Below are positions 1 through 64,000 of a stretch of 64,000 nucleotides of DNA, one piece after another (positions within the stretch are counted from its first letter, which is position 1; the number at the start of each line of letters is the position of its first letter). The position numbers and the translations under genes are program-made. The notes beneath the pieces were generated by a model, which worked only from the letters and a program-made list of their open reading frames with translations, did no database searches and had not been told where the DNA came from. This DNA is from Anaerolineae bacterium (GTDB lineage Bacteria > Chloroflexota > Anaerolineae > UBA1429). The stretch spans positions 1,152,001 to 1,216,000 of the forward strand of contig OY776562.1 in NCBI GenBank assembly GCA_963675785.1, given 5' to 3'.

Positions 1-717
1 AAAAAGGCGCTCAAAGAGCTTGAGCAAAGCAAGAAACGCCTCAACCTTTTGCAGCAGCTTCTTTATGCTACCGAAAAACGGTCTCTTCTCGTGGTGTTGC
101 AGGGTATGGATACTTCAGGCAAAGACGGCACCATCAAGCATGTGATGGATGCGTTCAATCCCCAGGGATGCCAGGTATCTGGCTTTAAGGCACCTACATC
201 CGAAGAGCTGCGCCACGACTTTCTCTGGCGCGTTCACAAAGTGGTGCCTGCGCGGGGTATGGTGGGCATCTTTAACCGCTCTCATTATGAGGATGTGCTT
301 ATCCAACGCGTTGAGGAAATGGTGCCCAAAGCTGTATGGCGCGGCCGCTATGAATCAATTCGCGAATTTGAAGAGTCTATTACAGAGGCAGGCACTATTG
401 TCGTCAAGTTCTTTCTCCATATCTCGCCGGATGAGCAAAAGAAACGGCTGGAGGATCGCCTGGCCGACCCAACGGCCCAGTGGAAGTTCAAAGTAGGCGA
501 TCTGCGGGTTAGGGCCAAGTGGGATGAATACCAGACTGCTTATGAGGATGCCCTGACTGAATGCTCCACAGAGATTGCTCCCTGGTACATTGTGCCGGCC
601 GACCGCAAATGGTATCGCAATTTGGTGGTCTCTCGGGTGTTGGAAAAGACGCTGAGTGATCTCGATTTGGAATGGCCTCCGCTAGAAGAGGAAGCCAAAG
701 GCATCGAAATCGAATAA
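1..717 (+). CDS. ppk2: Polyphosphate kinase 2 family protein (5' end outside window)
   Basis: Frame open from base 1; Walker A QGMDTSGKDG, FNRSHYEDVL, APWYIVPADRKWYR typical of PPK2. Confidence 0.93.
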   Translation, partial: KKALKELEQSKKRLNLLQQLLYATEKRSLLVVLQGMDTSGKDGTIKHVMDAFNPQGCQVSGFKAPTSEELRHDFLWRVHKVVPARGMVGIFNRSHYEDVLIQRVEEMVPKAVWRGRYESIREFEESITEAGTIVVKFFLHISPDEQKKRLEDRLADPTAQWKFKVGDLRVRAKWDEYQTAYEDALTECSTEIAPWYIVPADRKWYRNLVVSRVLEKTLSDLDLEWPPLEEEAKGIEIE

Positions 718-735
718 CCAGAGGCCTTGCTTTGG

Positions 736-1962
736 TTAGGGTGTCAAACGCCTGTAGACGCGCTCCATTCTCGGCAGAATGGTGGTCCAGTCATAGTTCT
801 CGCGTACAAAAGTCTGCCCAGCCTGTCCGAGGGCTTCACGGCGTTTGGCATCAGAGAACAGCAACAAAATGCTGTTGGCAAACCCATCCTCTGTATCCGC
901 CAGCAGCGCATGTTTTCCGTTCTCCAGCTCGATTCCTTCGCTTCCCAGAATAGTAGATACCAGCGCTTTGCCTGCGGCCAGTGCTTCCAGAACTTTGAGC
1001 CGGGTTCCACCACCAATACGCATGGGCACCGTACAAACGGTGGCCTGTTTCAAGTAGGGCAGCATGTCATCTACAAATCCGGTAACAACCACACGATCCA
1101 TGCTGCGCAATCTGTCCAAGCGGGCATGGGGGTTCTTACCCACAATATATACTCGGGCCTCGGGTTCCTTTTGCCAGACATACGGCATAACCTGGTCGAC
1201 CAACCACAAGGCCGCATCCACATTGGGGCGATAGTCCATCTTGCCGGCAAAAAGAATCGCTGGCTCTTGCATTACATGTGGGAACTCAGCTTGCTGTTCA
1301 TAGTGGCTTACGTCTACCGCGTTCGGAACAGTCACAACTTCGACCAGGGCCAGTTCAGCTAGTGCTCGAGCATCCAAACGTGAGACGCAACTAACTGCAT
1401 CAGCCGCCTGGCAAACCAGCCTTTCAAAATGCCGCAATCTTTCAGCCTGAAGCCGTGAATAAACGGCAGTATGCGCATGTCGCAGCTCCGTGATATCCGT
1501 CTCAAAGGCGCGAAGCTGCAAGACATATTCGGCATTGTGATCGTCGAATAACAAGCGGGGAGCATAAGGCCGACGTTCAGCAATCTTGAGCAAATACGTG
1601 CCCAACTCTAGCCCTTCAAACTGAATGATGTCGGGCTTGAATGACGCGATCATTCTATCCAGCGCTTTTGCCATCTCTGAAGACGCATAGCGATAGACCA
1701 TATCCGGCAGTGTCGAAGCAATCAATCCGCGCAGCCGGGTTTTGTTTGAGTGTAGGGGAGGCGCAACAATTTGAAGATCTTCACAAAGCGAGCTGAGGTG
1801 CTCATAGTCCAGGGATGGATCACCGAAACACAAAAGGGCGACGGCGCCTCTTTGGGCAGCCCCCGCCAACAAATGATAGTTTCGCAGAGCACTCCCTTGT
1901 TGCGGTGGATAGGGCACATTGGGAATAACAAAAAGGATGCGTCGCGCCTGTTCTGCTGGCAT
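736..1962 (-). CDS. Glycosyltransferase family 4 (GT-B)
   Basis: FAGKMDYRPNVDA, PMRIGGGTRLKVLEALAAG; start uncertain (1962 or 1989). Confidence 0.9.
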   Translation of the reverse strand: MPAEQARRILFVIPNVPYPPQQGSALRNYHLLAGAAQRGAVALLCFGDPSLDYEHLSSLCEDLQIVAPPLHSNKTRLRGLIASTLPDMVYRYASSEMAKALDRMIASFKPDIIQFEGLELGTYLLKIAERRPYAPRLLFDDHNAEYVLQLRAFETDITELRHAHTAVYSRLQAERLRHFERLVCQAADAVSCVSRLDARALAELALVEVVTVPNAVDVSHYEQQAEFPHVMQEPAILFAGKMDYRPNVDAALWLVDQVMPYVWQKEPEARVYIVGKNPHARLDRLRSMDRVVVTGFVDDMLPYLKQATVCTVPMRIGGGTRLKVLEALAAGKALVSTILGSEGIELENGKHALLADTEDGFANSILLLFSDAKRREALGQAGQTFVRENYDWTTILPRMERVYRRLTP

Positions 1963-1981
1963 CTCCAACCCATTCCTTACT

Positions 1982-3085
1982 CTAGGCAAGTTGATGATAG
2001 AGCTCTAGGGTCTGTCGCGCTGCCTTTTCCCAAGAAAAAGTAGCGGCCCTTTTGAGTCCCTTGGTTTGAAGCTTGGTTCTTAATTCGGAATCATGAAGAA
2101 CGCGCGAGAGTGCTACCGTCAATTCTTCCGCATCCGTCGGATCAAAAGTGAGGCCGGCATCGCCGACCACTTCGGGCAGTGAAGAAACATTGGATACGAC
2201 AACCGGCGTTCCGCAAGCCATTGCTTCCAGTGGTGTCAAACCAAAGCCCTCATACAGCGAAGGCAGAACAAGCGCTTCGGCGGCGTTATAGAGCGCAACC
2301 AGCTCCTGGTTTGAGACGCGTCCAACAAAGAGCACATTCTCAGTCAGGTCCAGCCGCTCGGTAAGATCGAATACTTCATCAAACAACCAACCGCGAGAGC
2401 CCGCTACTACCAGCTTGACACTGGAATCGTAGGAATCGAGAAGCTGCCTAAAGGCTCTAAGCAGAGTGGGGAGGTTTTTGCGGGGTTCGATGGTGCTGAC
2501 AAAGAGTAAGAAATCACCTGTTACGCCGAGATTGCCCTGAATCTGTTGTTTGGCCTTTTCTTTGTTCATTGGCCTGAACGCAGCGCTGGCCGCTTCATGA
2601 ATCACCGTCACCTTTTGCTCGGGGACGCCCAAAAGGCTCATGACATCTCGTTTAGTGGCTTGCGATACAGCAATAATTCCATCTGCTCGGCGCACCGCCT
2701 GGTCGATCTGGCCATAATACCTCGCCGAGGCCTTAGTCAAAAAATGTGGGTACATCATAAAAACGAGATCGTGAATAGTGATGACAGACTTGACGCCTGC
2801 CTTGAGAGGTGGAATAAAATCGGGGCTGTGCAAAAGCTCGATCCGGGTGGCGGCAATTTCCAGAGGTAACAAGTATTGCTCAAGCCGGTGATGGCTTGGC
2901 GTTATGAGGTGTCGCGTGCTAAAGCGATCACGGTCGATGATAGGTGCTTTATCATGCACGCTCTGGAATATGGTGAATTCGTCATCGCCCGGCAAAAGGG
3001 CCAGGGCTTGCATAAGTTGGACCGTATATTGGCTGATGCCAGCCTTTTGATAGTGCACGAGCCGGGCATCGATTCCGATCCGCAT
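1982..3085 (-). CDS. Glycosyltransferase family 4 (mannosyltransferase-like)
   Basis: MRIGIDAR start after AGGAG; [23 protein letters not shown]. Confidence 0.92.
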
Positions 3086-3219
3086 AACCGCTCCTGTTAT
3101 TAAGCTAGATAATAATACCCCCTCGGCGGCCTTGGCCGGCACAAGGGGGCGACGGCGCATCCCTATCCACGCCTACAATCATATCATGCCTGTAAGTACA
3201 CGTCAAAGCCATTGTCCGT

Positions 3220-4491
3220 CTAGTCTTTTTGGGATGCTCGGAGTTGGGCTTTGTACTCTTGCATATCAATCACACGGCCCGTCCGGCGTGCTTCTTCTGC
3301 TGCAAACGACATCAGGTGGCTCTCCAAAGAAGCTCTGGCTGATGTTAGCGGCTCTGTATCCTCCCCCCGAACGGCCGCAATAAATGCCTTCATGACGCCA
3401 GCATCACCACCGCCGTGTCCGCTCTCAGAGCGCCCGGGCTCCAAACGATTCACATTGCCCGTCAGGTAATCGTGTGTCTCAATCAGCCAGGCCGATTCAC
3501 TGGCCCGCAGGGTAGCCTTGGTGGCATCGTAACGCATGGTGCGCACATTCTCATGTGAATGCCCTTGCATCACAAAATCAACGGTCGTTCCGTTTTCCAG
3601 TTCCATGGCCACAACCTGATGATCCACTGCCGAGTTATCGCAATGATAGACGCAACGCCCATAGGGGCCGTGTTGTAGCGCCTGCAGGCGTCCCTCGTAC
3701 GAAAGATCTTCGGTAATGGCGCTTACTGGCCAGCCTGTGCTCTCTGTAAGGTACTGGCGAGGTGCATAATAGGGGCAAGAATCGGCTGCAGGGCAGCCAT
3801 CCATACAGCGCTCGGGTGCTCCTGCCGGGGCATTCTCAGCTCCAAAGTGCGTCAACGCACCAAAAGAGGACAGTCGCTTGACCGGGCTTCCCAGCAGCCA
3901 ATAGAGGATATCCATATCATGGCAACACTTGGCCAGGATCATGGGAGAAGTCCGTTCTGTGTTCCCCCAGTTTCCTCGAACGAAAGAATGGGCCATGTGC
4001 CAGTAGGCAACGTTCTCACGGTGAGACACGTTAATGATCTCGCCGAGCTGATCTGAAGAAACGATCTGCTTGAGGGCCTGCCAGAACGGGGCATAACGCA
4101 TCACGTGGCATATCTGCAAAATCTGCCCAGCCTGCTCGGCAGCATCGACCAATCGCACGCAATCCTCGGGTCTGGTGGCCATGGGCTTTTCCAACAGGAC
4201 ATGGTATCCCTTTTGAAGGGCAGCCAGTGTCGATGCCAAATGCATCTGGTCCATCGTGGTATTCAGCAACCCTTCGCAGAGTTGCGGCACTGCTAAAAGC
4301 GCTTGCCAAGAATCAAAACATCTCTCCGCGGGTATGTCATGAGCCCTTGCGAAACGTTCTCTGCGAACAAGGTCAGGTTCAGCAACCGCTGTAAAACGAA
4401 CAAGCTGAGGATGCTGCAGCGCAAATTCACCATAGGCATAATAACCGCGGCCCCCGGCGCCTAGCAAGGCCAGCTCAACAGGTCTAGACAT
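3220..4491 (-). CDS. Gfo/Idh/MocA family oxidoreductase
   Basis: LGAGGRG Rossmann motif, HVLLEKP, KCCHD, HGGGD; RBS AGGAGG. Confidence 0.92.
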   Translation of the reverse strand: MSRPVELALLGAGGRGYYAYGEFALQHPQLVRFTAVAEPDLVRRERFARAHDIPAERCFDSWQALLAVPQLCEGLLNTTMDQMHLASTLAALQKGYHVLLEKPMATRPEDCVRLVDAAEQAGQILQICHVMRYAPFWQALKQIVSSDQLGEIINVSHRENVAYWHMAHSFVRGNWGNTERTSPMILAKCCHDMDILYWLLGSPVKRLSSFGALTHFGAENAPAGAPERCMDGCPAADSCPYYAPRQYLTESTGWPVSAITEDLSYEGRLQALQHGPYGRCVYHCDNSAVDHQVVAMELENGTTVDFVMQGHSHENVRTMRYDATKATLRASESAWLIETHDYLTGNVNRLEPGRSESGHGGGDAGVMKAFIAAVRGEDTEPLTSARASLESHLMSFAAEEARRTGRVIDMQEYKAQLRASQKD

Positions 4492-4618
4492 ACTCATCAC
4501 CCTCCTCATGCGGACTGCGCCATGCTACTCAATAGCCGTGGCTGTGTCAACAGTTGGAAAGAGCTATTCGCTAGTGCCGTACCTTCTAGGGAGACCTTTG
4601 CCTTTATGGTGGTTGCGC

Positions 4619-4891
4619 CTAGTGGCGATCGTTTCGCGATTTTGGGGTGGCAGGTTTTACGCGTAGTGTTCGGCCGCCAAATTGGGTGCCGTCAAGCTCA
4701 ACAATCGCGGTGTTTGCTGCTTGTTCTGTCTCCATTGTCACAAATCCAAAACCACGAGCGCGGCCTGTCTCGCGATCGTATATCAAGGCGACTTCGCTTA
4801 CAGGACCGATTGCAGTAAAGACAGCGGCAAGGTCTTTTTCTGTAACTTCATACGGCAAGTTACCTACATAGATTCGCGATCCCATCTCCAT
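4619..4891 (-). CDS. RRM (RNP-1) RNA-binding protein
   Basis: RNP2 IYVGNL and RNP1 RGFGFV; RBS GGAGG. Confidence 0.93.
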   Translation of the reverse strand: MEMGSRIYVGNLPYEVTEKDLAAVFTAIGPVSEVALIYDRETGRARGFGFVTMETEQAANTAIVELDGTQFGGRTLRVKPATPKSRNDRH

Positions 4892-4959
4892 CAAATAACC
4901 TCCTTCAAGGCTCAAACTTAGCGCGATGGTTAGAACTCTCATTCATGCGCTCTTTGTCC

Positions 4960-4988
4960 ATTGTATTTTGTCATGCGTCCTCAGTCAA
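4960..4988 (-). promoter_or_regulatory. Sigma70-type promoter of the RRM gene
   Basis: TTGACT-17 nt-TACAAT on minus strand. Confidence 0.6.
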
Positions 4989-5120
4989 GCTAATTTTCCT
5001 TTTATTAGCGTTCTTTAAGATTTTGTTATGTATGAAAAGCGAATTGCCTCTGCGGGGCAGGCAATTCGCCGTTTTTCAAATCCTTGTATATACTGGCGGA
5101 ATGATAGAGGAGGAATGTCC

Positions 5121-5603
5121 ATGATAGTGGATGCTAGAACGCAGGTTGCTCATGCTTTGGAGGCAGCTGGCGTAGAGACAGAGATCATCATCTTTGAGGA
5201 TTCAACCGCCACGTCGCAAGAGGCAGCAGATTGCCTTGGCGTGCCTGTGGGCGCTATTGCCAAAAGCCTCTGCTTTATGGTCGTGGGTGAGCCCATTCTG
5301 GTTATCGCTTCGGGCGATACCCGCATTGATGATCGCAAGTTGGGCCAAGAGTTCGGGGTGAGCCGCAAAAAAGTTAAAATTGCCACGGCTGATCAAGTGC
5401 AAGCGGCAACGGGATTTGCTCCGGGTGGGGTGGCGCCTGTTGGCCACACCTCCCAGCTCACCATCCTGGTCGATCAGGCACTTGGCCGTTTTGATACAGT
5501 CTATGCTGCGGCAGGCACGCCTCACGCCGTGTTCGAGATTGCCTTTAAAGAACTTGTCCGCGTAACAAAGGCGCGCGTGGTTGATCTGACACAGGGTTTA
5601 TGA
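5121..5603 (+). CDS. YbaK/EbsC aminoacyl-tRNA deacylase family
   Basis: IAKSL, TGFAPGGVAPVG, YAAAG; RBS GAGGAGG. Confidence 0.9.
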   Translation: MIVDARTQVAHALEAAGVETEIIIFEDSTATSQEAADCLGVPVGAIAKSLCFMVVGEPILVIASGDTRIDDRKLGQEFGVSRKKVKIATADQVQAATGFAPGGVAPVGHTSQLTILVDQALGRFDTVYAAAGTPHAVFEIAFKELVRVTKARVVDLTQGL

Positions 5604-5646
5604 TGCCCTTGTTCTTCTACTGAACGCGCATAATTCCGTTGATTTG

Positions 5647-5675
5647 TTGACAATAAAGACACGTGGTAGTACTAT
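5647..5675 (+). promoter_or_regulatory. Sigma70 promoter driving a non-coding transcript
   Basis: TTGACA-17 nt-TACTAT; predicted TSS ~5683 coincides with the first base of a long stem. Confidence 0.75.
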
Positions 5676-5682
5676 TTTTATT

Positions 5683-5826
5683 GCGAGGTTCGAGAGGTTG
5701 ATGGGTCAAAGGAACGACCGCTGGGTGATTGGGCACATGGCTTAGGATCCCTGGTCAGATTCAGAGTGTGTACTCGATTACATGAACCGGCGGAAACGCT
5801 TCCGACTACAGGTCACTTGATCTCGC
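5683..5826 (+). ncRNA. Stand-alone rod-shaped structured RNA (6S-like or unclassified)
   Basis: Nested pairings GCGAGG/TCTCGC, TCGAG/CTTGA, GGTC/GACT, GGAA/TTCC, CCGCTGG/CCGGCGG, GTGATTGG/TCGATTAC, GCACAT/GTGTGT; own promoter and terminator; no credible ORF. Confidence 0.65.
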
Positions 5827-5836
5827 CCCTTTTCCG

Positions 5837-5872
5837 AAAGTGGGGGACATGTATATGTCCCCCACTTTTTTT
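5837..5872 (+). terminator. Intrinsic terminator
   Basis: AAAGTGGGGGACAT-GTAT-ATGTCCCCCACTTT followed by T-run. Confidence 0.85.
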
Positions 5873-5883
5873 GTTCCTAAAAA

Positions 5884-7125
5884 TTACTCGTGGCGCAGGG
5901 CTTCGATGGGTTCCATCTGCGCGGCACGCCTGGCCGGATAGATACCAAAGAACAGGCCCACAGCTGCCGAAAAGGCTACGGACAAGAACACAGAGCTGCT
6001 CGTTACAGCCGTGGGGAATACATCCAGGCTGTTGACGATGGCCGAAACCAACCATCCAAAGCCAATCCCCAGCAAGCCGCCGACGAGAGAAAGCACAATT
6101 GACTCAATCAAGAACTGCCACAAGATGTCCGATTCTCTGGCCCCCACGGCCTTACGGATGCCGATCTCTCGTGTGCGCTCGGTGACAGAGACCAGCATGA
6201 TGTTCATAATGCCAATGCCGCCAACGAGAAGTGAGATAGCCGCTACGGCCCCCAGGAAAATCGTAAACATATTGGTTACCTGATCAAACACGCCGGCGAT
6301 ACTCTCTTGCGAAGTCAGGGTAAAGTCATCCTCACCATAGTTGACATCATGCTCTTCGCGAAGTATCAAACGAATCTCTTCCATGGCTTCATCGCTCATG
6401 CCTTCATCGGCAGAGACACTGATGTAATCCACCACGTCGCCATAGCGCGAGTTATACGTATCAGCAAAGAGTCTGTCTTGGGCGGTTGTAAGCGGAACAA
6501 TGGCCAGCTCATCGGACGAGAACATGGGGAGGGCACTGCCGCCTTTGGATTCGAGAACCCCCACCACTTCAAATGGAATGCTGTTGATGCGTACAGTCTC
6601 ACCCAAGGCCGATTCTGCGTCGCCAAAGAGGCTCTCGGCTGTATCGGCGCCTAGCACCACAACCCGCGAGCTACTCTGTTCATCACTATCTGTGATAAAC
6701 GCGCCGTATTCCACCACATAGTTTCTGACATAGAGATAATCAGATGTGGTGCCCGTCACACTGAGGCTGACACTCTCACCATCATAGGTGATTGTGCCAG
6801 AGCGGCTTACTTCAGGGGCTACGCCCGCCACATAGGTGGTCCGTGTTGTATCTGCGATTGCCTCGGCATCCTGTCGTGTGAGCGGGATGATTTTATCAGG
6901 TTCTTCCGAGTCATCAGCGAAACTAACGCCCGACATGACATAAATCAAGTTGGAACCTACCGACGATATCTCGGCCTGGATGGCGTCCTGGGCGCCGGCT
7001 CCCACAGAGAGAATAGCAATGACGGCACCCGTGCCAATGATGATGCCCAACATCGTCAGGATTGAGCGTGTCTTGTTTGCCAAGAGGTTGCGAAAAGCCT
7101 GCTTGATGCTTTCGAGGGTGCTCAT
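5884..7125 (-). CDS. MacB/FtsX-like ABC transporter permease
   Basis: [55 protein letters not shown]. Confidence 0.95.
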
Positions 7126-7853
7126 GCGCGCACCTCTTCGAACTCGGGCTCTGACAAAGATTCTGCAAGTTTGATATGATCTACTTGATAATCGCCTTCA
7201 ATCAGCCCATCCCGAATCCGAATAATGCGCTGTGTATATTCGGCTACTTCAGGGTCATGGGTTACAAAGATGACAGTGATACCCTTTTCGCGTTGAAGCT
7301 TTTGGAACAGGGCAATGATCTCTTGCCCTGTCTTTGTATCCAGGTTACCAGTTGGCTCATCAGCCAGAATGATGCTGGGACTGTTCACAAGCGCTCGGGC
7401 TATGGCAACTCGCTGCTGCTGACCGCCGGATAGTTCGGTAGGTTTGTGGTGCATCCGACCTTCCAGGCCCACTGTTTCGAGTGCCTTCATCGCCAGCTTG
7501 CGCCGGTTGGGTTTTCCCGAGTAAAGCAAGGGCAGCTCGACATTTTCGATAGCTGTTGTTCGGGCAAGCAGGTTGTACTGCTGAAAGACAAAGCCAATTT
7601 TCTGATTGCGGATGGCGGCAAGCCGGTCGCTCGAAAGTTTGGCAACATCTGTGCCTTCGAGTTTGTAGGTTCCACCACTGGGCACATCCAGGCAGCCCAG
7701 AATGTTCATCAGGGTGCTTTTGCCAGACCCTGAGGGCCCCATAATGGCTGTCAGTTCACCTTCTCGCAGTTCAAGAGAGATATCGCGCAAGGCGTGAACC
7801 TGAACGTCGCCCATGGTATATACTTTTGTGACATGCTCAAGTTCAATTAACAT
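7122..7853 (-). CDS. ABC transporter ATP-binding protein (MacB/LolD-like)
   Basis: [25 protein letters not shown]. Confidence 0.96.
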
Positions 7854-9243
7854 TGATCACTCCAAATGGTCCTTCAAATGTGAAACTCTCAGGACGCGAT
7901 ACGATGTACTCGTCACCTTCGTCGAGACCCGAGATAATCTCGGTATAGTCATCTCCTACGAGGCCCGTTTCAAGATAGATCGCATCCACGCTCGTTGTAC
8001 CCAACACTTCGACGTATTTCCCATCAGAATCGCGCCGCAAGGCGCGATTTGATACGAGCAATACGTCATCTTTGGTGGACGTAATGATATAGACGGATGA
8101 TGTAAGTTGAGGGCGCAAGGCCAAGTCGGTTGACTCGAGATTGACGCGTACGCCATAGGTAACAATGCCCTGAGCGCTCGTGCCCACCAGGTCAATGCTC
8201 TCGACTATGCCTTTGATGATCTGGCCTGAGAATGAATCAACTTCGATGTTGGCGTTTTGCCCTGCGGCAATCTGTCCAATTTCGCTTTCATCAATATAGA
8301 CATTGATATGATAAGCCGAGTTATCGATCAGGGTGGCCAAAGGAACAGATGGTGTTACCAGATCGCCTACATTCACATCCCAACCCTCAACGTAACCGTC
8401 AAAAGCCGCTGTGAGTTCGAGGTCATCGAGCTGGTTCTCCAAGAGCTGCACGCTGATGCGCGCTTGCTCGACGCTTGCCTCAGCAATCTGGATCTCTTCT
8501 GCAGATGGGGAGGATAGCAGAGAAGATAGATTGGCCCGAGCCTGTGCAACTTGCAGTTCAGCACTCTTGATTGTTGTCTCGTTGGGCTCTGTAAATAGCT
8601 GGTCGTACTGCAACTGGGCAAGTTCCACGCCAACTTCAGCATTCAGCACTTGAGCCTCTGCCTGATCAATCGAGGACGAACTGGCTAGCGGATTCCCCGC
8701 TGCGGCATCTCGTGCAGCTTGTGCTGCCCAAAGCGAGTTCTTGGCCTGGTCGATCTGAAGCTCTGCCGAATGGATCTGTTCATCGGTTGGTCCTTCATAG
8801 AGGGCGTTCAGTGTGGCCTGTGCTGCGGCAAGCGAAGCCTGCGCCGCAGTAATGCTATCGTCTGATGCGCCTTCAATTGTACGTGCTAACTGGGCCTCTG
8901 CTGAGCTCAGTGCGACTCTTGCACTGGCCAGATTAAGTTCCAATGTGGAATCATCTAGTGTCGCCAGAACCTGACCTTCTGTGACAAAAGCACCATCTTC
9001 TATCAGAACAGATGCTACGGTGCCGCTTGTCGAAAAAGTGATGGATTCGCTGCGCTCGGGGGCCAAACTACCTGTGGCTACTACCACAGCCTCTACCGAG
9101 CCGCGTTCGACAGTGGCTAGAACAACTTGGCTGTCTTCGCTGGCCTGGGTAGCAGCATTTCTTTGTTGCACAATGTAGTATCCGCCTGCGATGGCGGCAA
9201 CAACGACGACGATGATAATAACATTACGGAGTTTCTTACTCAT
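7843..9243 (-). CDS. MacA/HlyD-type membrane fusion (adaptor) protein
   Basis: N-terminal TM, biotinyl-lipoyl-like halves, long coiled coil, operon position. Confidence 0.9.
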   Translation of the reverse strand: MSKKLRNVIIIVVVVAAIAGGYYIVQQRNAATQASEDSQVVLATVERGSVEAVVVATGSLAPERSESITFSTSGTVASVLIEDGAFVTEGQVLATLDDSTLELNLASARVALSSAEAQLARTIEGASDDSITAAQASLAAAQATLNALYEGPTDEQIHSAELQIDQAKNSLWAAQAARDAAAGNPLASSSSIDQAEAQVLNAEVGVELAQLQYDQLFTEPNETTIKSAELQVAQARANLSSLLSSPSAEEIQIAEASVEQARISVQLLENQLDDLELTAAFDGYVEGWDVNVGDLVTPSVPLATLIDNSAYHINVYIDESEIGQIAAGQNANIEVDSFSGQIIKGIVESIDLVGTSAQGIVTYGVRVNLESTDLALRPQLTSSVYIITSTKDDVLLVSNRALRRDSDGKYVEVLGTTSVDAIYLETGLVGDDYTEIISGLDEGDEYIVSRPESFTFEGPFGVINVN

Positions 9244-9734
9244 TCAAATTTTCCTCGAATAGTGGGAGTGACGACAAAGAGGGGTTCGCCCTGTACCCAT
9301 TCCTCAATGCCAAATGCCGATGATAGAATTCTCATTGCTGCGATGACAGTCTCAGAATCAGCGGGGCTCAGTCCTTCCAATTCTTGGCTCAGTGCCTCAT
9401 GGAGAATGCGTCCCCATTTCTCAATCTCGTTTATCCCTGCGGGGGTAAGCACAATCTCAACAACTCGTCGATCGTCTGGCTCCTGTTGTCGACTGACCAA
9501 ACCGCGTTTGACAAGCGCCTGTACACAGGCCGTCATGGCCGGGCGGCTCATATGAAATCGCTCCGCCAGATCGCTCATCCGGCATCCTTCATGTGTCCTT
9601 AGCCACATGAGCGTCCGAAATTGAAGTTGTGGAAAAGGACGTGCATCCATTTTGGTTTTGCTGCCAATAATCTGCATGAGATTAGGCAGCGCGTGTAAAA
9701 CGCTCGACGCAACGTCTTGCGATGTAAAAGTCAT
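9240..9734 (-). CDS. MarR family regulator
   Basis: wHTH with LVKRGLVSR..DDRR..LT; heads the efflux operon. Confidence 0.9.
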   Translation of the reverse strand: MTFTSQDVASSVLHALPNLMQIIGSKTKMDARPFPQLQFRTLMWLRTHEGCRMSDLAERFHMSRPAMTACVQALVKRGLVSRQQEPDDRRVVEIVLTPAGINEIEKWGRILHEALSQELEGLSPADSETVIAAMRILSSAFGIEEWVQGEPLFVVTPTIRGKFE

Positions 9735-9834
9735 ATATAATTTCTCCCTTAAATAGTTCCAAGACTTAATTATATTGAGAATAAATATTTTAGCAAGTGA
9801 CATTTTGGCCTATGTCGTGGTTATAGCACAGCAT

Positions 9835-9861
9835 AAAGGCCGGTCTGCAAGACCGGCCTTT
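9835..9861 (-). terminator. Intrinsic terminator
   Basis: AAAGGCCGGTC-TGCAA-GACCGGCCTTT. Confidence 0.7.
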
Positions 9862-9882
9862 CAGGATTAGCAGCAGGGAAAT

Positions 9883-10692
9883 CTAGGATGTGGCAGGTTC
9901 GCCCATAAAAGCGTGAATCGCTTCGATATAGCGTGGCCAGTTATCGCGGTGGATGTTGTGCCCCGCCTCGACCTGCACATGAGTTGCCTGCGGCAGGAGG
10001 GTCATGACTCCGCGAGCAATCTCGGGGGTAACGATAACGCCTCGCTCATTCAAACCCGTGAGAAGCAGACAGCGACAGCGCATACTGGCGGCCATGGCAC
10101 GCCAGTCGGGGTACACCGACGACCTCATTTGGCTGACCTGTGGCCTCACGCTCTGCTGAGCAGTTACCCAGGCCGCAACCTCCTGAGGGTGCCAGTCAGG
10201 CTTAGCTCGGCTCATCTCGTAAAACAACTCATCTGCCCCGGCCTGACGGTGTTTTTCGATTTTGACCCGCATGTCCTCTGCGCGTTCGAGCGAATCATCT
10301 CGCCCGTGCGAATCTCGCCAGGGGGGATCTTCCAATACAACCGCTCCAATCAGATCCGGGTAGTTGGCAGCGGTCAACGCGGCAGTTTCTGCCCCCATAG
10401 AATGGCCAATGAGGGTGGGTTTCTCCAACTTGAGCGCTTTGATGAGCCGGGCCAGGTCGCGTGCCAGGGTTGGGTAATCATAACCATCTTCTGGAGTAGA
10501 CGATCTGCCATGCCCGCGCGCATCTGGAATGATCAGCTCATGCTCGGTTTCCAACTCGTCGCTCAGACGCCACCAACAGCCGCTGTCGTCGGTGAGTCCG
10601 TGTAGTAACACCACAGACGGTCCGGTTGGCGCCGTACGTAGAAAAGCCAATGAGACATCGCCGAGATCCAGTCTGTTGGATGGCATGTTCAT
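9883..10692 (-). CDS. Alpha/beta hydrolase
   Basis: LLHG, DARGHGRS, GHSMG nucleophile, AGH. Confidence 0.92.
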   Translation of the reverse strand: MNMPSNRLDLGDVSLAFLRTAPTGPSVVLLHGLTDDSGCWWRLSDELETEHELIIPDARGHGRSSTPEDGYDYPTLARDLARLIKALKLEKPTLIGHSMGAETAALTAANYPDLIGAVVLEDPPWRDSHGRDDSLERAEDMRVKIEKHRQAGADELFYEMSRAKPDWHPQEVAAWVTAQQSVRPQVSQMRSSVYPDWRAMAASMRCRCLLLTGLNERGVIVTPEIARGVMTLLPQATHVQVEAGHNIHRDNWPRYIEAIHAFMGEPATS

Positions 10693-11324
10693 TCAATCTC
10701 TCCTGCGGCCCATAGAATGCCGTTATGGAGCAAAGTCTGGAATCCTTCATTGGCATAGGCGACGGCATCGTGCCCCAGCGTGCAGCAGAACACCCGGGCC
10801 AGGCCGTGCATCCGTGTCCAGGCAATCGTGGGCAGGCTCTTGGGATCGTCCGTCGTCACCAGGATGTCGGCAGAGGCATCGACGTTCTGGTGCAGCAAAT
10901 AGGTCTCATCGACAGTGGTCCAATGGCTCAGGCCGCGTGTGATGGGATGGTTAGGATTCGTTACTGTAAGCGAGATGGTGCGATCGTGATAATACTCAAA
11001 GGGCTCGTTTACCAGGCCCATGAGGTCGATCCACGACTGCCAACCGGGGTAGCCAAGCACGGCATGATGTAACACCACAATGCCTTGATCGCGCTGCGAC
11101 AGACTTTCCAAAAAGGCCTTTTCTTTGTCCTCTGGCTTGTACATGGGCATACCGTAAAACACCAATGCGGCATAATCATCCAGGCAGTCGCCTCGGTCAG
11201 CCACCAGATCCTCGATGGTTTGTGGATAAAAGCGAAATGGCTCAAATGTAGCCAGTGTATCTTGCAGGGCGGGCACATCATAGGTATGGCCGCCAACGAT
11301 GAAAGCAACTTTTCTCTGTTCCAT
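10689..11324 (-). CDS. ThuA-like domain protein
   Basis: GGH, VVLHH, HPITRGL, DETY, RVF..LGH. Confidence 0.85.
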   Translation of the reverse strand: MEQRKVAFIVGGHTYDVPALQDTLATFEPFRFYPQTIEDLVADRGDCLDDYAALVFYGMPMYKPEDKEKAFLESLSQRDQGIVVLHHAVLGYPGWQSWIDLMGLVNEPFEYYHDRTISLTVTNPNHPITRGLSHWTTVDETYLLHQNVDASADILVTTDDPKSLPTIAWTRMHGLARVFCCTLGHDAVAYANEGFQTLLHNGILWAAGEIE

Positions 11325-11458
11325 AAACGCACGCCTCCTTTTACCGCGGATATTATGCAGCGACTTGTTCACATTGTCTACACCTCTTGAGGGCTTGACC
11401 TTCTTTCTGAGATGGTTATGCTTCTGTCGAGATGACATTATTGCGCAGGAGGACAACC

Positions 11459-12541
11459 GTGCAGACGTTCGATCAGCAAGTATTATACCGCGCAGGTGCA
11501 GGTGGGTATGCGAGTTATCGCATTCCTGCGCTCATTATGACCGCCTCAGGCACCGTCCTGGCCTTTTGCGAGGCGCGCAAGTATTCATCCAGTGACACGG
11601 ATCAGATCGACACCTATGTGCGTCGCAGCACCGATAACGGCTGCACCTTTGGTCCGCCTATCTTGGTGGCTACCGAAGAGGACATGGTTTGTGGCAACCC
11701 TGCACCTGTTATCGACCAGCGTACCGGGCGTATTGTGCTGCCCCTCACCAAAAACAGCCGTTGGACCGATGAGAACGCCATTCATCGCCGTGAAGGAACG
11801 CGTACCGCTTGGTTGACCTATAGCGATGATGATGGTCTGACTTGGACCGAACCGCGCGAAATTACGGTCCAGGTTTCCAAGCCAGAATGGACCTGGTATG
11901 CCACCGGACCGGGCCATGCTGTTCAGCTCACCCATGGCCCTCACACCGGCAGACTGGTTGTGCCTTGTGATCATGTCGTCTATGGCGATGGTACCCGTAA
12001 TGATGCTTCCTATTCCCACCTCATCTACAGCGATGACGGCGGTGATACCTGGGCCATAGGAGCCATCAGTGACAAAGGTGCCAATGAATCCATCCTTGCT
12101 GAGACCAGCTCAGGGTTGTTATACTGGAATTGTCGTAACCAGCGTACGTATATGGCTGATCTCAATTTCTTCTTCCGCCGTGTGGCCTGGAGCTCTGATA
12201 GTGGTGAGACGGCCTCGCCGCTCATTCGCGACGCGGCCCTTCCTGAATCGATCTGTCAGGCCAGTGCGCTGCCTGTCGTCGTCAATGGGGAACCTGCCTT
12301 GCTCTTTGCCAATCAGGCCAATCCTCAAGAGCGCTCTCAGATGACCGCCCGTTTATCCTGGGATGAGGGTCGTACTTGGCCGGTGAGTCGTATGCTTCAT
12401 TCAGGCTTTTCGGCCTATTGTGATCTCGCCGCGGCTCCCGATGGCACCTTCTTGTGCTTATACGAGTGGGGCGACTCCCAAAAATATGAGGCCATCGTGT
12501 TGGCGCGCTTCAACCTGGACTGGCTGCTTGATGCGCTCTAG
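11459..12541 (+). CDS. Sialidase / BNR-repeat glycoside hydrolase (GH33-like)
   Basis: YRIP motif, Asp-boxes STDNG, SDDDG, SDDGG, SWDEG; SAY; GTG start after GGAGG. Confidence 0.9.
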   Translation: MQTFDQQVLYRAGAGGYASYRIPALIMTASGTVLAFCEARKYSSSDTDQIDTYVRRSTDNGCTFGPPILVATEEDMVCGNPAPVIDQRTGRIVLPLTKNSRWTDENAIHRREGTRTAWLTYSDDDGLTWTEPREITVQVSKPEWTWYATGPGHAVQLTHGPHTGRLVVPCDHVVYGDGTRNDASYSHLIYSDDGGDTWAIGAISDKGANESILAETSSGLLYWNCRNQRTYMADLNFFFRRVAWSSDSGETASPLIRDAALPESICQASALPVVVNGEPALLFANQANPQERSQMTARLSWDEGRTWPVSRMLHSGFSAYCDLAAAPDGTFLCLYEWGDSQKYEAIVLARFNLDWLLDAL

Positions 12542-12565
12542 GCAATGGCATTAGGAGGAACTCGA

Positions 12566-13906
12566 ATGGCCCAAAAACCGAATATCCTCTTCTTTTTCAC
12601 CGATGACCAGCGTTTCGATACGTTGCATGGTCTGGGCAATCCCGAGATTCAGACACCCAATATGGATCGATTAGTCCATGAGGGCACGTCCTTCTCTGAT
12701 GCCTACATCATGGGCGGTTCCTGTCCCGCCGTCTGTATGCCCAGCCGGGCCATGCTTATGACCGGGCGCACCCTCTATCATTTGGATGATTGCGGGCAAG
12801 GGATCCCGCCCGAGCATGAACTATTGGGCGAGACACTGCGCCGTGCTGGCTATCGCACCTTTGGCACCGGCAAGTGGCACAATGGCACGGCTAGCTATGC
12901 GCGTTCCTTTACCGATGGCGCCAGCATCTTTTTCGGTGGCATGAACGATCATTGGCGTGTTCCCGTGGCTGATTACGATCCCTCAGGCGAATACCCCGAA
13001 TCGGCCCGTTACCAGCATGAGGGTGTGCATTCCAGCGATTTGTTCTGTGGCGAGGCGGCGCGTTTCATCCGTGAATACGATGATGAGCGTCCTTTCTTTG
13101 CCTATGTGTCCTTCATGGCGCCTCATGATCCTCGCGAGACCCATCAACGCTACCATGATCTCTATGATCCGGAGCATATTGAACTGCCGCCCAACTTCTT
13201 GTCCGAGCATCCCTTTGACAATGGTGAGTTGCGTGTGCGCGACGAGCTGTTGGCTGGCTTTCCCCGTGATCCAGAAGAGATCAAACACCACATCGCCGAA
13301 TACTATGCCATGATCACCCATGCCGATGCCCAAATGGGCGTGGTAATGGATGCCTTGCGTGAACGCGGTCTTTACGAGAATACGATCATTCTCTTTGCCG
13401 GTGATAACGGCCTGGCTCTGGGTCAGCACGGTCTCATGGGCAAGCAAAGCTGCTATGACCATAGCGTGCATGTGCCCTTGGTGATGGCGGGTCCTGGCAT
13501 TCCGGTAGGCCAATCGTGCGATGTGCTCTGCTATCTGTTGGATATCTATCCCACGCTGTGCGACCTGGTCGATGTAGCCATTCCCATGAGTGTGGAAGGG
13601 ATGAGCTTATTGCCAGCCATAGAGTCCTGCGAATCGGGGCGTGAGAGCTTGTTCTTTGGCTATCGCGATCTGCACCGGGCTGTGCGTGAGCGCCGTTGGA
13701 AGCTCATCGAGTACGTTGTGCAGGGGCAGCGCACCACGCAGTTATTCGATCTGGAGAATGACCCTTACGAGATGGATAATCTCGCCGATAAACCAGAGCA
13801 GCAGAGAACACTCAAGCGTTTGCGCACAAGGCTGATGAACTGGCGTAGAGACTTGGGCGATGACAGGGAACGCGAAGCCGCCTTTTGGCACGGCTATACG
13901 GATTAG
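12566..13906 (+). CDS. Sulfatase (formylglycine-dependent)
   Basis: PNILFFFTDDQR, CMPSR, GKWH, GDNG. Confidence 0.94.
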   Translation: MAQKPNILFFFTDDQRFDTLHGLGNPEIQTPNMDRLVHEGTSFSDAYIMGGSCPAVCMPSRAMLMTGRTLYHLDDCGQGIPPEHELLGETLRRAGYRTFGTGKWHNGTASYARSFTDGASIFFGGMNDHWRVPVADYDPSGEYPESARYQHEGVHSSDLFCGEAARFIREYDDERPFFAYVSFMAPHDPRETHQRYHDLYDPEHIELPPNFLSEHPFDNGELRVRDELLAGFPRDPEEIKHHIAEYYAMITHADAQMGVVMDALRERGLYENTIILFAGDNGLALGQHGLMGKQSCYDHSVHVPLVMAGPGIPVGQSCDVLCYLLDIYPTLCDLVDVAIPMSVEGMSLLPAIESCESGRESLFFGYRDLHRAVRERRWKLIEYVVQGQRTTQLFDLENDPYEMDNLADKPEQQRTLKRLRTRLMNWRRDLGDDREREAAFWHGYTD

Positions 13907-13928
13907 AGATATTGTTGGAGGAAGCAAA

Positions 13929-14828
13929 GTGAGTCCATTTATCGAGGCACAAAAGATTCGGGTGGGTACGCTGGTACGATGTAACGACCCCATGCCGGCT
14001 GACCGTTACATCGCGCAGATCATGCCTCACGGCTTTGAGTGCTTTGGGCTCTTTTTCTGGGCAACTTGCGAGGGTTTTGACTGGGATGGCCAGGCTGAGG
14101 CCGTTACGCGCACGCTAGAGGGCACAGGAACGGTGATTTCGTCCCTCGGCTTTTACGGCAATCCTGTGGCCGATCCCTCTCAGATTGCCTATGTGCAAGC
14201 CTGCATCGATAACGCCCGCCGCTTTGGCACCGATTTGATCACCGGCTTTACCGGTCGCCCGGTGGATGTGCCCATCGACAAGGGTATGCCCGAGATAGCC
14301 CGCGTTTGGAAGCCGTTGCTTCAGCGCGCCGCCGATCAGGGCGTGCGCATTGCCTTTGAGAATTGCCAAATGGGTGGCGATTGGAACCGAGGCGATTGGA
14401 ACGCGGCCCACTCACCGGACGCCTGGGAGCTCTTGTTTGAGGCCTTGCCCTACGAGAACATGGGCCTCTGCTGGGAGCCTTGCCATCAGATGGTGGCCCT
14501 CATCGACCCCCTGGAAGAACTCAAAGAATGGGTGCCTCGGGTGTTCTCTGTTCATGGCAAAGATGCCACCATTCACTGGGATATCATTCGGAAATACGGC
14601 ATCTACGGCCCCAGGCAGTTTGTCTATCATCGCACGCCCGGCTTTGGCGATTCCAACTGGACCGACATCATCAGCGTGCTCCGTGCCAGTGGTTTTGAGG
14701 GCAACATCGAGATCGAGGGCTGGCACGATCCCGTCTATCGCGACGAACTAGAGATGACCGGGCAGGTCCATGCCCTCAATTACCTCAAGCAGTGTCGCGG
14801 CGGTGATTTTGTCGCCAATCCTAGTTAA
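13929..14828 (+). CDS. Sugar phosphate isomerase/epimerase (TIM barrel)
   Basis: IAFENC, WEPCH, VHGKD, RTPGFGD, IEIEG. Confidence 0.88.
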   Translation: MSPFIEAQKIRVGTLVRCNDPMPADRYIAQIMPHGFECFGLFFWATCEGFDWDGQAEAVTRTLEGTGTVISSLGFYGNPVADPSQIAYVQACIDNARRFGTDLITGFTGRPVDVPIDKGMPEIARVWKPLLQRAADQGVRIAFENCQMGGDWNRGDWNAAHSPDAWELLFEALPYENMGLCWEPCHQMVALIDPLEELKEWVPRVFSVHGKDATIHWDIIRKYGIYGPRQFVYHRTPGFGDSNWTDIISVLRASGFEGNIEIEGWHDPVYRDELEMTGQVHALNYLKQCRGGDFVANPS

Positions 14829-14845
14829 GCCTTTTCTACAAAAGA

Positions 14846-14875
14846 AAACAGGGAGAGCATCTGCTCTCCCTGTTT
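14846..14875. terminator. Intrinsic terminator
   Basis: AAACAGGGAGAGCA-TC-TGCTCTCCCTGTTT. Confidence 0.75.
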
Positions 14876-14955
14876 CATGATAACGAACTGACTATTGAAG
14901 ACTACCGCGCAATCGTATAGCATAAGAATCAGCTGACGATACCGGGGGAAAAATC

Positions 14956-15915
14956 ATACCTAAATTCGAACTAGCTCCGTACAAGGGCGCTGAACATGGC
15001 AATTTTCAACAAGAGTGGGGACTTCACAGAGGCTGTTCGGATTGGTGGTATGCCACTGGGTATCTGCACGACGAGGCCGGGCACCTGTATTCATTCCAGC
15101 TTACGGTTTTCCGTGTCAAGGCATACTTGATCTATCCCTACGTCGTCATGCTGTCACTGACGGATTTTACCAAGGACAAGCACTACTTTTTCCACGATTT
15201 TCAACTCCGCGCCAAGGGCATTGTCATTGAGCCAGATACCATCGAGTTTCGCAATCTAGTCCGGATACACAAGGGGGAAAAGGAAATGACCCTTGCTGTT
15301 CGGCACAAGCATTTTTCTCTTGATCTAAAGCTCGACTATGGCAAAGGTGCTGTCTGGCACTGCGATGACGGACTGTTGCAGATGGGTATCCCGCACAAAA
15401 AAGAGACGACGATCTACTATTCCTATCCCAATATGCAAACCTCCGGTGCCATGACCCTGAACGATAAAACGCTTCCTGTTTCTGGCAAGGCCTGGTTTGA
15501 TAGGCAGGGTGGTCCTTACAACATGTTCAAAACCTTAACCCATTGGGAGTGGTTCTCACTTCGCTTCTTTGATGATGAAGAAATGATGCTCTTTTCTTTT
15601 CCCCAGACAGGACATCAGGATGGAACCTATATCGACAAGTACGGACAATCCACACGCCTGACGGACTATACTCTTACCCCCAGGGAGTTCATGATGAGCC
15701 CCGAGCCGCTCCGATATTCGTCCAAATGGGAACTCACCATTCCTGGGTTCAAAGAAGAACATTACACCATCCTTCCTCTCTCCAACCTGCAGTTCAATCT
15801 CAACTACTATGAGCTGTTGGCGGGCATACATAACCGCAACAACGAACGGGTAGGAATGTGTTTTGTTGAACTGCTCCCCGGTGCGCGCAACAAAAGGTAT
15901 TCGATAACCATCTAG
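14956..15915 (+). CDS. AttH/CrtC-like lipocalin-fold protein, apparent ATA start
   Basis: Frame open from 14926; DWWYATGYL.D..G..YSFQLTVFR lies upstream of the first canonical start (15127); YYSYP, GKAWFDRQ, WEWFSL. Confidence 0.7.
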   Translation: MPKFELAPYKGAEHGNFQQEWGLHRGCSDWWYATGYLHDEAGHLYSFQLTVFRVKAYLIYPYVVMLSLTDFTKDKHYFFHDFQLRAKGIVIEPDTIEFRNLVRIHKGEKEMTLAVRHKHFSLDLKLDYGKGAVWHCDDGLLQMGIPHKKETTIYYSYPNMQTSGAMTLNDKTLPVSGKAWFDRQGGPYNMFKTLTHWEWFSLRFFDDEEMMLFSFPQTGHQDGTYIDKYGQSTRLTDYTLTPREFMMSPEPLRYSSKWELTIPGFKEEHYTILPLSNLQFNLNYYELLAGIHNRNNERVGMCFVELLPGARNKRYSITI

Positions 15916-15993
15916 CGCTCTACTAGAAGCTTGCTATGATGCAAGCAGTTCGTGGCAGCGTTGCATCGTTAGTCTAGCTAGTGGCACGCTAGC

Positions 15994-16033
15994 AAAAAAA
16001 GAGCAAGGTGCATCATTTGATGCACCTTGCTTT
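15994..16033. terminator. Bidirectional intrinsic terminator
   Basis: A-run, AGCAAGGTGCATCA-TT-TGATGCACCTTGCT between convergent genes. Confidence 0.8.
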
Positions 16034-16106
16034 CTGCAATCTTGCAAGTCTGCTTCATTCGCAAGAGTTAATTCACTCTCAGCAGGTTTCTAGAGTCCGA
16101 ATCTTA

Positions 16107-16790
16107 TCAAGTTTCATCTACCCGCCCATATAAATAAGCCTTGCCCCGTTTCCCCACGCGCTCCAGGGCCCCTGCCTTATACAGCGTATAAGCCATGCGC
16201 CCTGCCAGCCGATTGCGAATGCCCGCGGCTTTGGCCAGTGCACTCACAGAAAAGGGATCGTCCAGCGTGGGGGGTAGTAGGGAAGCCAGATCGTTTGGAG
16301 AGGCAAAACGCCGCGATTCGAGCACTTGAACGAGTTCCTGCCCAACGATGCTGATGCCCTTGCGCCGCCAGCTTCCCTGGCCGTCGTTGCACCGCAGTTC
16401 GCGCCTTTCCACCAGCACCAGCTCTAGCTCGAAATTAGGATGTTTGAGCAATTTGGGGATGTAAACCAACTCGCCAAAGGCATCGAGATAACTTTCCTTT
16501 TTAGGCGAACGTCGCTCCCACAAGATTTCATCGCCTTCGGCGGCATAACAGCGCAGCCACTTTCGCGCCGAACGCGGATGTACCAGGCGCACCGGGTGCT
16601 CCTCCACCAATCGCTCCAGCTTGGGCCGTATTGCGCCCAACGAGCTCGTCTGCACCTCGATCAGCGTCTCGCCGCGCACCGCATCGATCACGCTGCCGTC
16701 CATCTCCACCTCGATGCGTCCCGTATCGCCAGCGGCCCATGCCACCAGTGCCCGATGCAAGTCGGTCTGCGCTCGCGTGCCAATGCCCAC
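16107..16790 (-). CDS. Hypothetical protein, PD-(D/E)XK-like N-terminus with possible C-terminal wHTH
   Basis: LH..L, IDAVRG..LIEVQT; start uncertain (16790 GTG or 16889). Confidence 0.6.
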   Translation of the reverse strand: MGIGTRAQTDLHRALVAWAAGDTGRIEVEMDGSVIDAVRGETLIEVQTSSLGAIRPKLERLVEEHPVRLVHPRSARKWLRCYAAEGDEILWERRSPKKESYLDAFGELVYIPKLLKHPNFELELVLVERRELRCNDGQGSWRRKGISIVGQELVQVLESRRFASPNDLASLLPPTLDDPFSVSALAKAAGIRNRLAGRMAYTLYKAGALERVGKRGKAYLYGRVDET

Positions 16791-17005
16791 AGTCTCCACG
16801 CGCTCTTGGTAACCGGTTCGCGTCCCTTGATCGCTATTCTGCGGTTCTGGGCAGCTAGCTTGCGGCTCGGGCTCAATACGGTAGCTCAAAACAGTCTCCC
16901 GTCCAGTGTTTTGTCCTATACTCAGTATGCTTTCTTAACAATCGCAAAAAATGGGCGCTTTTGCCCTTCCAAAATGCTCTTTTGTCAGTATACTCTCTGC
17001 TGCTT

Positions 17006-20000
17006 TTAGCGCCACAAACACAGCGACTCGACATAATCCTTTGAGCCGTCGCGGTACCACCCATCGCGTTGGGCCTGCTCTTTGAGCTGCTGCCCCCTGT
17101 TGCGATCGACGTGCAAGTAAAGCGGCTGTACCTCAGGCAAGCCGGTCATGTCACCCCAGAGCTTTTCATACTGCGCCACCGGATACACATCCTCCTGGCC
17201 GTGCCCCCAACGTTTCTTCACATCCTTGAGGGTGATGTAGGTAGGCACGCGGCGGGCCATAGTGCGCACAGCCCGGCGCACCAGCTGGGCGTCACCCAGG
17301 GTTTCGCGATCAAGGCCAAACAGCCTGAGCAAGGCATCAACATTCAGCCAAAAGGTGTTGGTGTTGTAATAGGTGAGCTGGAACTCGACCTCTTCACGGG
17401 GCATGGCCAATCCCTCGACCAGGCGCAGCTTGCCGTTTACGCGAGCCAAACCGCCGCCGCGGTCGTGCACCAGCCGTGGAATGACCTCCACGGCCCAATC
17501 GGCTTGCTGCTCCAGCAGTGTACCTACAATCTCGGCGTCGACGTTGGTGCCCACCGTGTCGATGTTGTGCACCATGAGGTACTGCACCGTGGGGTGTTCC
17601 TGCAAAAGCTGGTTGAGCGTGCCGCTGAGCAGCAGATTGGGCACTTCGTACCAGTGGCCCACGGGATTGATGCATTGCAGCGGCAGGTTATCCTGATAGT
17701 CCGTGCCTTCCCCCATGGCACGGGCCCAGGCAATAAGGGCGTTATGCTGGCTATCACGTACTTTTTGGGCCTGCTCGTCCAAGAGCTGCTGGGGCATCTC
17801 TTCCCAGGCAAAGCGCAAATCGCGCGTCATGGGGATGAGCCGCAGCCCCACCGATTGCCCCCGCGAGAGGTAGAGGGGGCCGTCATAACCATAGTTCTGC
17901 TCACGCTCGAGGGTGGCACTGATAGCCGGGTGGGTGAGATAGCTGGTGGTGATGATATGCGGCACAGCACAGGCGGCCAGTTCAGCCGTTTGGCGGCTTT
18001 TAGCCAAATGCACCTCGATAAAGGAGCGGTGCCGCGAAGCATCTTCACTACTGCCAAAGCGGCAGAACGGCGAAAGTGCCTTGACCACACCTGCCCCCTG
18101 GGTCCAGCGGCTGCCCACGCCACCCGCCAGGGTTACCACGGCGACGGACTGGTTATGCAGGGCTTGTAGGCCAAGCGCCCTGAGCGAAGCAGACTTTTCG
18201 CCGCCGATTTCTAGAACATCGCCCTCACGTACATCGGTGATCTGAGTGTTCACAGGCAATCGATTCTGGGCCAGGCCAATGCGCCCCTGCTGCAGGTCTT
18301 GCCTCAGAACGCGATGTCCTTCTTCATCAAAGCCCAATTCGTGCAACAGGTTGTCGAGTTCTCCGGGATGTTGGCCCTGGTTGGCCGCTGGTTTGTATGA
18401 TTCGGCCAAAGACTGCATCATGGCGGCCAGTTTTTCCTGCGGAGCCTTGTGGCGCGCGTAATAAGCCAGCTCGTTACGGCGGACATCGGTAGCGGCTTCA
18501 CGACCACTAAGCACGCCGGGGCTGGTAATGTCATAGTAGCGATTGGGCAGCAGAGCCTGTTGGCCACGATAGATCTCGCCCATGGTGCCATAGTCGTTGA
18601 TGCTCATATCATAGACCACGGGATCCATGGCAAAAGACAGGGCCTGCTCCAATTCTCTCTTGAGCCCCAGCATGATGCCGCCCAGCTCTTCCTGGGCTTG
18701 CAGGCGCACTTTGGGATCGACGATAAAGCCCATGCCACCGCCAGACATACCGCCGAGCATCCAGAATCCCCAGTAATCGGCGCCAAAACGCGCTTTGACG
18801 CGGGCGATCAACTCTTCGGTGTAGAGGTTGGAGGCCCAGGGGATGATATCCTGAATAGGGCTGGCAAAGTTGTGCGCAGTCGCCTGGCCCAGGCCGCGGA
18901 TGTCACCGCGTTCGAGGTGACCGACGATGCTATCAAAGAGGGACATGGCTTGCTGACGTGCTTTCCACTCTTTATGGCTGCGCAGCAAATAGCGTTCGGT
19001 AACCATCTCTAAAATGGGGCCAACATTCTGTGCCATGCCGCCGTGCACCAGCACCAGGCTGTCTTGCAGGGCTTGGCGAGCGGATTCTGGCACGCGATCG
19101 CGCCCTAGAATGGTGTGTTGAGGCAACAAGCAACCACGACTGGTGCCATACTCGGGATCACCCTCGGCTGCACGCACGCCCTCGATAAGTTTAATGCCCG
19201 GCCAGACGCCACCGGAATCCTGCCAACCGCCACCGGAGCCGCCTAACCATTCGCCCAGAATGGCCCGAGCAGCTACTGTGCGACGCTCGCCATCTTGCAG
19301 GCCGCCGCGCAGATTGACGGTTTGGCCCGTGGCGCGCATACAGGTGGTGATAATGGCCGCCAACAAGTTGGTGGAGACGGCCAAGCGTGAGCCTTTGGGG
19401 ATATCGCGGACGCGCGAAACCAGCTCGATGCCCTTTCCGGGGCCGACCAGTTGCACCAGTAACTCGGAGAGAGGCTGTTCAGCGCCCTCGATGCCGGGAG
19501 GTACGATGCCAGCGGCGATGATGCCTGCCTTGAGCAGGCCCAAATAGTCGCGTGCATAATCAAATATCTCGTCCAGACTGGTGATGTCGGCGCGTGCACC
19601 CAGATCTACGCAGCACAGGCGGATGAGGGGTTCATCAATGACGCGCAAATAAGCCTCGACGGGCGGTGCGGCAATGGGGTCGCGGCCGTGCACGCCAAGA
19701 TCGATGGAGACGTTGAGCACCCGGGCACCTTCAGGATAATCCATGCCCAGGAAAAAGATGTCGCTCCAACCACTGTGACTCAGATCCATGCGTACTGGTG
19801 TGCGCTCTACCAACAGCGGATAGAGGCCCGTTTCTGCATCGCGCTGGAGCATCTCGGGGCGAAAGCGGAGAGGATGATCGAGCGGGTGGCCCATGCGAAA
19901 TATCCACTGATTGCCGCGTACCGAGCGCACGCTCTTTTTCACCTGATTGGCCAGATGCTGAAAACCGAGAGCGTGATAGGCCTCGGCCAGCGCACTGGAG

Positions 20001-20335
20001 AGCGCGTCCGAAGGGCCATTGGCCGCTTGAGCCGCCAGCAGCGTATCAATGGATTCTTCAAAGCGCCGCTCGAGAAGATAGGTATAACTATCAAAGGGAA
20101 TGTGGGTGGTCGCATTGCCCAGTGTTCCCTCCAAGCGAAAGCGATGCAGCGCATAGAGGAAAAAGCAGGCGCGAACCCGCTCGTACAGGTTGCTTGCTTG
20201 ACGGCGAAAGGCGTCCAGGGCAGCGCATTCTGCTAAAAGCTGCTTCGTCGTCAGACCCTGACAGACTTGTTCCAGGGGAGTGTTACGCACAGCAGGGTTT
20301 TGCGCAGTGATGATTTCGACGAGGCGGCTGGTCAT
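17006..20335 (-). CDS. Fusion of GHMP-family sugar kinase and UDP-sugar pyrophosphorylase-like domain
   Basis: PVRMDLSHSGWSD, IPKGSRLAVS, GGGWQD, GGMSGGG; C-terminal TLAGGVGSRW, PVGH, HNID. Confidence 0.85.
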   Translation of the reverse strand: MTSRLVEIITAQNPAVRNTPLEQVCQGLTTKQLLAECAALDAFRRQASNLYERVRACFFLYALHRFRLEGTLGNATTHIPFDSYTYLLERRFEESIDTLLAAQAANGPSDALSSALAEAYHALGFQHLANQVKKSVRSVRGNQWIFRMGHPLDHPLRFRPEMLQRDAETGLYPLLVERTPVRMDLSHSGWSDIFFLGMDYPEGARVLNVSIDLGVHGRDPIAAPPVEAYLRVIDEPLIRLCCVDLGARADITSLDEIFDYARDYLGLLKAGIIAAGIVPPGIEGAEQPLSELLVQLVGPGKGIELVSRVRDIPKGSRLAVSTNLLAAIITTCMRATGQTVNLRGGLQDGERRTVAARAILGEWLGGSGGGWQDSGGVWPGIKLIEGVRAAEGDPEYGTSRGCLLPQHTILGRDRVPESARQALQDSLVLVHGGMAQNVGPILEMVTERYLLRSHKEWKARQQAMSLFDSIVGHLERGDIRGLGQATAHNFASPIQDIIPWASNLYTEELIARVKARFGADYWGFWMLGGMSGGGMGFIVDPKVRLQAQEELGGIMLGLKRELEQALSFAMDPVVYDMSINDYGTMGEIYRGQQALLPNRYYDITSPGVLSGREAATDVRRNELAYYARHKAPQEKLAAMMQSLAESYKPAANQGQHPGELDNLLHELGFDEEGHRVLRQDLQQGRIGLAQNRLPVNTQITDVREGDVLEIGGEKSASLRALGLQALHNQSVAVVTLAGGVGSRWTQGAGVVKALSPFCRFGSSEDASRHRSFIEVHLAKSRQTAELAACAVPHIITTSYLTHPAISATLEREQNYGYDGPLYLSRGQSVGLRLIPMTRDLRFAWEEMPQQLLDEQAQKVRDSQHNALIAWARAMGEGTDYQDNLPLQCINPVGHWYEVPNLLLSGTLNQLLQEHPTVQYLMVHNIDTVGTNVDAEIVGTLLEQQADWAVEVIPRLVHDRGGGLARVNGKLRLVEGLAMPREEVEFQLTYYNTNTFWLNVDALLRLFGLDRETLGDAQLVRRAVRTMARRVPTYITLKDVKKRWGHGQEDVYPVAQYEKLWGDMTGLPEVQPLYLHVDRNRGQQLKEQAQRDGWYRDGSKDYVESLCLWR

Positions 20336-21195
20336 GGGGTCGTTTCCTCGCCGTTTCGTCCCGTTTCGGCCAGCAATTCGACCAATTTGGTGAGCACCTG
20401 ATCTCTTTGCGAGCCGCTGAGGGCCAGAGCTAGGCGAGCGACGAGCATACCATAGCGCACGCCCACGTCGTAGCGGGTGCCATCAGCGATGAGTGCGAGG
20501 TAGCGTTCGCGCCGGGCCAGTTCATCGAGAGCGCCAGAGAGGTTGATGGAGGCTCCCGGGCGACTGTCGAGCTGCTCTGCCAGGATGCCGTGAATGCTGG
20601 CTGGCAGCACGTGCATGCCAAAGAAGCAGAGATAGCGCCCAGCCCGTAAGCCAGGAACCACCAACTCTTGCTCGGCCACCGTGGGCGTTGGTTTTTCTAA
20701 CACACGTTCGATCTCGTACATGCCGCGGGCACCGGCCACACGGCGGCCACCCACACAGCCATAATAGGGCAACTGGCTCTCGCGGGTGGGCTGCACAGCT
20801 GAAACGGCGCAATCGTTGGCCTGAGCCACTTGCACAAGTCGCGAGGCGCAGCTTTGGGCTCCTGTGGAGACGAACAAGTGATCGCCAACGATGTGCAAAA
20901 AGGCTTCGTCGCCGGTATATTCACGGGCGCAATAAATGGCGTGACCATACCCCCGCGGGTCGTGCTGTTCGATAAAGGTAATGTGCTGGGCCAGCTCACC
21001 GGCAGCTTCGCGATAACGTTCGCGTTCGCCTGGGCAAATGACAACACCGATGTCCTTGATGCCTGCGTTCAGCGCCTCCTGGGCCAAAAGGTAGAGCAAC
21101 GAGCGCTCGTCGCCATTCTGGTCCTCCAGAGTCTGAATGGGCAGATGGCGCTGTGCGCGTAAAGCCGCGGTGATTAACGCTTTGCGAACCTGCAT
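20332..21195 (-). CDS. GalU-like sugar-phosphate nucleotidyltransferase
   Basis: KALITAA, PRGYGHA, GDH, VLEKP, RYDVG; overlaps downstream gene by 4 nt. Confidence 0.85.
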   Translation of the reverse strand: MQVRKALITAALRAQRHLPIQTLEDQNGDERSLLYLLAQEALNAGIKDIGVVICPGERERYREAAGELAQHITFIEQHDPRGYGHAIYCAREYTGDEAFLHIVGDHLFVSTGAQSCASRLVQVAQANDCAVSAVQPTRESQLPYYGCVGGRRVAGARGMYEIERVLEKPTPTVAEQELVVPGLRAGRYLCFFGMHVLPASIHGILAEQLDSRPGASINLSGALDELARRERYLALIADGTRYDVGVRYGMLVARLALALSGSQRDQVLTKLVELLAETGRNGEETTP

Positions 21196-21211
21196 GTGAC
21201 CTCCAGAATCA

Positions 21212-21796
21212 TCAGATGAAAATGGTTAGCCAGGCAGCCAGACCGCCAATCAAGGAGACACCAGCGAGAATCCAAAAGGCGCGCCCGGTGGCAGGACTTG
21301 GCCAAAGTTGCGTGTATTTGAGCACCAAGGCCTGGACGTTCTCCCAGGCTTTATCCGAGGCGAAAATACGCTGCGGCAGGACATTGTAGACGTGCTGCTC
21401 GTGGTAGAGAAGTAGGGTTCTACTATTGGCGCGAAAACCGAGGATCTTGCTCCAGGGAATTTTGCTCTGCCCGGCGCTGGTTTTGATGGTCAGGCCCGTG
21501 TCGTCGATCTTGCCTTCAATAATGCCCCGTACGACGGGCTGCCGCTGCCATTGCGCAGAGGCTTGCAAGCGGGCAAAGATGCTGCGTGCGTTCCAAAGGA
21601 TAACCCAAAAGGGGATGAGCACGATGGCCAAAACCATATACTCGTCATAGTTCAAGGCGACAGCAGCGAGAGTGATTGTGCCAAACACAGCGATAGAAGC
21701 TTGTGCAAGGGTGGTAGTGCGATTCTGGCGGGCATGCAGCGTCGCTGCGCCCATGAACTCGTTGCGAGTCAGCCGTCCTTTGAATTCAGCTTTCAC
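21212..21796 (-). CDS. YcxB-like membrane protein
   Basis: Two TMs then GLTI..S.IPWS....P.R.F; GTG start after AGGAG. Confidence 0.65.
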   Translation of the reverse strand: MKAEFKGRLTRNEFMGAATLHARQNRTTTLAQASIAVFGTITLAAVALNYDEYMVLAIVLIPFWVILWNARSIFARLQASAQWQRQPVVRGIIEGKIDDTGLTIKTSAGQSKIPWSKILGFRANSRTLLLYHEQHVYNVLPQRIFASDKAWENVQALVLKYTQLWPSPATGRAFWILAGVSLIGGLAAWLTIFI

Positions 21797-21963
21797 AGCA
21801 TACTCCTGGTTCTGAAGGGCTTGCGCCAAAGTTTCATAGAACGCCTCTAGTTTATGCTTTGCGGACGCTTTTGCCAAGGTTACGCACTTGCTTGACAGGC
21901 CTAGCACACCCCCATACCATTCTCTTGGTAGATTGATAGCTATATCATGGGGGAATAGGCTTG

Positions 21964-23349
21964 ATGGAGATCAAACTGGCGATTATCGGCGGGGGCAGTG
22001 TCAACTGGATGCGCGGTTTGATGCGCGATGTGTATTTGATGGATGACATCGATGGTGGTGAGATTCGCCTCGTCGATCCCCAAACCGGGACGGTGCAAGC
22101 TGTCGCCGATATGCTCAGTGCCTTTAACGTGATGCGCGACAAGCACTATGCTATATCCGTCGTCGATGATCGTAAAGAGGCATTGGATGGCGTGGATTTT
22201 TGCCTGACGACGTTTAGCCCTGGCACCATGGATGCCTTTTATAACGATCTTGAAATCCCTATTCGCTATGGCATACGCCAGCCCGTTTCTATGACAGTTG
22301 GCCCCTGCGGTATCTCGGCGGCGTTGCGCACGGCGCCCGTTGCTTACGAGATCGTCGAGGACATGGAAGAGATGTGCCCCGGCGCCTGGTTGCTCAATGT
22401 TACCAACCCCATGAGCGTGGTTACCCGCGCCATGAACGTAGCGGCGCGAACGATCAAGGTGGTGGGCATGTGTCACGAATTCCACGCCTTTTCGCACTAT
22501 ATCGGCGAGTTGATTGGTCTGCCTAAACCCGAGGGGATGCACACGCTGGATTATCTCTATCGCTGGCTGCCCGAACAGGGCCTGGATTACACTGTGGCTG
22601 GCGTGAACCACTTTGTCTGGCTCACCCAGGCGGCGCTCAACGGCGAGGACATGATCCCTGTGATTCGGAACTATTGCGATGAGCACTGGGATCGTATGCC
22701 AGAGGGTCAGGTCAACAATCTCAGCGCCTGGGAGAACAAGACGCAGGCAGTCAAGATGGCCTACTGCCGCCAGTTTGGCTATATGCCCTTGGCAGGAGAT
22801 CGCCATCTCATCGAGTTTTGGCCTCACTTTTGCAATGCCCGTAACGGCTGGGGCATGAAATACAATGTCATCAAGACTACGGTGGATTCCCGGCGTTCTG
22901 ACAAGGAGCATCAACTGTCCACTATCCGCGGCATTGCTGCTGGGACTGAAACAGTGGATTGGACACAAAGCCCGGAAGAGATGACCGAAATCATCAAGGC
23001 AGTGACCTATAACCGCGAGACAACGGCTATTGTCAACATGCCCAACCAGGGGCAGATCAGCAACATGCCAGAAGGCGTGGTGGTAGAGACTTTGGCCACA
23101 GTGTCATCCCAGGGCGTGGCGCCCAAACCATCAGGAGATTTGCCAGGTGCTGTAGGCTCGCTGTGCAGGCTACATGCGGATGTTCACGCGTTGACCTACG
23201 CCGCCGCCATTGAAGGCAGCCGTGACAAGTTCATTCAGGCGCTGTCGTTGGATCCGTTGTCGGCCGGTGCTGATTTTACTGAACTCCCCGATCTGGCAGA
23301 TGAACTACTCGAGGCGAATCGTCAGTGGTTGCCCCGTTTCTTTGATTAA
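21964..23349 (+). CDS. Glycoside hydrolase family 4 (NAD/Mn-dependent, alpha-galactosidase-like)
   Basis: IIGGGS, LNVTNPM, GMCH, AGVNH, DPL. Confidence 0.93.
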   Translation: MEIKLAIIGGGSVNWMRGLMRDVYLMDDIDGGEIRLVDPQTGTVQAVADMLSAFNVMRDKHYAISVVDDRKEALDGVDFCLTTFSPGTMDAFYNDLEIPIRYGIRQPVSMTVGPCGISAALRTAPVAYEIVEDMEEMCPGAWLLNVTNPMSVVTRAMNVAARTIKVVGMCHEFHAFSHYIGELIGLPKPEGMHTLDYLYRWLPEQGLDYTVAGVNHFVWLTQAALNGEDMIPVIRNYCDEHWDRMPEGQVNNLSAWENKTQAVKMAYCRQFGYMPLAGDRHLIEFWPHFCNARNGWGMKYNVIKTTVDSRRSDKEHQLSTIRGIAAGTETVDWTQSPEEMTEIIKAVTYNRETTAIVNMPNQGQISNMPEGVVVETLATVSSQGVAPKPSGDLPGAVGSLCRLHADVHALTYAAAIEGSRDKFIQALSLDPLSAGADFTELPDLADELLEANRQWLPRFFD

Positions 23350-23369
23350 CGATTGAGAGGAGAATCATC

Positions 23370-24452
23370 ATGCCCGAGTACCGACGAAACCCGCGGCTTT
23401 TGAACAGAATGCTTCCCGTAGAGTTTGTGTTTGCACCCGCGTGGTGGCGGGCTAATACGGGCATGCGTTTTGATGTTGACTTTTTCTACGACCCCACGCG
23501 ACGCGTAGCTGCGGAACAGCAGATGGAGCAGGCGCTGTTCGAAAGATGGGGTGCGTTCGGTCTGGGAGAGTACGCCAATCTACCCCGTCCCGAAGTAGGG
23601 CCGGTGCACCTGGCGGCAGGCTATCTCATTCAAGAGATGCTGGGTTGCAAGGTGGTTTATGCCGAGGAGCACCCGCCCGAGGTGTTGCCTCTCAATGGCA
23701 AATTAGAACCCGTGGATGTAGGCGCGGCCTTTAGCAGCCCTGCTTTTGTGCGGTTTACAGCACTGGTGGAAGCGCTCAAGAGTGAGTATGGCTATGTCTG
23801 CGGTGATGTGAACTGGTCGGGCGTGCTCAATGTGGCGCTGGATCTGCGCGGTCAGGCGCTGCTCATGGATATGATGGATCAGCCGGGCAAAGTGGGCATG
23901 TTTTTTGAGAGTATTGCCGATGTCATCGAGCGGTTTGTGGACTATGTAGAGGGCCAGACGGGCACCAGTTCGATCTCGGTGAACCGCATCGTCCGACATA
24001 TTGAACCGTCAATCGCGCTGCATTCCGAGTGCTCTCACACCATGATTGCCACACGCGATTACGATACCCTGCTCAAAGCATATGACGAACGCTGGTGCAC
24101 ATCGTGGCCCGGTTATGGCATACACTATTGCGGCAAAGATCCACACCGCTATGCCAAGACCTTTGCCTCACTGCCACGCCTCGACTTTCTCGACCTTGGC
24201 TGGGGAGGTGACGTGGCTGCTATCAGGGCTGCCTTGCCCGAGACCTTTTTGAGCATCCGCATGAGTCCAGTTTGGCTCATCGATGCCAGCGTTGAGGCGG
24301 TCAAGGAGACGGTTCATCGCCTTGTTCGGGAGAGCGGTAACCCCTGGTTGACGGGCGTTTGCTGCATCAACATGGATGAAAAGGTATCGGACGACAAAGT
24401 AACGGCGATACTGGAGACCGTGCAGGCGTTACGAACAGAGTACGAGGAATAA
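23370..24452 (+). CDS. URO-D/MetE-like (methylcobamide methyltransferase-like) TIM-barrel protein
   Basis: ALDLRGQALLMDM, IHYCG, C-terminal Cys; remote family resemblance only. Confidence 0.6.
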   Translation: MPEYRRNPRLLNRMLPVEFVFAPAWWRANTGMRFDVDFFYDPTRRVAAEQQMEQALFERWGAFGLGEYANLPRPEVGPVHLAAGYLIQEMLGCKVVYAEEHPPEVLPLNGKLEPVDVGAAFSSPAFVRFTALVEALKSEYGYVCGDVNWSGVLNVALDLRGQALLMDMMDQPGKVGMFFESIADVIERFVDYVEGQTGTSSISVNRIVRHIEPSIALHSECSHTMIATRDYDTLLKAYDERWCTSWPGYGIHYCGKDPHRYAKTFASLPRLDFLDLGWGGDVAAIRAALPETFLSIRMSPVWLIDASVEAVKETVHRLVRESGNPWLTGVCCINMDEKVSDDKVTAILETVQALRTEYEE

Positions 24453-24597
24453 ATCAGGAAGAGCTCGTGGATACGAGCAGAGACCAAAACTCTACCAACT
24501 CAGAACAAAGATTGTCAAGGGGTTAAATGGTATTTTTGAAAATAACGCGGTTTTCTATCCTGTTCCCCATTTTCGGCGGCGCAATGGTACGGCAAAA

Positions 24598-24680
24598 ATC
24601 CAGATGGTCAAGGGTTTAAGAGTGGAGATTTTTTCGCGCACTTTGCGAAAAAATACTACCCGCTCCTTGACAGTCTGGAT
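24598..24680. repeat. Long imperfect inverted repeat
   Basis: ATCCAGATGGTCAAGG...ATTTTTTCGC-GCACTTT-GCGAAAAAAT...CCTTGACAGTCTGGAT. Confidence 0.8.
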
Positions 24681-24816
24681 AGGCGGAACGGGCGGAATGG
24701 CGGTAGGCAAGAACGGGTGATATGCTCATTGTCTCTCGCGGGTGGGTATGGTGTAAATTTTTCGATCCGGAGCGATAAATGGGAAAATTTCTTTTTAAAG
24801 CTTGAATGTTAATATG

Positions 24817-24833
24817 CGTTGCTTGTAGCAACG
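24817..24833. promoter_or_regulatory. Palindromic operator candidate upstream of XRE gene
   Basis: CGTTGCT-TGT-AGCAACG. Confidence 0.45.
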
Positions 24834-24886
24834 GGCAGTTCCTCATACATTAGGGGTAACGACAGAAAGAAAGGAGTTTATCCCTA

Positions 24887-25402
24887 ATGTTAAATGAAAA
24901 CATTAGAACAATCAGAAAATCAAAAGGACTTTCGCAAGAAGAACTTGCTATCAAGCTGAATGTAGTGCGACAAACAATCTCTAAATGGGAGAAAGGTTTG
25001 TCAGTTCCGGATTCTGAGATGCTGCTTTTCATAGCGGAAGTGCTTGAAACACCCGTAAGCACTTTGCTTGGGGAAACTGTTATTGAGTCGAAGGTTGATG
25101 ACTTAAAAGCGATTTCCGAAAAACTGGAGGTTATAAACTTGCAGCTCGCACAAAGGAAGAACACAAGACGAAAAATATTTCATTGGCTATTTATCTTGTT
25201 GTGTGCGGTCATCGTAACAATTTCTGCCGTCATAATAATATTGGACAGTCCTTACTTAGGTTGGGATTATAGTGACCCTGAAACTGCCGTTGTAGGAGTA
25301 GCTTTTCACGCATTTGAATGGCTGTTTGTTAGGTTAGCACCGTTTATCCTTATAGGGATAGGGGCAAGTATTGGAATTTTTTTGACACGGAAGAAAGTAT
25401 AA
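24887..25402 (+). CDS. XRE-family HTH regulator with C-terminal TM segments
   Basis: LSQEELA.KL.V.RQTISKWE.G...PD; RBS AAGGAG. Confidence 0.9.
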   Translation: MLNENIRTIRKSKGLSQEELAIKLNVVRQTISKWEKGLSVPDSEMLLFIAEVLETPVSTLLGETVIESKVDDLKAISEKLEVINLQLAQRKNTRRKIFHWLFILLCAVIVTISAVIIILDSPYLGWDYSDPETAVVGVAFHAFEWLFVRLAPFILIGIGASIGIFLTRKKV

Positions 25403-25529
25403 AACTGCCCTGCTTTTCGGGGTACAGTTCAGACTTCAAAATCCTCAGTCTGTCGGACTGATTAAACGCTCCATAGTGCTCAAATAAATGTCGGCGGGCA
25501 GATAGAACTGCCCGCCGATTTGCCTTTTT

Positions 25530-25695
25530 GCAACTCCTTGTCCTGCGTCCTGCGCGGTGCTTGCTCCCGCTGTTCCCGCCGCAAGATATTGTAAACGCTC
25601 TTTCGGAGTTGCTCGGCTTCCTTTACCTCGTCTTTGAGGGCAAGATACCTCTGATTGAGCGTTTTCCTCTCGGCGGTCAGCTTGGCATATTCCAC
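25530..25695 (-). pseudogene. C-terminal fragment of MobA/MobL-type relaxase
   Basis: EYAKLTAERKTLNQRYLALKDEVKEAEQLRKSVYNILRREQREQ resembles clostridial MobA/MobL tails; no relaxase domain present. Confidence 0.6.
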
Positions 25696-25766
25696 TCTAA
25701 TGCCGTGAAACTCCTGAAAATGAGCCGCTTGCCATGCTGTTTTAGTGGCGGTATTATTACCACCCT

Positions 25767-26222
25767 TTACAGCATACATTCCAGGTTGGTGGAGTTTTCT
25801 GTAAAATCTAGCTCGTATTTGGTTCCGTGATGGAAAAGCACGCCATCCGTCAAACGGATACGGAGAATGCAGGTGTTCGGGTCATTTTCGTTGGTGTGGC
25901 CGTTTGAATACCATTCTGCAAACACTTGACGGAGCTTTTTCATGAGCATCGTGTTTTTGTCATCGAGCGGATGCCCGATGTTTTCCCCGATGCCATGTGC
26001 GGTAAACCATTCACCACAGATAGCGACTGTTGGGTTCTGTTCAATTTGTTTCATCTTGTTGGAAAGCGCATAAGTAACCGTATAAAATGCGCCGTCCTCG
26101 TAGTAGCTGTTCACGATACGCACAGAGGGGCGATTCCCATCCAAGGTCGCAATTGAGATGAGCGTATCATGGCCAAAGCGTTCCGCTAAAAGTGATAATG
26201 CTCTAGTGTCCTTCTGATTCAT
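25767..26222 (-). CDS. Pyridoxamine 5'-phosphate oxidase-like protein
   Basis: ISIAT...PSVRIV, SNKMKQIEQNPTVA. Confidence 0.88.
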   Translation of the reverse strand: MNQKDTRALSLLAERFGHDTLISIATLDGNRPSVRIVNSYYEDGAFYTVTYALSNKMKQIEQNPTVAICGEWFTAHGIGENIGHPLDDKNTMLMKKLRQVFAEWYSNGHTNENDPNTCILRIRLTDGVLFHHGTKYELDFTENSTNLECML

Positions 26223-26378
26223 AGTTTTGCCTTTATTTCTATCAAACCATTCTTTTACTGTGCAGTATGAAGAGTATACTACAATTAGGGACGCACTTGT
26301 GTACAACGCTTTGCTGATAAACGCGAAAACAGGAACAGCTTTGAGCTGTTCCTGTTTCATAACGAGGAGCTCTTGTTG

Positions 26379-28361
26379 TTATTCAGCAGGCGCTGCCAGG
26401 AAGCGTCCGGCAATCCAGCCCGTACCGCCGCGCTCCAATTCGACGTTGATCCAGGCATAGTTATCAGCGTAGACGGGGCCTTCCAACACGGTAACGGCCA
26501 TACCCTCTTCTTCAGAATAGCTGACAGCGTAACTGAGCCCTGGCCCAGTGCGCAAATTAGCACCTCTGCCGCCAGTTCCTGCAATAAGGGCCTGATCACC
26601 AGCGGAAAGACCGAACACAATAGTGGGTCCTGGCGTGACGGTAGGCTCTTCTGTTGGTGTAGGTTCGGGCGTGTTGGTTGGAACCAACGTCGCAGTAGGC
26701 TTGGGTGTTGCTGTCACCAGCGGTGTAAAGGTGGGCACCGGCGAAGAGACAACGATGACTTGTGTGGGAGCTGTGGTCGGTTTGACTGTGGCTGTTGGTG
26801 CTGCTGTTGGTTGGGCAAAAGGCGACGTAATGCCCGCCCAGCTGAGCATGTTTGTCTCCCACAGAGCCAAAAAAGCCAAACAGAGGATGAGGAAAATCGT
26901 GCCTACCCAGCGCCAGGGCCTTTTCTTGGGGCGAACCTCGTCCAATGGTTCCCAGGTTGCAGTGCCCAGAGGATCGCGCGTTCGATCTGCTTGTACTGGT
27001 GCAATCTCGTCATCAGGTATCGGCTCTGACATCTCGGGCTCTGAGAGATCGTCCGGTGCATCGAGCCCTTCTACCTCTGGGGTCTGATCGTCAATTTCAT
27101 CAGGCTCCATCGCTTCCGGTTCCTTCTCTTGCATGTTTTCGTTCTCTGTCACTTGAGGCTCCTTGAATGTTGAGGGCAAGACGTCTTCTTGAAGCGAGTT
27201 GAGAATCTGCAACAGCTCTTGTGCTGTTTGGGGTCTCTTCCATGGATCGGAAGACAGACATCTTGCGACGAGTCCATCCAGGGTTGGCGCAATACCCGTC
27301 ACAAGTTGACCGGGGCGCGTCCCAGGGGGGTGCTCTTTATAGAGTTGCAGCGTCAACATCTCAAACAACACGACACCCACAGCATAAAGATCTGCCGAGG
27401 GAGATACAATCCCATCGCCCGATAGCTGTTCAGGGGCCACATAAAGGGGCGTTCCGGCGCGCAAAAGCCCGGGGCTGCCCTCGGTCTCGCTGGCGCGCCC
27501 AAATTGGGCCAGCCCAAAATCTCCGAGATGGGCATCGCCGTTGGCATCAAAGAGAATGTTCGACGGTTTGACGTCGCGATGGACGATCCTCAACGGATGC
27601 TCGTGAGCGGCCTGGAGCGCCAGCAGCACCCGTCGCGTGATGGCAATAGCGCGAGAGTGAGGCAGTGGACGTTTGCGCTGCTCAAGCAGATCGCCCAAAG
27701 AACCGCCGGGCATGTATTCCATGACCAACAATATCCGGCCATTGAGCCGCTCAGTCGTTAGCGCACGGACGATAGCGGGCGCCTGTACGGCCTCCAGTTC
27801 GGCGCAAACCTGTAACTCACGGGCGTAACGGGCGTTCATCTCGTTACCCTGGAAGGGAAGCAGGTCTTCGCGAGGCACTTTGATGGCCACCTTGCGATCG
27901 TGCATATCCGGTTCGTGAGCAGCCCAGACACTCGCCATACTGCCCTGGCCAATGAGCGCATCGAGCACATATTTATCAACTAGCGAAAGGCCTGCCCGAA
28001 AATGGACATGCGGCGCGACGGCTGGAGCCGACGCAGTAGGTTTGACGATACTTGCATCTTTGTTGGCGCGTGTGCCAATGGCTGTAGCACAGAGCTGAAA
28101 ACCGTTAGCCGCCCGTTCACGCATGCTGGAAAGCGGGATCAGGTCCATAGCCTGTTCGTAATCATCCCTGGCCATAGCCAGATGACCCAGGTGTCGATAG
28201 CCCTCGGCTCGCTCCAGATAAAGCTGTCCGGCCTCGGGGTAGATTCGGAGAAGCCGCTCAAACTCTTCTTCGCCACGCGACAGATCGGCAAGCATGATGC
28301 GATAAGCTCGCTGAGCAAGGTAACGCAGGTCTCGTTTGTCGGTTGGGGGCGTCTCAGGCAT
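26379..28361 (-). CDS. Hanks-type Ser/Thr kinase: TPR - kinase - acidic linker - TM - Pro/Thr linker - SH3b
   Basis: GQGSMA, VAIK, HRDVKPSN, DFG, APE; ANLRTGPG...GWIA SH3b-like end. Confidence 0.9.
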   Translation of the reverse strand: MPETPPTDKRDLRYLAQRAYRIMLADLSRGEEEFERLLRIYPEAGQLYLERAEGYRHLGHLAMARDDYEQAMDLIPLSSMRERAANGFQLCATAIGTRANKDASIVKPTASAPAVAPHVHFRAGLSLVDKYVLDALIGQGSMASVWAAHEPDMHDRKVAIKVPREDLLPFQGNEMNARYARELQVCAELEAVQAPAIVRALTTERLNGRILLVMEYMPGGSLGDLLEQRKRPLPHSRAIAITRRVLLALQAAHEHPLRIVHRDVKPSNILFDANGDAHLGDFGLAQFGRASETEGSPGLLRAGTPLYVAPEQLSGDGIVSPSADLYAVGVVLFEMLTLQLYKEHPPGTRPGQLVTGIAPTLDGLVARCLSSDPWKRPQTAQELLQILNSLQEDVLPSTFKEPQVTENENMQEKEPEAMEPDEIDDQTPEVEGLDAPDDLSEPEMSEPIPDDEIAPVQADRTRDPLGTATWEPLDEVRPKKRPWRWVGTIFLILCLAFLALWETNMLSWAGITSPFAQPTAAPTATVKPTTAPTQVIVVSSPVPTFTPLVTATPKPTATLVPTNTPEPTPTEEPTVTPGPTIVFGLSAGDQALIAGTGGRGANLRTGPGLSYAVSYSEEEGMAVTVLEGPVYADNYAWINVELERGGTGWIAGRFLAAPAE

Positions 28362-28496
28362 AGCTTCTCCGCAAAATTCATGCAGCCTGTACATTATATC
28401 GCTCGATTCTACTTGTGCAACAGCATTGGGGCACTTTTGTGGACATTGGATGTGTGCCCGTTTACAATGGGATACGTGTTTTGGAGTGGAGAGGAT

Positions 28497-30674
28497 ATGA
28501 ATGTAGACCAGCAAGAGCAGCTTTTGCGATTAACACCTGTGCAGCAAGTCTGTGTCGATCACGATTCTGGCAGCCTTTGGGTGCATGGTCCGGTAGGCAC
28601 TGGCAAGACCGTTGCTTTGCAGCAACGGTTGGTGCGCATGCTGGGCGAAGGGATCTATCCACAGAGCATTTTGATGCTCTTGACCAATCGCGCCCAGGTG
28701 CAGCTTTGCGAAGAGGTGCTCTACAGTAGCCCTGCAGCAGTGCGCGGCCAGGCCTGGCTAACGACATTCCCCAGTTTGTGCCGTAAGATGGTGGCTCTCT
28801 ATTGGCCCGAGATTGCCAATGCAGCTGGATTGGATGGACAGCAAGAGCCTTGTTTCTTGAGCATTGAGGCGACGCAATATCATCTTTGGCAGATTGTAGA
28901 GCCGTTGATACAGCAAAAGGGCTATTTTGCAGAGTTGGCCATTCGGCGTGAACGGCTGCTTTCGCAGCTCATCGACAACCTTAACAAGTCGGCGCAGGTT
29001 GGTTTTGCCCACACTGAGATTGAGGAACGACTGACCTCGGCCTGGGCGGGTAGCCCCGAACGAATTACCTCTTATCGCCAAGCCCAGCATTGCGCTTTGC
29101 TCTTTCGGCAGTATTGTCTGGAGCACAACCTGGTCGATTACTCGTTGACTATCGAGCTGTTCAATCACTTTGTACGGCCCCTGGCGGCTCAGGGAGGCCC
29201 GCTGGCCGATGTGCAGCATGTGCTGGTGGACAACTTGGAGGAGAATGTGCCGGTCGCGCTGGACTGGTTGGATAGCCTAAAGACTCGATGTACAACGATG
29301 GTGTTGGCCAGTGATGATTGGGGCGGTTATCGAAGCTTTTTGGGTGCCGATCCGGAGTCAGCGACGGCGGTGGGACAGAGTTGTGAGCAGGAGCTGGCTT
29401 TTGAGGCACTCTTGCGACCTGTGGGCAACACACGAGCCCTTACTGAGGCAGTGTGTACGGCATTGGGCTGCCCCTCCGAAGATAAAGATTCCTGCGCACA
29501 ACCATCGGCGGCTGAGGCGCTCTCGGCAATACGAGGCCAGGGCGGCGCCGAGTTTTGGATTGGCCAGGTGCGCTGGGTGGCAGATACGGTGGCTGAGCTG
29601 GTGACGGAGCGAGGTGTGGCTCCCGAACGAATCGCCCTTATTGCCCCTTATGTCAGCGAGGTCATGCGCTTTACACTGAGTGAAGAGTTGGCTCAACGTG
29701 GACTGCATCTGGCGCTGCTGCGGCCCTCGATGCCGCTCAACGAGCATCCCGTGGTGCGGGCGGCGTTGACGTTGACACGATTGGCCCATCCCGATTACAG
29801 CGTGCGCATCTTTGGTACACCGCTGGTACTGGGCGAAGAGGATGTTGCCCTGGCGCTGGAATACGCCCTGGCCGGCCTGGACAAGGTGCGGGCTTTGGTA
29901 CTGGCGCGAGCAGCCTATGATCCACAAACCACCAGCCTGCGGCCACTTTCTGGCGAGCTCAGCGATCGTCAGCAGGCTGACGCGGCTCGCACCTGGCAGC
30001 GGTTGGGCTATCGCTACCAGGCGCCTTATGAGCGTTTGCAGGGCTGGCTGGCGGCTTATCGCACGGGCATCCCCAATGCTTTGGATGAATTTCTGGGCCG
30101 CCTGTTTGGCGAGGTGCTCTCTCAGCAGGATATGGCGCTGCATAGCGATGCGGCCGGTATTCGCGCCTATGCGCGGTTGGTAGAAGCTGCCCAAGGGTTG
30201 TATGAATCGGGTTTGGGCATGAGCGGCAGTGATCCTCTGGAGACGGGGCAGGCTTTTATGAATCTGGTGCTGGGGGGTATGGCCAGCGCTGAGTATCTGC
30301 TGGATTGGCAGCAGACCGAGGATGATGCCGTGCTGTTGACGCCAGCCTATGCATACCTGACGCGTGAGCAATCGTCGGATTACCAGTTTTGGATGGACCT
30401 GGGGGCCAATGGCTGGTGGACGCGGCCCAACCAACCGCTGACGCACCCGTATGTGCTTTCGCGTAACTGGCTGCTAGGTGCCAAGTGGAGCGATCGCGAG
30501 GAGAACGAGGCTCGGCGAACGGCTTTGGCCCGTGTGCTGCGCGGCCTGGCTTCTCGCTGTACCGGCGGCATTTATTTGGCCTCAAGCCGGCTGGGAATGA
30601 ATGGTGAAGAACAAAGCGGGCCGCTGTTGCGGGCTGTGCTGGTGGCGATGACGAGGTTGAGGGCCAATGGCTGA
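28497..30674 (+). CDS. UvrD-like protein with degenerate motor motifs
   Basis: Walker A GPVGTGKT but Walker B reads VLVDNLEE; later SF1 motifs eroded. Confidence 0.8.
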   Translation: MNVDQQEQLLRLTPVQQVCVDHDSGSLWVHGPVGTGKTVALQQRLVRMLGEGIYPQSILMLLTNRAQVQLCEEVLYSSPAAVRGQAWLTTFPSLCRKMVALYWPEIANAAGLDGQQEPCFLSIEATQYHLWQIVEPLIQQKGYFAELAIRRERLLSQLIDNLNKSAQVGFAHTEIEERLTSAWAGSPERITSYRQAQHCALLFRQYCLEHNLVDYSLTIELFNHFVRPLAAQGGPLADVQHVLVDNLEENVPVALDWLDSLKTRCTTMVLASDDWGGYRSFLGADPESATAVGQSCEQELAFEALLRPVGNTRALTEAVCTALGCPSEDKDSCAQPSAAEALSAIRGQGGAEFWIGQVRWVADTVAELVTERGVAPERIALIAPYVSEVMRFTLSEELAQRGLHLALLRPSMPLNEHPVVRAALTLTRLAHPDYSVRIFGTPLVLGEEDVALALEYALAGLDKVRALVLARAAYDPQTTSLRPLSGELSDRQQADAARTWQRLGYRYQAPYERLQGWLAAYRTGIPNALDEFLGRLFGEVLSQQDMALHSDAAGIRAYARLVEAAQGLYESGLGMSGSDPLETGQAFMNLVLGGMASAEYLLDWQQTEDDAVLLTPAYAYLTREQSSDYQFWMDLGANGWWTRPNQPLTHPYVLSRNWLLGAKWSDREENEARRTALARVLRGLASRCTGGIYLASSRLGMNGEEQSGPLLRAVLVAMTRLRANG

Positions 30675-32946
30675 GCGCATCACAGAGCTTTTCGGTTATC
30701 GCCTGCGCGATGCCCAACAAGAGATTATGGCTTACCAGGGCGGCAAGCTCGCCGTCTCAGCGGTGCCGGGCAGTGGAAAAACGCTCACGCTGGCCCTGCT
30801 GGCAGCCCAGCTCATCGTTGATGGCAAGATTGGCGACCAGGGAGAAGTGTTGGTGGTAACCGTACAGAATTCGGCTGTGACCAACATCTCGGCACGCATT
30901 CGCCAAATATTGGAGAGTGAGCACCTGCCGCCGGTAGGCTTTCGGGTGTGCACACTGCACCGACTGGCGGCAGATATTCTGCGGCGGCGTTATGACCTGG
31001 CCGGCATGGAAGAGACTCTGCTCATCGTTGATGATGGCGAGGCCGGGCGGCTTATCGATCGCGCCATCGATACCTGGCTGGCAACCCACAGCGCCTGGTG
31101 GGAGAGCTTTTTGGGCGAGAACGCTGGCAAGAGCAGTGTGGTGCAGGCCTGGCGTCGTGAAACAGAAAAGATTGCGCACGAGGTTATCAAAGAGTGCAAG
31201 CACTTGCGGCTGCATCCCTCTGAGGCGCGCCAGATGCTGGGCTCACGCGGCGCTCAGGAATCGCCTTTTTTACTGATGGGCATTGAGATATACGAGCTGT
31301 ATGCCCGTTACTTGCAGACACGCGGCGGACTCGATTTCGATGATCTCATCTGGCGGGCGATCGAGGCTCTGAAACAGGACAGTTCATTCCTGACGAGTTT
31401 GCGAGAAGCCTGGCCCTATATTCTGGAGGATGAAGCCCAGGATAGTTCACCGCTGCAGGAGAATATCCTGGCGGCATTGGCCGGTGCGGAAGGCAACTGG
31501 GTACGCGTGGGTGATCCCAATCAGTCTATCAACAGCACTTTTACGGCGGCTGATCCCCGCTATTTCAGGCGTTTTGCCGAACGATCGGATGTGGCTTCGC
31601 TGACACTGCCGCAAACGGGCCGCTGCGCACAGCCCATCATGGATTTGGCCAACAATCTGGTGGATTGGACTACTGCGTCTCATCCTGATGCAGTGATACG
31701 CAGCATGGCCTTTCAGCACCAGCATATGCTACCCACCGATGCAGGAGACCCTCAGCCGAACCCATCTGCCAATGACGCCAAGATCAGTATCCGACCAGAG
31801 CCCTTTGAGACCGAACAGCAAGAGACCACCTGGGTGGCGACCTGGGCGGGAAAGTATGTGAGTATGCACCCCGAACGCACCTGTGCCATCCTTTGCCCCA
31901 CGCAGATCAGCGGCTCGAACTATGTACAGCAACTGCAAAACGCCACGCCACCGGTGCCCTGTGAAGACTTGTTACGTTCAACGCCGCAAACACGGGCGAT
32001 TAGCGCTGTTTTGGCGGATATCCTGCGCTTTTTGGAGCGGCGCGCCATATCTCGTGAGGCAGGGCGGCTCTTTACCCGACTGGCCAAGGGGAATCGCCTA
32101 GCCTGCGGCGGGCAGCATATCGACACCAGCGAACTATCGCCGGATATCGTACGACATGTAGATACTGTGCTCTCTAGCATTCCCACAGAAAACCTGTTGT
32201 TCCCTATGGGCTATGCTACATTGGAGGATTTGCTGCCCTCGGGGTTGACACTTGCTGATGATGAACTCGCGCTCGTCAATCTGTATGTGCGCGGCGTACG
32301 GCGCTGGGTACGGGCCTCTTCGTTGCCGACGGAGGATTTGGTGCTGACCATCGCCCAGGATATTTTCGATACAGAGACAGAGCTGGCCATCGTGCACGTG
32401 GTGGCTTCTTCGCTGAGCTCTATGGCGATGCTGCACCCCGAATGGCATATCGGCGACCTGGCTCACGAACTCGACCTTATCGCCCGCAACCGACGCGCAT
32501 TGGGTTCGCTTTCGCTGGCGGATAGCGGCTATATCGCCAAACCCGGTGCTGTGGTGGTGACCACTATGCACAAGGCCAAAGGATTAGAGTGGGACCTGGT
32601 TTTTGTTACTGGCCTGAACAGCCTGGACTTTCCTACAGCGTTGGATGATCGTTTTCGGGACGAGCCTTTTTTCATGCCCGGGCGGGCACCAGCCATCGAA
32701 GCGCGCAAAGAGCTGGAGATGTTGGTGGGCACGGATTTCGCCCCTCAGGCGGGCGCTGATCTGGTGATCGAATCGCACCGCGAGTACATTTGTGAGCGCC
32801 TACGCCTGTTGTATGTGGCCCTAACGCGCGCTCGATCCAACCTGATCATTACGTGCAGCCGCTCTTTGGGCGAGCGTCAACGCCCCGTCCAGCCTTCGCG
32901 TCTATACACGCTGCTGCTCGAATTCACACAGGGGAGCATGCCATGA
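30667..32946 (+). CDS. UvrD/PcrA-family SF1 ATP-dependent DNA helicase
   Basis: AVPGSGKT, ILEDEAQD, VGDPNQSI, TTMHKAKGLEW, RLLYVALTRAR. Confidence 0.94.
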   Translation: MAERITELFGYRLRDAQQEIMAYQGGKLAVSAVPGSGKTLTLALLAAQLIVDGKIGDQGEVLVVTVQNSAVTNISARIRQILESEHLPPVGFRVCTLHRLAADILRRRYDLAGMEETLLIVDDGEAGRLIDRAIDTWLATHSAWWESFLGENAGKSSVVQAWRRETEKIAHEVIKECKHLRLHPSEARQMLGSRGAQESPFLLMGIEIYELYARYLQTRGGLDFDDLIWRAIEALKQDSSFLTSLREAWPYILEDEAQDSSPLQENILAALAGAEGNWVRVGDPNQSINSTFTAADPRYFRRFAERSDVASLTLPQTGRCAQPIMDLANNLVDWTTASHPDAVIRSMAFQHQHMLPTDAGDPQPNPSANDAKISIRPEPFETEQQETTWVATWAGKYVSMHPERTCAILCPTQISGSNYVQQLQNATPPVPCEDLLRSTPQTRAISAVLADILRFLERRAISREAGRLFTRLAKGNRLACGGQHIDTSELSPDIVRHVDTVLSSIPTENLLFPMGYATLEDLLPSGLTLADDELALVNLYVRGVRRWVRASSLPTEDLVLTIAQDIFDTETELAIVHVVASSLSSMAMLHPEWHIGDLAHELDLIARNRRALGSLSLADSGYIAKPGAVVVTTMHKAKGLEWDLVFVTGLNSLDFPTALDDRFRDEPFFMPGRAPAIEARKELEMLVGTDFAPQAGADLVIESHREYICERLRLLYVALTRARSNLIITCSRSLGERQRPVQPSRLYTLLLEFTQGSMP

Positions 32947-33785
32947 AAGAGACGCATTTCGAGGAGGGGCATGTTTTCAGCCAACATGGGCTCAACACCT
33001 ATGTGCGCTGTCCACGGCGTTTTTACTGGCACTATGTGGTAGAGCAACCCTGGCCCACGGCAGAAGGTGAACAGGCCGCCTTACAGCGCCAGGCGTTGGC
33101 GCGAGGAAGGATCTTTCATCAGTGGATGGCTCGACGCTATACAGGTATCTCGATGGATGCGCTGGCCCAAGCCAGCACTGATCCCAATTTGGTGCGCTGG
33201 TGGAAGGCAGCAGAAACACTTGACATAAACAATTATGAGGTAGGGAAATGGCTGCCTGAGGTGCCGCTGGTGGTGCCTATCGGCCGATTCAATCTCTATG
33301 CCCGCTTTGATCTTGTCTCTGCAGGGCAGGAGGGCGCGGTGACCGTGGTGGACTGGAAAACACTGGAACGTCGACCTACTGACGAGGTGATGCAGCGCCG
33401 CATGCAAACCCGTGTTTACCTGTATGCCGCAGCTCAGGCTGGCCAGGCCCTGCTAAGCGGTGATGGGGTGGTGCTGCCCGAGAAGACGCGCATGGTCTAT
33501 TGGTTTACCAATGCGCCGGATGAGTTGTGCGTGGTGGATTATTCACGCGAGCAGATGCAAAAGGATGGCGCCTGGTTTACTGCCCTGGCAGAAGAGATTG
33601 CCAGCAGGGGGGCGGGCGAGTTTGAAAAGACGGAGGACCTTCGCCAGTGTGCCCGCTGTATGTTCAAACCCTTGTGCGATCGTGATGATATTGTGCTAGC
33701 ACCGGATGAGCAAGCCAGCAGTTGGACGGAAGAAGAGTTAGACCTTTCGCTCGATGCCGAAGGCGGAGAAGAGTTAGAGTTCTAG
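32943..33785 (+). CDS. PD-(D/E)XK nuclease (RecB/AddB/Cas4-like, 4-Cys Fe-S staple)
   Basis: CPRRF, G..FH, RFD..VDWKT, Q...Y, CARCMFKPLC; ATGA overlap with helicase. Confidence 0.9.
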   Translation: MKETHFEEGHVFSQHGLNTYVRCPRRFYWHYVVEQPWPTAEGEQAALQRQALARGRIFHQWMARRYTGISMDALAQASTDPNLVRWWKAAETLDINNYEVGKWLPEVPLVVPIGRFNLYARFDLVSAGQEGAVTVVDWKTLERRPTDEVMQRRMQTRVYLYAAAQAGQALLSGDGVVLPEKTRMVYWFTNAPDELCVVDYSREQMQKDGAWFTALAEEIASRGAGEFEKTEDLRQCARCMFKPLCDRDDIVLAPDEQASSWTEEELDLSLDAEGGEELEF

Positions 33786-33804
33786 AGAAGTTAAGGATAA
33801 GCAG

Positions 33805-33840
33805 CGAGCCTAAGGGATTCTCTTTAGGCTCGTTATTTTT
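33805..33840. terminator. Intrinsic terminator
   Basis: CGAGCCTAAGGGA-TTC-TCTTTAGGCTCG then T-rich tract. Confidence 0.7.
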
Positions 33841-33860
33841 GCAAGCAAAAGCTATTGGAA

Positions 33861-34646
33861 CTAGATGGCCAACTCAGCCAATGAAGCGGCTGTCTTGGTG
33901 TAGGAACAAGGGCCAGTCTGCTCAAAACCGCGCTTGATATAGAATTCGGGATCGGCGCTATCACGCAGAACGACCTCTTGCACATAAGGGGGGCCGGCGA
34001 GAACAAAGGGAACAATATTTGCCGAGTTGGCAGTTGCCTGGGATGCTGCTGCCCGAATCAGCCTGCAAGCATCCGCTGGTGCCAGATGGACGGCAAGCTG
34101 AGGCGCAATACCGCGTTTGACGCGCGCACAAGAGATATTGGGTATCAGGGCATGGGCTTCGCGATACATGGCATCATCGCCACTTACAAATACAGTGGGG
34201 ATACCAAAGGAACCAGCCAGGGCTGCGCGACAGCCAAACTCACCTAGCTCAAGGCCATTGAGTTTGTAGTACTCGATGTCACGCGCATAGGTATGGGGGA
34301 GATTGGCGTCAGGGGTGTTTGACATGGTGTGCTGCCCCAAAAAGAAGAGGCCGTCGAACTGCTCGAGATTCATACAATATGGCGGATCGATGGGGGCATT
34401 GTTGAGCAATCGGGCCCCTTTGGGGAATCTGGTCAGGTCAAGGGAGCCATGATAATGGCCATCCCATACCCAGATTTCTGCGTCAGGGGCGGCTTGCAGA
34501 ATACCTTCTACGCAGGCCGCCAATTCTTGGGTACACAGTTTAACGGCAGCTAGAAACTCGGGCGTGTTGCCCTCAATGCCCAACTGATCCCAGCGGGCAA
34601 CACCAGCGACTCCTTCGAGATCAACAATGACGTAAAAACGTTTCAT
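33861..34646 (-). CDS. M55 family D-aminopeptidase (DppA-like)
   Basis: VDLEG, DGH, GQH, HT, GE, SGDD. Confidence 0.9.
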   Translation of the reverse strand: MKRFYVIVDLEGVAGVARWDQLGIEGNTPEFLAAVKLCTQELAACVEGILQAAPDAEIWVWDGHYHGSLDLTRFPKGARLLNNAPIDPPYCMNLEQFDGLFFLGQHTMSNTPDANLPHTYARDIEYYKLNGLELGEFGCRAALAGSFGIPTVFVSGDDAMYREAHALIPNISCARVKRGIAPQLAVHLAPADACRLIRAAASQATANSANIVPFVLAGPPYVQEVVLRDSADPEFYIKRGFEQTGPCSYTKTAASLAELAI

Positions 34647-34655
34647 GGCTTGGCG

Positions 34656-34943
34656 TTAGTATCTGGCAAATTGGTCGACATCCAGGACAAAGACTGTTGC
34701 CCGATGGGGCGGATGGGTACTGGGAGCGAGTTCAGGATCGATTTCGGGGCCAGCGTTGTCATCGATGATCGTTAGAACCTTTTCAATCTCATCCTCTTCA
34801 ACGCCAATGAGCATGGTCACATAACCTTTGCGCCAGAAACCGCCCGTTGAGGCAATGCGTGTGCACTGCAAATCGGCGGCGTTTAGTCGTGAGCTTACAT
34901 CAAGAGCATATTCATCTCGGACAATGGCTGTGAGAAGCTTCAT
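34656..34943 (-). CDS. PII-like cyclic-di-AMP receptor family (DarA/PstA-like), variant
   Basis: MKLLTAIV, TRIASTGGF, T.LIGV, ATVFVLDV. Confidence 0.8.
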   Translation of the reverse strand: MKLLTAIVRDEYALDVSSRLNAADLQCTRIASTGGFWRKGYVTMLIGVEEDEIEKVLTIIDDNAGPEIDPELAPSTHPPHRATVFVLDVDQFARY

Positions 34944-34986
34944 TGGTGGCTCCTTTCGGTCTGCCCGGCCATCTTGGTCCGGGCGT

Positions 34987-37900
34987 TCACTCGGGTCGTG
35001 TGACAGGCACTGTCAGTGTCTTTTCATCTCCTACAATGCGGATAACCGCTCGTTCCGGGTCCCAGTCGGCCTCACCCTGCCAGTGTATAGCAATGCGGAC
35101 GCGTTTGCCCGGTTTGACATCGCAAAAAGTGCGGGTAACCACCAATTGAGGCATCCCCGGGATTAGCTCAACGTGTGCAGAGTCCAACCCTTGATTCAAG
35201 AGTATCAAACGCCCTGTAAGGTCGCCGCTAGCGAGATCCATTACCAAGTCTACTCTATTATCCACTACTATGAGGTCAGGTTCAAGCATAACATTTACCG
35301 CGGCAGATAGTTCCATATCGCCGCCATTGCTTTCCACTTGGATTTTGGCCGTTTCATAGAGCGAATCAGCAGGGAATTCGTCCATATCAGTGGTGGCGGT
35401 GATGATCACCGAGCGGCCTGTAGAGGCTTCAAAGGATACGTGATCCAACACCAGCCAACGCTGGTCCGAGCGCACGGTGCCTGTGAGTGTGCCCATGCCA
35501 TAGTTAAAGAGCCTCAACGTTGCGCTAACCGGAACACGGTTGATACTCTCTCCCAGGTCCAGGAAGGCGGTGTGGCAAGCAAGTCGCGGATTTGCTACCC
35601 CGACAATCAAGGGAACCTTGGCGCGTCCACCGTCGCTGTTGATGATCAAGGTATTTTCGGTGCTATCGACGCCTTTTTCCAAGCCCATGCCGTAGGCAGT
35701 GGCGGTGATGGTTACAGATTCGCCAGAAAGCAAGCGTCCTTCGGTCTGCGAGAATTCGACCCACAGCGCATCGATCAGAGCCTGCCAGCTGAGCGCCCCG
35801 GTACCACTATTCGTAAGCACCAGTTCGCGCTGCACGGGCGTGGCCAGATCGACATAACCAAAATCGATCGTCTCTGGTTCGACGGTAAGCTGCGGTCGTT
35901 GGACAATGACACTCGCTCGCACAACGAACGATGCGGTACCCGCCTTGACCAACAGAGCATCGACCAAAGAGAACTCGGCGTTAGCCTCGAATGCTGTGGG
36001 ATCCAGATGCACCACGAGATGTGCATTTTGCCCAGGCTCAATCTGTATGGTCTGTTTGTTGGGCTGCAGCCAGGGCACCAGTGGGGTAATCTGAACGGAC
36101 AGAGGGGCCCTTCCCGTGTTGGCAATATCCACGGGCTGTTCGGCGGTTTGACCGAATGGCAGTGTACCAAAGTCAATGTGTGATGTACGCAGTGCAAGCC
36201 GAGGCTTGAGCACATCCAGATGCAGTGCAATATCCTGCGTGCCGCCATTGCTCTCGATCAGTAAGGCCCGGTTGGCGTGGTTGGGGCCGTCCAGGTTCTT
36301 GATGTCAATAAACAGATTAATGGTGGCTGCCTCGCCGGGGCCGAGAGCAAATTCAGAAGGACTGGCATGAAGCCAATCATCGTGAGCACGTATTGTTCCG
36401 GTGAGCAAGGCATTGCCTTTGTTGGCCAACATAAAAGTCAGCTCGGGCGCATCTCCCTCGTGCAGTGCACCAAGGTCAAAAATCGTATTCTCGACGTAAA
36501 GCACTGGGCTGCGCCGTGAGACCCTGGCGGCAATTTTGTCCTGTCCGGCATCGCTATCCAGCAAGATAGCGTCGGCCAGATCATAGCGGCCGCTTTCGAG
36601 GCGTTCGGGCAGCAATTTAACTGGGATGGCCAGCATCTCGTTTTCGCCCAATGTAAACTGTTTTTGGGCGATGGTCAGCCAGGGCACGCGTGAGCCGACA
36701 GTGCCAGTGAGCGTTGCCCCACCTGCATTGCGAATGACGATGTCGCGTTCGTACTCAGAATCCCCCGTGATTGCACCAAAATCCAGCAGCGGTGTTTCAA
36801 CCTGCAGTCGGGCTTGCGCCGGGACAAAGGCGTGCACATCGATTTTGAGCGGTGCTCCCTCCCAGGTTACGACGACATTGCCTTGCTGGCTCATATCGCC
36901 CGGAGGTAGCATCGCCGAGTTCACCGCAAAGATGAGCTGGGCGGTTTTGCCCTGTTTGAGGGTAAAGGTTTTGTCTGGCACATGCAGCCAGGGTGCCGTG
37001 CTTTTGCAGGACACACGAGCTGGAGCAGTGCCGATATTCCGTATCTTGATATTTTCGCGGTGTTCTTCCAGGCCATCGAGCACCAGACTAAAGCGCCCCG
37101 GCGTTACCGAGAGTTCTGCCTTGCCAATTGCAACGGGCTTGGCAGGTGTGGGCATCTGCTGAACAGGTGCTGTCATAGAGATCGGCTCCCTGCTCTGGCC
37201 AAAACGGGGATCGGGATCGAACCCCAGCGTGGCCATGCTCATGCCCCTGGATGAAGTACGCCCTGCGCTGCTTCCATTCGATGTTCCACCTGATTGCTCC
37301 CAAGCGTTATCCATCTGCCGCGCCTGAGCAAGCTGAACCCAACCATTTACAGGCACCAATTCGCCATCCATGCCACTCCACAACTCTCGCGTCAGGTCAT
37401 CAATTGTGGCAAAGCGAGCTTCGGGTTCGCGCCGGGCTGCCCGGGCGATCGTTTTGACCAGTTGTTGCGAGATGCCAGGAACTGCACGTTGCAGAGGAAC
37501 GGGTTTACTGCCCATCTCTAAAAGGCGCTCTGTCAGCAGGGCATAGAGAATACGTCCAACGGCAAACTGGTCAGTTTCGGCTGATGGTTTGCCCGTTTTG
37601 AGTTCAGGGGCGGCATAACCAGTGACACTGCCATAGGGGCCAAAAGTACGTGGCATGAACAGTGCTGTGAGTCCCAGATCGATGATTTTGACCTCGCCTG
37701 CGGCCGAAACCATGATGTGCTGCGGTGCCAGAAAAGGTACATGCAAGCCAGGGTTTGAGGTGTAGAGTGCCGAGAGAGAGGTACAAAGCTGAGCCGCCCA
37801 GTTTCGTGCCAGATCAGGTGTCGTACGAATGCGCTGCTCTTCGATGATGCGCTTCATACTCCAGCCATCGATGTATTCAGAGACCACATAATAGCGCTCG

Positions 37901-38349
37901 CGTTCGGCAAAAACGTCGACAATGCGGGCAATGCCCTGGTTGTCTATGGTACGCCAGGTATCACAGAGGGCATGAAACTGCCGATCCAACTCGCGTTTTT
38001 CATCAGCGCGGAACATCGCCACGGGAAACAGTTCTTTGATGGCATAGTCGACGGTGGGATTTGCCGTATCTACGCCTCTGTAGACGCGGGAAACCGCGCC
38101 AGAAGCCAGTCGAACGCGCAGCTCGTAGCGTTCACCAACGATGTTGCGGGTCTTTTCGCCAAAGGCCTCATGAAAAAGAGCCGTATCCTTGGGGATAGCA
38201 GCGCAATGAGGGCAATCTGCGACGAACCAGGGGCGGATAGTTCCGCACTTGGGGCATGTAAGCGTCAGCGGTGCGCCACAATTGGCGCAGTTAACAGCAT
38301 CCGAGGTGTTAGGATGCCCACATTTGGGGCATCGACGTTTAACTGGCAT
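34987..38349 (-). CDS. Double zinc ribbon - (pseudo)kinase - tandem BACON/ASH-type Ig-like repeats
   Basis: Four CxxC; YAIK, DLG, AAPE but no HRD; repeated I.N.G...L......PWL units. Confidence 0.85.
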   Translation of the reverse strand: MPVKRRCPKCGHPNTSDAVNCANCGAPLTLTCPKCGTIRPWFVADCPHCAAIPKDTALFHEAFGEKTRNIVGERYELRVRLASGAVSRVYRGVDTANPTVDYAIKELFPVAMFRADEKRELDRQFHALCDTWRTIDNQGIARIVDVFAERERYYVVSEYIDGWSMKRIIEEQRIRTTPDLARNWAAQLCTSLSALYTSNPGLHVPFLAPQHIMVSAAGEVKIIDLGLTALFMPRTFGPYGSVTGYAAPELKTGKPSAETDQFAVGRILYALLTERLLEMGSKPVPLQRAVPGISQQLVKTIARAARREPEARFATIDDLTRELWSGMDGELVPVNGWVQLAQARQMDNAWEQSGGTSNGSSAGRTSSRGMSMATLGFDPDPRFGQSREPISMTAPVQQMPTPAKPVAIGKAELSVTPGRFSLVLDGLEEHRENIKIRNIGTAPARVSCKSTAPWLHVPDKTFTLKQGKTAQLIFAVNSAMLPPGDMSQQGNVVVTWEGAPLKIDVHAFVPAQARLQVETPLLDFGAITGDSEYERDIVIRNAGGATLTGTVGSRVPWLTIAQKQFTLGENEMLAIPVKLLPERLESGRYDLADAILLDSDAGQDKIAARVSRRSPVLYVENTIFDLGALHEGDAPELTFMLANKGNALLTGTIRAHDDWLHASPSEFALGPGEAATINLFIDIKNLDGPNHANRALLIESNGGTQDIALHLDVLKPRLALRTSHIDFGTLPFGQTAEQPVDIANTGRAPLSVQITPLVPWLQPNKQTIQIEPGQNAHLVVHLDPTAFEANAEFSLVDALLVKAGTASFVVRASVIVQRPQLTVEPETIDFGYVDLATPVQRELVLTNSGTGALSWQALIDALWVEFSQTEGRLLSGESVTITATAYGMGLEKGVDSTENTLIINSDGGRAKVPLIVGVANPRLACHTAFLDLGESINRVPVSATLRLFNYGMGTLTGTVRSDQRWLVLDHVSFEASTGRSVIITATTDMDEFPADSLYETAKIQVESNGGDMELSAAVNVMLEPDLIVVDNRVDLVMDLASGDLTGRLILLNQGLDSAHVELIPGMPQLVVTRTFCDVKPGKRVRIAIHWQGEADWDPERAVIRIVGDEKTLTVPVTRPE

Positions 38350-38492
38350 ATATTTATCGCCTCGCGTGGTCGCAATCAAGAGTTAGCTGCAGGGGCGGCA
38401 CCGATGGGGTAGTGGAGCATGTACGCATGAACAATGGTGTGCGCACGAAGAAGTCGTTCGCTCCGCGGGCTTTTACCCTGCAAGGATAGGTT

Positions 38493-38522
38493 ATTATAGT
38501 CGCGTTATGTGCAGTTTGTCAA
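38493..38522 (-). promoter_or_regulatory. Consensus sigma70 promoter of the kinase operon
   Basis: TTGACA-18 nt-TATAAT on minus strand. Confidence 0.75.
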
Positions 38523-39072
38523 AGCTATTAAGCCGTCTGGCTGAATTCTGCATCCATAATAGTCTCATCGAGACTATTAGTCCAGCATGGACTATGCTCT
38601 CTTGCCCTAACATAGACGCTTGCTTTTAGAGGAGGGGCAATAAGTGTATCTATTTACATAATCATGTACCTTAACGTGTCTGGTGGGGGAGTGCCCGAAA
38701 AGGCGCTGTTTTCAATCAAGGCTGGTCTTGTCAGGGGGAAGGACATGACCTCGTTGCTGTGTGAGCGTGTAGTTTATGGGTGCAGCGTTATGCGGATTGA
38801 CTTGTGTTCAGCAAGCGCGCTGGCTTGTATAAACTGTGCACTGGATGTGATGGCAATGCGTAGATAAACCAAGAGACAGATGGTGAGAGGTTCTGGCAAA
38901 TATGTGCTGTGTACGAGGTTATACTGTCGGGAGAGGCCGAGGCTTTTGAATGGAGCGTTCGTGGTAGAGGACTTGGAATTCAGATAGATGTGCGCACATT
39001 TTACCTGTAAATGAAAAGACACCTTTCGAGAGCATTTCGGGGCGGCAGCGGCATGTTTTGGCCCATCAGGGC

Positions 39073-39101
39073 TTGACAAAGATCATTTTAGATAATATGA
39101 T
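39073..39101 (+). promoter_or_regulatory. Sigma70 promoter of the recombinase
   Basis: TTGACA-17 nt-TATGAT. Confidence 0.7.
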
Positions 39102-39112
39102 TTATTGCAGAT
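39085..39112 (-). other. dif-like tyrosine-recombinase core site (11-6-11)
   Basis: ATCTGCAATAA-ATCATA-TTATCTAAAAT; right arm 9/11 to E. coli XerD arm TTATGTTAAAT; 28 bp upstream of xer-like ATG. Confidence 0.5.
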
Positions 39113-39140
39113 TAACTAAAATACTCAAAGAAGAAATCAC

Positions 39141-40268
39141 ATGGCTGATTCCAAGTTAAGCTCCCCTGCTGCTGGTGCAACTACAGGCGACGTTGCGACG
39201 CTAAACGACGCTGCGGCACTCATGCTGTCTGATCTCGAGCTGAGCCCCCTCTCTCAGCGTACCTATGGGTTTGGGCTTGATGCTCTGGTGCGCTGCCTTC
39301 ATGTGCTGCACAACGAGTTTGAGGCTGCCGATGCATTGGCCCCCTGCCCTCTTACATATGTCACCGAGGAGACATTGGCAGAGTTTAACCGCTGGCTACG
39401 TGAGGCCTATCCCGACGAGCGCTATGACTCGCCCGATGCTGCGGTTACGCGTACCGCCCGCACCTATATGGTGGCCGCCCGCCGCCTGATGAACTGGCTC
39501 GACTTGCGGGATTTGCTGCCTGAGGGCGTCTCGTACGAGCGTATGGTTCGTCGGATTGATCAGGGCCGCGGGCAGCGGCGTAGCGGCTACAAGCGCCGCC
39601 CCACCGATCCTGATGTGATTCGCGTATTGTCGCACTATATGCGGCAGACGCTGCCCGAGAAAAAGGGTGCGCGGAGGCTGGCTTTGCTGCGCAATCGGGC
39701 GCTGATGGCTTTTCTGTATGATACGGGAACGCGCATCAGCGAGGCACTGGCGCTATCTCGTTCTGATGTACTAGATGGTCGTGCACGTAAGATACGGCTG
39801 GTGCGCACAAAGAACGGCAAGCCGCGAACAGTTTTTCTCTCTGATGAGACGCGTGAACTGCTGCGTGCCTATACCCGTGAACGCGCAGATGGCCCTTTTG
39901 CACCGCTCTTTGCCTCTCACGGAAGGGGAAAAGGTACTCCCATTACACCGGCACATGCCTGGAATCTGGTCAAGCAAGCTGCGCTTGCCGAGGGCCTTTA
40001 TGAGAATACCTCGCCGCACTCGCTACGGCACCGCCGCGCCCAGGATTTGTTGGACGAAGGTATGCCCCTCGAATGGGTTGCGGCGCTGCTGGGCCATGAG
40101 CATTCTGATACGACCCGCATTGTCTATGCTTATGAGACGGACGAAGATCGTCTGTCCGATATGGTGGGCACCTACGGCCTGAGTTTGAAAGATGCCCAAT
40201 CCAGGGCAAAGCCGGAAGACATGCTGGGCGCGAATATCGATCCGGACTATGACGAGACAGAACCATAA
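39141..40268 (+). CDS. XerC/XerD-like tyrosine recombinase
   Basis: TGTRISE (R), RTK (K), HSLRH (HxxR), LLGH, C-terminal Y: full catalytic set. Confidence 0.93.
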   Translation: MADSKLSSPAAGATTGDVATLNDAAALMLSDLELSPLSQRTYGFGLDALVRCLHVLHNEFEAADALAPCPLTYVTEETLAEFNRWLREAYPDERYDSPDAAVTRTARTYMVAARRLMNWLDLRDLLPEGVSYERMVRRIDQGRGQRRSGYKRRPTDPDVIRVLSHYMRQTLPEKKGARRLALLRNRALMAFLYDTGTRISEALALSRSDVLDGRARKIRLVRTKNGKPRTVFLSDETRELLRAYTRERADGPFAPLFASHGRGKGTPITPAHAWNLVKQAALAEGLYENTSPHSLRHRRAQDLLDEGMPLEWVAALLGHEHSDTTRIVYAYETDEDRLSDMVGTYGLSLKDAQSRAKPEDMLGANIDPDYDETEP

Positions 40269-41245
40269 GATGAATGGGTGGCGGCTAGTGTGGCCGCACC
40301 AATAGCACCTGAGAGATCCCCCAGTGCGGCTTTGGCAATCGTAAAGCCCTCCATGTCACGCTTGTTGAGGATATGCTGATAGGCAGAGAGTGCCACAGCA
40401 TCCACGTATTCCTGCCCGATGCGGTCGATGATTCCCCCGCCCAAAACCACAATTTCGGGATCAAACATATTGACGCAATTGGCGACAAGCAGCCCCAGAT
40501 AATGCTGTGCACTGCGTAAGGCTTCGATTGTTACCTCATCCCCTGCTCGGTAGGCCTCATCGATAACACTGGAAGTCATCATTGTCTTGTTACGACTGGT
40601 GAGAATCTCTTGCGCAATACTAGGACGTCCGCCGGCAATTGATTCTTGAATATAGCGTTCCACAGCCCGGCGGCTGGCGAGTGCTTCGGCGTGTCCCCGC
40701 TGCCCACAACTGCATAACGGTCCATCAGCCAGCAGCGTGGTATGGCCCACTTCACCAGCGCCAAAGCGTGCGCCGGCGCGCAGTTTGTTATCGAGGATCA
40801 AACCTCCACCAATACCCGTTCCTACAAAAATCACCAGGGCATCACGATAGCCGCGCGCCGCCCCGTAGGTATGCTCCCCCACGGCAGCCACGTTGACATC
40901 GTTTTCAATGTATGGGCGAACGCCGATGCGTTCCTGTAGTACATCAGCCAAGTCGAGGTCGGTCCAGCTTTCACCGAGGTTAGCACAGAGGAATACGTGG
41001 CCTGTACTAGGATCAACTGGGCCGGGAATGCCGATTCCCACCCCACCGAGGTCGTCATCAGTTAGCAGTGCTGAGACCAGTACTTTTCTGATGAGTGATA
41101 CGATACGGTTCGCCACGCCTTTGGCACCCAGCTCAGCCCTGGCCTTGCGTCCGGCAGACTTTAGAACAGTCCCCTGCTCATCCATCACGATGGCAAGCAT
41201 GCTTGTTCCACCGAGATCGACCCCAACATAATACTTGCCTGTCAT
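40247..41245 (-). CDS. ROK family sugar kinase (glucokinase-like)
   Basis: GVDLGGT, ENDVN, GTGIGGG, GEVGH, CSCG..G. Confidence 0.93.
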   Translation of the reverse strand: MTGKYYVGVDLGGTSMLAIVMDEQGTVLKSAGRKARAELGAKGVANRIVSLIRKVLVSALLTDDDLGGVGIGIPGPVDPSTGHVFLCANLGESWTDLDLADVLQERIGVRPYIENDVNVAAVGEHTYGAARGYRDALVIFVGTGIGGGLILDNKLRAGARFGAGEVGHTTLLADGPLCSCGQRGHAEALASRRAVERYIQESIAGGRPSIAQEILTSRNKTMMTSSVIDEAYRAGDEVTIEALRSAQHYLGLLVANCVNMFDPEIVVLGGGIIDRIGQEYVDAVALSAYQHILNKRDMEGFTIAKAALGDLSGAIGAATLAATHSSYGSVSS

Positions 41246-41422
41246 GTTTGTCCTCACACTTTTGATAGATAATGTTATCACGCGCAACAGGCAGTGGTCA
41301 AACATCTTTGGGTTGAACCGTCCCTCGGTGTATAATGTCAACTCAGATGCACATGGCAGAGAACACGCTGAGCAGAACACGGGATTGGGCTAATATATAG
41401 CCTAAAATACGGGGAAAAGATA

Positions 41423-42706
41423 GTGGAAGAGTCCAAGAACACCAACAAACACAGCTTGCGCGTTCTTTTGATTATAGTTGCGTTTCTTTTTACTTTTATC
41501 CTTGGTGGTTTTGCTGGAGCCGGTTCCTTTTGGTTAATTGATAGCTATTACCCACTTTCATCGCTTCGCGCTGCTTTGTCGGCAACAGACGGCAATACGG
41601 ATTCGTCGGAAGTGATCCAAACACGCGATGACCTGGTTTCTATTCTATGGGAAGCCTGGGACATTATCGAGTCTGACTATCTAGAAGCCGACTCTCTCGA
41701 CACGACCGAGCTGATGCGTGGCGCCGTGCGGGGCATGGTAGACGCGGTCGGCGATTCGCACACCCTCGTTCTCGACCCTGTAGCCGCCTCGATTGTCTCC
41801 GAAGACATGAGCGGCGAGTTTCAGGGAATAGGCGTTACAGTGGGTATGCCCGACACTGCTGATCGCCTGGTGGCTGTCGATATTCTCGATGGCTCTCCTG
41901 CAGAAGAAGTGGGTATGCAGGTCGGTGATGCGATCATTGCCGTGGATGGTACTCTCATCGAGGGACTATCGATGAACGATGCCATTACTCTGATTCGAGG
42001 ACCGGAGGGCACCGACGTTTTACTGACGATTGAACGTGACGAAGAGACCTTTGATCTGACGGTGACACGACGCGCTATCGAATATCCCAGTGTGTCGTTT
42101 GAGATGCTTGATGATAATATCGGTTATGTCGCCTTGACAGAGTTCAACGCCAATGCTGATGATCAGCTTGTCGAGGCGCTGACTGAGCTGCAGGATAAAG
42201 GCGCTGAGGCGCTTGTGCTCGATTTGCGCGGAAACCCCGGCGGTCTGCTTGATCAAGCCGTACAGATATCTGGCGAGTTCCTGCCCGACGAGACGTTGGT
42301 GGTTACCGAACACGGGCGTAATGAGACCGTCAACTCTTATCGTGTGAACGGCGAGGGAGCCGCCCTGAATGTTCCCATGGTCGTGTTGATTGATGGAAAT
42401 TCTGCCAGTGCCTCTGAGATTGTGGCGGGCGCATTGCAGGATTTGGGGCGCGCAGAACTGCTGGGTACCCAGAGTTATGGCAAGGGGTCTGTGCAAACAC
42501 TGCACACTCTGAGCGACGGTTCGCAACTGCGCGTTACCATCGCCAAATACGCCTTGCCCAGTGGTACCTTTATCGACGGGATAGGGTTGACCCCCGATTA
42601 TGTGGTTGAATTGGATGAAGACGCCTGGTACGAAGGGGTCGATACACAACTGGATGCGGCTATCGAGCTGCTTCTGAACGGAGAAATTACGAGCAATGCC
42701 GAGTGA
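41423..42706 (+). CDS. ctpA: S41A carboxy-terminal processing protease with PDZ
   Basis: FQGIG, LDLRGNPGG, SASASE, GKGSVQ. Confidence 0.92.
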   Translation: MEESKNTNKHSLRVLLIIVAFLFTFILGGFAGAGSFWLIDSYYPLSSLRAALSATDGNTDSSEVIQTRDDLVSILWEAWDIIESDYLEADSLDTTELMRGAVRGMVDAVGDSHTLVLDPVAASIVSEDMSGEFQGIGVTVGMPDTADRLVAVDILDGSPAEEVGMQVGDAIIAVDGTLIEGLSMNDAITLIRGPEGTDVLLTIERDEETFDLTVTRRAIEYPSVSFEMLDDNIGYVALTEFNANADDQLVEALTELQDKGAEALVLDLRGNPGGLLDQAVQISGEFLPDETLVVTEHGRNETVNSYRVNGEGAALNVPMVVLIDGNSASASEIVAGALQDLGRAELLGTQSYGKGSVQTLHTLSDGSQLRVTIAKYALPSGTFIDGIGLTPDYVVELDEDAWYEGVDTQLDAAIELLLNGEITSNAE

Positions 42707-43178
42707 CAAAGAGCGCGGCGGCGACCGTACCATAGCGACAAATCGCAAAGCGTTCCATGATTATACCATTGAGGACACGCTCGAGGCGGGTATCGTGCTG
42801 GTCGGTTCCGAGATCAAGTCAATCCGAGACAGCAAAGTGAATCTGGGTGACAGCTATGTCACCATTCGCCATGGTGAGGTTTGGCTCATTGGCACACATA
42901 TCAGCGGTTACAAAGAGGCTAGCTATCAGGATCACGATCCTCGCCGCGACCGCAAGTTGTTGCTGCACAAACGAGAGATCTGGCGTTGGGTGGCTCGTGC
43001 CGAGCAAAAGGGTTATACCATCGTGCCACTCAAGATATATCTCAAGGACAACCGTGCCAAGGTAGAAATAGGCCTTGCCAAGGGCAAGCATCAGCACGAC
43101 AAACGAGATGCGATCGCTGAGCGTGAATCTCAGCGGGATATTGCCCGGGCGCTGAAACAGAGCCGTTACGACGAGTAG
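42696..43178 (+). CDS. smpB: SsrA-binding protein
   Basis: NRKAFHDY, EAGIVL.GSEIKS, RKLLLHK.EI, AKGK...DKR. Confidence 0.98.
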   Translation: MPSDKERGGDRTIATNRKAFHDYTIEDTLEAGIVLVGSEIKSIRDSKVNLGDSYVTIRHGEVWLIGTHISGYKEASYQDHDPRRDRKLLLHKREIWRWVARAEQKGYTIVPLKIYLKDNRAKVEIGLAKGKHQHDKRDAIAERESQRDIARALKQSRYDE

Positions 43179-43194
43179 TATGAGTAAAACATAA

Positions 43195-43222
43195 ACGAGC
43201 AGGTGTCGAGCCTGCTCGTTTC
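43195..43222 (+). terminator. Intrinsic terminator
   Basis: AAACGAGCAGG-TGTCGAG-CCTGCTCGTTT. Confidence 0.75.
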
Positions 43223-43282
43223 TCATTCCCCTACCCTGCTCTCACGGCGGGAAAATCGAGTGTTGGAAGTGGAGGCTCAAGA

Positions 43283-43504
43283 ATGAGCAAGCAGAGATTC
43301 GCAAGGATTTGTAGGGTAATTGGCATTGTATTGATCTTTGTCATGATAGGCCATGTCACAATAGCGTGGTATCATCATTTGCAGCATCCGGAATACAGTG
43401 CCCCCGCCTGGATCAATCTGAGCATTTCTCTCTATTATCTGATTCCTATAGCGGCATTGTTTGTTGGATCACGGATGTTGGACAAGCAAACAGACCGTAC
43501 CTAG
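43283..43504 (+). CDS. Small two-TM membrane protein
   Basis: RBS GGAGG, two hydrophobic helices around YSAP. Confidence 0.65.
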   Translation: MSKQRFARICRVIGIVLIFVMIGHVTIAWYHHLQHPEYSAPAWINLSISLYYLIPIAALFVGSRMLDKQTDRT

Positions 43505-43567
43505 CGCAATGCCTTTTGGCCCACAGCGAGAAAATATCAGCATCGTGGATTTGGAGAGGGGTAGGAA

Positions 43568-44116
43568 ATGAACAAGGCCCTGGTACTGGTGGACATTCAA
43601 AACGACTATTTCATGCGTGTACAATCTCGCCTTGATGCTCCTGAAAAAGCCGCGGCTCAGGCCAAGCAGGCTCTGGAGTATTTCAGAAAGAACAACTGGC
43701 CTGTCATTTTTGTGCAGCATATCAGTTTGAAGGAGAACGCCCAATCTTTCGCACCCGGAACCCCAGGTGCAGAGATCTATGAGGGCGTTGCACCCCTGCC
43801 CGAAGAGAAGATTATCATCAAACATGAGCCGAGCAGCTTTTACGAGACCGAGCTCAAGGATGCGTTATACGCCAAGGGTGTTGGTCACATTGTGGTTTGC
43901 GGCATGATGAGCCATATGTGCATCGATACGACGGTGAGAGCTGCCAAGGATCTCGGATTTGCGGTCACGTTGTTGGAGGATGCCTGCACCACCAGGAATC
44001 TCCTCTGGCATGACACCGTTATTCCGGCCACGACGGTCCATCAGGCCTTTATGGCCTCGCTGGATGGCACTTTTGCCACTGTGAAAACGACGGCAGAATT
44101 TATCGCCGAGTCCTGA
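43568..44116 (+). CDS. Cysteine hydrolase / isochorismatase family
   Basis: LVDIQNDY, K...SSF, GMMSHMCIDTT. Confidence 0.93.
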   Translation: MNKALVLVDIQNDYFMRVQSRLDAPEKAAAQAKQALEYFRKNNWPVIFVQHISLKENAQSFAPGTPGAEIYEGVAPLPEEKIIIKHEPSSFYETELKDALYAKGVGHIVVCGMMSHMCIDTTVRAAKDLGFAVTLLEDACTTRNLLWHDTVIPATTVHQAFMASLDGTFATVKTTAEFIAES

Positions 44117-44199
44117 GGATAGAGCTAAATGTTACCTCCCCACTGTGCTCATTAGGGGCATTTGTGGGGAGGTTTGTTTTCTCGGTAGTGCAGCAAGTC

Positions 44200-45078
44200 C
44201 TACTTGTCGAGAAACAAAGCGAGCTGGCGGCGTTTGTTCTCGGGGTAGCGATCAGGGGCGGTCATGATGGCGCCTTCCAGCGCATGGCGGCAGGCACAAT
44301 CCGTGTCAATATCCTGTGTCAGCTTGGGCACAGCCAGTCGAATGATCTCGCGGGCATTGGCCACATTGGCATTCACGTTGGCTACCACCATGTCTACAGT
44401 AACTGCCTCTTCTTCCTCATGCCAACAGTCATAGTCGGTTACCATGGCCACGGTGGCATAGCATATCTCGGCCTCACGAGCGAGCTTGGCCTCGGGCAGC
44501 GCTGTCATGCCGATCACATCACCGCCAATCTGACGGTAGAAAAGGGATTCGGCCTTGGTGGAGAACTGCGGGCCTTCCATTACGACCATCGTCCCCGTTT
44601 CATGAACGGTCACACCAACCTGACGAGCGGCCTCGGCAGCGATTTTTGATACATGGGAGCAATAGGGTTCGCCAAAGGCCACATGGGCTACGATGCCGTC
44701 GCCAAAGAAACTAGCCGGGCGGATTCCCTTGGTCCTGTCCAGAATCTGATCAGGTATGACGAAATCTCGCGGTATCAGTCCTTCACGCAGGCTGCCCACA
44801 GCACTAAAGGATAGCAGGCTTTTGACGCCCAGGCTCTTTAATGCCCAAATGTTGGCCCGAACAGGGAGTTCACTGGGGCTAATGCGGTGCCCCTTGCCAT
44901 GGCGTGGCAAAAAGGCAACACGCACGCCATCCAGACTTCCGACAAGGAGATCATCACTCGTAGCCCCAAAGGGTGTCTCGATGGTCAATTCTTGTATATC
45001 TGCCAGGCCATCAATCTCGTATAGCCCACTTCCACCAATGACACCAATCTGGACTGGTTTATCAACAGGTTGATACAT
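44200..45078 (-). CDS. mtnP: S-methyl-5'-thioadenosine phosphorylase
   Basis: GVIGGSGLY, FLPRHG, EGPQFSTKAES, MVTDYDCW. Confidence 0.95.
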   Translation of the reverse strand: MYQPVDKPVQIGVIGGSGLYEIDGLADIQELTIETPFGATSDDLLVGSLDGVRVAFLPRHGKGHRISPSELPVRANIWALKSLGVKSLLSFSAVGSLREGLIPRDFVIPDQILDRTKGIRPASFFGDGIVAHVAFGEPYCSHVSKIAAEAARQVGVTVHETGTMVVMEGPQFSTKAESLFYRQIGGDVIGMTALPEAKLAREAEICYATVAMVTDYDCWHEEEEAVTVDMVVANVNANVANAREIIRLAVPKLTQDIDTDCACRHALEGAIMTAPDRYPENKRRQLALFLDK

Positions 45079-45278
45079 AGCTGCCTCCGTTATTTGATAT
45101 CGCAAGGTTTGCTGATAGCCGTGATTGCTGCCGCGAATTTCTATCTAGTTTCTGTTATTCTGGCAGTGTATGCTGCCACACCTGTACAGCATACGCGACG
45201 GCGTTCAGAGGGTCAAACTTGTGCCGGGGTATGGCAGCTTGCATCAAAGATATGGACTATGATATAATTCTGTTTGCA

Positions 45279-45666
45279 GGGGATGACTGGCTTCGACAGG
45301 GACGGCTGGTCAGAGATTGCAGGTCGGGGCGCCTGGACCTCGTTATTAACTGGGCAAAATTTAGGTGCCAACAACACTTTTGAACCGGAATATGCTTTCG
45401 CCGCGTAGGCGATAGCCTCTGTTCCATTGACTGACTCAAGTCAGTCACGTTTGACCCGAGCTTTGTCCGAGAGGTCGGTGTCAGGCGTCGAACAATTCGG
45501 ATTGCTGCCAACCAGGACGCCGCTAGCGGTTGGCTCAAGACAAGGCGGCTGGTGTCGATAGACCTGTCTATTGGTAACATCGACGCGAGATAACATAGAT
45601 AGACTAAACCTGTAGTATATCGCTGGTCGAACTCTTTGGACGCGGGTTCGATTCCCGCCATCTCCA
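45279..45666 (+). ncRNA. ssrA: tmRNA; tag peptide ANNTFEPEYAFAA* at 45367-45408
   Basis: GGGGATG/CATCTCCA acceptor stem with G3-U, TTCGAC D-loop, GACGCGGGTTCGATTCCCGC T-arm, TATAAT upstream; CCA not encoded. Confidence 0.97.
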
Positions 45667-45674
45667 CAGAACTT

Positions 45675-45722
45675 TGCTCGCGGGTTCGCCTATTGATGGT
45701 GATCCGCGGGCAATGTTTTTTC
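45675..45722 (+). terminator. Terminator after ssrA
   Basis: TTGCTCGCGGGTTCGCC...GGTGATCCGCGGGCAA then T-run. Confidence 0.7.
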
Positions 45723-45760
45723 CACGTTTGCATTTACTCAAGTCAGGGAGGGACACAATT

Positions 45761-46846
45761 ATGAATCGCCGACGACTGGTGCTTTTGCTATGCTTGCTCA
45801 TAGCCTCCGCATTACTGCTGGCATCGTGCAAGCCGCAGGAAGCAACCCCAGCCGCTTCAGGTGCTACCGGTGACAGTACTTCTGTTGCCGCGAATTCCAC
45901 AGCTACATCTGCACCAACTGTTGAGCCGACGGCGACAGAGTCAGTGGAGACTGCCAGTTTGGCAGATGTTCCGGGCTACCGTGCTGAATTTACAAGTGAA
46001 TACAGTATGGGTGAAGAGGGTTATAGCTCAACAACGACCATGGCCTATGTGGCTGATCCTCTGGCTTGGAGCATGACCAGCGATTCGGGCGATGGTGTCA
46101 CGAGCGAAACTCGCTATGTTGACGGAACGATGTACACCCGTGTTAGCGATACATGGACAGCTATCGTTCTATCTCCTGAAGATGCCGAAGATTATACTGG
46201 CCTCCTATTGGAAGATGATCTTGGCCTCGACGAGATGGACGATGCCTGTGACGACATGGGCAAAGAGGTTATCAACGGTTTCGATACTCGCCATTACAGC
46301 TGCGATGCCGTCGCACTTGACGAGTTGGCCGCTATGGCCGGGGAATTGGATGATGATAGTGCCCAGATCAAAGAGGGAACCTATGAACTTTGGGTTTCTG
46401 AAGAGTATGGTGTAGCGATCAAGATGATCATGTCCATGACTTATGAAGACCCTGATGAGGGGACATTCACCTGGAACTATAGCCAAACAATCCTCGAGAT
46501 TGGGGATGATGTCGTGATTGAAGCGCCCGAGGACGTTGAATCGACCTACGACTTTAGTGGCGTGGTATCTGAAGAGTTTGAGTTGCCGGTTATGGATGGC
46601 GCTACTGAGTTTTACACCATGATGGGCATGTCGGGATATGATGTTGTGGCTACTGCGGACGAGGTTAGCGAGTTTTACATGAACGCCATGGAAGCAGATG
46701 GTTGGACGTACGACACGACTAGCTCTGCGCCAGAGTATGGCTCTTATATGTGGACTCGTGGCACCCAGACGACGACCTTGATGGTTTCTGAAGATGAGGG
46801 GACGTCATCCGTTATGCTCGTGCTGGATGATGGCTCTGGTAGCTAG
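45761..46846 (+). CDS. Acidic lipoprotein with LolA/LppX-like domain
   Basis: Lipobox LASC, Thr/Ala linker, GKEVINGFDTRHY..ELWV. Confidence 0.75.
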   Translation: MNRRRLVLLLCLLIASALLLASCKPQEATPAASGATGDSTSVAANSTATSAPTVEPTATESVETASLADVPGYRAEFTSEYSMGEEGYSSTTTMAYVADPLAWSMTSDSGDGVTSETRYVDGTMYTRVSDTWTAIVLSPEDAEDYTGLLLEDDLGLDEMDDACDDMGKEVINGFDTRHYSCDAVALDELAAMAGELDDDSAQIKEGTYELWVSEEYGVAIKMIMSMTYEDPDEGTFTWNYSQTILEIGDDVVIEAPEDVESTYDFSGVVSEEFELPVMDGATEFYTMMGMSGYDVVATADEVSEFYMNAMEADGWTYDTTSSAPEYGSYMWTRGTQTTTLMVSEDEGTSSVMLVLDDGSGS

Positions 46847-46864
46847 TTTGCTCTATCGATAAAG

Positions 46865-46900
46865 GAAGGACGGTGCAGCTTGAGCTGCACCGTCCTTTTT
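46865..46900. terminator. Intrinsic terminator
   Basis: AAGGACGGTGCAGC-TTGA-GCTGCACCGTCCTT then T-run. Confidence 0.85.
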
Positions 46901-46940
46901 GTTTTACGTCTCTGTCACTTGATCATGATGGCGTTGATTT

Positions 46941-49900
46941 CTAATTATTCAAAACCAACGGCAAGTACTGGAAGGCCTGACCGGAAATTACCTTGCTCAG
47001 CTCAAAAGTGCCCCCATCCATAGTAACACTGGCCTGGGTCGTAAGCGACGTGCCGTCAGGATACGTACTCCCCAGTTGGAATGTCAGGCGCAGAGTTTTT
47101 GTCTGCCCCTCTGCCAGTGTGCCGCTCCAGCTCAAGTGGCCGCTAGCATAAGTGCCGCCATCTGAGGAGACATAGATGGCGTCATCGGGCAAGGGTAGAT
47201 CGCCCTCGGCAGTAACAGTGGTTGCTGCAGCGTGTCGCAACGTCAGTAGGAGTGTTACTGTCTCCCCGGCTCGAGCCGGACCGCCAGAAGATGTAAAGGT
47301 TGAGGAACCTCCCAGAACTGGGTTCACCGTACATGTGTTGATGGCCGAATGCCCCAAAGAATCGTTGACTTGGACGGTAACAGTGATTGGCCGCCCGTTT
47401 TCCTCTGGAATCAGCGAGATAGAAGACCCTGTGGTTTCTACAATTCGTGTAGAGAGGCCATCATCAATCTGCCAGCGATAGCCCGAGAGGTTGCCATACG
47501 ATGACGCCGCAGAACAGGAAACCTGCACTGGTTCGTTGGCCTCTGCTGTCAGGTCATTACAGGTAACGTTTACCTGATCGTTCAGCCAATCGATAAGGCC
47601 CCCAAGCAATTCGGAGGCGCTTGTTGGCGAATTGCTGGCGATACCTTCGAGGCCAAAGCCAAGATAGGCCGTGCGGTAGGGTAAATCGAGATCGGGGTAC
47701 TCGATGGAAGGTTCAGCGGACTTGGCCACAGCTACCCCCCCATCCCCCACTGTGCTGTTCGAGGCTACACCCAACAAGGGAGAAACCAACATGGCGTCCG
47801 AGCCATCGGATAATCCGCCGAGTCCCAGTTCATCGACGGATGCCTGGTTTACCAGCGTGAGCTGCATATCTTGCAATGCGCCATTTGCTATGCCAAAAGC
47901 GGTCCCCGAGCTTGCGTCGAGAGCATCATTAGTCAAGAGATGTGCACCTAAATAGGTGTGAACCAGCGTCGAGAATCCCCACATTGTGTCTTCGTCACTG
48001 TTGACATCGCTGGCAGCCGCCAGATTCTGTCCAATAGCCAGCAGGTGCCCTCCTGATTCCAGGTATCTAGCTAACAGAGCCTGATCTGCCGAGGTAAGCG
48101 GCGTGGATACCAAATAATAGCCATCAGGATTGATGTTGTCGCCTGTAAGCCATACAACCGTCTCAAAAGCCAGCAGCTCGTCCAGATCGGGTATGGTGGT
48201 TTCTCCGCCATAGTTGATGTCGGCATCCCAATAGGTGACGCTATAGCCCGCGGCCTCCAAAGCCTGAAGAGTCAATTCACCATAGTCGGCATTACTCTCA
48301 AAGTGCGAGAAGTCGTTGTCGATGAGCAGCACATCCGCAGCAGCTGTCGGATTACGCAAGCTTGCCCAGAGCGGCACTGCGGTAACGTGAGTTCCATCAC
48401 TTATCAGCAGCCTGGCACTGGCGTCGCCCGGGGTAGCACTACTGTAGGTAGAAACACTCAAGCTGACGACTGTTTCTTGGCCAGGACTCATCGTAATGTC
48501 CGAAGGAAGCTGCAGGCGCAGTCGGCTATCGGCGCTGGCTGAAAAGGCATATGTCTGCGCTACCCCCGTGGTGCGGATGTCTCTTAGGGTGATATTGATC
48601 GTGGTCTGTTGGCCTGTGACCAGATTGGGAATGGCGATAGCGGATGGTTCTGCTATCAGGGTCAATGTATTTGAGGTTGCTATGTTGACATAGCCCGCAC
48701 CAGCATCCAAGGCTGAGGCAGTGGTGAGTGCACCATCCTCTTCTAGCGTAGCAGATGAAGCACCACCTTTGAGTGCTGCTTCCAGCGTCTCAGCTGACCA
48801 AGTTGAATGGGTAGACCACAGGTCCGCAGCAATGCCAGCGGCAGAAGCCGCTGCAGCAAGACTACTGGACATGACGCCGTAGGTGTTGCTGGGCAAAGCC
48901 GCAAGCACGTTGACGCCAGATGAGACCAGATCCGGCGCACTGAGACTGGAAAAGGCTGGTCCGCGCCCACTGAAATCGGCTACGGTACCTGCGGTAGTGT
49001 CTACCTCTCGTGCCCGAGGGTCGATCACCACAGCGGCGGTGCTATAAAGCGTAGCCCAGGCTTTTAAGCGTTCGCCATCACCCTGGCCGACGGCAATAAC
49101 GGGAATCGTGACACTGCTGCAAAGATCACCAGTGCAAGCCATCTCCAACTCGTCATCATCGCTGTTGATGATAATCACTGCCAAAGCACCGGCATCCTGG
49201 GCGTTTATCGCTTTTTCGACAAAGGTACAGCCGCCGCGCTCGATCAAAACGGCCGCCCCACTCAGATTTGCATTGATGGCAGAACACGCCTGGGCGTTAT
49301 CGGATTCCAGGTTTTCCAGATCTAGCAACTTGAGTTGAGCAGTAGGAAGACTAAGACGTTGTCCGAACAAAGCTGGGTACGTTTGGATATTCTGCAGAGA
49401 ATCAGGCACGCTACCAGAAGGTGCGGTAACATCCATCAAGTTTTGGAGTATCGCGGTTTCCCCAGAGGCCGCACCGACAACCAACACATCATCGACACTG
49501 GAAGCCGCATCTGTGGCAGTGCCAGCAGCGGGCCCTTCATCACCAGAGGGAACGACAACAAGAACACCCGCTGCAGTAGCCGCTGCCAACGCTTGCGAAA
49601 CAGGATCATTGCTGATACCCAAGGCGGCGGGACGAGTCCAGGGAGCCAGAATGATGTCGGCGCCATCGGCGACTGCGTCGTCAATCGCTTGAACCAATTC
49701 AACCGAGCTGGCAGAGGTACCATCCGGATCAAGACTGCCCGGGTAAAAGGCGCGATAGTTCATCAGCCAGGCCAAGGGGGCAAGCCCTTCTGTGGTGATG
49801 CTCGAACCCTGATATGAGGCAGTTACAGCATCACCGGCTGCCAGCGAGGCGGCAAAAGTGCCCAAGCCAGAATCATTATCGCCGGGGGAAGCATAACCTT

Positions 49901-50516
49901 CGCCGGTGATGGGAGTATTGCCGGGTTGTAGGTACATTCGTGCTACGATGACACGTTCGGTTGTGAAACGAGAATCGCCCCGAGGATAACCCGAAGGGGC
50001 CGACCAGCCATCTGCATCCAGCATGGGATGGGTCTCGTCGATGCCGCTGCTGATGACAGCGATCTTGATCCCCTGCCCTTCTGACGTCGCTTGCAGGGTC
50101 TGCTCGCTGCTGGTTTCACTAACCCAGTTTTCCAGTTCGACGGGGAGAGATGCGCTATCAAGAGTGTAGGTTGCTTCAGGGTAGACGGCCTGTACGCCGG
50201 GTGCAGCCAAGAGAGCAGCAGTAACTTGGTCAACCTGGTCATTGAAAACAGTGAGCACCGCCCCACTGAATACCGTGCCGCCCAGAGATTCGAGCGCTTG
50301 GTCCGAATAGGTTTGTACTGCGTCAATCTGCGAGGCCAAACTTTCGGCAGCGTTGATCGACGTAGCATCCGATGAGGAAGAGGTAAACTCGACAATCAGA
50401 CGAACCTGGCTTCTGTCCTCTGCGGCGCTTGCAGCCCGGTATACTGGCAGACATAGCGTGAGGACAAAGAGGATAGACAGCAGACTGCGAGTAAGGCGCG
50501 ATTGTATCAAGCGCAT
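46941..50516 (-). CDS. Secreted S8 subtilase-like protein with PA domain, catalytically degenerate
   Basis: Signal peptide, propeptide, LIERGGCTFVEKA PA motif, FSGRGP, APD; triad replaced; C-terminal YLPLVL. Confidence 0.85.
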   Translation of the reverse strand: MRLIQSRLTRSLLSILFVLTLCLPVYRAASAAEDRSQVRLIVEFTSSSSDATSINAAESLASQIDAVQTYSDQALESLGGTVFSGAVLTVFNDQVDQVTAALLAAPGVQAVYPEATYTLDSASLPVELENWVSETSSEQTLQATSEGQGIKIAVISSGIDETHPMLDADGWSAPSGYPRGDSRFTTERVIVARMYLQPGNTPITGEGYASPGDNDSGLGTFAASLAAGDAVTASYQGSSITTEGLAPLAWLMNYRAFYPGSLDPDGTSASSVELVQAIDDAVADGADIILAPWTRPAALGISNDPVSQALAAATAAGVLVVVPSGDEGPAAGTATDAASSVDDVLVVGAASGETAILQNLMDVTAPSGSVPDSLQNIQTYPALFGQRLSLPTAQLKLLDLENLESDNAQACSAINANLSGAAVLIERGGCTFVEKAINAQDAGALAVIIINSDDDELEMACTGDLCSSVTIPVIAVGQGDGERLKAWATLYSTAAVVIDPRAREVDTTAGTVADFSGRGPAFSSLSAPDLVSSGVNVLAALPSNTYGVMSSSLAAAASAAGIAADLWSTHSTWSAETLEAALKGGASSATLEEDGALTTASALDAGAGYVNIATSNTLTLIAEPSAIAIPNLVTGQQTTINITLRDIRTTGVAQTYAFSASADSRLRLQLPSDITMSPGQETVVSLSVSTYSSATPGDASARLLISDGTHVTAVPLWASLRNPTAAADVLLIDNDFSHFESNADYGELTLQALEAAGYSVTYWDADINYGGETTIPDLDELLAFETVVWLTGDNINPDGYYLVSTPLTSADQALLARYLESGGHLLAIGQNLAAASDVNSDEDTMWGFSTLVHTYLGAHLLTNDALDASSGTAFGIANGALQDMQLTLVNQASVDELGLGGLSDGSDAMLVSPLLGVASNSTVGDGGVAVAKSAEPSIEYPDLDLPYRTAYLGFGLEGIASNSPTSASELLGGLIDWLNDQVNVTCNDLTAEANEPVQVSCSAASSYGNLSGYRWQIDDGLSTRIVETTGSSISLIPEENGRPITVTVQVNDSLGHSAINTCTVNPVLGGSSTFTSSGGPARAGETVTLLLTLRHAAATTVTAEGDLPLPDDAIYVSSDGGTYASGHLSWSGTLAEGQTKTLRLTFQLGSTYPDGTSLTTQASVTMDGGTFELSKVISGQAFQYLPLVLNN

Positions 50517-50613
50517 GGGCCCTCCACAAGATGCTATAATTATGTAAACTATGGGACTATCTTGACGATAGCCCCATTCTTTGCCAATGCTCTATCACAT
50601 GCGTTTGGCGGTG

Positions 50614-51885
50614 TCAGTAGGTGTCGTCATCAATCCATAATTGGTGACTGTTCCACAACTGTACAAGCTGGGGTTTTTTGCTGCCAAACACCGAAGCAAT
50701 ATCCTCGATGAGGTCGTCCCGAGATACGGCAGTAACCTCTCTGAGCTGTCGTATGTAGGCGGCGGTACGTGCATAATAGATTGGTAAGAGCGATTCAGCT
50801 ACACGATCTGGATCGCCATCTCCCTGATTGAACACAACAGCGAATTCGGTGACAATTTGGGCCCATAGGTCGACGGGAAAAGCGAATTCGGTAGTAGGCT
50901 GGTCGCGCAGCTCGATGAGGTGTTCATAAACGCCGGCGGATAGAATCTGCTGCCAACGATCCCCCTGCTCTTCACATCCTTGGCTAAAAGCTGTCAATAG
51001 CCTGGGGATATAGCGGTAACTCTTGTCGGTTTTGAGCTGTCGAGCTCCCTTGATGACAGGAATTGTGGTTAAGGGATTATTCTGTTGCCAAATTTCATAG
51101 TGTACAGAAAGAAAACGGAAAAGTGTGCTTGCCAGATGCATAAAACGCATATCGCTGAGATCGCCAGGATCACAATGCGCGTCTCCTCTGAACCCCAACT
51201 CTACCTGGACGATCTCTGCACCAGAGACCATGGCTTCACTGCTCACCCAGGCACCAACCCCAAATCGGGCAATATCTGTTTCCCAAACATCCTGAGCTAC
51301 CAATCCTCGGGTCAGTCTGTCAGAGACACAGAACTCGGTACAGATAGGTTGGCGGAAGACCACATTACCAAAGAGACGAAACAATGGCGAAGCAAGATTG
51401 TCAGCTAGAGAAGAAGTAAACGTACTTTGAGAATAAGCTCCCACAGTAAGGTCGCTGCCTTCTAGCACTGGTTCAATCAGAGCCTGTACCCACTCGGGTT
51501 TGATTCCGGGCGCCTGAGCCTCAAATATGGCACAAGCCTTGGCCTGGGCCAGATAGGCAGCTTCGAGGATGGCAAGAATGCCCCGCCCTTTGCCTTGGCC
51601 GTCCTGATAAGTTGTAACGAGCCGTGTTGTATTCGGTGGAAGTTTGGTCTCTGATACAACGCGGGTGGTGTTATCGGATGATCCGCCGTCGGCATTGATC
51701 AAGAGCACGCTGTAATCGGAGAGGTACATTGTGATGCCCTGACAGATAGCTCCCACCACTTCGCCAATTGTGCGACCGTTCCGGTGGCTTGGTATGCCAA
51801 TGACGATATCGGGCTTTTGCCGCGAGAGCATCCGGTGAGCTTCTCTATTGAGAGCTGGTTCCAAATAGATCCCAAGTGAACTCAT
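50614..51885 (-). CDS. GT2-fold glucosylglycerate/mannosylglycerate synthase-like protein (degenerate)
   Basis: DIVIGIPS, NADGGSSDNT, GKG, RQPI; DxD position reads EAQ. Confidence 0.75.
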   Translation of the reverse strand: MSSLGIYLEPALNREAHRMLSRQKPDIVIGIPSHRNGRTIGEVVGAICQGITMYLSDYSVLLINADGGSSDNTTRVVSETKLPPNTTRLVTTYQDGQGKGRGILAILEAAYLAQAKACAIFEAQAPGIKPEWVQALIEPVLEGSDLTVGAYSQSTFTSSLADNLASPLFRLFGNVVFRQPICTEFCVSDRLTRGLVAQDVWETDIARFGVGAWVSSEAMVSGAEIVQVELGFRGDAHCDPGDLSDMRFMHLASTLFRFLSVHYEIWQQNNPLTTIPVIKGARQLKTDKSYRYIPRLLTAFSQGCEEQGDRWQQILSAGVYEHLIELRDQPTTEFAFPVDLWAQIVTEFAVVFNQGDGDPDRVAESLLPIYYARTAAYIRQLREVTAVSRDDLIEDIASVFGSKKPQLVQLWNSHQLWIDDDTY

Positions 51886-52041
51886 ACAACCTCACTTGAT
51901 CCGTTTTAGACGAATGGGCCGAGCACATCCCGGCTGATTATACCATAGAAAATGACTAACAGTCACCCTGATGAGCCTAGAATCCCATTTTTTTCTTACG
52001 GCCAGTTTTTCTGTTCTGCGATGTCGTGTGTCAAAGTGAAT

Positions 52042-52068
52042 AAAAAAGGGTGCCCATAGGCACCCTTC
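52042..52068 (-). terminator. Terminator of carD-like gene
   Basis: AAGGGTGCC-CATA-GGCACCCTT with A-run on plus strand. Confidence 0.8.
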
Positions 52069-52079
52069 ACTGGTATCGT

Positions 52080-52607
52080 TTACTTTTCGGCGAGAACTTC
52101 TTCAGCCACGGGCCTTACGATAATGGACAAACTGTCTTCGATCTGCCGTAGACCTTCTTTATAATCTACATTGCTGGCCAGAGCGTATTCTGCTGCCATA
52201 AGCTCTTTGCCTAGTTCATACAGGCTACGATCCACAGTGCCGAGCGGGCGAGAGACGCTTAAAAAGCAAAGATGTCGTACAACGTCGGTAACCACCTCAA
52301 AATCGCCGCTCTTGAGAAGCTCGCGCATGTCCTTTTGTCGATCTTTGTGATCCTGACTGATGGTTTCCTCGTCAAGAGCCTCGAATGGGGCATCTAGAAT
52401 CTCTTCGATACTGGATCGCTCGCCGACCGGATGGATTCCAATCTCTTCGGCCTTGTCGACAGGAACAAAAAGCCGTCTTCCCTTGGCTGCGGTATCAATG
52501 ACGTAATAGAGGCAAACCGTATCTCCCAGACTCTTTTCCTGAATCCGAGTGATGGTTCCGGCTCCGCAAGAAGGATGTACTACCTTGTGGCCGATACAAT
52601 AATCCAT
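52080..52607 (-). CDS. carD: CarD family transcription factor
   Basis: G.KVVHP..GAG.I..I, YY.I, LFVPV. Confidence 0.85.
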   Translation of the reverse strand: MDYCIGHKVVHPSCGAGTITRIQEKSLGDTVCLYYVIDTAAKGRRLFVPVDKAEEIGIHPVGERSSIEEILDAPFEALDEETISQDHKDRQKDMRELLKSGDFEVVTDVVRHLCFLSVSRPLGTVDRSLYELGKELMAAEYALASNVDYKEGLRQIEDSLSIIVRPVAEEVLAEK

Positions 52608-52853
52608 GGAGATTCTCCCCCCTTGCTGTGGCGCACAAATAAATCGCAACTCTCATTGCTGATTTGTTGCGGTATGCACCACGACGGTGTGCTGCTCTTG
52701 TGGGTTGGATTTCTGGCGGATTGCCCACTGTTCGGAGATGTACCCTGTTTGAGGAATGTGTAGCCTGTAATACATACAAGATATGTCCAAACTAGCACAT
52801 ATAATACCACAGAAAGTGTTCTTCTGCAATGCCCTCCGCACAGGTCGCAAATC

Positions 52854-52896
52854 AAAAGAGCAACACATCTTGCTCATGAATGATGTGCTGCTCTTT
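52854..52896 (-). terminator. Terminator of enolase-superfamily gene
   Basis: AAAGAGCAGCACATC...GATGTGTTGCTCTTTT on minus strand. Confidence 0.7.
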
Positions 52897-52908
52897 ATTC
52901 AGCGCTGC

Positions 52909-54018
52909 CTACGCTTCCAGTTCGGACACCTCACGATGGGCCTCATCAAGCCAGGTTTGCTTGATGGTGACACCCCATCCAGGCGTGTCGCTCAAAGCGC
53001 AGACGCCATCATGTACCTCTAGCAGTGGTTCGTATATGCTGCCACCGACATTGTGCGGCTCGATAGAGAACTCAAAGTGGGGACCAGCGTTAGGTATACC
53101 TGCCAGCAGATGAGCAGAGAATACCTGTACCAGTGAGTTGTTTGACGCGTGCGGTACGATGGGACGATTATATTCGGCCGCCATGCGGGCAACGGTCAGA
53201 GCACGGGTCATACCGCCGACATAGCAGATATCTGGCTGAGCGATATCGACTGCACCAGTAGTTAGGATCCGCCGCCATTGCATGAGGTCATAGTCCTGTT
53301 CGCCTGCTGCCACTGCGATATCCAGTGTTTCGGCAACTGTAGCCAGTGCTTCGATATCCCAATAGGGACAGGGTTCCTCATAGTGAGCGTATCCCTGATC
53401 TTCGAGCATGTGCCCCACCTGAATGGCCCGCCCAACACTGAACCCGCTATTCGCATCCACCATGAGCCGCACGTCTGGCCCCAGCGCTTGACGGATAAGC
53501 GGAATAATCTCTTCGGTTCTGCCAGGGCGCTCGTCCACGTCATGCCCCATGCGTTTGCCGACACGCACCTTGAAGGCCTCAAAGCCGTTCTGTTCACGAC
53601 AAAGTACCATACGTGCGGCTTCGTCGCGTGGCTCAATAATGCGTGAAGTACTGGATGCATAGGCAGGCGCGATCAGTTCTCGGGCACCTATCAGTCGTGC
53701 AACTGGCTGACCTTCCAGCTTGCCGTAGAGATCCCACAGCGCTGTATCGATGCCTGCCAGTGCCCGGCAGATATAGGTTCCAGGAAACTTGTAAGAGGTC
53801 TCGATGACGTGTTGGCTGATGCTATCACGATCCAGCGCATCCTGACCGAGCACGAGCGAGGTGACCTGGCGATGCAGCACCATCTGTGAGATATCCGCGT
53901 TCGTGGGGGCCATTTGCCCCCACCCACTAGCCCCCGATTCGGTGACGACACGAACGAGCCCCAAGCGATTATTGTTCTGGACGTAAGATTCAATACGTTT
54001 AATCGTCAATTCCGCCAT
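52909..54018 (-). CDS. Mandelate racemase/muconate lactonizing enzyme family
   Basis: GIDTALWDL.GK, MVDAN, EEP, AGE, QPD, PGWGV. Confidence 0.93.
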   Translation of the reverse strand: MAELTIKRIESYVQNNNRLGLVRVVTESGASGWGQMAPTNADISQMVLHRQVTSLVLGQDALDRDSISQHVIETSYKFPGTYICRALAGIDTALWDLYGKLEGQPVARLIGARELIAPAYASSTSRIIEPRDEAARMVLCREQNGFEAFKVRVGKRMGHDVDERPGRTEEIIPLIRQALGPDVRLMVDANSGFSVGRAIQVGHMLEDQGYAHYEEPCPYWDIEALATVAETLDIAVAAGEQDYDLMQWRRILTTGAVDIAQPDICYVGGMTRALTVARMAAEYNRPIVPHASNNSLVQVFSAHLLAGIPNAGPHFEFSIEPHNVGGSIYEPLLEVHDGVCALSDTPGWGVTIKQTWLDEAHREVSELEA

Positions 54019-55124
54019 CATCGCGCCTCCTGTTGGCTCCAAAGATTGCCCTCATCAACCATGGCCAAATAGCTATCGAGGGGCACATAATTTGCCACCG
54101 AATTGCCAGTGCCAAGGCAGTACCCACCCCCGACATGGCAGGCCTCGAGAGTTTCGCGCACGCGTTGTCGGATTGCCTGTTCTGGAGCGCGGCACAAAAA
54201 GTCGACATCAATACCGCCCAACAGTGTCAATCGATCGCCATAGCGTTTCTTGGTCTCACGTACGTCTTTGATGGTGTCTTCAAAGGAATGCAGTGCATCG
54301 ATGCCCACGTCTTCCAACAGATCAGGCATGATCGCATCGAGTTTGCCGCAGGAATGAAGCAGATAGGGACGACCAGCATCGTGGGCCATTTCGGCCAGGG
54401 CCTTGTGCGCGGGAAGCACAAACTCACGCAGGTCGTTGGGGCCGATAAGGGTGCCAGAGCGAAAGCCCATGTCATCACTGGCCCAAACTGCCTTGACGCA
54501 GTCAAAGGAGAGCACATGCTCCAAGGCACGCTTGGAGATATCCAAGAGCTTTTCTGAAACTGCGGCAACCAGATTACGATTATCAAAGAGTGCGTAACAG
54601 AGCGGCTCATAGCCAAAGAGCCAACTTAGGTGCTCACAGAAATGGCCAAAGCCTCCCTGGGCAACAATGCACATATCGGCGGCCAAGTACTTTTCATACC
54701 ATTCCAACTGCCGTGTAACGCCGAGCACATCTGGGTCGGGCCAGATGTAAGCATCAAAAGAAGCTTTATCTGAGATGGGGCCACTATGCTCATCTTGATA
54801 GGCGCGACCGCCAGAGCGGCGAAGGTCGGCAGTGTCTTCTGCCTCGACGCGGTTAAAGTGGTGATCGACCTTTTCCAGGCAGCCGCGCACATAATCATAA
54901 CCCATAAAACGCTGTAGAGCCTGCTCCCGCTCCAGATCAGCAAAGGGTGTATCGGCGGCAATATTGTCCCAGACGCCGAAGCGTGCCGCGACGGCCTCTT
55001 TCATCTCATCGTCTAGAAAGAGTTCACAATGATGGACCCGCTGCGGCGTGCCTCCCTGGCGGGTAAGGCAGTCGATAAAAGCCTGGGCGTTCGGACGAAC
55101 AGCATCATCAAAGTACTCTGACAT
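54018..55124 (-). CDS. Uroporphyrinogen decarboxylase (URO-D)-family protein
   Basis: SDDMGF, LHSCG, LGGID, GGGYCLGTGNSV. Confidence 0.88.
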   Translation of the reverse strand: MSEYFDDAVRPNAQAFIDCLTRQGGTPQRVHHCELFLDDEMKEAVAARFGVWDNIAADTPFADLEREQALQRFMGYDYVRGCLEKVDHHFNRVEAEDTADLRRSGGRAYQDEHSGPISDKASFDAYIWPDPDVLGVTRQLEWYEKYLAADMCIVAQGGFGHFCEHLSWLFGYEPLCYALFDNRNLVAAVSEKLLDISKRALEHVLSFDCVKAVWASDDMGFRSGTLIGPNDLREFVLPAHKALAEMAHDAGRPYLLHSCGKLDAIMPDLLEDVGIDALHSFEDTIKDVRETKKRYGDRLTLLGGIDVDFLCRAPEQAIRQRVRETLEACHVGGGYCLGTGNSVANYVPLDSYLAMVDEGNLWSQQEAR

Positions 55125-55154
55125 TGGGTCTCCCCCTAGTTTGTAGGACAGGAA

Positions 55155-55410
55155 ATGCTTATTGGGCACTACCTATGGATGACTGTGAATTATGATGGTT
55201 TTCGAGAGCCATGATCGCCTGGCGATCCACTGTAATGACCGGGAATCCCACCCCAATCAGTGTTTCTGGATCTGGAATCAGCCGGGCAAGATCACCCACC
55301 ATCGGATGTATCGCGTTGTTGTAACTGCTCTGCAATGGCCTGGGCTACAAGCAGAGTATTCCTGGTGTTCCCCGTGCCAAAAAGACGTAAATCTGAGCCC
55401 TTTTGAACAT
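55155..55410 (-). pseudogene. Frameshifted, truncated flavodoxin-fold (EFR1-like) gene
   Basis: GGAG RBS, MFKRAQIYVF / shift / GTGNT..LLVAQAIAEQL / stop and shift / LIGVGFPV. Confidence 0.65.
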
Positions 55411-55526
55411 GTGCTGTTCTCCAATCCTTATCATATTGCAGCAGGGCGTATTATGAGACGGCTATATCAGTTTGACAAGGGTGTGTACCGCATCTAACAT
55501 CAACTAAATTAGCCAGTGAGGCAAGC

Positions 55527-56351
55527 ATGGGATCGAGGACATTTTACGGCCTGTTGGGGGCGCTCTTGGCCCTCGCTATCATCGTTATTGCTGTTGGGCT
55601 GATGTTGAACAATACCTCAGTGGATGAGACGTTCAGCAACATTGAGCGGGCACAGCAGACGGCGACCGCAGTTGCAAAATCTACTCTTCCCGTGACCTTG
55701 CCAAGTGCGACGGCCGAACCCACTACAAGTGCTAGTAACTCTGTATCAGCAGCGCTTTTGCTACCCTACGATGAGCTGGACCTTTTGGGCTCTCATACCC
55801 TGTCATCTGAGTTGGTTTCTTCTGGGCCGATAACGACGACCACTATCTCGACGGTGTGGGAGACGAATATAGATACTGCCCTGAGACGTGTCGTAGTCAC
55901 GATCACAGAAGCATCGGCGGCAAACACACTCACCTTTGTAACTGAAACGATCTACTTGGCTGATACTGCCTATCAGCGACAGGATGACGGCCCCTGGACG
56001 ATGCGCTCCACCACTATGACAGAACTCGATACCTATGCACGCGATTGGCTGGGCGGCTATGACACTGAATTGCTGGATTGTCCTCTAACGCTCGTTGGGC
56101 GCGAGACGTTGCAAGGGATTCAGGTGAACCGCTACGCTGTGTCGCCCGACTGCATCAAAGAGATTGAATCTGGCGCTGTACTCTGGACTGTCGAAGCCAG
56201 CTTGTGGGCTACTGAAAGCGAGGGGCTGATCATTCAGGCTAGCATCTATCTTGAAGGTGTTGACAGCGAGGGCCAGCCTTTTGGTTATGAGATTGATGCC
56301 GAGGTTCAGAGTATCGGTGTCAACCCTGCCATTACGGTGCCAACTCTTTAA
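55527..56351 (+). CDS. Membrane-anchored protein with LolA/LppX-like domain
   Basis: N-terminal TM, Thr/Ser linker, GRETLQGIQVNRY..SLWA. Confidence 0.7.
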   Translation: MGSRTFYGLLGALLALAIIVIAVGLMLNNTSVDETFSNIERAQQTATAVAKSTLPVTLPSATAEPTTSASNSVSAALLLPYDELDLLGSHTLSSELVSSGPITTTTISTVWETNIDTALRRVVVTITEASAANTLTFVTETIYLADTAYQRQDDGPWTMRSTTMTELDTYARDWLGGYDTELLDCPLTLVGRETLQGIQVNRYAVSPDCIKEIESGAVLWTVEASLWATESEGLIIQASIYLEGVDSEGQPFGYEIDAEVQSIGVNPAITVPTL

Positions 56352-56436
56352 CTCCCTTTTTATCTTTTCGCGCTTGCGCAGTATAGAGATGCTCTCTAGT
56401 ATTCAGATATCCACCCCATCGCATTAGGAGAACTCG

Positions 56437-59193
56437 ATGAAAGAACGGATTAGCTGGCATATAGCGGCCGTGCTCTTGGCCGCTTTTGTGTGTGCTTCGC
56501 CGCTGGCAGGCTGCAAAGCGCCTGCGCCGGAGGCTACCTCTACGCCACAACCCTCAACAAAGGCAACTGCTACTCCGACGATCGATACCGCAAGCACCGA
56601 AGTTCCTTCGGTATCCAAAGATGACCTGGATGAGATGCTGGACAGTTATGTGCTCAATATTCGTTTTAACATCTCTGACCCGGAGACCGAAGACGTGGCT
56701 CTCGATATTGAGCTTCAGCATCAATCTGAGCCGATGCGTGAATTGATGGATATTGTGGGGGCCAGCGCAGAGGAAGAGCAGCATCTCAAGATCTATAACG
56801 ATGACGATTTGACAGCCATCATGGATCTGACAGCGCAATCGGCTGAATGGGAGGAAGACGAATCGGCTTATTGGATGATTAATACCTATGCGAGCATCGT
56901 CTCAATGACTATCGATCCGATGGTAACCGTTGCCGAACCCGCTTATAAGGGGACAGAAGCCATCGATGGACGTCAGGCTTATCATTATGCACTCGACGAG
57001 GATGCTCTTCGTGCTGCAATGGCCAACGATGACGCCGGCATTGTACTAACCAGCGCCTCATGCGAGCTGTGGGTTGATACTCAATTGGGCGTGGTGCTCA
57101 AGGCTGAATTGCAGGGTGAAGGTAAGGATAATGCAGACGCCGAGTACTTGGTCGACATCGTTTGGGAAGTGAGCGATATCAACACTGACCTTGGTTTGAT
57201 GATGCCAGATATTGCGGAAGCTTTATCGCAAACTGGCGACATCATCCCCTTTCTTTCGGTCGAAGCTGCAAATTCTTTCCAGCTACAGACTTTTGTCACC
57301 CTCACCAATGATGATGACACGCTGTACTATGAAGCCCGATATGATTTTTGCCAAGAGGGGCCGACGCTCGTGCGGATGTTTGATTTCTCATTTGACGAGC
57401 CTGATGGCCTAACCACACTCTCGATCTATGCAGAAGATGATAATGCCTGGATAAGTGTCAATGGCGGAGATTACGCGGTCGCCGATGGGAATTATTCTTA
57501 TGTGTTGGATTATATTAACGGCTGGTGGCTTGTTGTTCCGGCTGGTCTTGTAAGTGATGCTCTAGGTGAGGTGTCGGGTACCGGCAATATCAATGGATTC
57601 GACGCTATGTACTATATAGCGGACACATCGACTATTGCAGAGCATCCAGATATTTCAACTGCCGAATCAGATGGCACGCTGGAGTATTGGATCAGTGATG
57701 ACGCGACCCCATATTTGCTTCAGGTCGTGATGAATGTTGTGGCAACGCCTGCGGTTTTCTCCAAAACCAACACCTTTGAGATTGACTATGAATCCGAGGT
57801 GTTCAATATCGACGAATTGGAGGATATCGAAAGGCCAGCAAATCTCCCCGAGATCGAGACCAGTGCAGAGACATCTTTTGTTGAGACATCATCGAGCCTT
57901 ATGGTGGGAGGCGTTGCTCCTGAAGAGTTCTGGATTGACGATCTGGTGATGCCAGAGGATTTGAACTCATATCGCCTCTATCAGTACATGTTCGACGATA
58001 GTCAAGACTCTAGCCCTGACGTTATCATGGAGAGTATCGAGGAGACGAATTGCCGCGAGGGCGAGCGCCATGTTGCTCTGTGCACCAGGACCGGCAGCAC
58101 GCAATGGGAAGAATACATCCAAACGGCGGATGGAACCTGGTTTTGTGATAATGACGTGTTCGAAACGAGCGACGTAAATATTCTCGATGACGATTCACTG
58201 AGTGACCCCTGGATTGATACAGATTGGGACTTGCTGGCTGATGAGGCGGGAACTCTGGTCGGCGTTGATAAATTTATGGGGCGTGACGCGTGTTGCTATG
58301 CCTGGCAGATCGATGATTTTGGCGATGTTGGCCCGGTCGAAGCTGTGCTGTGGGTGGATGCCTACGAGTGGACACCACTGCTTCTTTCCATTGCTGACAC
58401 TTCAGAGGGTTTGTATTTTCGTTATGAATACAGCTTGACCAATGCCAATGAGACCGTTCGCATTGATACACCAGACGAGCTCCCATCTGCTGATGCGCCC
58501 TACTTTACCAATGACATGAACCTGTATACAACTGTCGATACGGAAAGTACCTGGTTCAAGCTAATCGTCAAGCCCTACGAATTATTGGATACGCACCTGG
58601 GTCCAGATGATTCCACTCAGGATTTGGTATTGACTGTGTATGACAGCGCAGGCAACGAACTTGCTTGGGGCGATGATAGCCCCGAGAACTATATGCCATG
58701 GGTCGTTTATCGCCCCAAGAATGCTGGCATTGTTTTCTTGGAAGTGGAAGTTTATGATCAGGATTCTGCGGGAACCTTTGAACTGAGACAGCGAACATTC
58801 GAGGGCAGTATCCTGCAGGATGCTCCTGAGCTCGAAACGGACAGCGTTGAAGGGGTCATCACTGCGAACGACTATGTCGGAATCGAGTATTATAACGAGG
58901 TTTGTTACGGCCATGCTTGGTATGTATATCTCGATAGAGGGGACACTATTGATATCACCTGCCTCGCTGATATGATGGGTTCTCCACTCGATCCAGGCGT
59001 GCATCTGCTGGATTCTGAAGGTGTGGCCCTGGTCAGCGATGATGACAGCTATGGGGATGGCAGTTCGCTGGATTCTCACCTGGTGTATGAGATTGAAGAG
59101 ACGGGGCGCTACTATATTCTTGTTCAGTCTGTGAACATGCCGCCCTATGGCGATGACTATACGTTCAACTTGATTGTGGATGGAATCAACTGA
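56437..59193 (+). CDS. Large acidic lipoprotein: three LolA/LppX-like repeats plus two PPC-like domains
   Basis: Lipobox LAGC; GTEAIDGRQAYHY, GTGNINGFDAMYY, GVDKFMGRDACCY; LDP...L.D..G......DDD..DS.L......GRYYI. Confidence 0.75.
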   Translation: MKERISWHIAAVLLAAFVCASPLAGCKAPAPEATSTPQPSTKATATPTIDTASTEVPSVSKDDLDEMLDSYVLNIRFNISDPETEDVALDIELQHQSEPMRELMDIVGASAEEEQHLKIYNDDDLTAIMDLTAQSAEWEEDESAYWMINTYASIVSMTIDPMVTVAEPAYKGTEAIDGRQAYHYALDEDALRAAMANDDAGIVLTSASCELWVDTQLGVVLKAELQGEGKDNADAEYLVDIVWEVSDINTDLGLMMPDIAEALSQTGDIIPFLSVEAANSFQLQTFVTLTNDDDTLYYEARYDFCQEGPTLVRMFDFSFDEPDGLTTLSIYAEDDNAWISVNGGDYAVADGNYSYVLDYINGWWLVVPAGLVSDALGEVSGTGNINGFDAMYYIADTSTIAEHPDISTAESDGTLEYWISDDATPYLLQVVMNVVATPAVFSKTNTFEIDYESEVFNIDELEDIERPANLPEIETSAETSFVETSSSLMVGGVAPEEFWIDDLVMPEDLNSYRLYQYMFDDSQDSSPDVIMESIEETNCREGERHVALCTRTGSTQWEEYIQTADGTWFCDNDVFETSDVNILDDDSLSDPWIDTDWDLLADEAGTLVGVDKFMGRDACCYAWQIDDFGDVGPVEAVLWVDAYEWTPLLLSIADTSEGLYFRYEYSLTNANETVRIDTPDELPSADAPYFTNDMNLYTTVDTESTWFKLIVKPYELLDTHLGPDDSTQDLVLTVYDSAGNELAWGDDSPENYMPWVVYRPKNAGIVFLEVEVYDQDSAGTFELRQRTFEGSILQDAPELETDSVEGVITANDYVGIEYYNEVCYGHAWYVYLDRGDTIDITCLADMMGSPLDPGVHLLDSEGVALVSDDDSYGDGSSLDSHLVYEIEETGRYYILVQSVNMPPYGDDYTFNLIVDGIN

Positions 59194-59211
59194 GTAGATA
59201 GGAGAGTTAGC

Positions 59212-59745
59212 ATGGACGTTTTTGAAGCCATTGAAAAAAGATACAGCCACAAGGTGGCCTTTGATCCCCAAAGTGCGCCTTCACGTAAAGAGCTGGAGCA
59301 GATTGTACAGGCGGGCATCGTTGCGCCTTCGGGCATGAATGCTCAGTCTTGCGAATTCATCATCGTTACCGACAAAGAGCAGTTGAAGAAGATCGCCGAG
59401 ATCGTCAAGGGGACTCCCCTCAAAACGGCTCCAGCGATGATTGCCGTTGTGAGCGACACCTCACCGAGGTTTGGGGATATTTCTTTTTACAAAGAGGATT
59501 ATTCAGCGGCCATCGAGAATATGTTACTTGCGGCTATTGCTCTGGGCTACTCGGCTGGTTGGATCGACGCCATCTTTCATGATGATGCCGTACGCCTGCC
59601 AGTAAGCGAGGTGTTGGGTCTGCCTGCGGATCGCCTGCTTACCGTCATCATGCCCATTGGCAAGCCTGGTGAGGCGCCCACACGGCGCGGCAAAAAGCCC
59701 TTTGAGCAGAGGGCCAGCTGGGATCGTTATAGCGTCAAGCGCTGA
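59212..59745 (+). CDS. Nitroreductase family protein
   Basis: AIEKRYS, APSGMNAQ, AIENMLLAA..LG...WI. Confidence 0.92.
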   Translation: MDVFEAIEKRYSHKVAFDPQSAPSRKELEQIVQAGIVAPSGMNAQSCEFIIVTDKEQLKKIAEIVKGTPLKTAPAMIAVVSDTSPRFGDISFYKEDYSAAIENMLLAAIALGYSAGWIDAIFHDDAVRLPVSEVLGLPADRLLTVIMPIGKPGEAPTRRGKKPFEQRASWDRYSVKR

Positions 59746-59768
59746 TTGTAACAATGCAAAATAAGCGA

Positions 59769-59803
59769 ACAGGCCCCAGATATCATTCATCTGGGGCCTG
59801 TTT
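59769..59803. terminator. Intrinsic terminator
   Basis: AACAGGCCCCAGAT-ATCATTC-ATCTGGGGCCTGTT. Confidence 0.8.
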
Positions 59804-59813
59804 TGATCTGGAT

Positions 59814-61022
59814 CTATTCGACCTCTATCCGAACAAAGATACGTTTGCGCCAGATGATGGCCAGGATGATGGTCAAAATGGCGGCCATGAGGGCGCAGGC
59901 GCCATACATGTTGCGTACACCGATGGTATCATACAGGCTGCCAGCAAATGACGTAAGCGCGCTACGGCCGAGCATACTGATCAGCCCTGTCACTAATGCC
60001 TGGGAAGTGGCTTCGAGTCCCTTGGGGGCATAGCGCGCTGCACAATCTACTGCTGCAAGAAAAGCGGGTGGAAAGGTGATCATGGTCAGAATGTTGATGA
60101 TGCCGGCTACCGCTACCGAAGGAGCCAAGGTCCATCCGGCAAAGCGCAGTGCGAAAAAGAACACAGCCAGTACCAGCAGGCGCTCACTTCCCCATTTTTG
60201 AATGCGCCCCGGCAGGATGAAACTCATCATCAGCACGTTTCCCATAGAAGGGATGGCTTGCCACAGGCCGATCATTGCCTCCGAAGCGCCTAGTTCATCC
60301 ATATACAGCGTAAAGTAACTAAAGGCCACTCCCTGCAACCCCATGGTAAAGAAAACACCGATCATCAGCGTAATCCATCCGGGAGCCCGAACAAGTTTCC
60401 CCAGTCCCCGGCCGATGCTGGTTCGTAATACGACATCCTCTGTTTGCAATCGAGTAGATATCAACGCCGCAAGGGCAGCAAAAGCACCGCAGGCAATAAA
60501 GATAAAGCGAATATCCCAGTATGAAAGCAGTAATCCCGTGGCATAGGCAGTGATGCCAAAAGAGAGAGAGCCAAAGGAACGTATGGTGCCATATTTGTGT
60601 TTATCCTGGCCAAGCAAGTCCATGGTTACGCTGTCCATCAGAGGCTGAATAGGGCCACCGATGAGCGATCCCAACGCTGTGAGGAAAATCAGCCAGCCAA
60701 ATTCGCTGGTTGTGCCCAGTAAAAGCGTTGGGATGACAGAGCAGGCCAGTAGCACAGAAAGCAACCGCTTGCGAATACCAAGGCGATCGGCCAGTAGACT
60801 CCAGGCTGGCCCGGCGATAAGAGATAGAATAGGCTGCAAACCGATCAAAAGCCCAATCTCAGCGTTACTTAGCCCTACGCGCCGAAAATAAAGCAGCTGA
60901 TAGGCCCCAGTGAAACCAAAAGAGGCAAACAGTGTGAAATAGAGCAATCTGGCCCAGGTTAAGGATGTTACTTTGTCCAAAAAGGACACATACGCTTTGT
61001 TTGGCTCTTTATCTGCCGTCAT
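59814..61022 (-). CDS. MFS transporter (nucleoside:H+ symporter/LacY-like)
   Basis: About 12 TMs, W..LADR, YG.IR.FGS. Confidence 0.9.
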   Translation of the reverse strand: MTADKEPNKAYVSFLDKVTSLTWARLLYFTLFASFGFTGAYQLLYFRRVGLSNAEIGLLIGLQPILSLIAGPAWSLLADRLGIRKRLLSVLLACSVIPTLLLGTTSEFGWLIFLTALGSLIGGPIQPLMDSVTMDLLGQDKHKYGTIRSFGSLSFGITAYATGLLLSYWDIRFIFIACGAFAALAALISTRLQTEDVVLRTSIGRGLGKLVRAPGWITLMIGVFFTMGLQGVAFSYFTLYMDELGASEAMIGLWQAIPSMGNVLMMSFILPGRIQKWGSERLLVLAVFFFALRFAGWTLAPSVAVAGIINILTMITFPPAFLAAVDCAARYAPKGLEATSQALVTGLISMLGRSALTSFAGSLYDTIGVRNMYGACALMAAILTIILAIIWRKRIFVRIEVE

Positions 61023-61818
61023 CGTCTAGCTCCACGGTCATGCTGTCAAGGGCAAAGCGCGCCCAGGGTGGTAGATTCGGCTCTTCTGTAATAAAGTCGA
61101 TATCGTGAGCCAGGTGCGTGAAAAGGCACCGCCGGGGGGCGATACGCTCGGCATAGGTCAGGCTCTCTTGCAAGGAGAGGTGAGTATGATGCGGCCGATA
61201 ACGCAAGCAATTGAGAATGAGCAAATCCAAGCCCTCTAGCAAAGGGAAGGTACTCTCGGGGATTGCTTTGACATCAGGGATATAGGCCACGTTGCCCACA
61301 CGGTAGCCATGAGCTCCTTTCAAAGAGCCATGAATTACGGGTAAGGGGGTAATCGCGGTTTTACCAATACAGAAGGCACCATCGACTGTATGAGTAAGCA
61401 ATGTAGGAATCCCCCCACCAGCGTCCCCATGGGGCCTAAAGATATAAGAAAAACTTTCGATTAGGGCATCAATCGTTTCTTGAGAACCATATACATCGAT
61501 AGGGCCGCCCTGATGATGACAATAGGAGCGAATATCCGGCAGGCCAAAGATGTGATCAGCGTGAGCATGGGTGAACAACACAGCATCAATGCGACGCACC
61601 TGATTGGCAAACATCTGCTGGCGGAAATCCTGGGAAGTATCGATCAGGAGTGACAATCCCTCCGTCTCGACGAGGATTGAGGAGCGCGTTCGCCGATAGC
61701 GGGGATCACTCTGAGCCTTGAGGCAGACACCATTGGGGCAGCGAACATAGTCCGAAAGCATGCAATCTAGCATGGGTACACCGTGAGATGTGCCAGTTCC
61801 AAGGAACGTGATCCGCAT
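61009..61818 (-). CDS. MBL-fold metallo-hydrolase (PhnP-like)
   Basis: LGTGTSHGVP, THAHADH. Confidence 0.93.
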   Translation of the reverse strand: MRITFLGTGTSHGVPMLDCMLSDYVRCPNGVCLKAQSDPRYRRTRSSILVETEGLSLLIDTSQDFRQQMFANQVRRIDAVLFTHAHADHIFGLPDIRSYCHHQGGPIDVYGSQETIDALIESFSYIFRPHGDAGGGIPTLLTHTVDGAFCIGKTAITPLPVIHGSLKGAHGYRVGNVAYIPDVKAIPESTFPLLEGLDLLILNCLRYRPHHTHLSLQESLTYAERIAPRRCLFTHLAHDIDFITEEPNLPPWARFALDSMTVELDDDGR

Positions 61819-61981
61819 GAATTGCTCACTTTACAGGTTGCAGGATATCGTAGGGGTGATAGTAGACGCAAAGCGTCTTTCGCGCAACAGCACTGTGCTT
61901 GCCGCTCAGGTGATTGCCTTGCCAGCAGGCCAGGCCCGAATTAGTATAAGTTAGGTGACGCTATACACAGGAGGGAATGAC

Positions 61982-62497
61982 GTGGAGTTCGAGGAATTGA
62001 TTCGATCGCGCTACAGCGTCCGCCGGTATACCGACCGCGCTGTGCCCGATGACGTTCTAGAGCGCATCATCGAGGCTTTTGTTCTGGCGCCTACGGCAGC
62101 CAACCGCCAACCTCTAGGTTTGGTAGTGATTAAAACAGCGGGCCGCGAGGACGACCTTCGCCGCATCTACAACTCTGATTGGTTTGCTGCCCAGCCGCCC
62201 TATGTACTGGCTGTGTGTGCAGATAAAGAACAGGCTTGGGTAAGACGCTCTGATCACAAGAGCTTTGCCGATGTGGATGCCGCCATTGCTATGGATCATC
62301 TAGTGCTCGCTGCTGCCAATGAAGGCCTGGGAACTTGCTGGATTGGCGCCTTTGATCCCGAGGCTGCACGGCAGGTATTGGCCTTACCCGATACAGTCGA
62401 GTGTATTACTCTGACACCATTGGGATATCCGGCGGATATAGCAGGTGAGAAACGGCGCAAAAGCCCGGATCAGCTCGTTCATCGTGAGCGCTGGTAG
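61982..62497 (+). CDS. Nitroreductase family protein
   Basis: RYSVRRY, APTAANRQP, GLGTCWIG. Confidence 0.93.
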   Translation: MEFEELIRSRYSVRRYTDRAVPDDVLERIIEAFVLAPTAANRQPLGLVVIKTAGREDDLRRIYNSDWFAAQPPYVLAVCADKEQAWVRRSDHKSFADVDAAIAMDHLVLAAANEGLGTCWIGAFDPEAARQVLALPDTVECITLTPLGYPADIAGEKRRKSPDQLVHRERW

Positions 62498-62499
62498 AC

Positions 62500-62537
62500 A
62501 AAAAGAACCGATGCTGGAGATGTATTCCAGCATCGGT
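62500..62537 (-). terminator. Intrinsic terminator (T-tract on minus strand)
   Basis: ACCGATGCTGGA-7 nt-TCCAGCATCGGT then TCTTTTT on minus strand. Confidence 0.85.
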
Positions 62538-62540
62538 CTT

Positions 62541-62760
62541 GAACAGGAGGCTGCTATCGTCACACTGACTGCACATGTTGCAGATTTCACTGCGCGCCGT
62601 TGGACGTCTGTTTCCTGTGTCTCGCCTACTCAAGGACCACAGACCGCCATGTGATGGATAACTCGCCGCTTGCCATCGCTTGGTCGATTATGCCGCTCTT
62701 GCCAAATCCAACTGTCGCGTTACGTGCCTGCCAAGCGTTCGATCAGTCAGTCCCCTGTAC
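62541..62760 (-). ncRNA. Unclassified ~220-nt multi-helix, pseudoknotted RNA
   Basis: Six 6-8 bp helices including a crossing pair; starts at predicted TSS, ends at terminator; no RBS-led ORF. Confidence 0.7.
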
Positions 62761-62764
62761 TTAT

Positions 62765-62794
62765 ACTATAGCGGAAAATATCATATTATGTCAA
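62765..62794 (-). promoter_or_regulatory. Sigma70 promoter of the candidate ncRNA
   Basis: TTGACA-18 nt-TATAGT on minus strand. Confidence 0.7.
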
Positions 62795-62841
62795 TAGTCA
62801 TAAGCTTTTCTTAACCCTTGCCAATGCTTTGCGACCTCTGA

Positions 62842-63666
62842 CTAGGCTAGATTGGCCACATCCAACCCCTCGTTTTCCAGCATCAGGTTCAATTGCCGGG
62901 CATTCTGAATAGCATAATCTGCAGCGTTATTGTTAAACAACAGATGCAGCTCATCTACGCCCTGCGCAGCCAATTCGTGAATTCGCGGAACCCACTCTCC
63001 TAGCTCCTTGCCGCTGTAGAGATAGTCAAAGCGCTCGCCAGTGGTTTTGACCTTGGCATACCACATCTGAGCATTGCGTCCATGAAAACGAACTAGGGTT
63101 GTTGCAGGATTGGTCACCGCCAATACAGTGGGCACACTGCCCATGCCCAACTGAGGCTCATCCACAATGGTGAGTCCCAATCTGGCCGAGTGCAATTGGC
63201 TCACCAATTCCGGAACATGGTCGCCAACAAGCCAACTGCGATGGCGGAATTCAACCGAGAGTTGGTCGTCGGGAAAAGCTTGACGCAATCCTAGAATGTA
63301 GGACACATTCTCCGGTCGATAAACATACCAGGGCGGGAACTGACAATTGATCACACCCAGCTTGTCAGCTTCTCGTAGTGGTCCGATGCTCTTGGAAAAA
63401 GCGGCCGTATTGGCCGCCTCTGGTGGGTTCTGGCGGTCGTGCCAGGTGATCTGTTTGTAGGGTTTGATATCAAAGACGAACCTGGGTGGCGTGCGTTCTG
63501 CCCACAGTGCATAATTGCGCTCAGGCATCATACGGTAATAGCTGCTATTGATCTCGACCAGGCTAAAATGCTGTGCATAATACCCGATTTGTTGATTCGA
63601 TGGCAGCCCCGGTGGGTAAAAGCCGGTATGGTCGCTCCAACTACAGGTGCCCACATAGATGCGCAT
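62842..63666 (-). CDS. DUF72 domain protein
   Basis: IYVGTCSW, VEINSSYY, QFPP, EFRH.SW, RFHGRN, YLYS..EL. Confidence 0.93.
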   Translation of the reverse strand: MRIYVGTCSWSDHTGFYPPGLPSNQQIGYYAQHFSLVEINSSYYRMMPERNYALWAERTPPRFVFDIKPYKQITWHDRQNPPEAANTAAFSKSIGPLREADKLGVINCQFPPWYVYRPENVSYILGLRQAFPDDQLSVEFRHRSWLVGDHVPELVSQLHSARLGLTIVDEPQLGMGSVPTVLAVTNPATTLVRFHGRNAQMWYAKVKTTGERFDYLYSGKELGEWVPRIHELAAQGVDELHLLFNNNAADYAIQNARQLNLMLENEGLDVANLA

Positions 63667-63668
63667 GG

Positions 63669-64000
63669 CTACGCCTGACCTCCATTTCCTGCAGGCATTT
63701 TCATCTCCTGCAAGAGCTTCCAGCAGCGCAGCAGTGCACGGGGAACGTGAAAGGGGCCTTTCCACATCGAGCCTTTCAGTTGCAGGGCTACCGAACCGTC
63801 GCGATGGAGATAGCCGTACCACTCGCCATATTCTGGATCGGGGAAATGGCCCCAGGCATAGTTGTGGATGCGCTCATACCACATCTCATAAGCCTCATTG
63901 CTAGTGAGTTGGTAAGCTAGCAACAACGCATAGAGAGCCTCTGTGTGGGGCCACCACAGCTTCATATCCCACTCTAGCTGCTCTGGCGGGTAGCCTTTGG
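63669..64000 (-). CDS. AGE family N-acylglucosamine 2-epimerase (3' part only)
   Basis: QLEWDMKLWWPH.E, YGEWYGYL.RDG, KGPFHVPR. Confidence 0.92.
   Translation of the reverse strand, partial: KGYPPEQLEWDMKLWWPHTEALYALLLAYQLTSNEAYEMWYERIHNYAWGHFPDPEYGEWYGYLHRDGSVALQLKGSMWKGPFHVPRALLRCWKLLQEMKMPAGNGGQA

Follow-up and report, generated by a model that had tools for sequence, protein, structure and literature searches.

The window analysed here (the whole stretch of DNA under study, 64,000 nt in length, to which positions refer) contains, on its minus strand and between two protein-coding genes, what is best explained as a stand-alone small RNA (sRNA) gene, lineage-restricted to this species or genus, whose product would act in trans as a regulator; we place the probability of this reading at approximately 0.6. 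In the proposed scheme, a sigma-70-type promoter (62794-62765) would drive a minus-strand transcript that starts near position 62758 and ends at an intrinsic terminator (62538-62500), yielding an RNA of ~255 nt with the terminator and a body of ~220 nt. The 5' and 3' ends of this body would form a closing stem, long and imperfect, around two or three hairpins, and the closing stem and the terminator hairpin would protect the ends of the RNA. The RNA would most likely operate as a trans-acting regulator, either by base pairing or by protein binding, and without Hfq; the ends, strand, fold and mode of action of the transcript are those that we infer from the analyses described below. This reading is based on a promoter of an enriched class with 11/12 consensus matches and a strong terminator ~220 nt downstream of it, on a non-coding unit that has no match in Rfam in a genome whose housekeeping RNAs are located elsewhere, on contigs from RNA libraries, on the better folding of the minus strand, on a hint of constraint from a related sequence, and on the restriction to one lineage as judged against a 6S RNA control. 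If real, the locus adds one apparently expressed, unclassified sRNA to this bacterial class, and offers a handle on Hfq-independent RNA regulation in the class.

The promoter TTGACA-18-TATAGT given in a preliminary description of this locus is present as described, and the body of ~220 nt followed by a terminator, also proposed there, was confirmed: the unit is ORF-free, and a terminator scan places a strong intrinsic terminator on the minus strand ~220 nt downstream of the promoter (Table 1). Promoters reaching 11/12 matches were encountered at 157 sites genome-wide (3.22 Mb, both strands), compared to ~25 expected from base composition, while three sites in the window attain 11/12 or better, the promoter of the RNA being among them. 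The transcription signals exceed chance expectation, whereas the list of helices discussed below does not. No credible ORF was found in the RNA unit, the two mechanical ORFs on the minus strand (68 and 75 aa) both reading through the terminator; as regards a small peptide, a 16-codon ATG frame was seen by eye in the unit, and it is devoid of a Shine-Dalgarno sequence. With a promoter and a terminator of its own, both of which are consensus matches, and with no ORF, the locus presents the generic characteristics of a stand-alone sRNA gene, and its assignment as a non-coding unit that is transcribed independently from the minus strand, predicted from these signals, is supported.

Table 1. Position of the predicted RNA unit, its signals and structural elements, and its flanking genes in the window
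Feature	Position	Strand	Basis and remarks
-35 hexamer TTGACA	62789..62794	-	promoter scan; 11/12 consensus matches, 18-nt spacer
-10 hexamer TATAGT	62765..62770	-	same promoter scan, as TTGACA-18-TATAGT unit
Predicted RNA body, ~218 nt	62541..62758	-	start near 62758 inferred from position of -10 hexamer
Intrinsic terminator	62496..62538	-	13-pair stem 62538-62506 with 7 G-C pairs, 7-nt loop, then CTTTTTGTCT
5' arm (CGCGACAGTTGGA) of helix previously described as a pseudoknot	62707..62719	-	pairs with 62593-62604, nested in minimum free energy (MFE) structure
3' arm (TCCAACGGCGCG) of the same helix	62593..62604	-	nested in MFE and centroid structures
Hairpin GCAG-UGAAAU-CUGC	62580..62593	-	pair probability 0.98
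Upstream flanking gene, DUF72 family (outside RNA)	62842..63666	-	Pfam PF01904, E 1.5e-54
Downstream flanking gene, nitroreductase family, convergent (outside RNA)	61955..62497	+	Pfam PF00881, E 3.7e-26

The terminator hairpin (62506-62538) is positioned 9 nt beyond the point at which the convergent nitroreductase gene stops. An A-run flanks the hairpin on its other side, and the two transcription units may share it, the U-tract being good for the minus strand only. Elsewhere in the window, two divergent strong promoter-like sites occur ~550 nt apart, at 38522 (minus strand) and 39073 (plus strand), with the sequences TTGACA-18-TATAAT (12/12) and TTGACA-17-TATGAT (11/12), respectively.

When public runs were searched with the 2-kb stretch 61900-63900, several RNA libraries with small shares were returned, two of which were compared along with two DNA metagenomes. 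On this stretch, run X18, labelled as a wastewater metatranscriptome, yielded a single contig of 184 nt that spans 62534-62717, and run X20, labelled as a freshwater metatranscriptome, yielded a single contig of 185 nt that spans 62564-62748, each being 100% identical to the window with 0 differences. These two contigs, which originate from two studies, are situated wholly within the predicted transcript (62758 to ~62500), and no contig of either run was placed on the flanking genes, uncovered parts counting as no finding. The contigs represent a hint that the predicted unit is expressed, with the proviso that they carry no information on strand, ends or level and that RNA libraries can carry DNA. 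The runs X11-X17 and X19, with shares of 0.07-0.11, are not taken as evidence of expression or habitat. The source sample may be among runs X1-X8, whose shares are 0.53-1.00.

The DNA run X9 contains a contig of a ~95%-identical relative, which covers 62692-62924 with 9 differences in 233 nt. Eight of these differences are listed by position, and all eight map to 62760-62762 or to sites upstream of it, leaving both promoter hexamers and the covered 67 nt of the RNA body (62692-62758) free of listed differences. As one low-depth contig, and over 67 nt only, this provides a weak hint of constraint on the RNA body and its promoter.

The same contig bears on the possibility that the transcript has no function at all, and that a strong promoter which arose by chance in an AT-rich spacer fires towards a terminator shared with the convergent gene. 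A functional RNA and a well-expressed neutral transcript look alike when a single sequence is known, as is the case here, and the failure to find a homologue, the modest structure signal and the young age of the spacer (all discussed below) would fit such a transcript. The near-consensus promoter belongs to a strongly enriched class, however, the hairpin carries its U-tract on the minus-strand side, and the 67 nt of the body represented in X9 are free of listed differences, on which grounds we regard a functionless transcript as quite unlikely. A neutral transcript, a protein-titrating RNA, an orphan leader and a member of a complex-fold class (see below for the latter three) each have less support than an sRNA gene.

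The evolutionary age of the spacer may be judged from the genomic neighbourhood. Orthologues of the upstream DUF72 gene are present in 37 of the 41 family genomes, while none of the other neighbours in the window (AGE, nitroreductase, MBL-fold and MFS genes) was found in the fetched flanks of 28 DUF72 loci. Gene order around DUF72 is therefore not conserved in relatives, indicating that the spacer is evolutionarily young, and, since no neighbour is shared across the DUF72 loci, synteny has no power for finding homologues of the RNA. No island signal was detected by composition around the RNA locus. With regard to the DUF72 gene itself, the mechanical ORF of 326 aa (62842-63822, minus strand) is probably over-extended, the likely start being the ATG at 63666, which is preceded by GGAGG and is located 2 nt past the TAG stop codon (63671-63669) of the upstream epimerase-like ORF; furthermore, the ORF is matched by Pfam from residue 69 onwards and aligns with relatives from approximately residue 45. 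Two metagenome relatives (DUF72 ~63% identical) carry a tRNA-Leu(taa) gene directly after DUF72, at positions 2342-2425 of locus L009 and 1794-1877 of locus L010, and the TTGACA-type promoter box of this tRNA gene overlaps the stop codon of DUF72. The ~640 nt past the tRNA in L010 are without an ORF of at least 80 aa on the strand shown.

Comparison with known RNA families substantiated the earlier statement that the RNA belongs to none of them. When the whole window was searched with Rfam 15 (4227 models) at gathering thresholds, only the tmRNA at 45279-45669 passed and no family was returned at the RNA locus, while a search of 62400-62900 at E <= 10 produced four chance matches of 13.8-18.4 bits, against thresholds of 57-116 bits, all of which lie on the terminator hairpin. 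The earlier exclusion of RNase P, SRP, 6S and tmRNA also holds, as all four were mapped elsewhere in the genome. A 6S identity was rejected, with model RF00013 giving no match at the RNA locus and one of 68.9 bits at G000:C1:2011488-2011651; an SRP RNA identity was rejected in view of a large SRP RNA at 2179699-2179960 (169.6 bits), the small SRP model matching the same locus as the large one; an RNase P RNA identity was rejected in view of the gene at 2638071-2638442 (315.1 bits); and a tmRNA identity was rejected in view of the tmRNA gene in the window. The latter gene is located on the plus strand and is a standard one-piece gene (180.7 bits in Rfam), for which ARAGORN gives the tag peptide ANNTFEPEYAFAA. 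No tRNA-like gene was reported by ARAGORN at the RNA locus.

Among the RNAs with which the locus may be compared, 6S RNA and the Y RNAs have 5' and 3' ends that pair in a long stem, and 6S RNA adopts a rod-like fold with one large central bubble. The RNA of this locus resembles 6S RNA (RF00013) in its size class, in the pairing of its predicted ends in a long imperfect stem and in being an independent gene, yet it differs in that its interior appears branched in the single-sequence prediction, without a single large bubble, in that it has no RF00013 match at E <= 10, and in that it was not found in the family, 39 of whose 41 genomes conserve 6S RNA. The likeness to Y RNA/YrlA, the partners of Ro60/Rsr, consists of the long terminal stem formed from both ends and of a hairpin that the preliminary description likened to a T-loop. 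The genome, however, has no gene for such a partner (0 matches to PF05731, TROVE, at E <= 0.01 in G000, in a search whose controls, Deinococcus radiodurans and Bacteroides thetaiotaomicron, were both detected), which speaks against a Y RNA; in addition, there is no Y RNA match, and no tRNA-like element was found by ARAGORN in the window.

These comparisons bear on whether the RNA sequesters a protein in the manner of 6S RNA, Y RNA or CsrB, with the closing stem and internal loops titrating that protein. Such a role would be in keeping with ends that pair in a long imperfect stem, with the presence of the RNA in RNA libraries and with the lack of an Hfq for the classical base-pairing route. It is nevertheless unlikely, given that the canonical 6S RNA is encoded elsewhere, that no Ro/TROVE gene is present, that neither 6S nor Y RNA matches at E <= 10, that the predicted interior is branched and without one open bubble, and that repeated GGA-type motifs are absent from the sequence as inspected by eye.

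A search for Hfq (PF17209) likewise returned 0 matches at E <= 0.01 in the genome, whose completeness is estimated at 94.84%. Lacking both Hfq and a Ro/TROVE gene, the genome offers no known chaperone or partner that can be named for the RNA. Stand-alone regulatory sRNAs that work without Hfq are exemplified by the RsaE/RoxS type of the Firmicutes. The predicted unit is comparable to these in having its own promoter, its own U-tailed terminator and no ORF, and furthermore in length (tens to a few hundred nt), in narrow phylogenetic range and in a host genome without Hfq. It is unlike them in that, at ~220 nt, it falls at the long end of this range, and in that no C-rich or recognisable seed loop was seen, the only CCUCC of the RNA being buried in the closing stem. 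As regards potential targets, short-word BLAST of the RNA against its own genome gave chance-level matches only (longest perfect match 14 nt, E 2.5), and duplex folding against 3283 crude translation-start regions produced long multi-loop duplexes everywhere (mean -35.5, sd 6.4 kcal/mol) and was uninformative. No report on small RNAs of this bacterial class surfaced in the literature search, which is not proof that none is in print.

A function in cis as a riboswitch or leader of the next gene was rejected, as no aptamer family matches and the downstream gene is convergent; the earlier judgement that a cis riboswitch is unlikely is in agreement with this, the next gene being the nitroreductase gene on the opposite strand. 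A related option is that of an orphan leader, i.e., a riboswitch-like element or attenuator whose downstream gene has been lost, or whose constitutive termination yields an sRNA. Precedents are SreA and SreB of Listeria, small RNAs derived from riboswitches, which the locus resembles in having a structured 5' domain with a terminator directly after it and no regulated gene downstream, and from which it differs in that it matches none of the known aptamer classes and suggests no ligand. The order of the elements (promoter, ~220 nt of structure, and a terminator that directly adjoins the closing stem at its 3' strand) and the existence of two alternative folds of similar energy would suit an orphan leader. 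Set against this are the missing match to a known aptamer, the absence of a following gene on the same strand, the next gene being convergent, and the fact that the searches of relatives revealed no related leader preceding a gene, which together render an orphan leader very improbable indeed.

The preliminary description proposed a set of helices with a long-range pseudoknot and viewed the locus as a ribozyme-scale or RNP-forming RNA. All complements of its helix list are present: the four helices given with coordinates are exact reverse complements, and ACAGGGG/CTCCTGT, ATGG/CCAT, GCAG-TGAAAT-CTGC and the two arms CGCGACAGTTGGA/TCCAACGGCGCG occur where that description placed them. The number and length of the helices are, however, at the level expected by chance from dinucleotide shuffles. 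At minimum lengths of 5, 6, 7 and 8 bp, the sequence contains 18, 7, 2 and 1 perfect Watson-Crick stretches, respectively, compared to shuffle means of 18.35, 4.95, 1.19 and 0.26, and these counts were reached by 170, 68, 101 and 69 of 300 dinucleotide shuffles, respectively.

Folding of the 221-nt body yielded an MFE of -80.3 kcal/mol with a z of -2.32, matched by 3 of 200 shuffles (z -2.94 in a separate set of 60 shuffles). The 261-nt stretch that includes the terminator reached -103.3 kcal/mol and a z of -4.47 (0 of 200 shuffles), a value that is largely due to the terminator hairpin. The minus strand folds better than the opposite (plus) strand, for which -70.0 kcal/mol and a z of -1.51 were obtained. 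For calibration, RNAs of the same genome gave z values of -4.96 (6S), -5.5 (RNase P), -3.52 (tmRNA) and -0.52 (SRP), while 40 random 221-nt segments of the genome had a mean z of -0.46 (sd 1.03), with two of the 40 at or below -2.3. The body is in approximately the top 5% of random segments, a modest folding signal that is at most suggestive.

Both the MFE and the centroid structure, which are single-sequence predictions, exhibit a long imperfect closing stem and a branched interior. The helix formed by 62719-62707 and 62604-62593, which had been interpreted as a crossing interaction, is an ordinary nested helix in the MFE structure, with a duplex energy of -13.6 kcal/mol and a pair probability of 0.75-0.99, and a long-range pseudoknot is consequently not needed. 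Three other helices of the earlier model (ACUGACUG/CAGUCAGU, CGCUUGG/CCAAGCG and CACAUG/CAUGUG) have approximately zero probability in the ensemble, while its remaining four helices have probabilities of 0.90-1.00. When the nested helices of that model were forced, an energy of -65.3 kcal/mol was obtained, compared to a free MFE of -80.3; with the crossing duplex of -13.6 added, that model comes to approximately the MFE energy, before any pseudoknot penalty. By this calculation, a pseudoknotted conformer may be energetically possible, and no result requires one.

In the genome collection that was searched for homologues, the species of the window alone represents its genus. BLAST with 301 nt against 40 relatives gave no match. 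R1, a covariance model derived from this one sequence folded as its MFE structure, detected nothing in the 41 other family genomes at E <= 0.01 (best match 15 bits, E 0.58), and a model that used the nested helices of the preliminary description (R3) detected nothing in these 41 genomes at E <= 1. As a positive control, a model built likewise from the genome's own 6S RNA (R2) recovered 6S RNA in 39 of the 41 family genomes at E <= 0.01, from which it follows that the method is able to detect a structured RNA conserved across the family. Judged from these sequence searches, the RNA would be either absent from the family genomes or much faster-evolving than 6S RNA.

Wider searches gave a similar picture. 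The order-level search with R1 covered no genomes beyond the 42 already in the family search and added nothing. Across 150 sampled genomes of the class, R1 returned nothing except one 85-nt match at E 0.05, and BLAST against 400 sampled class genomes returned matches of 26-58 nt in six genomes (E 0.002-0.005), all in unrelated sequence; R1 gave no full-length match on those six genomes. When run without filters on 24 DUF72 loci (85,072 bases), R1 produced four matches at E <= 0.05, all of 63-98 nt, and the two alignments shown (both from L016) consist of outer-stem hairpins with the interior of the model deleted; on the metagenome loci L008-L011 it likewise found no homologue (best E 0.074). 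Collections of phages and plasmids yielded no match to the RNA, and genome and viral contig collections scanned for exact patterns gave 0 matches.

These results weigh on the notion that the RNA is the first member of a new complex-fold class, a ribozyme or RNP scaffold held together by a pseudoknot between 62719-62707 and 62604-62593. Its size of ~220 nt, the multi-branch prediction, the absence of a match to a known family and the near-equality in energy, before a pseudoknot penalty, of the nested helices plus crossing duplex and the MFE structure are compatible with such a class. Known complex-fold RNAs are, however, usually conserved well beyond one genus, and here the searches of 41 family genomes (by both structure models), 150 class genomes (by model) and 400 class genomes (by BLAST) revealed no homologue, whereas the 6S control was recovered almost throughout the family; moreover, the helices are at chance level, the supposed crossing helix is nested and three of the proposed helices have approximately zero probability. 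The RNA is not conserved in the family, while 6S RNA, searched in the same way, is conserved, which speaks against the ribozyme-scale RNA originally put forward and against an ancient RNP RNA, and we consider a new complex-fold class decidedly improbable. On present sequence comparisons, the RNA falls outside the described families, nor is it a complex-fold RNA with wide conservation. It currently opens no new class of ribozyme or RNP RNA, as there is no evidence for an elaborate conserved fold even though the method could detect conservation at the family level, as seen for 6S RNA. Very unlikely, too, is a new class of switching RNA that toggles between the nested and pseudoknotted folds upon binding of a ligand or protein and acts in trans, its close relatives being missing from the collections. 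A narrow distribution is typical of base-pairing sRNAs and untypical of ribozymes or RNP scaffolds, which is consistent with the preferred reading of the locus as a lineage-restricted sRNA gene.

The family-wide search with the 6S model also returned two adjacent matches on one contig of another genome, G003:C79:173-341 and 432-598, at 39.1 and 74.8 bits, respectively, which could represent a tandem duplication of 6S RNA.
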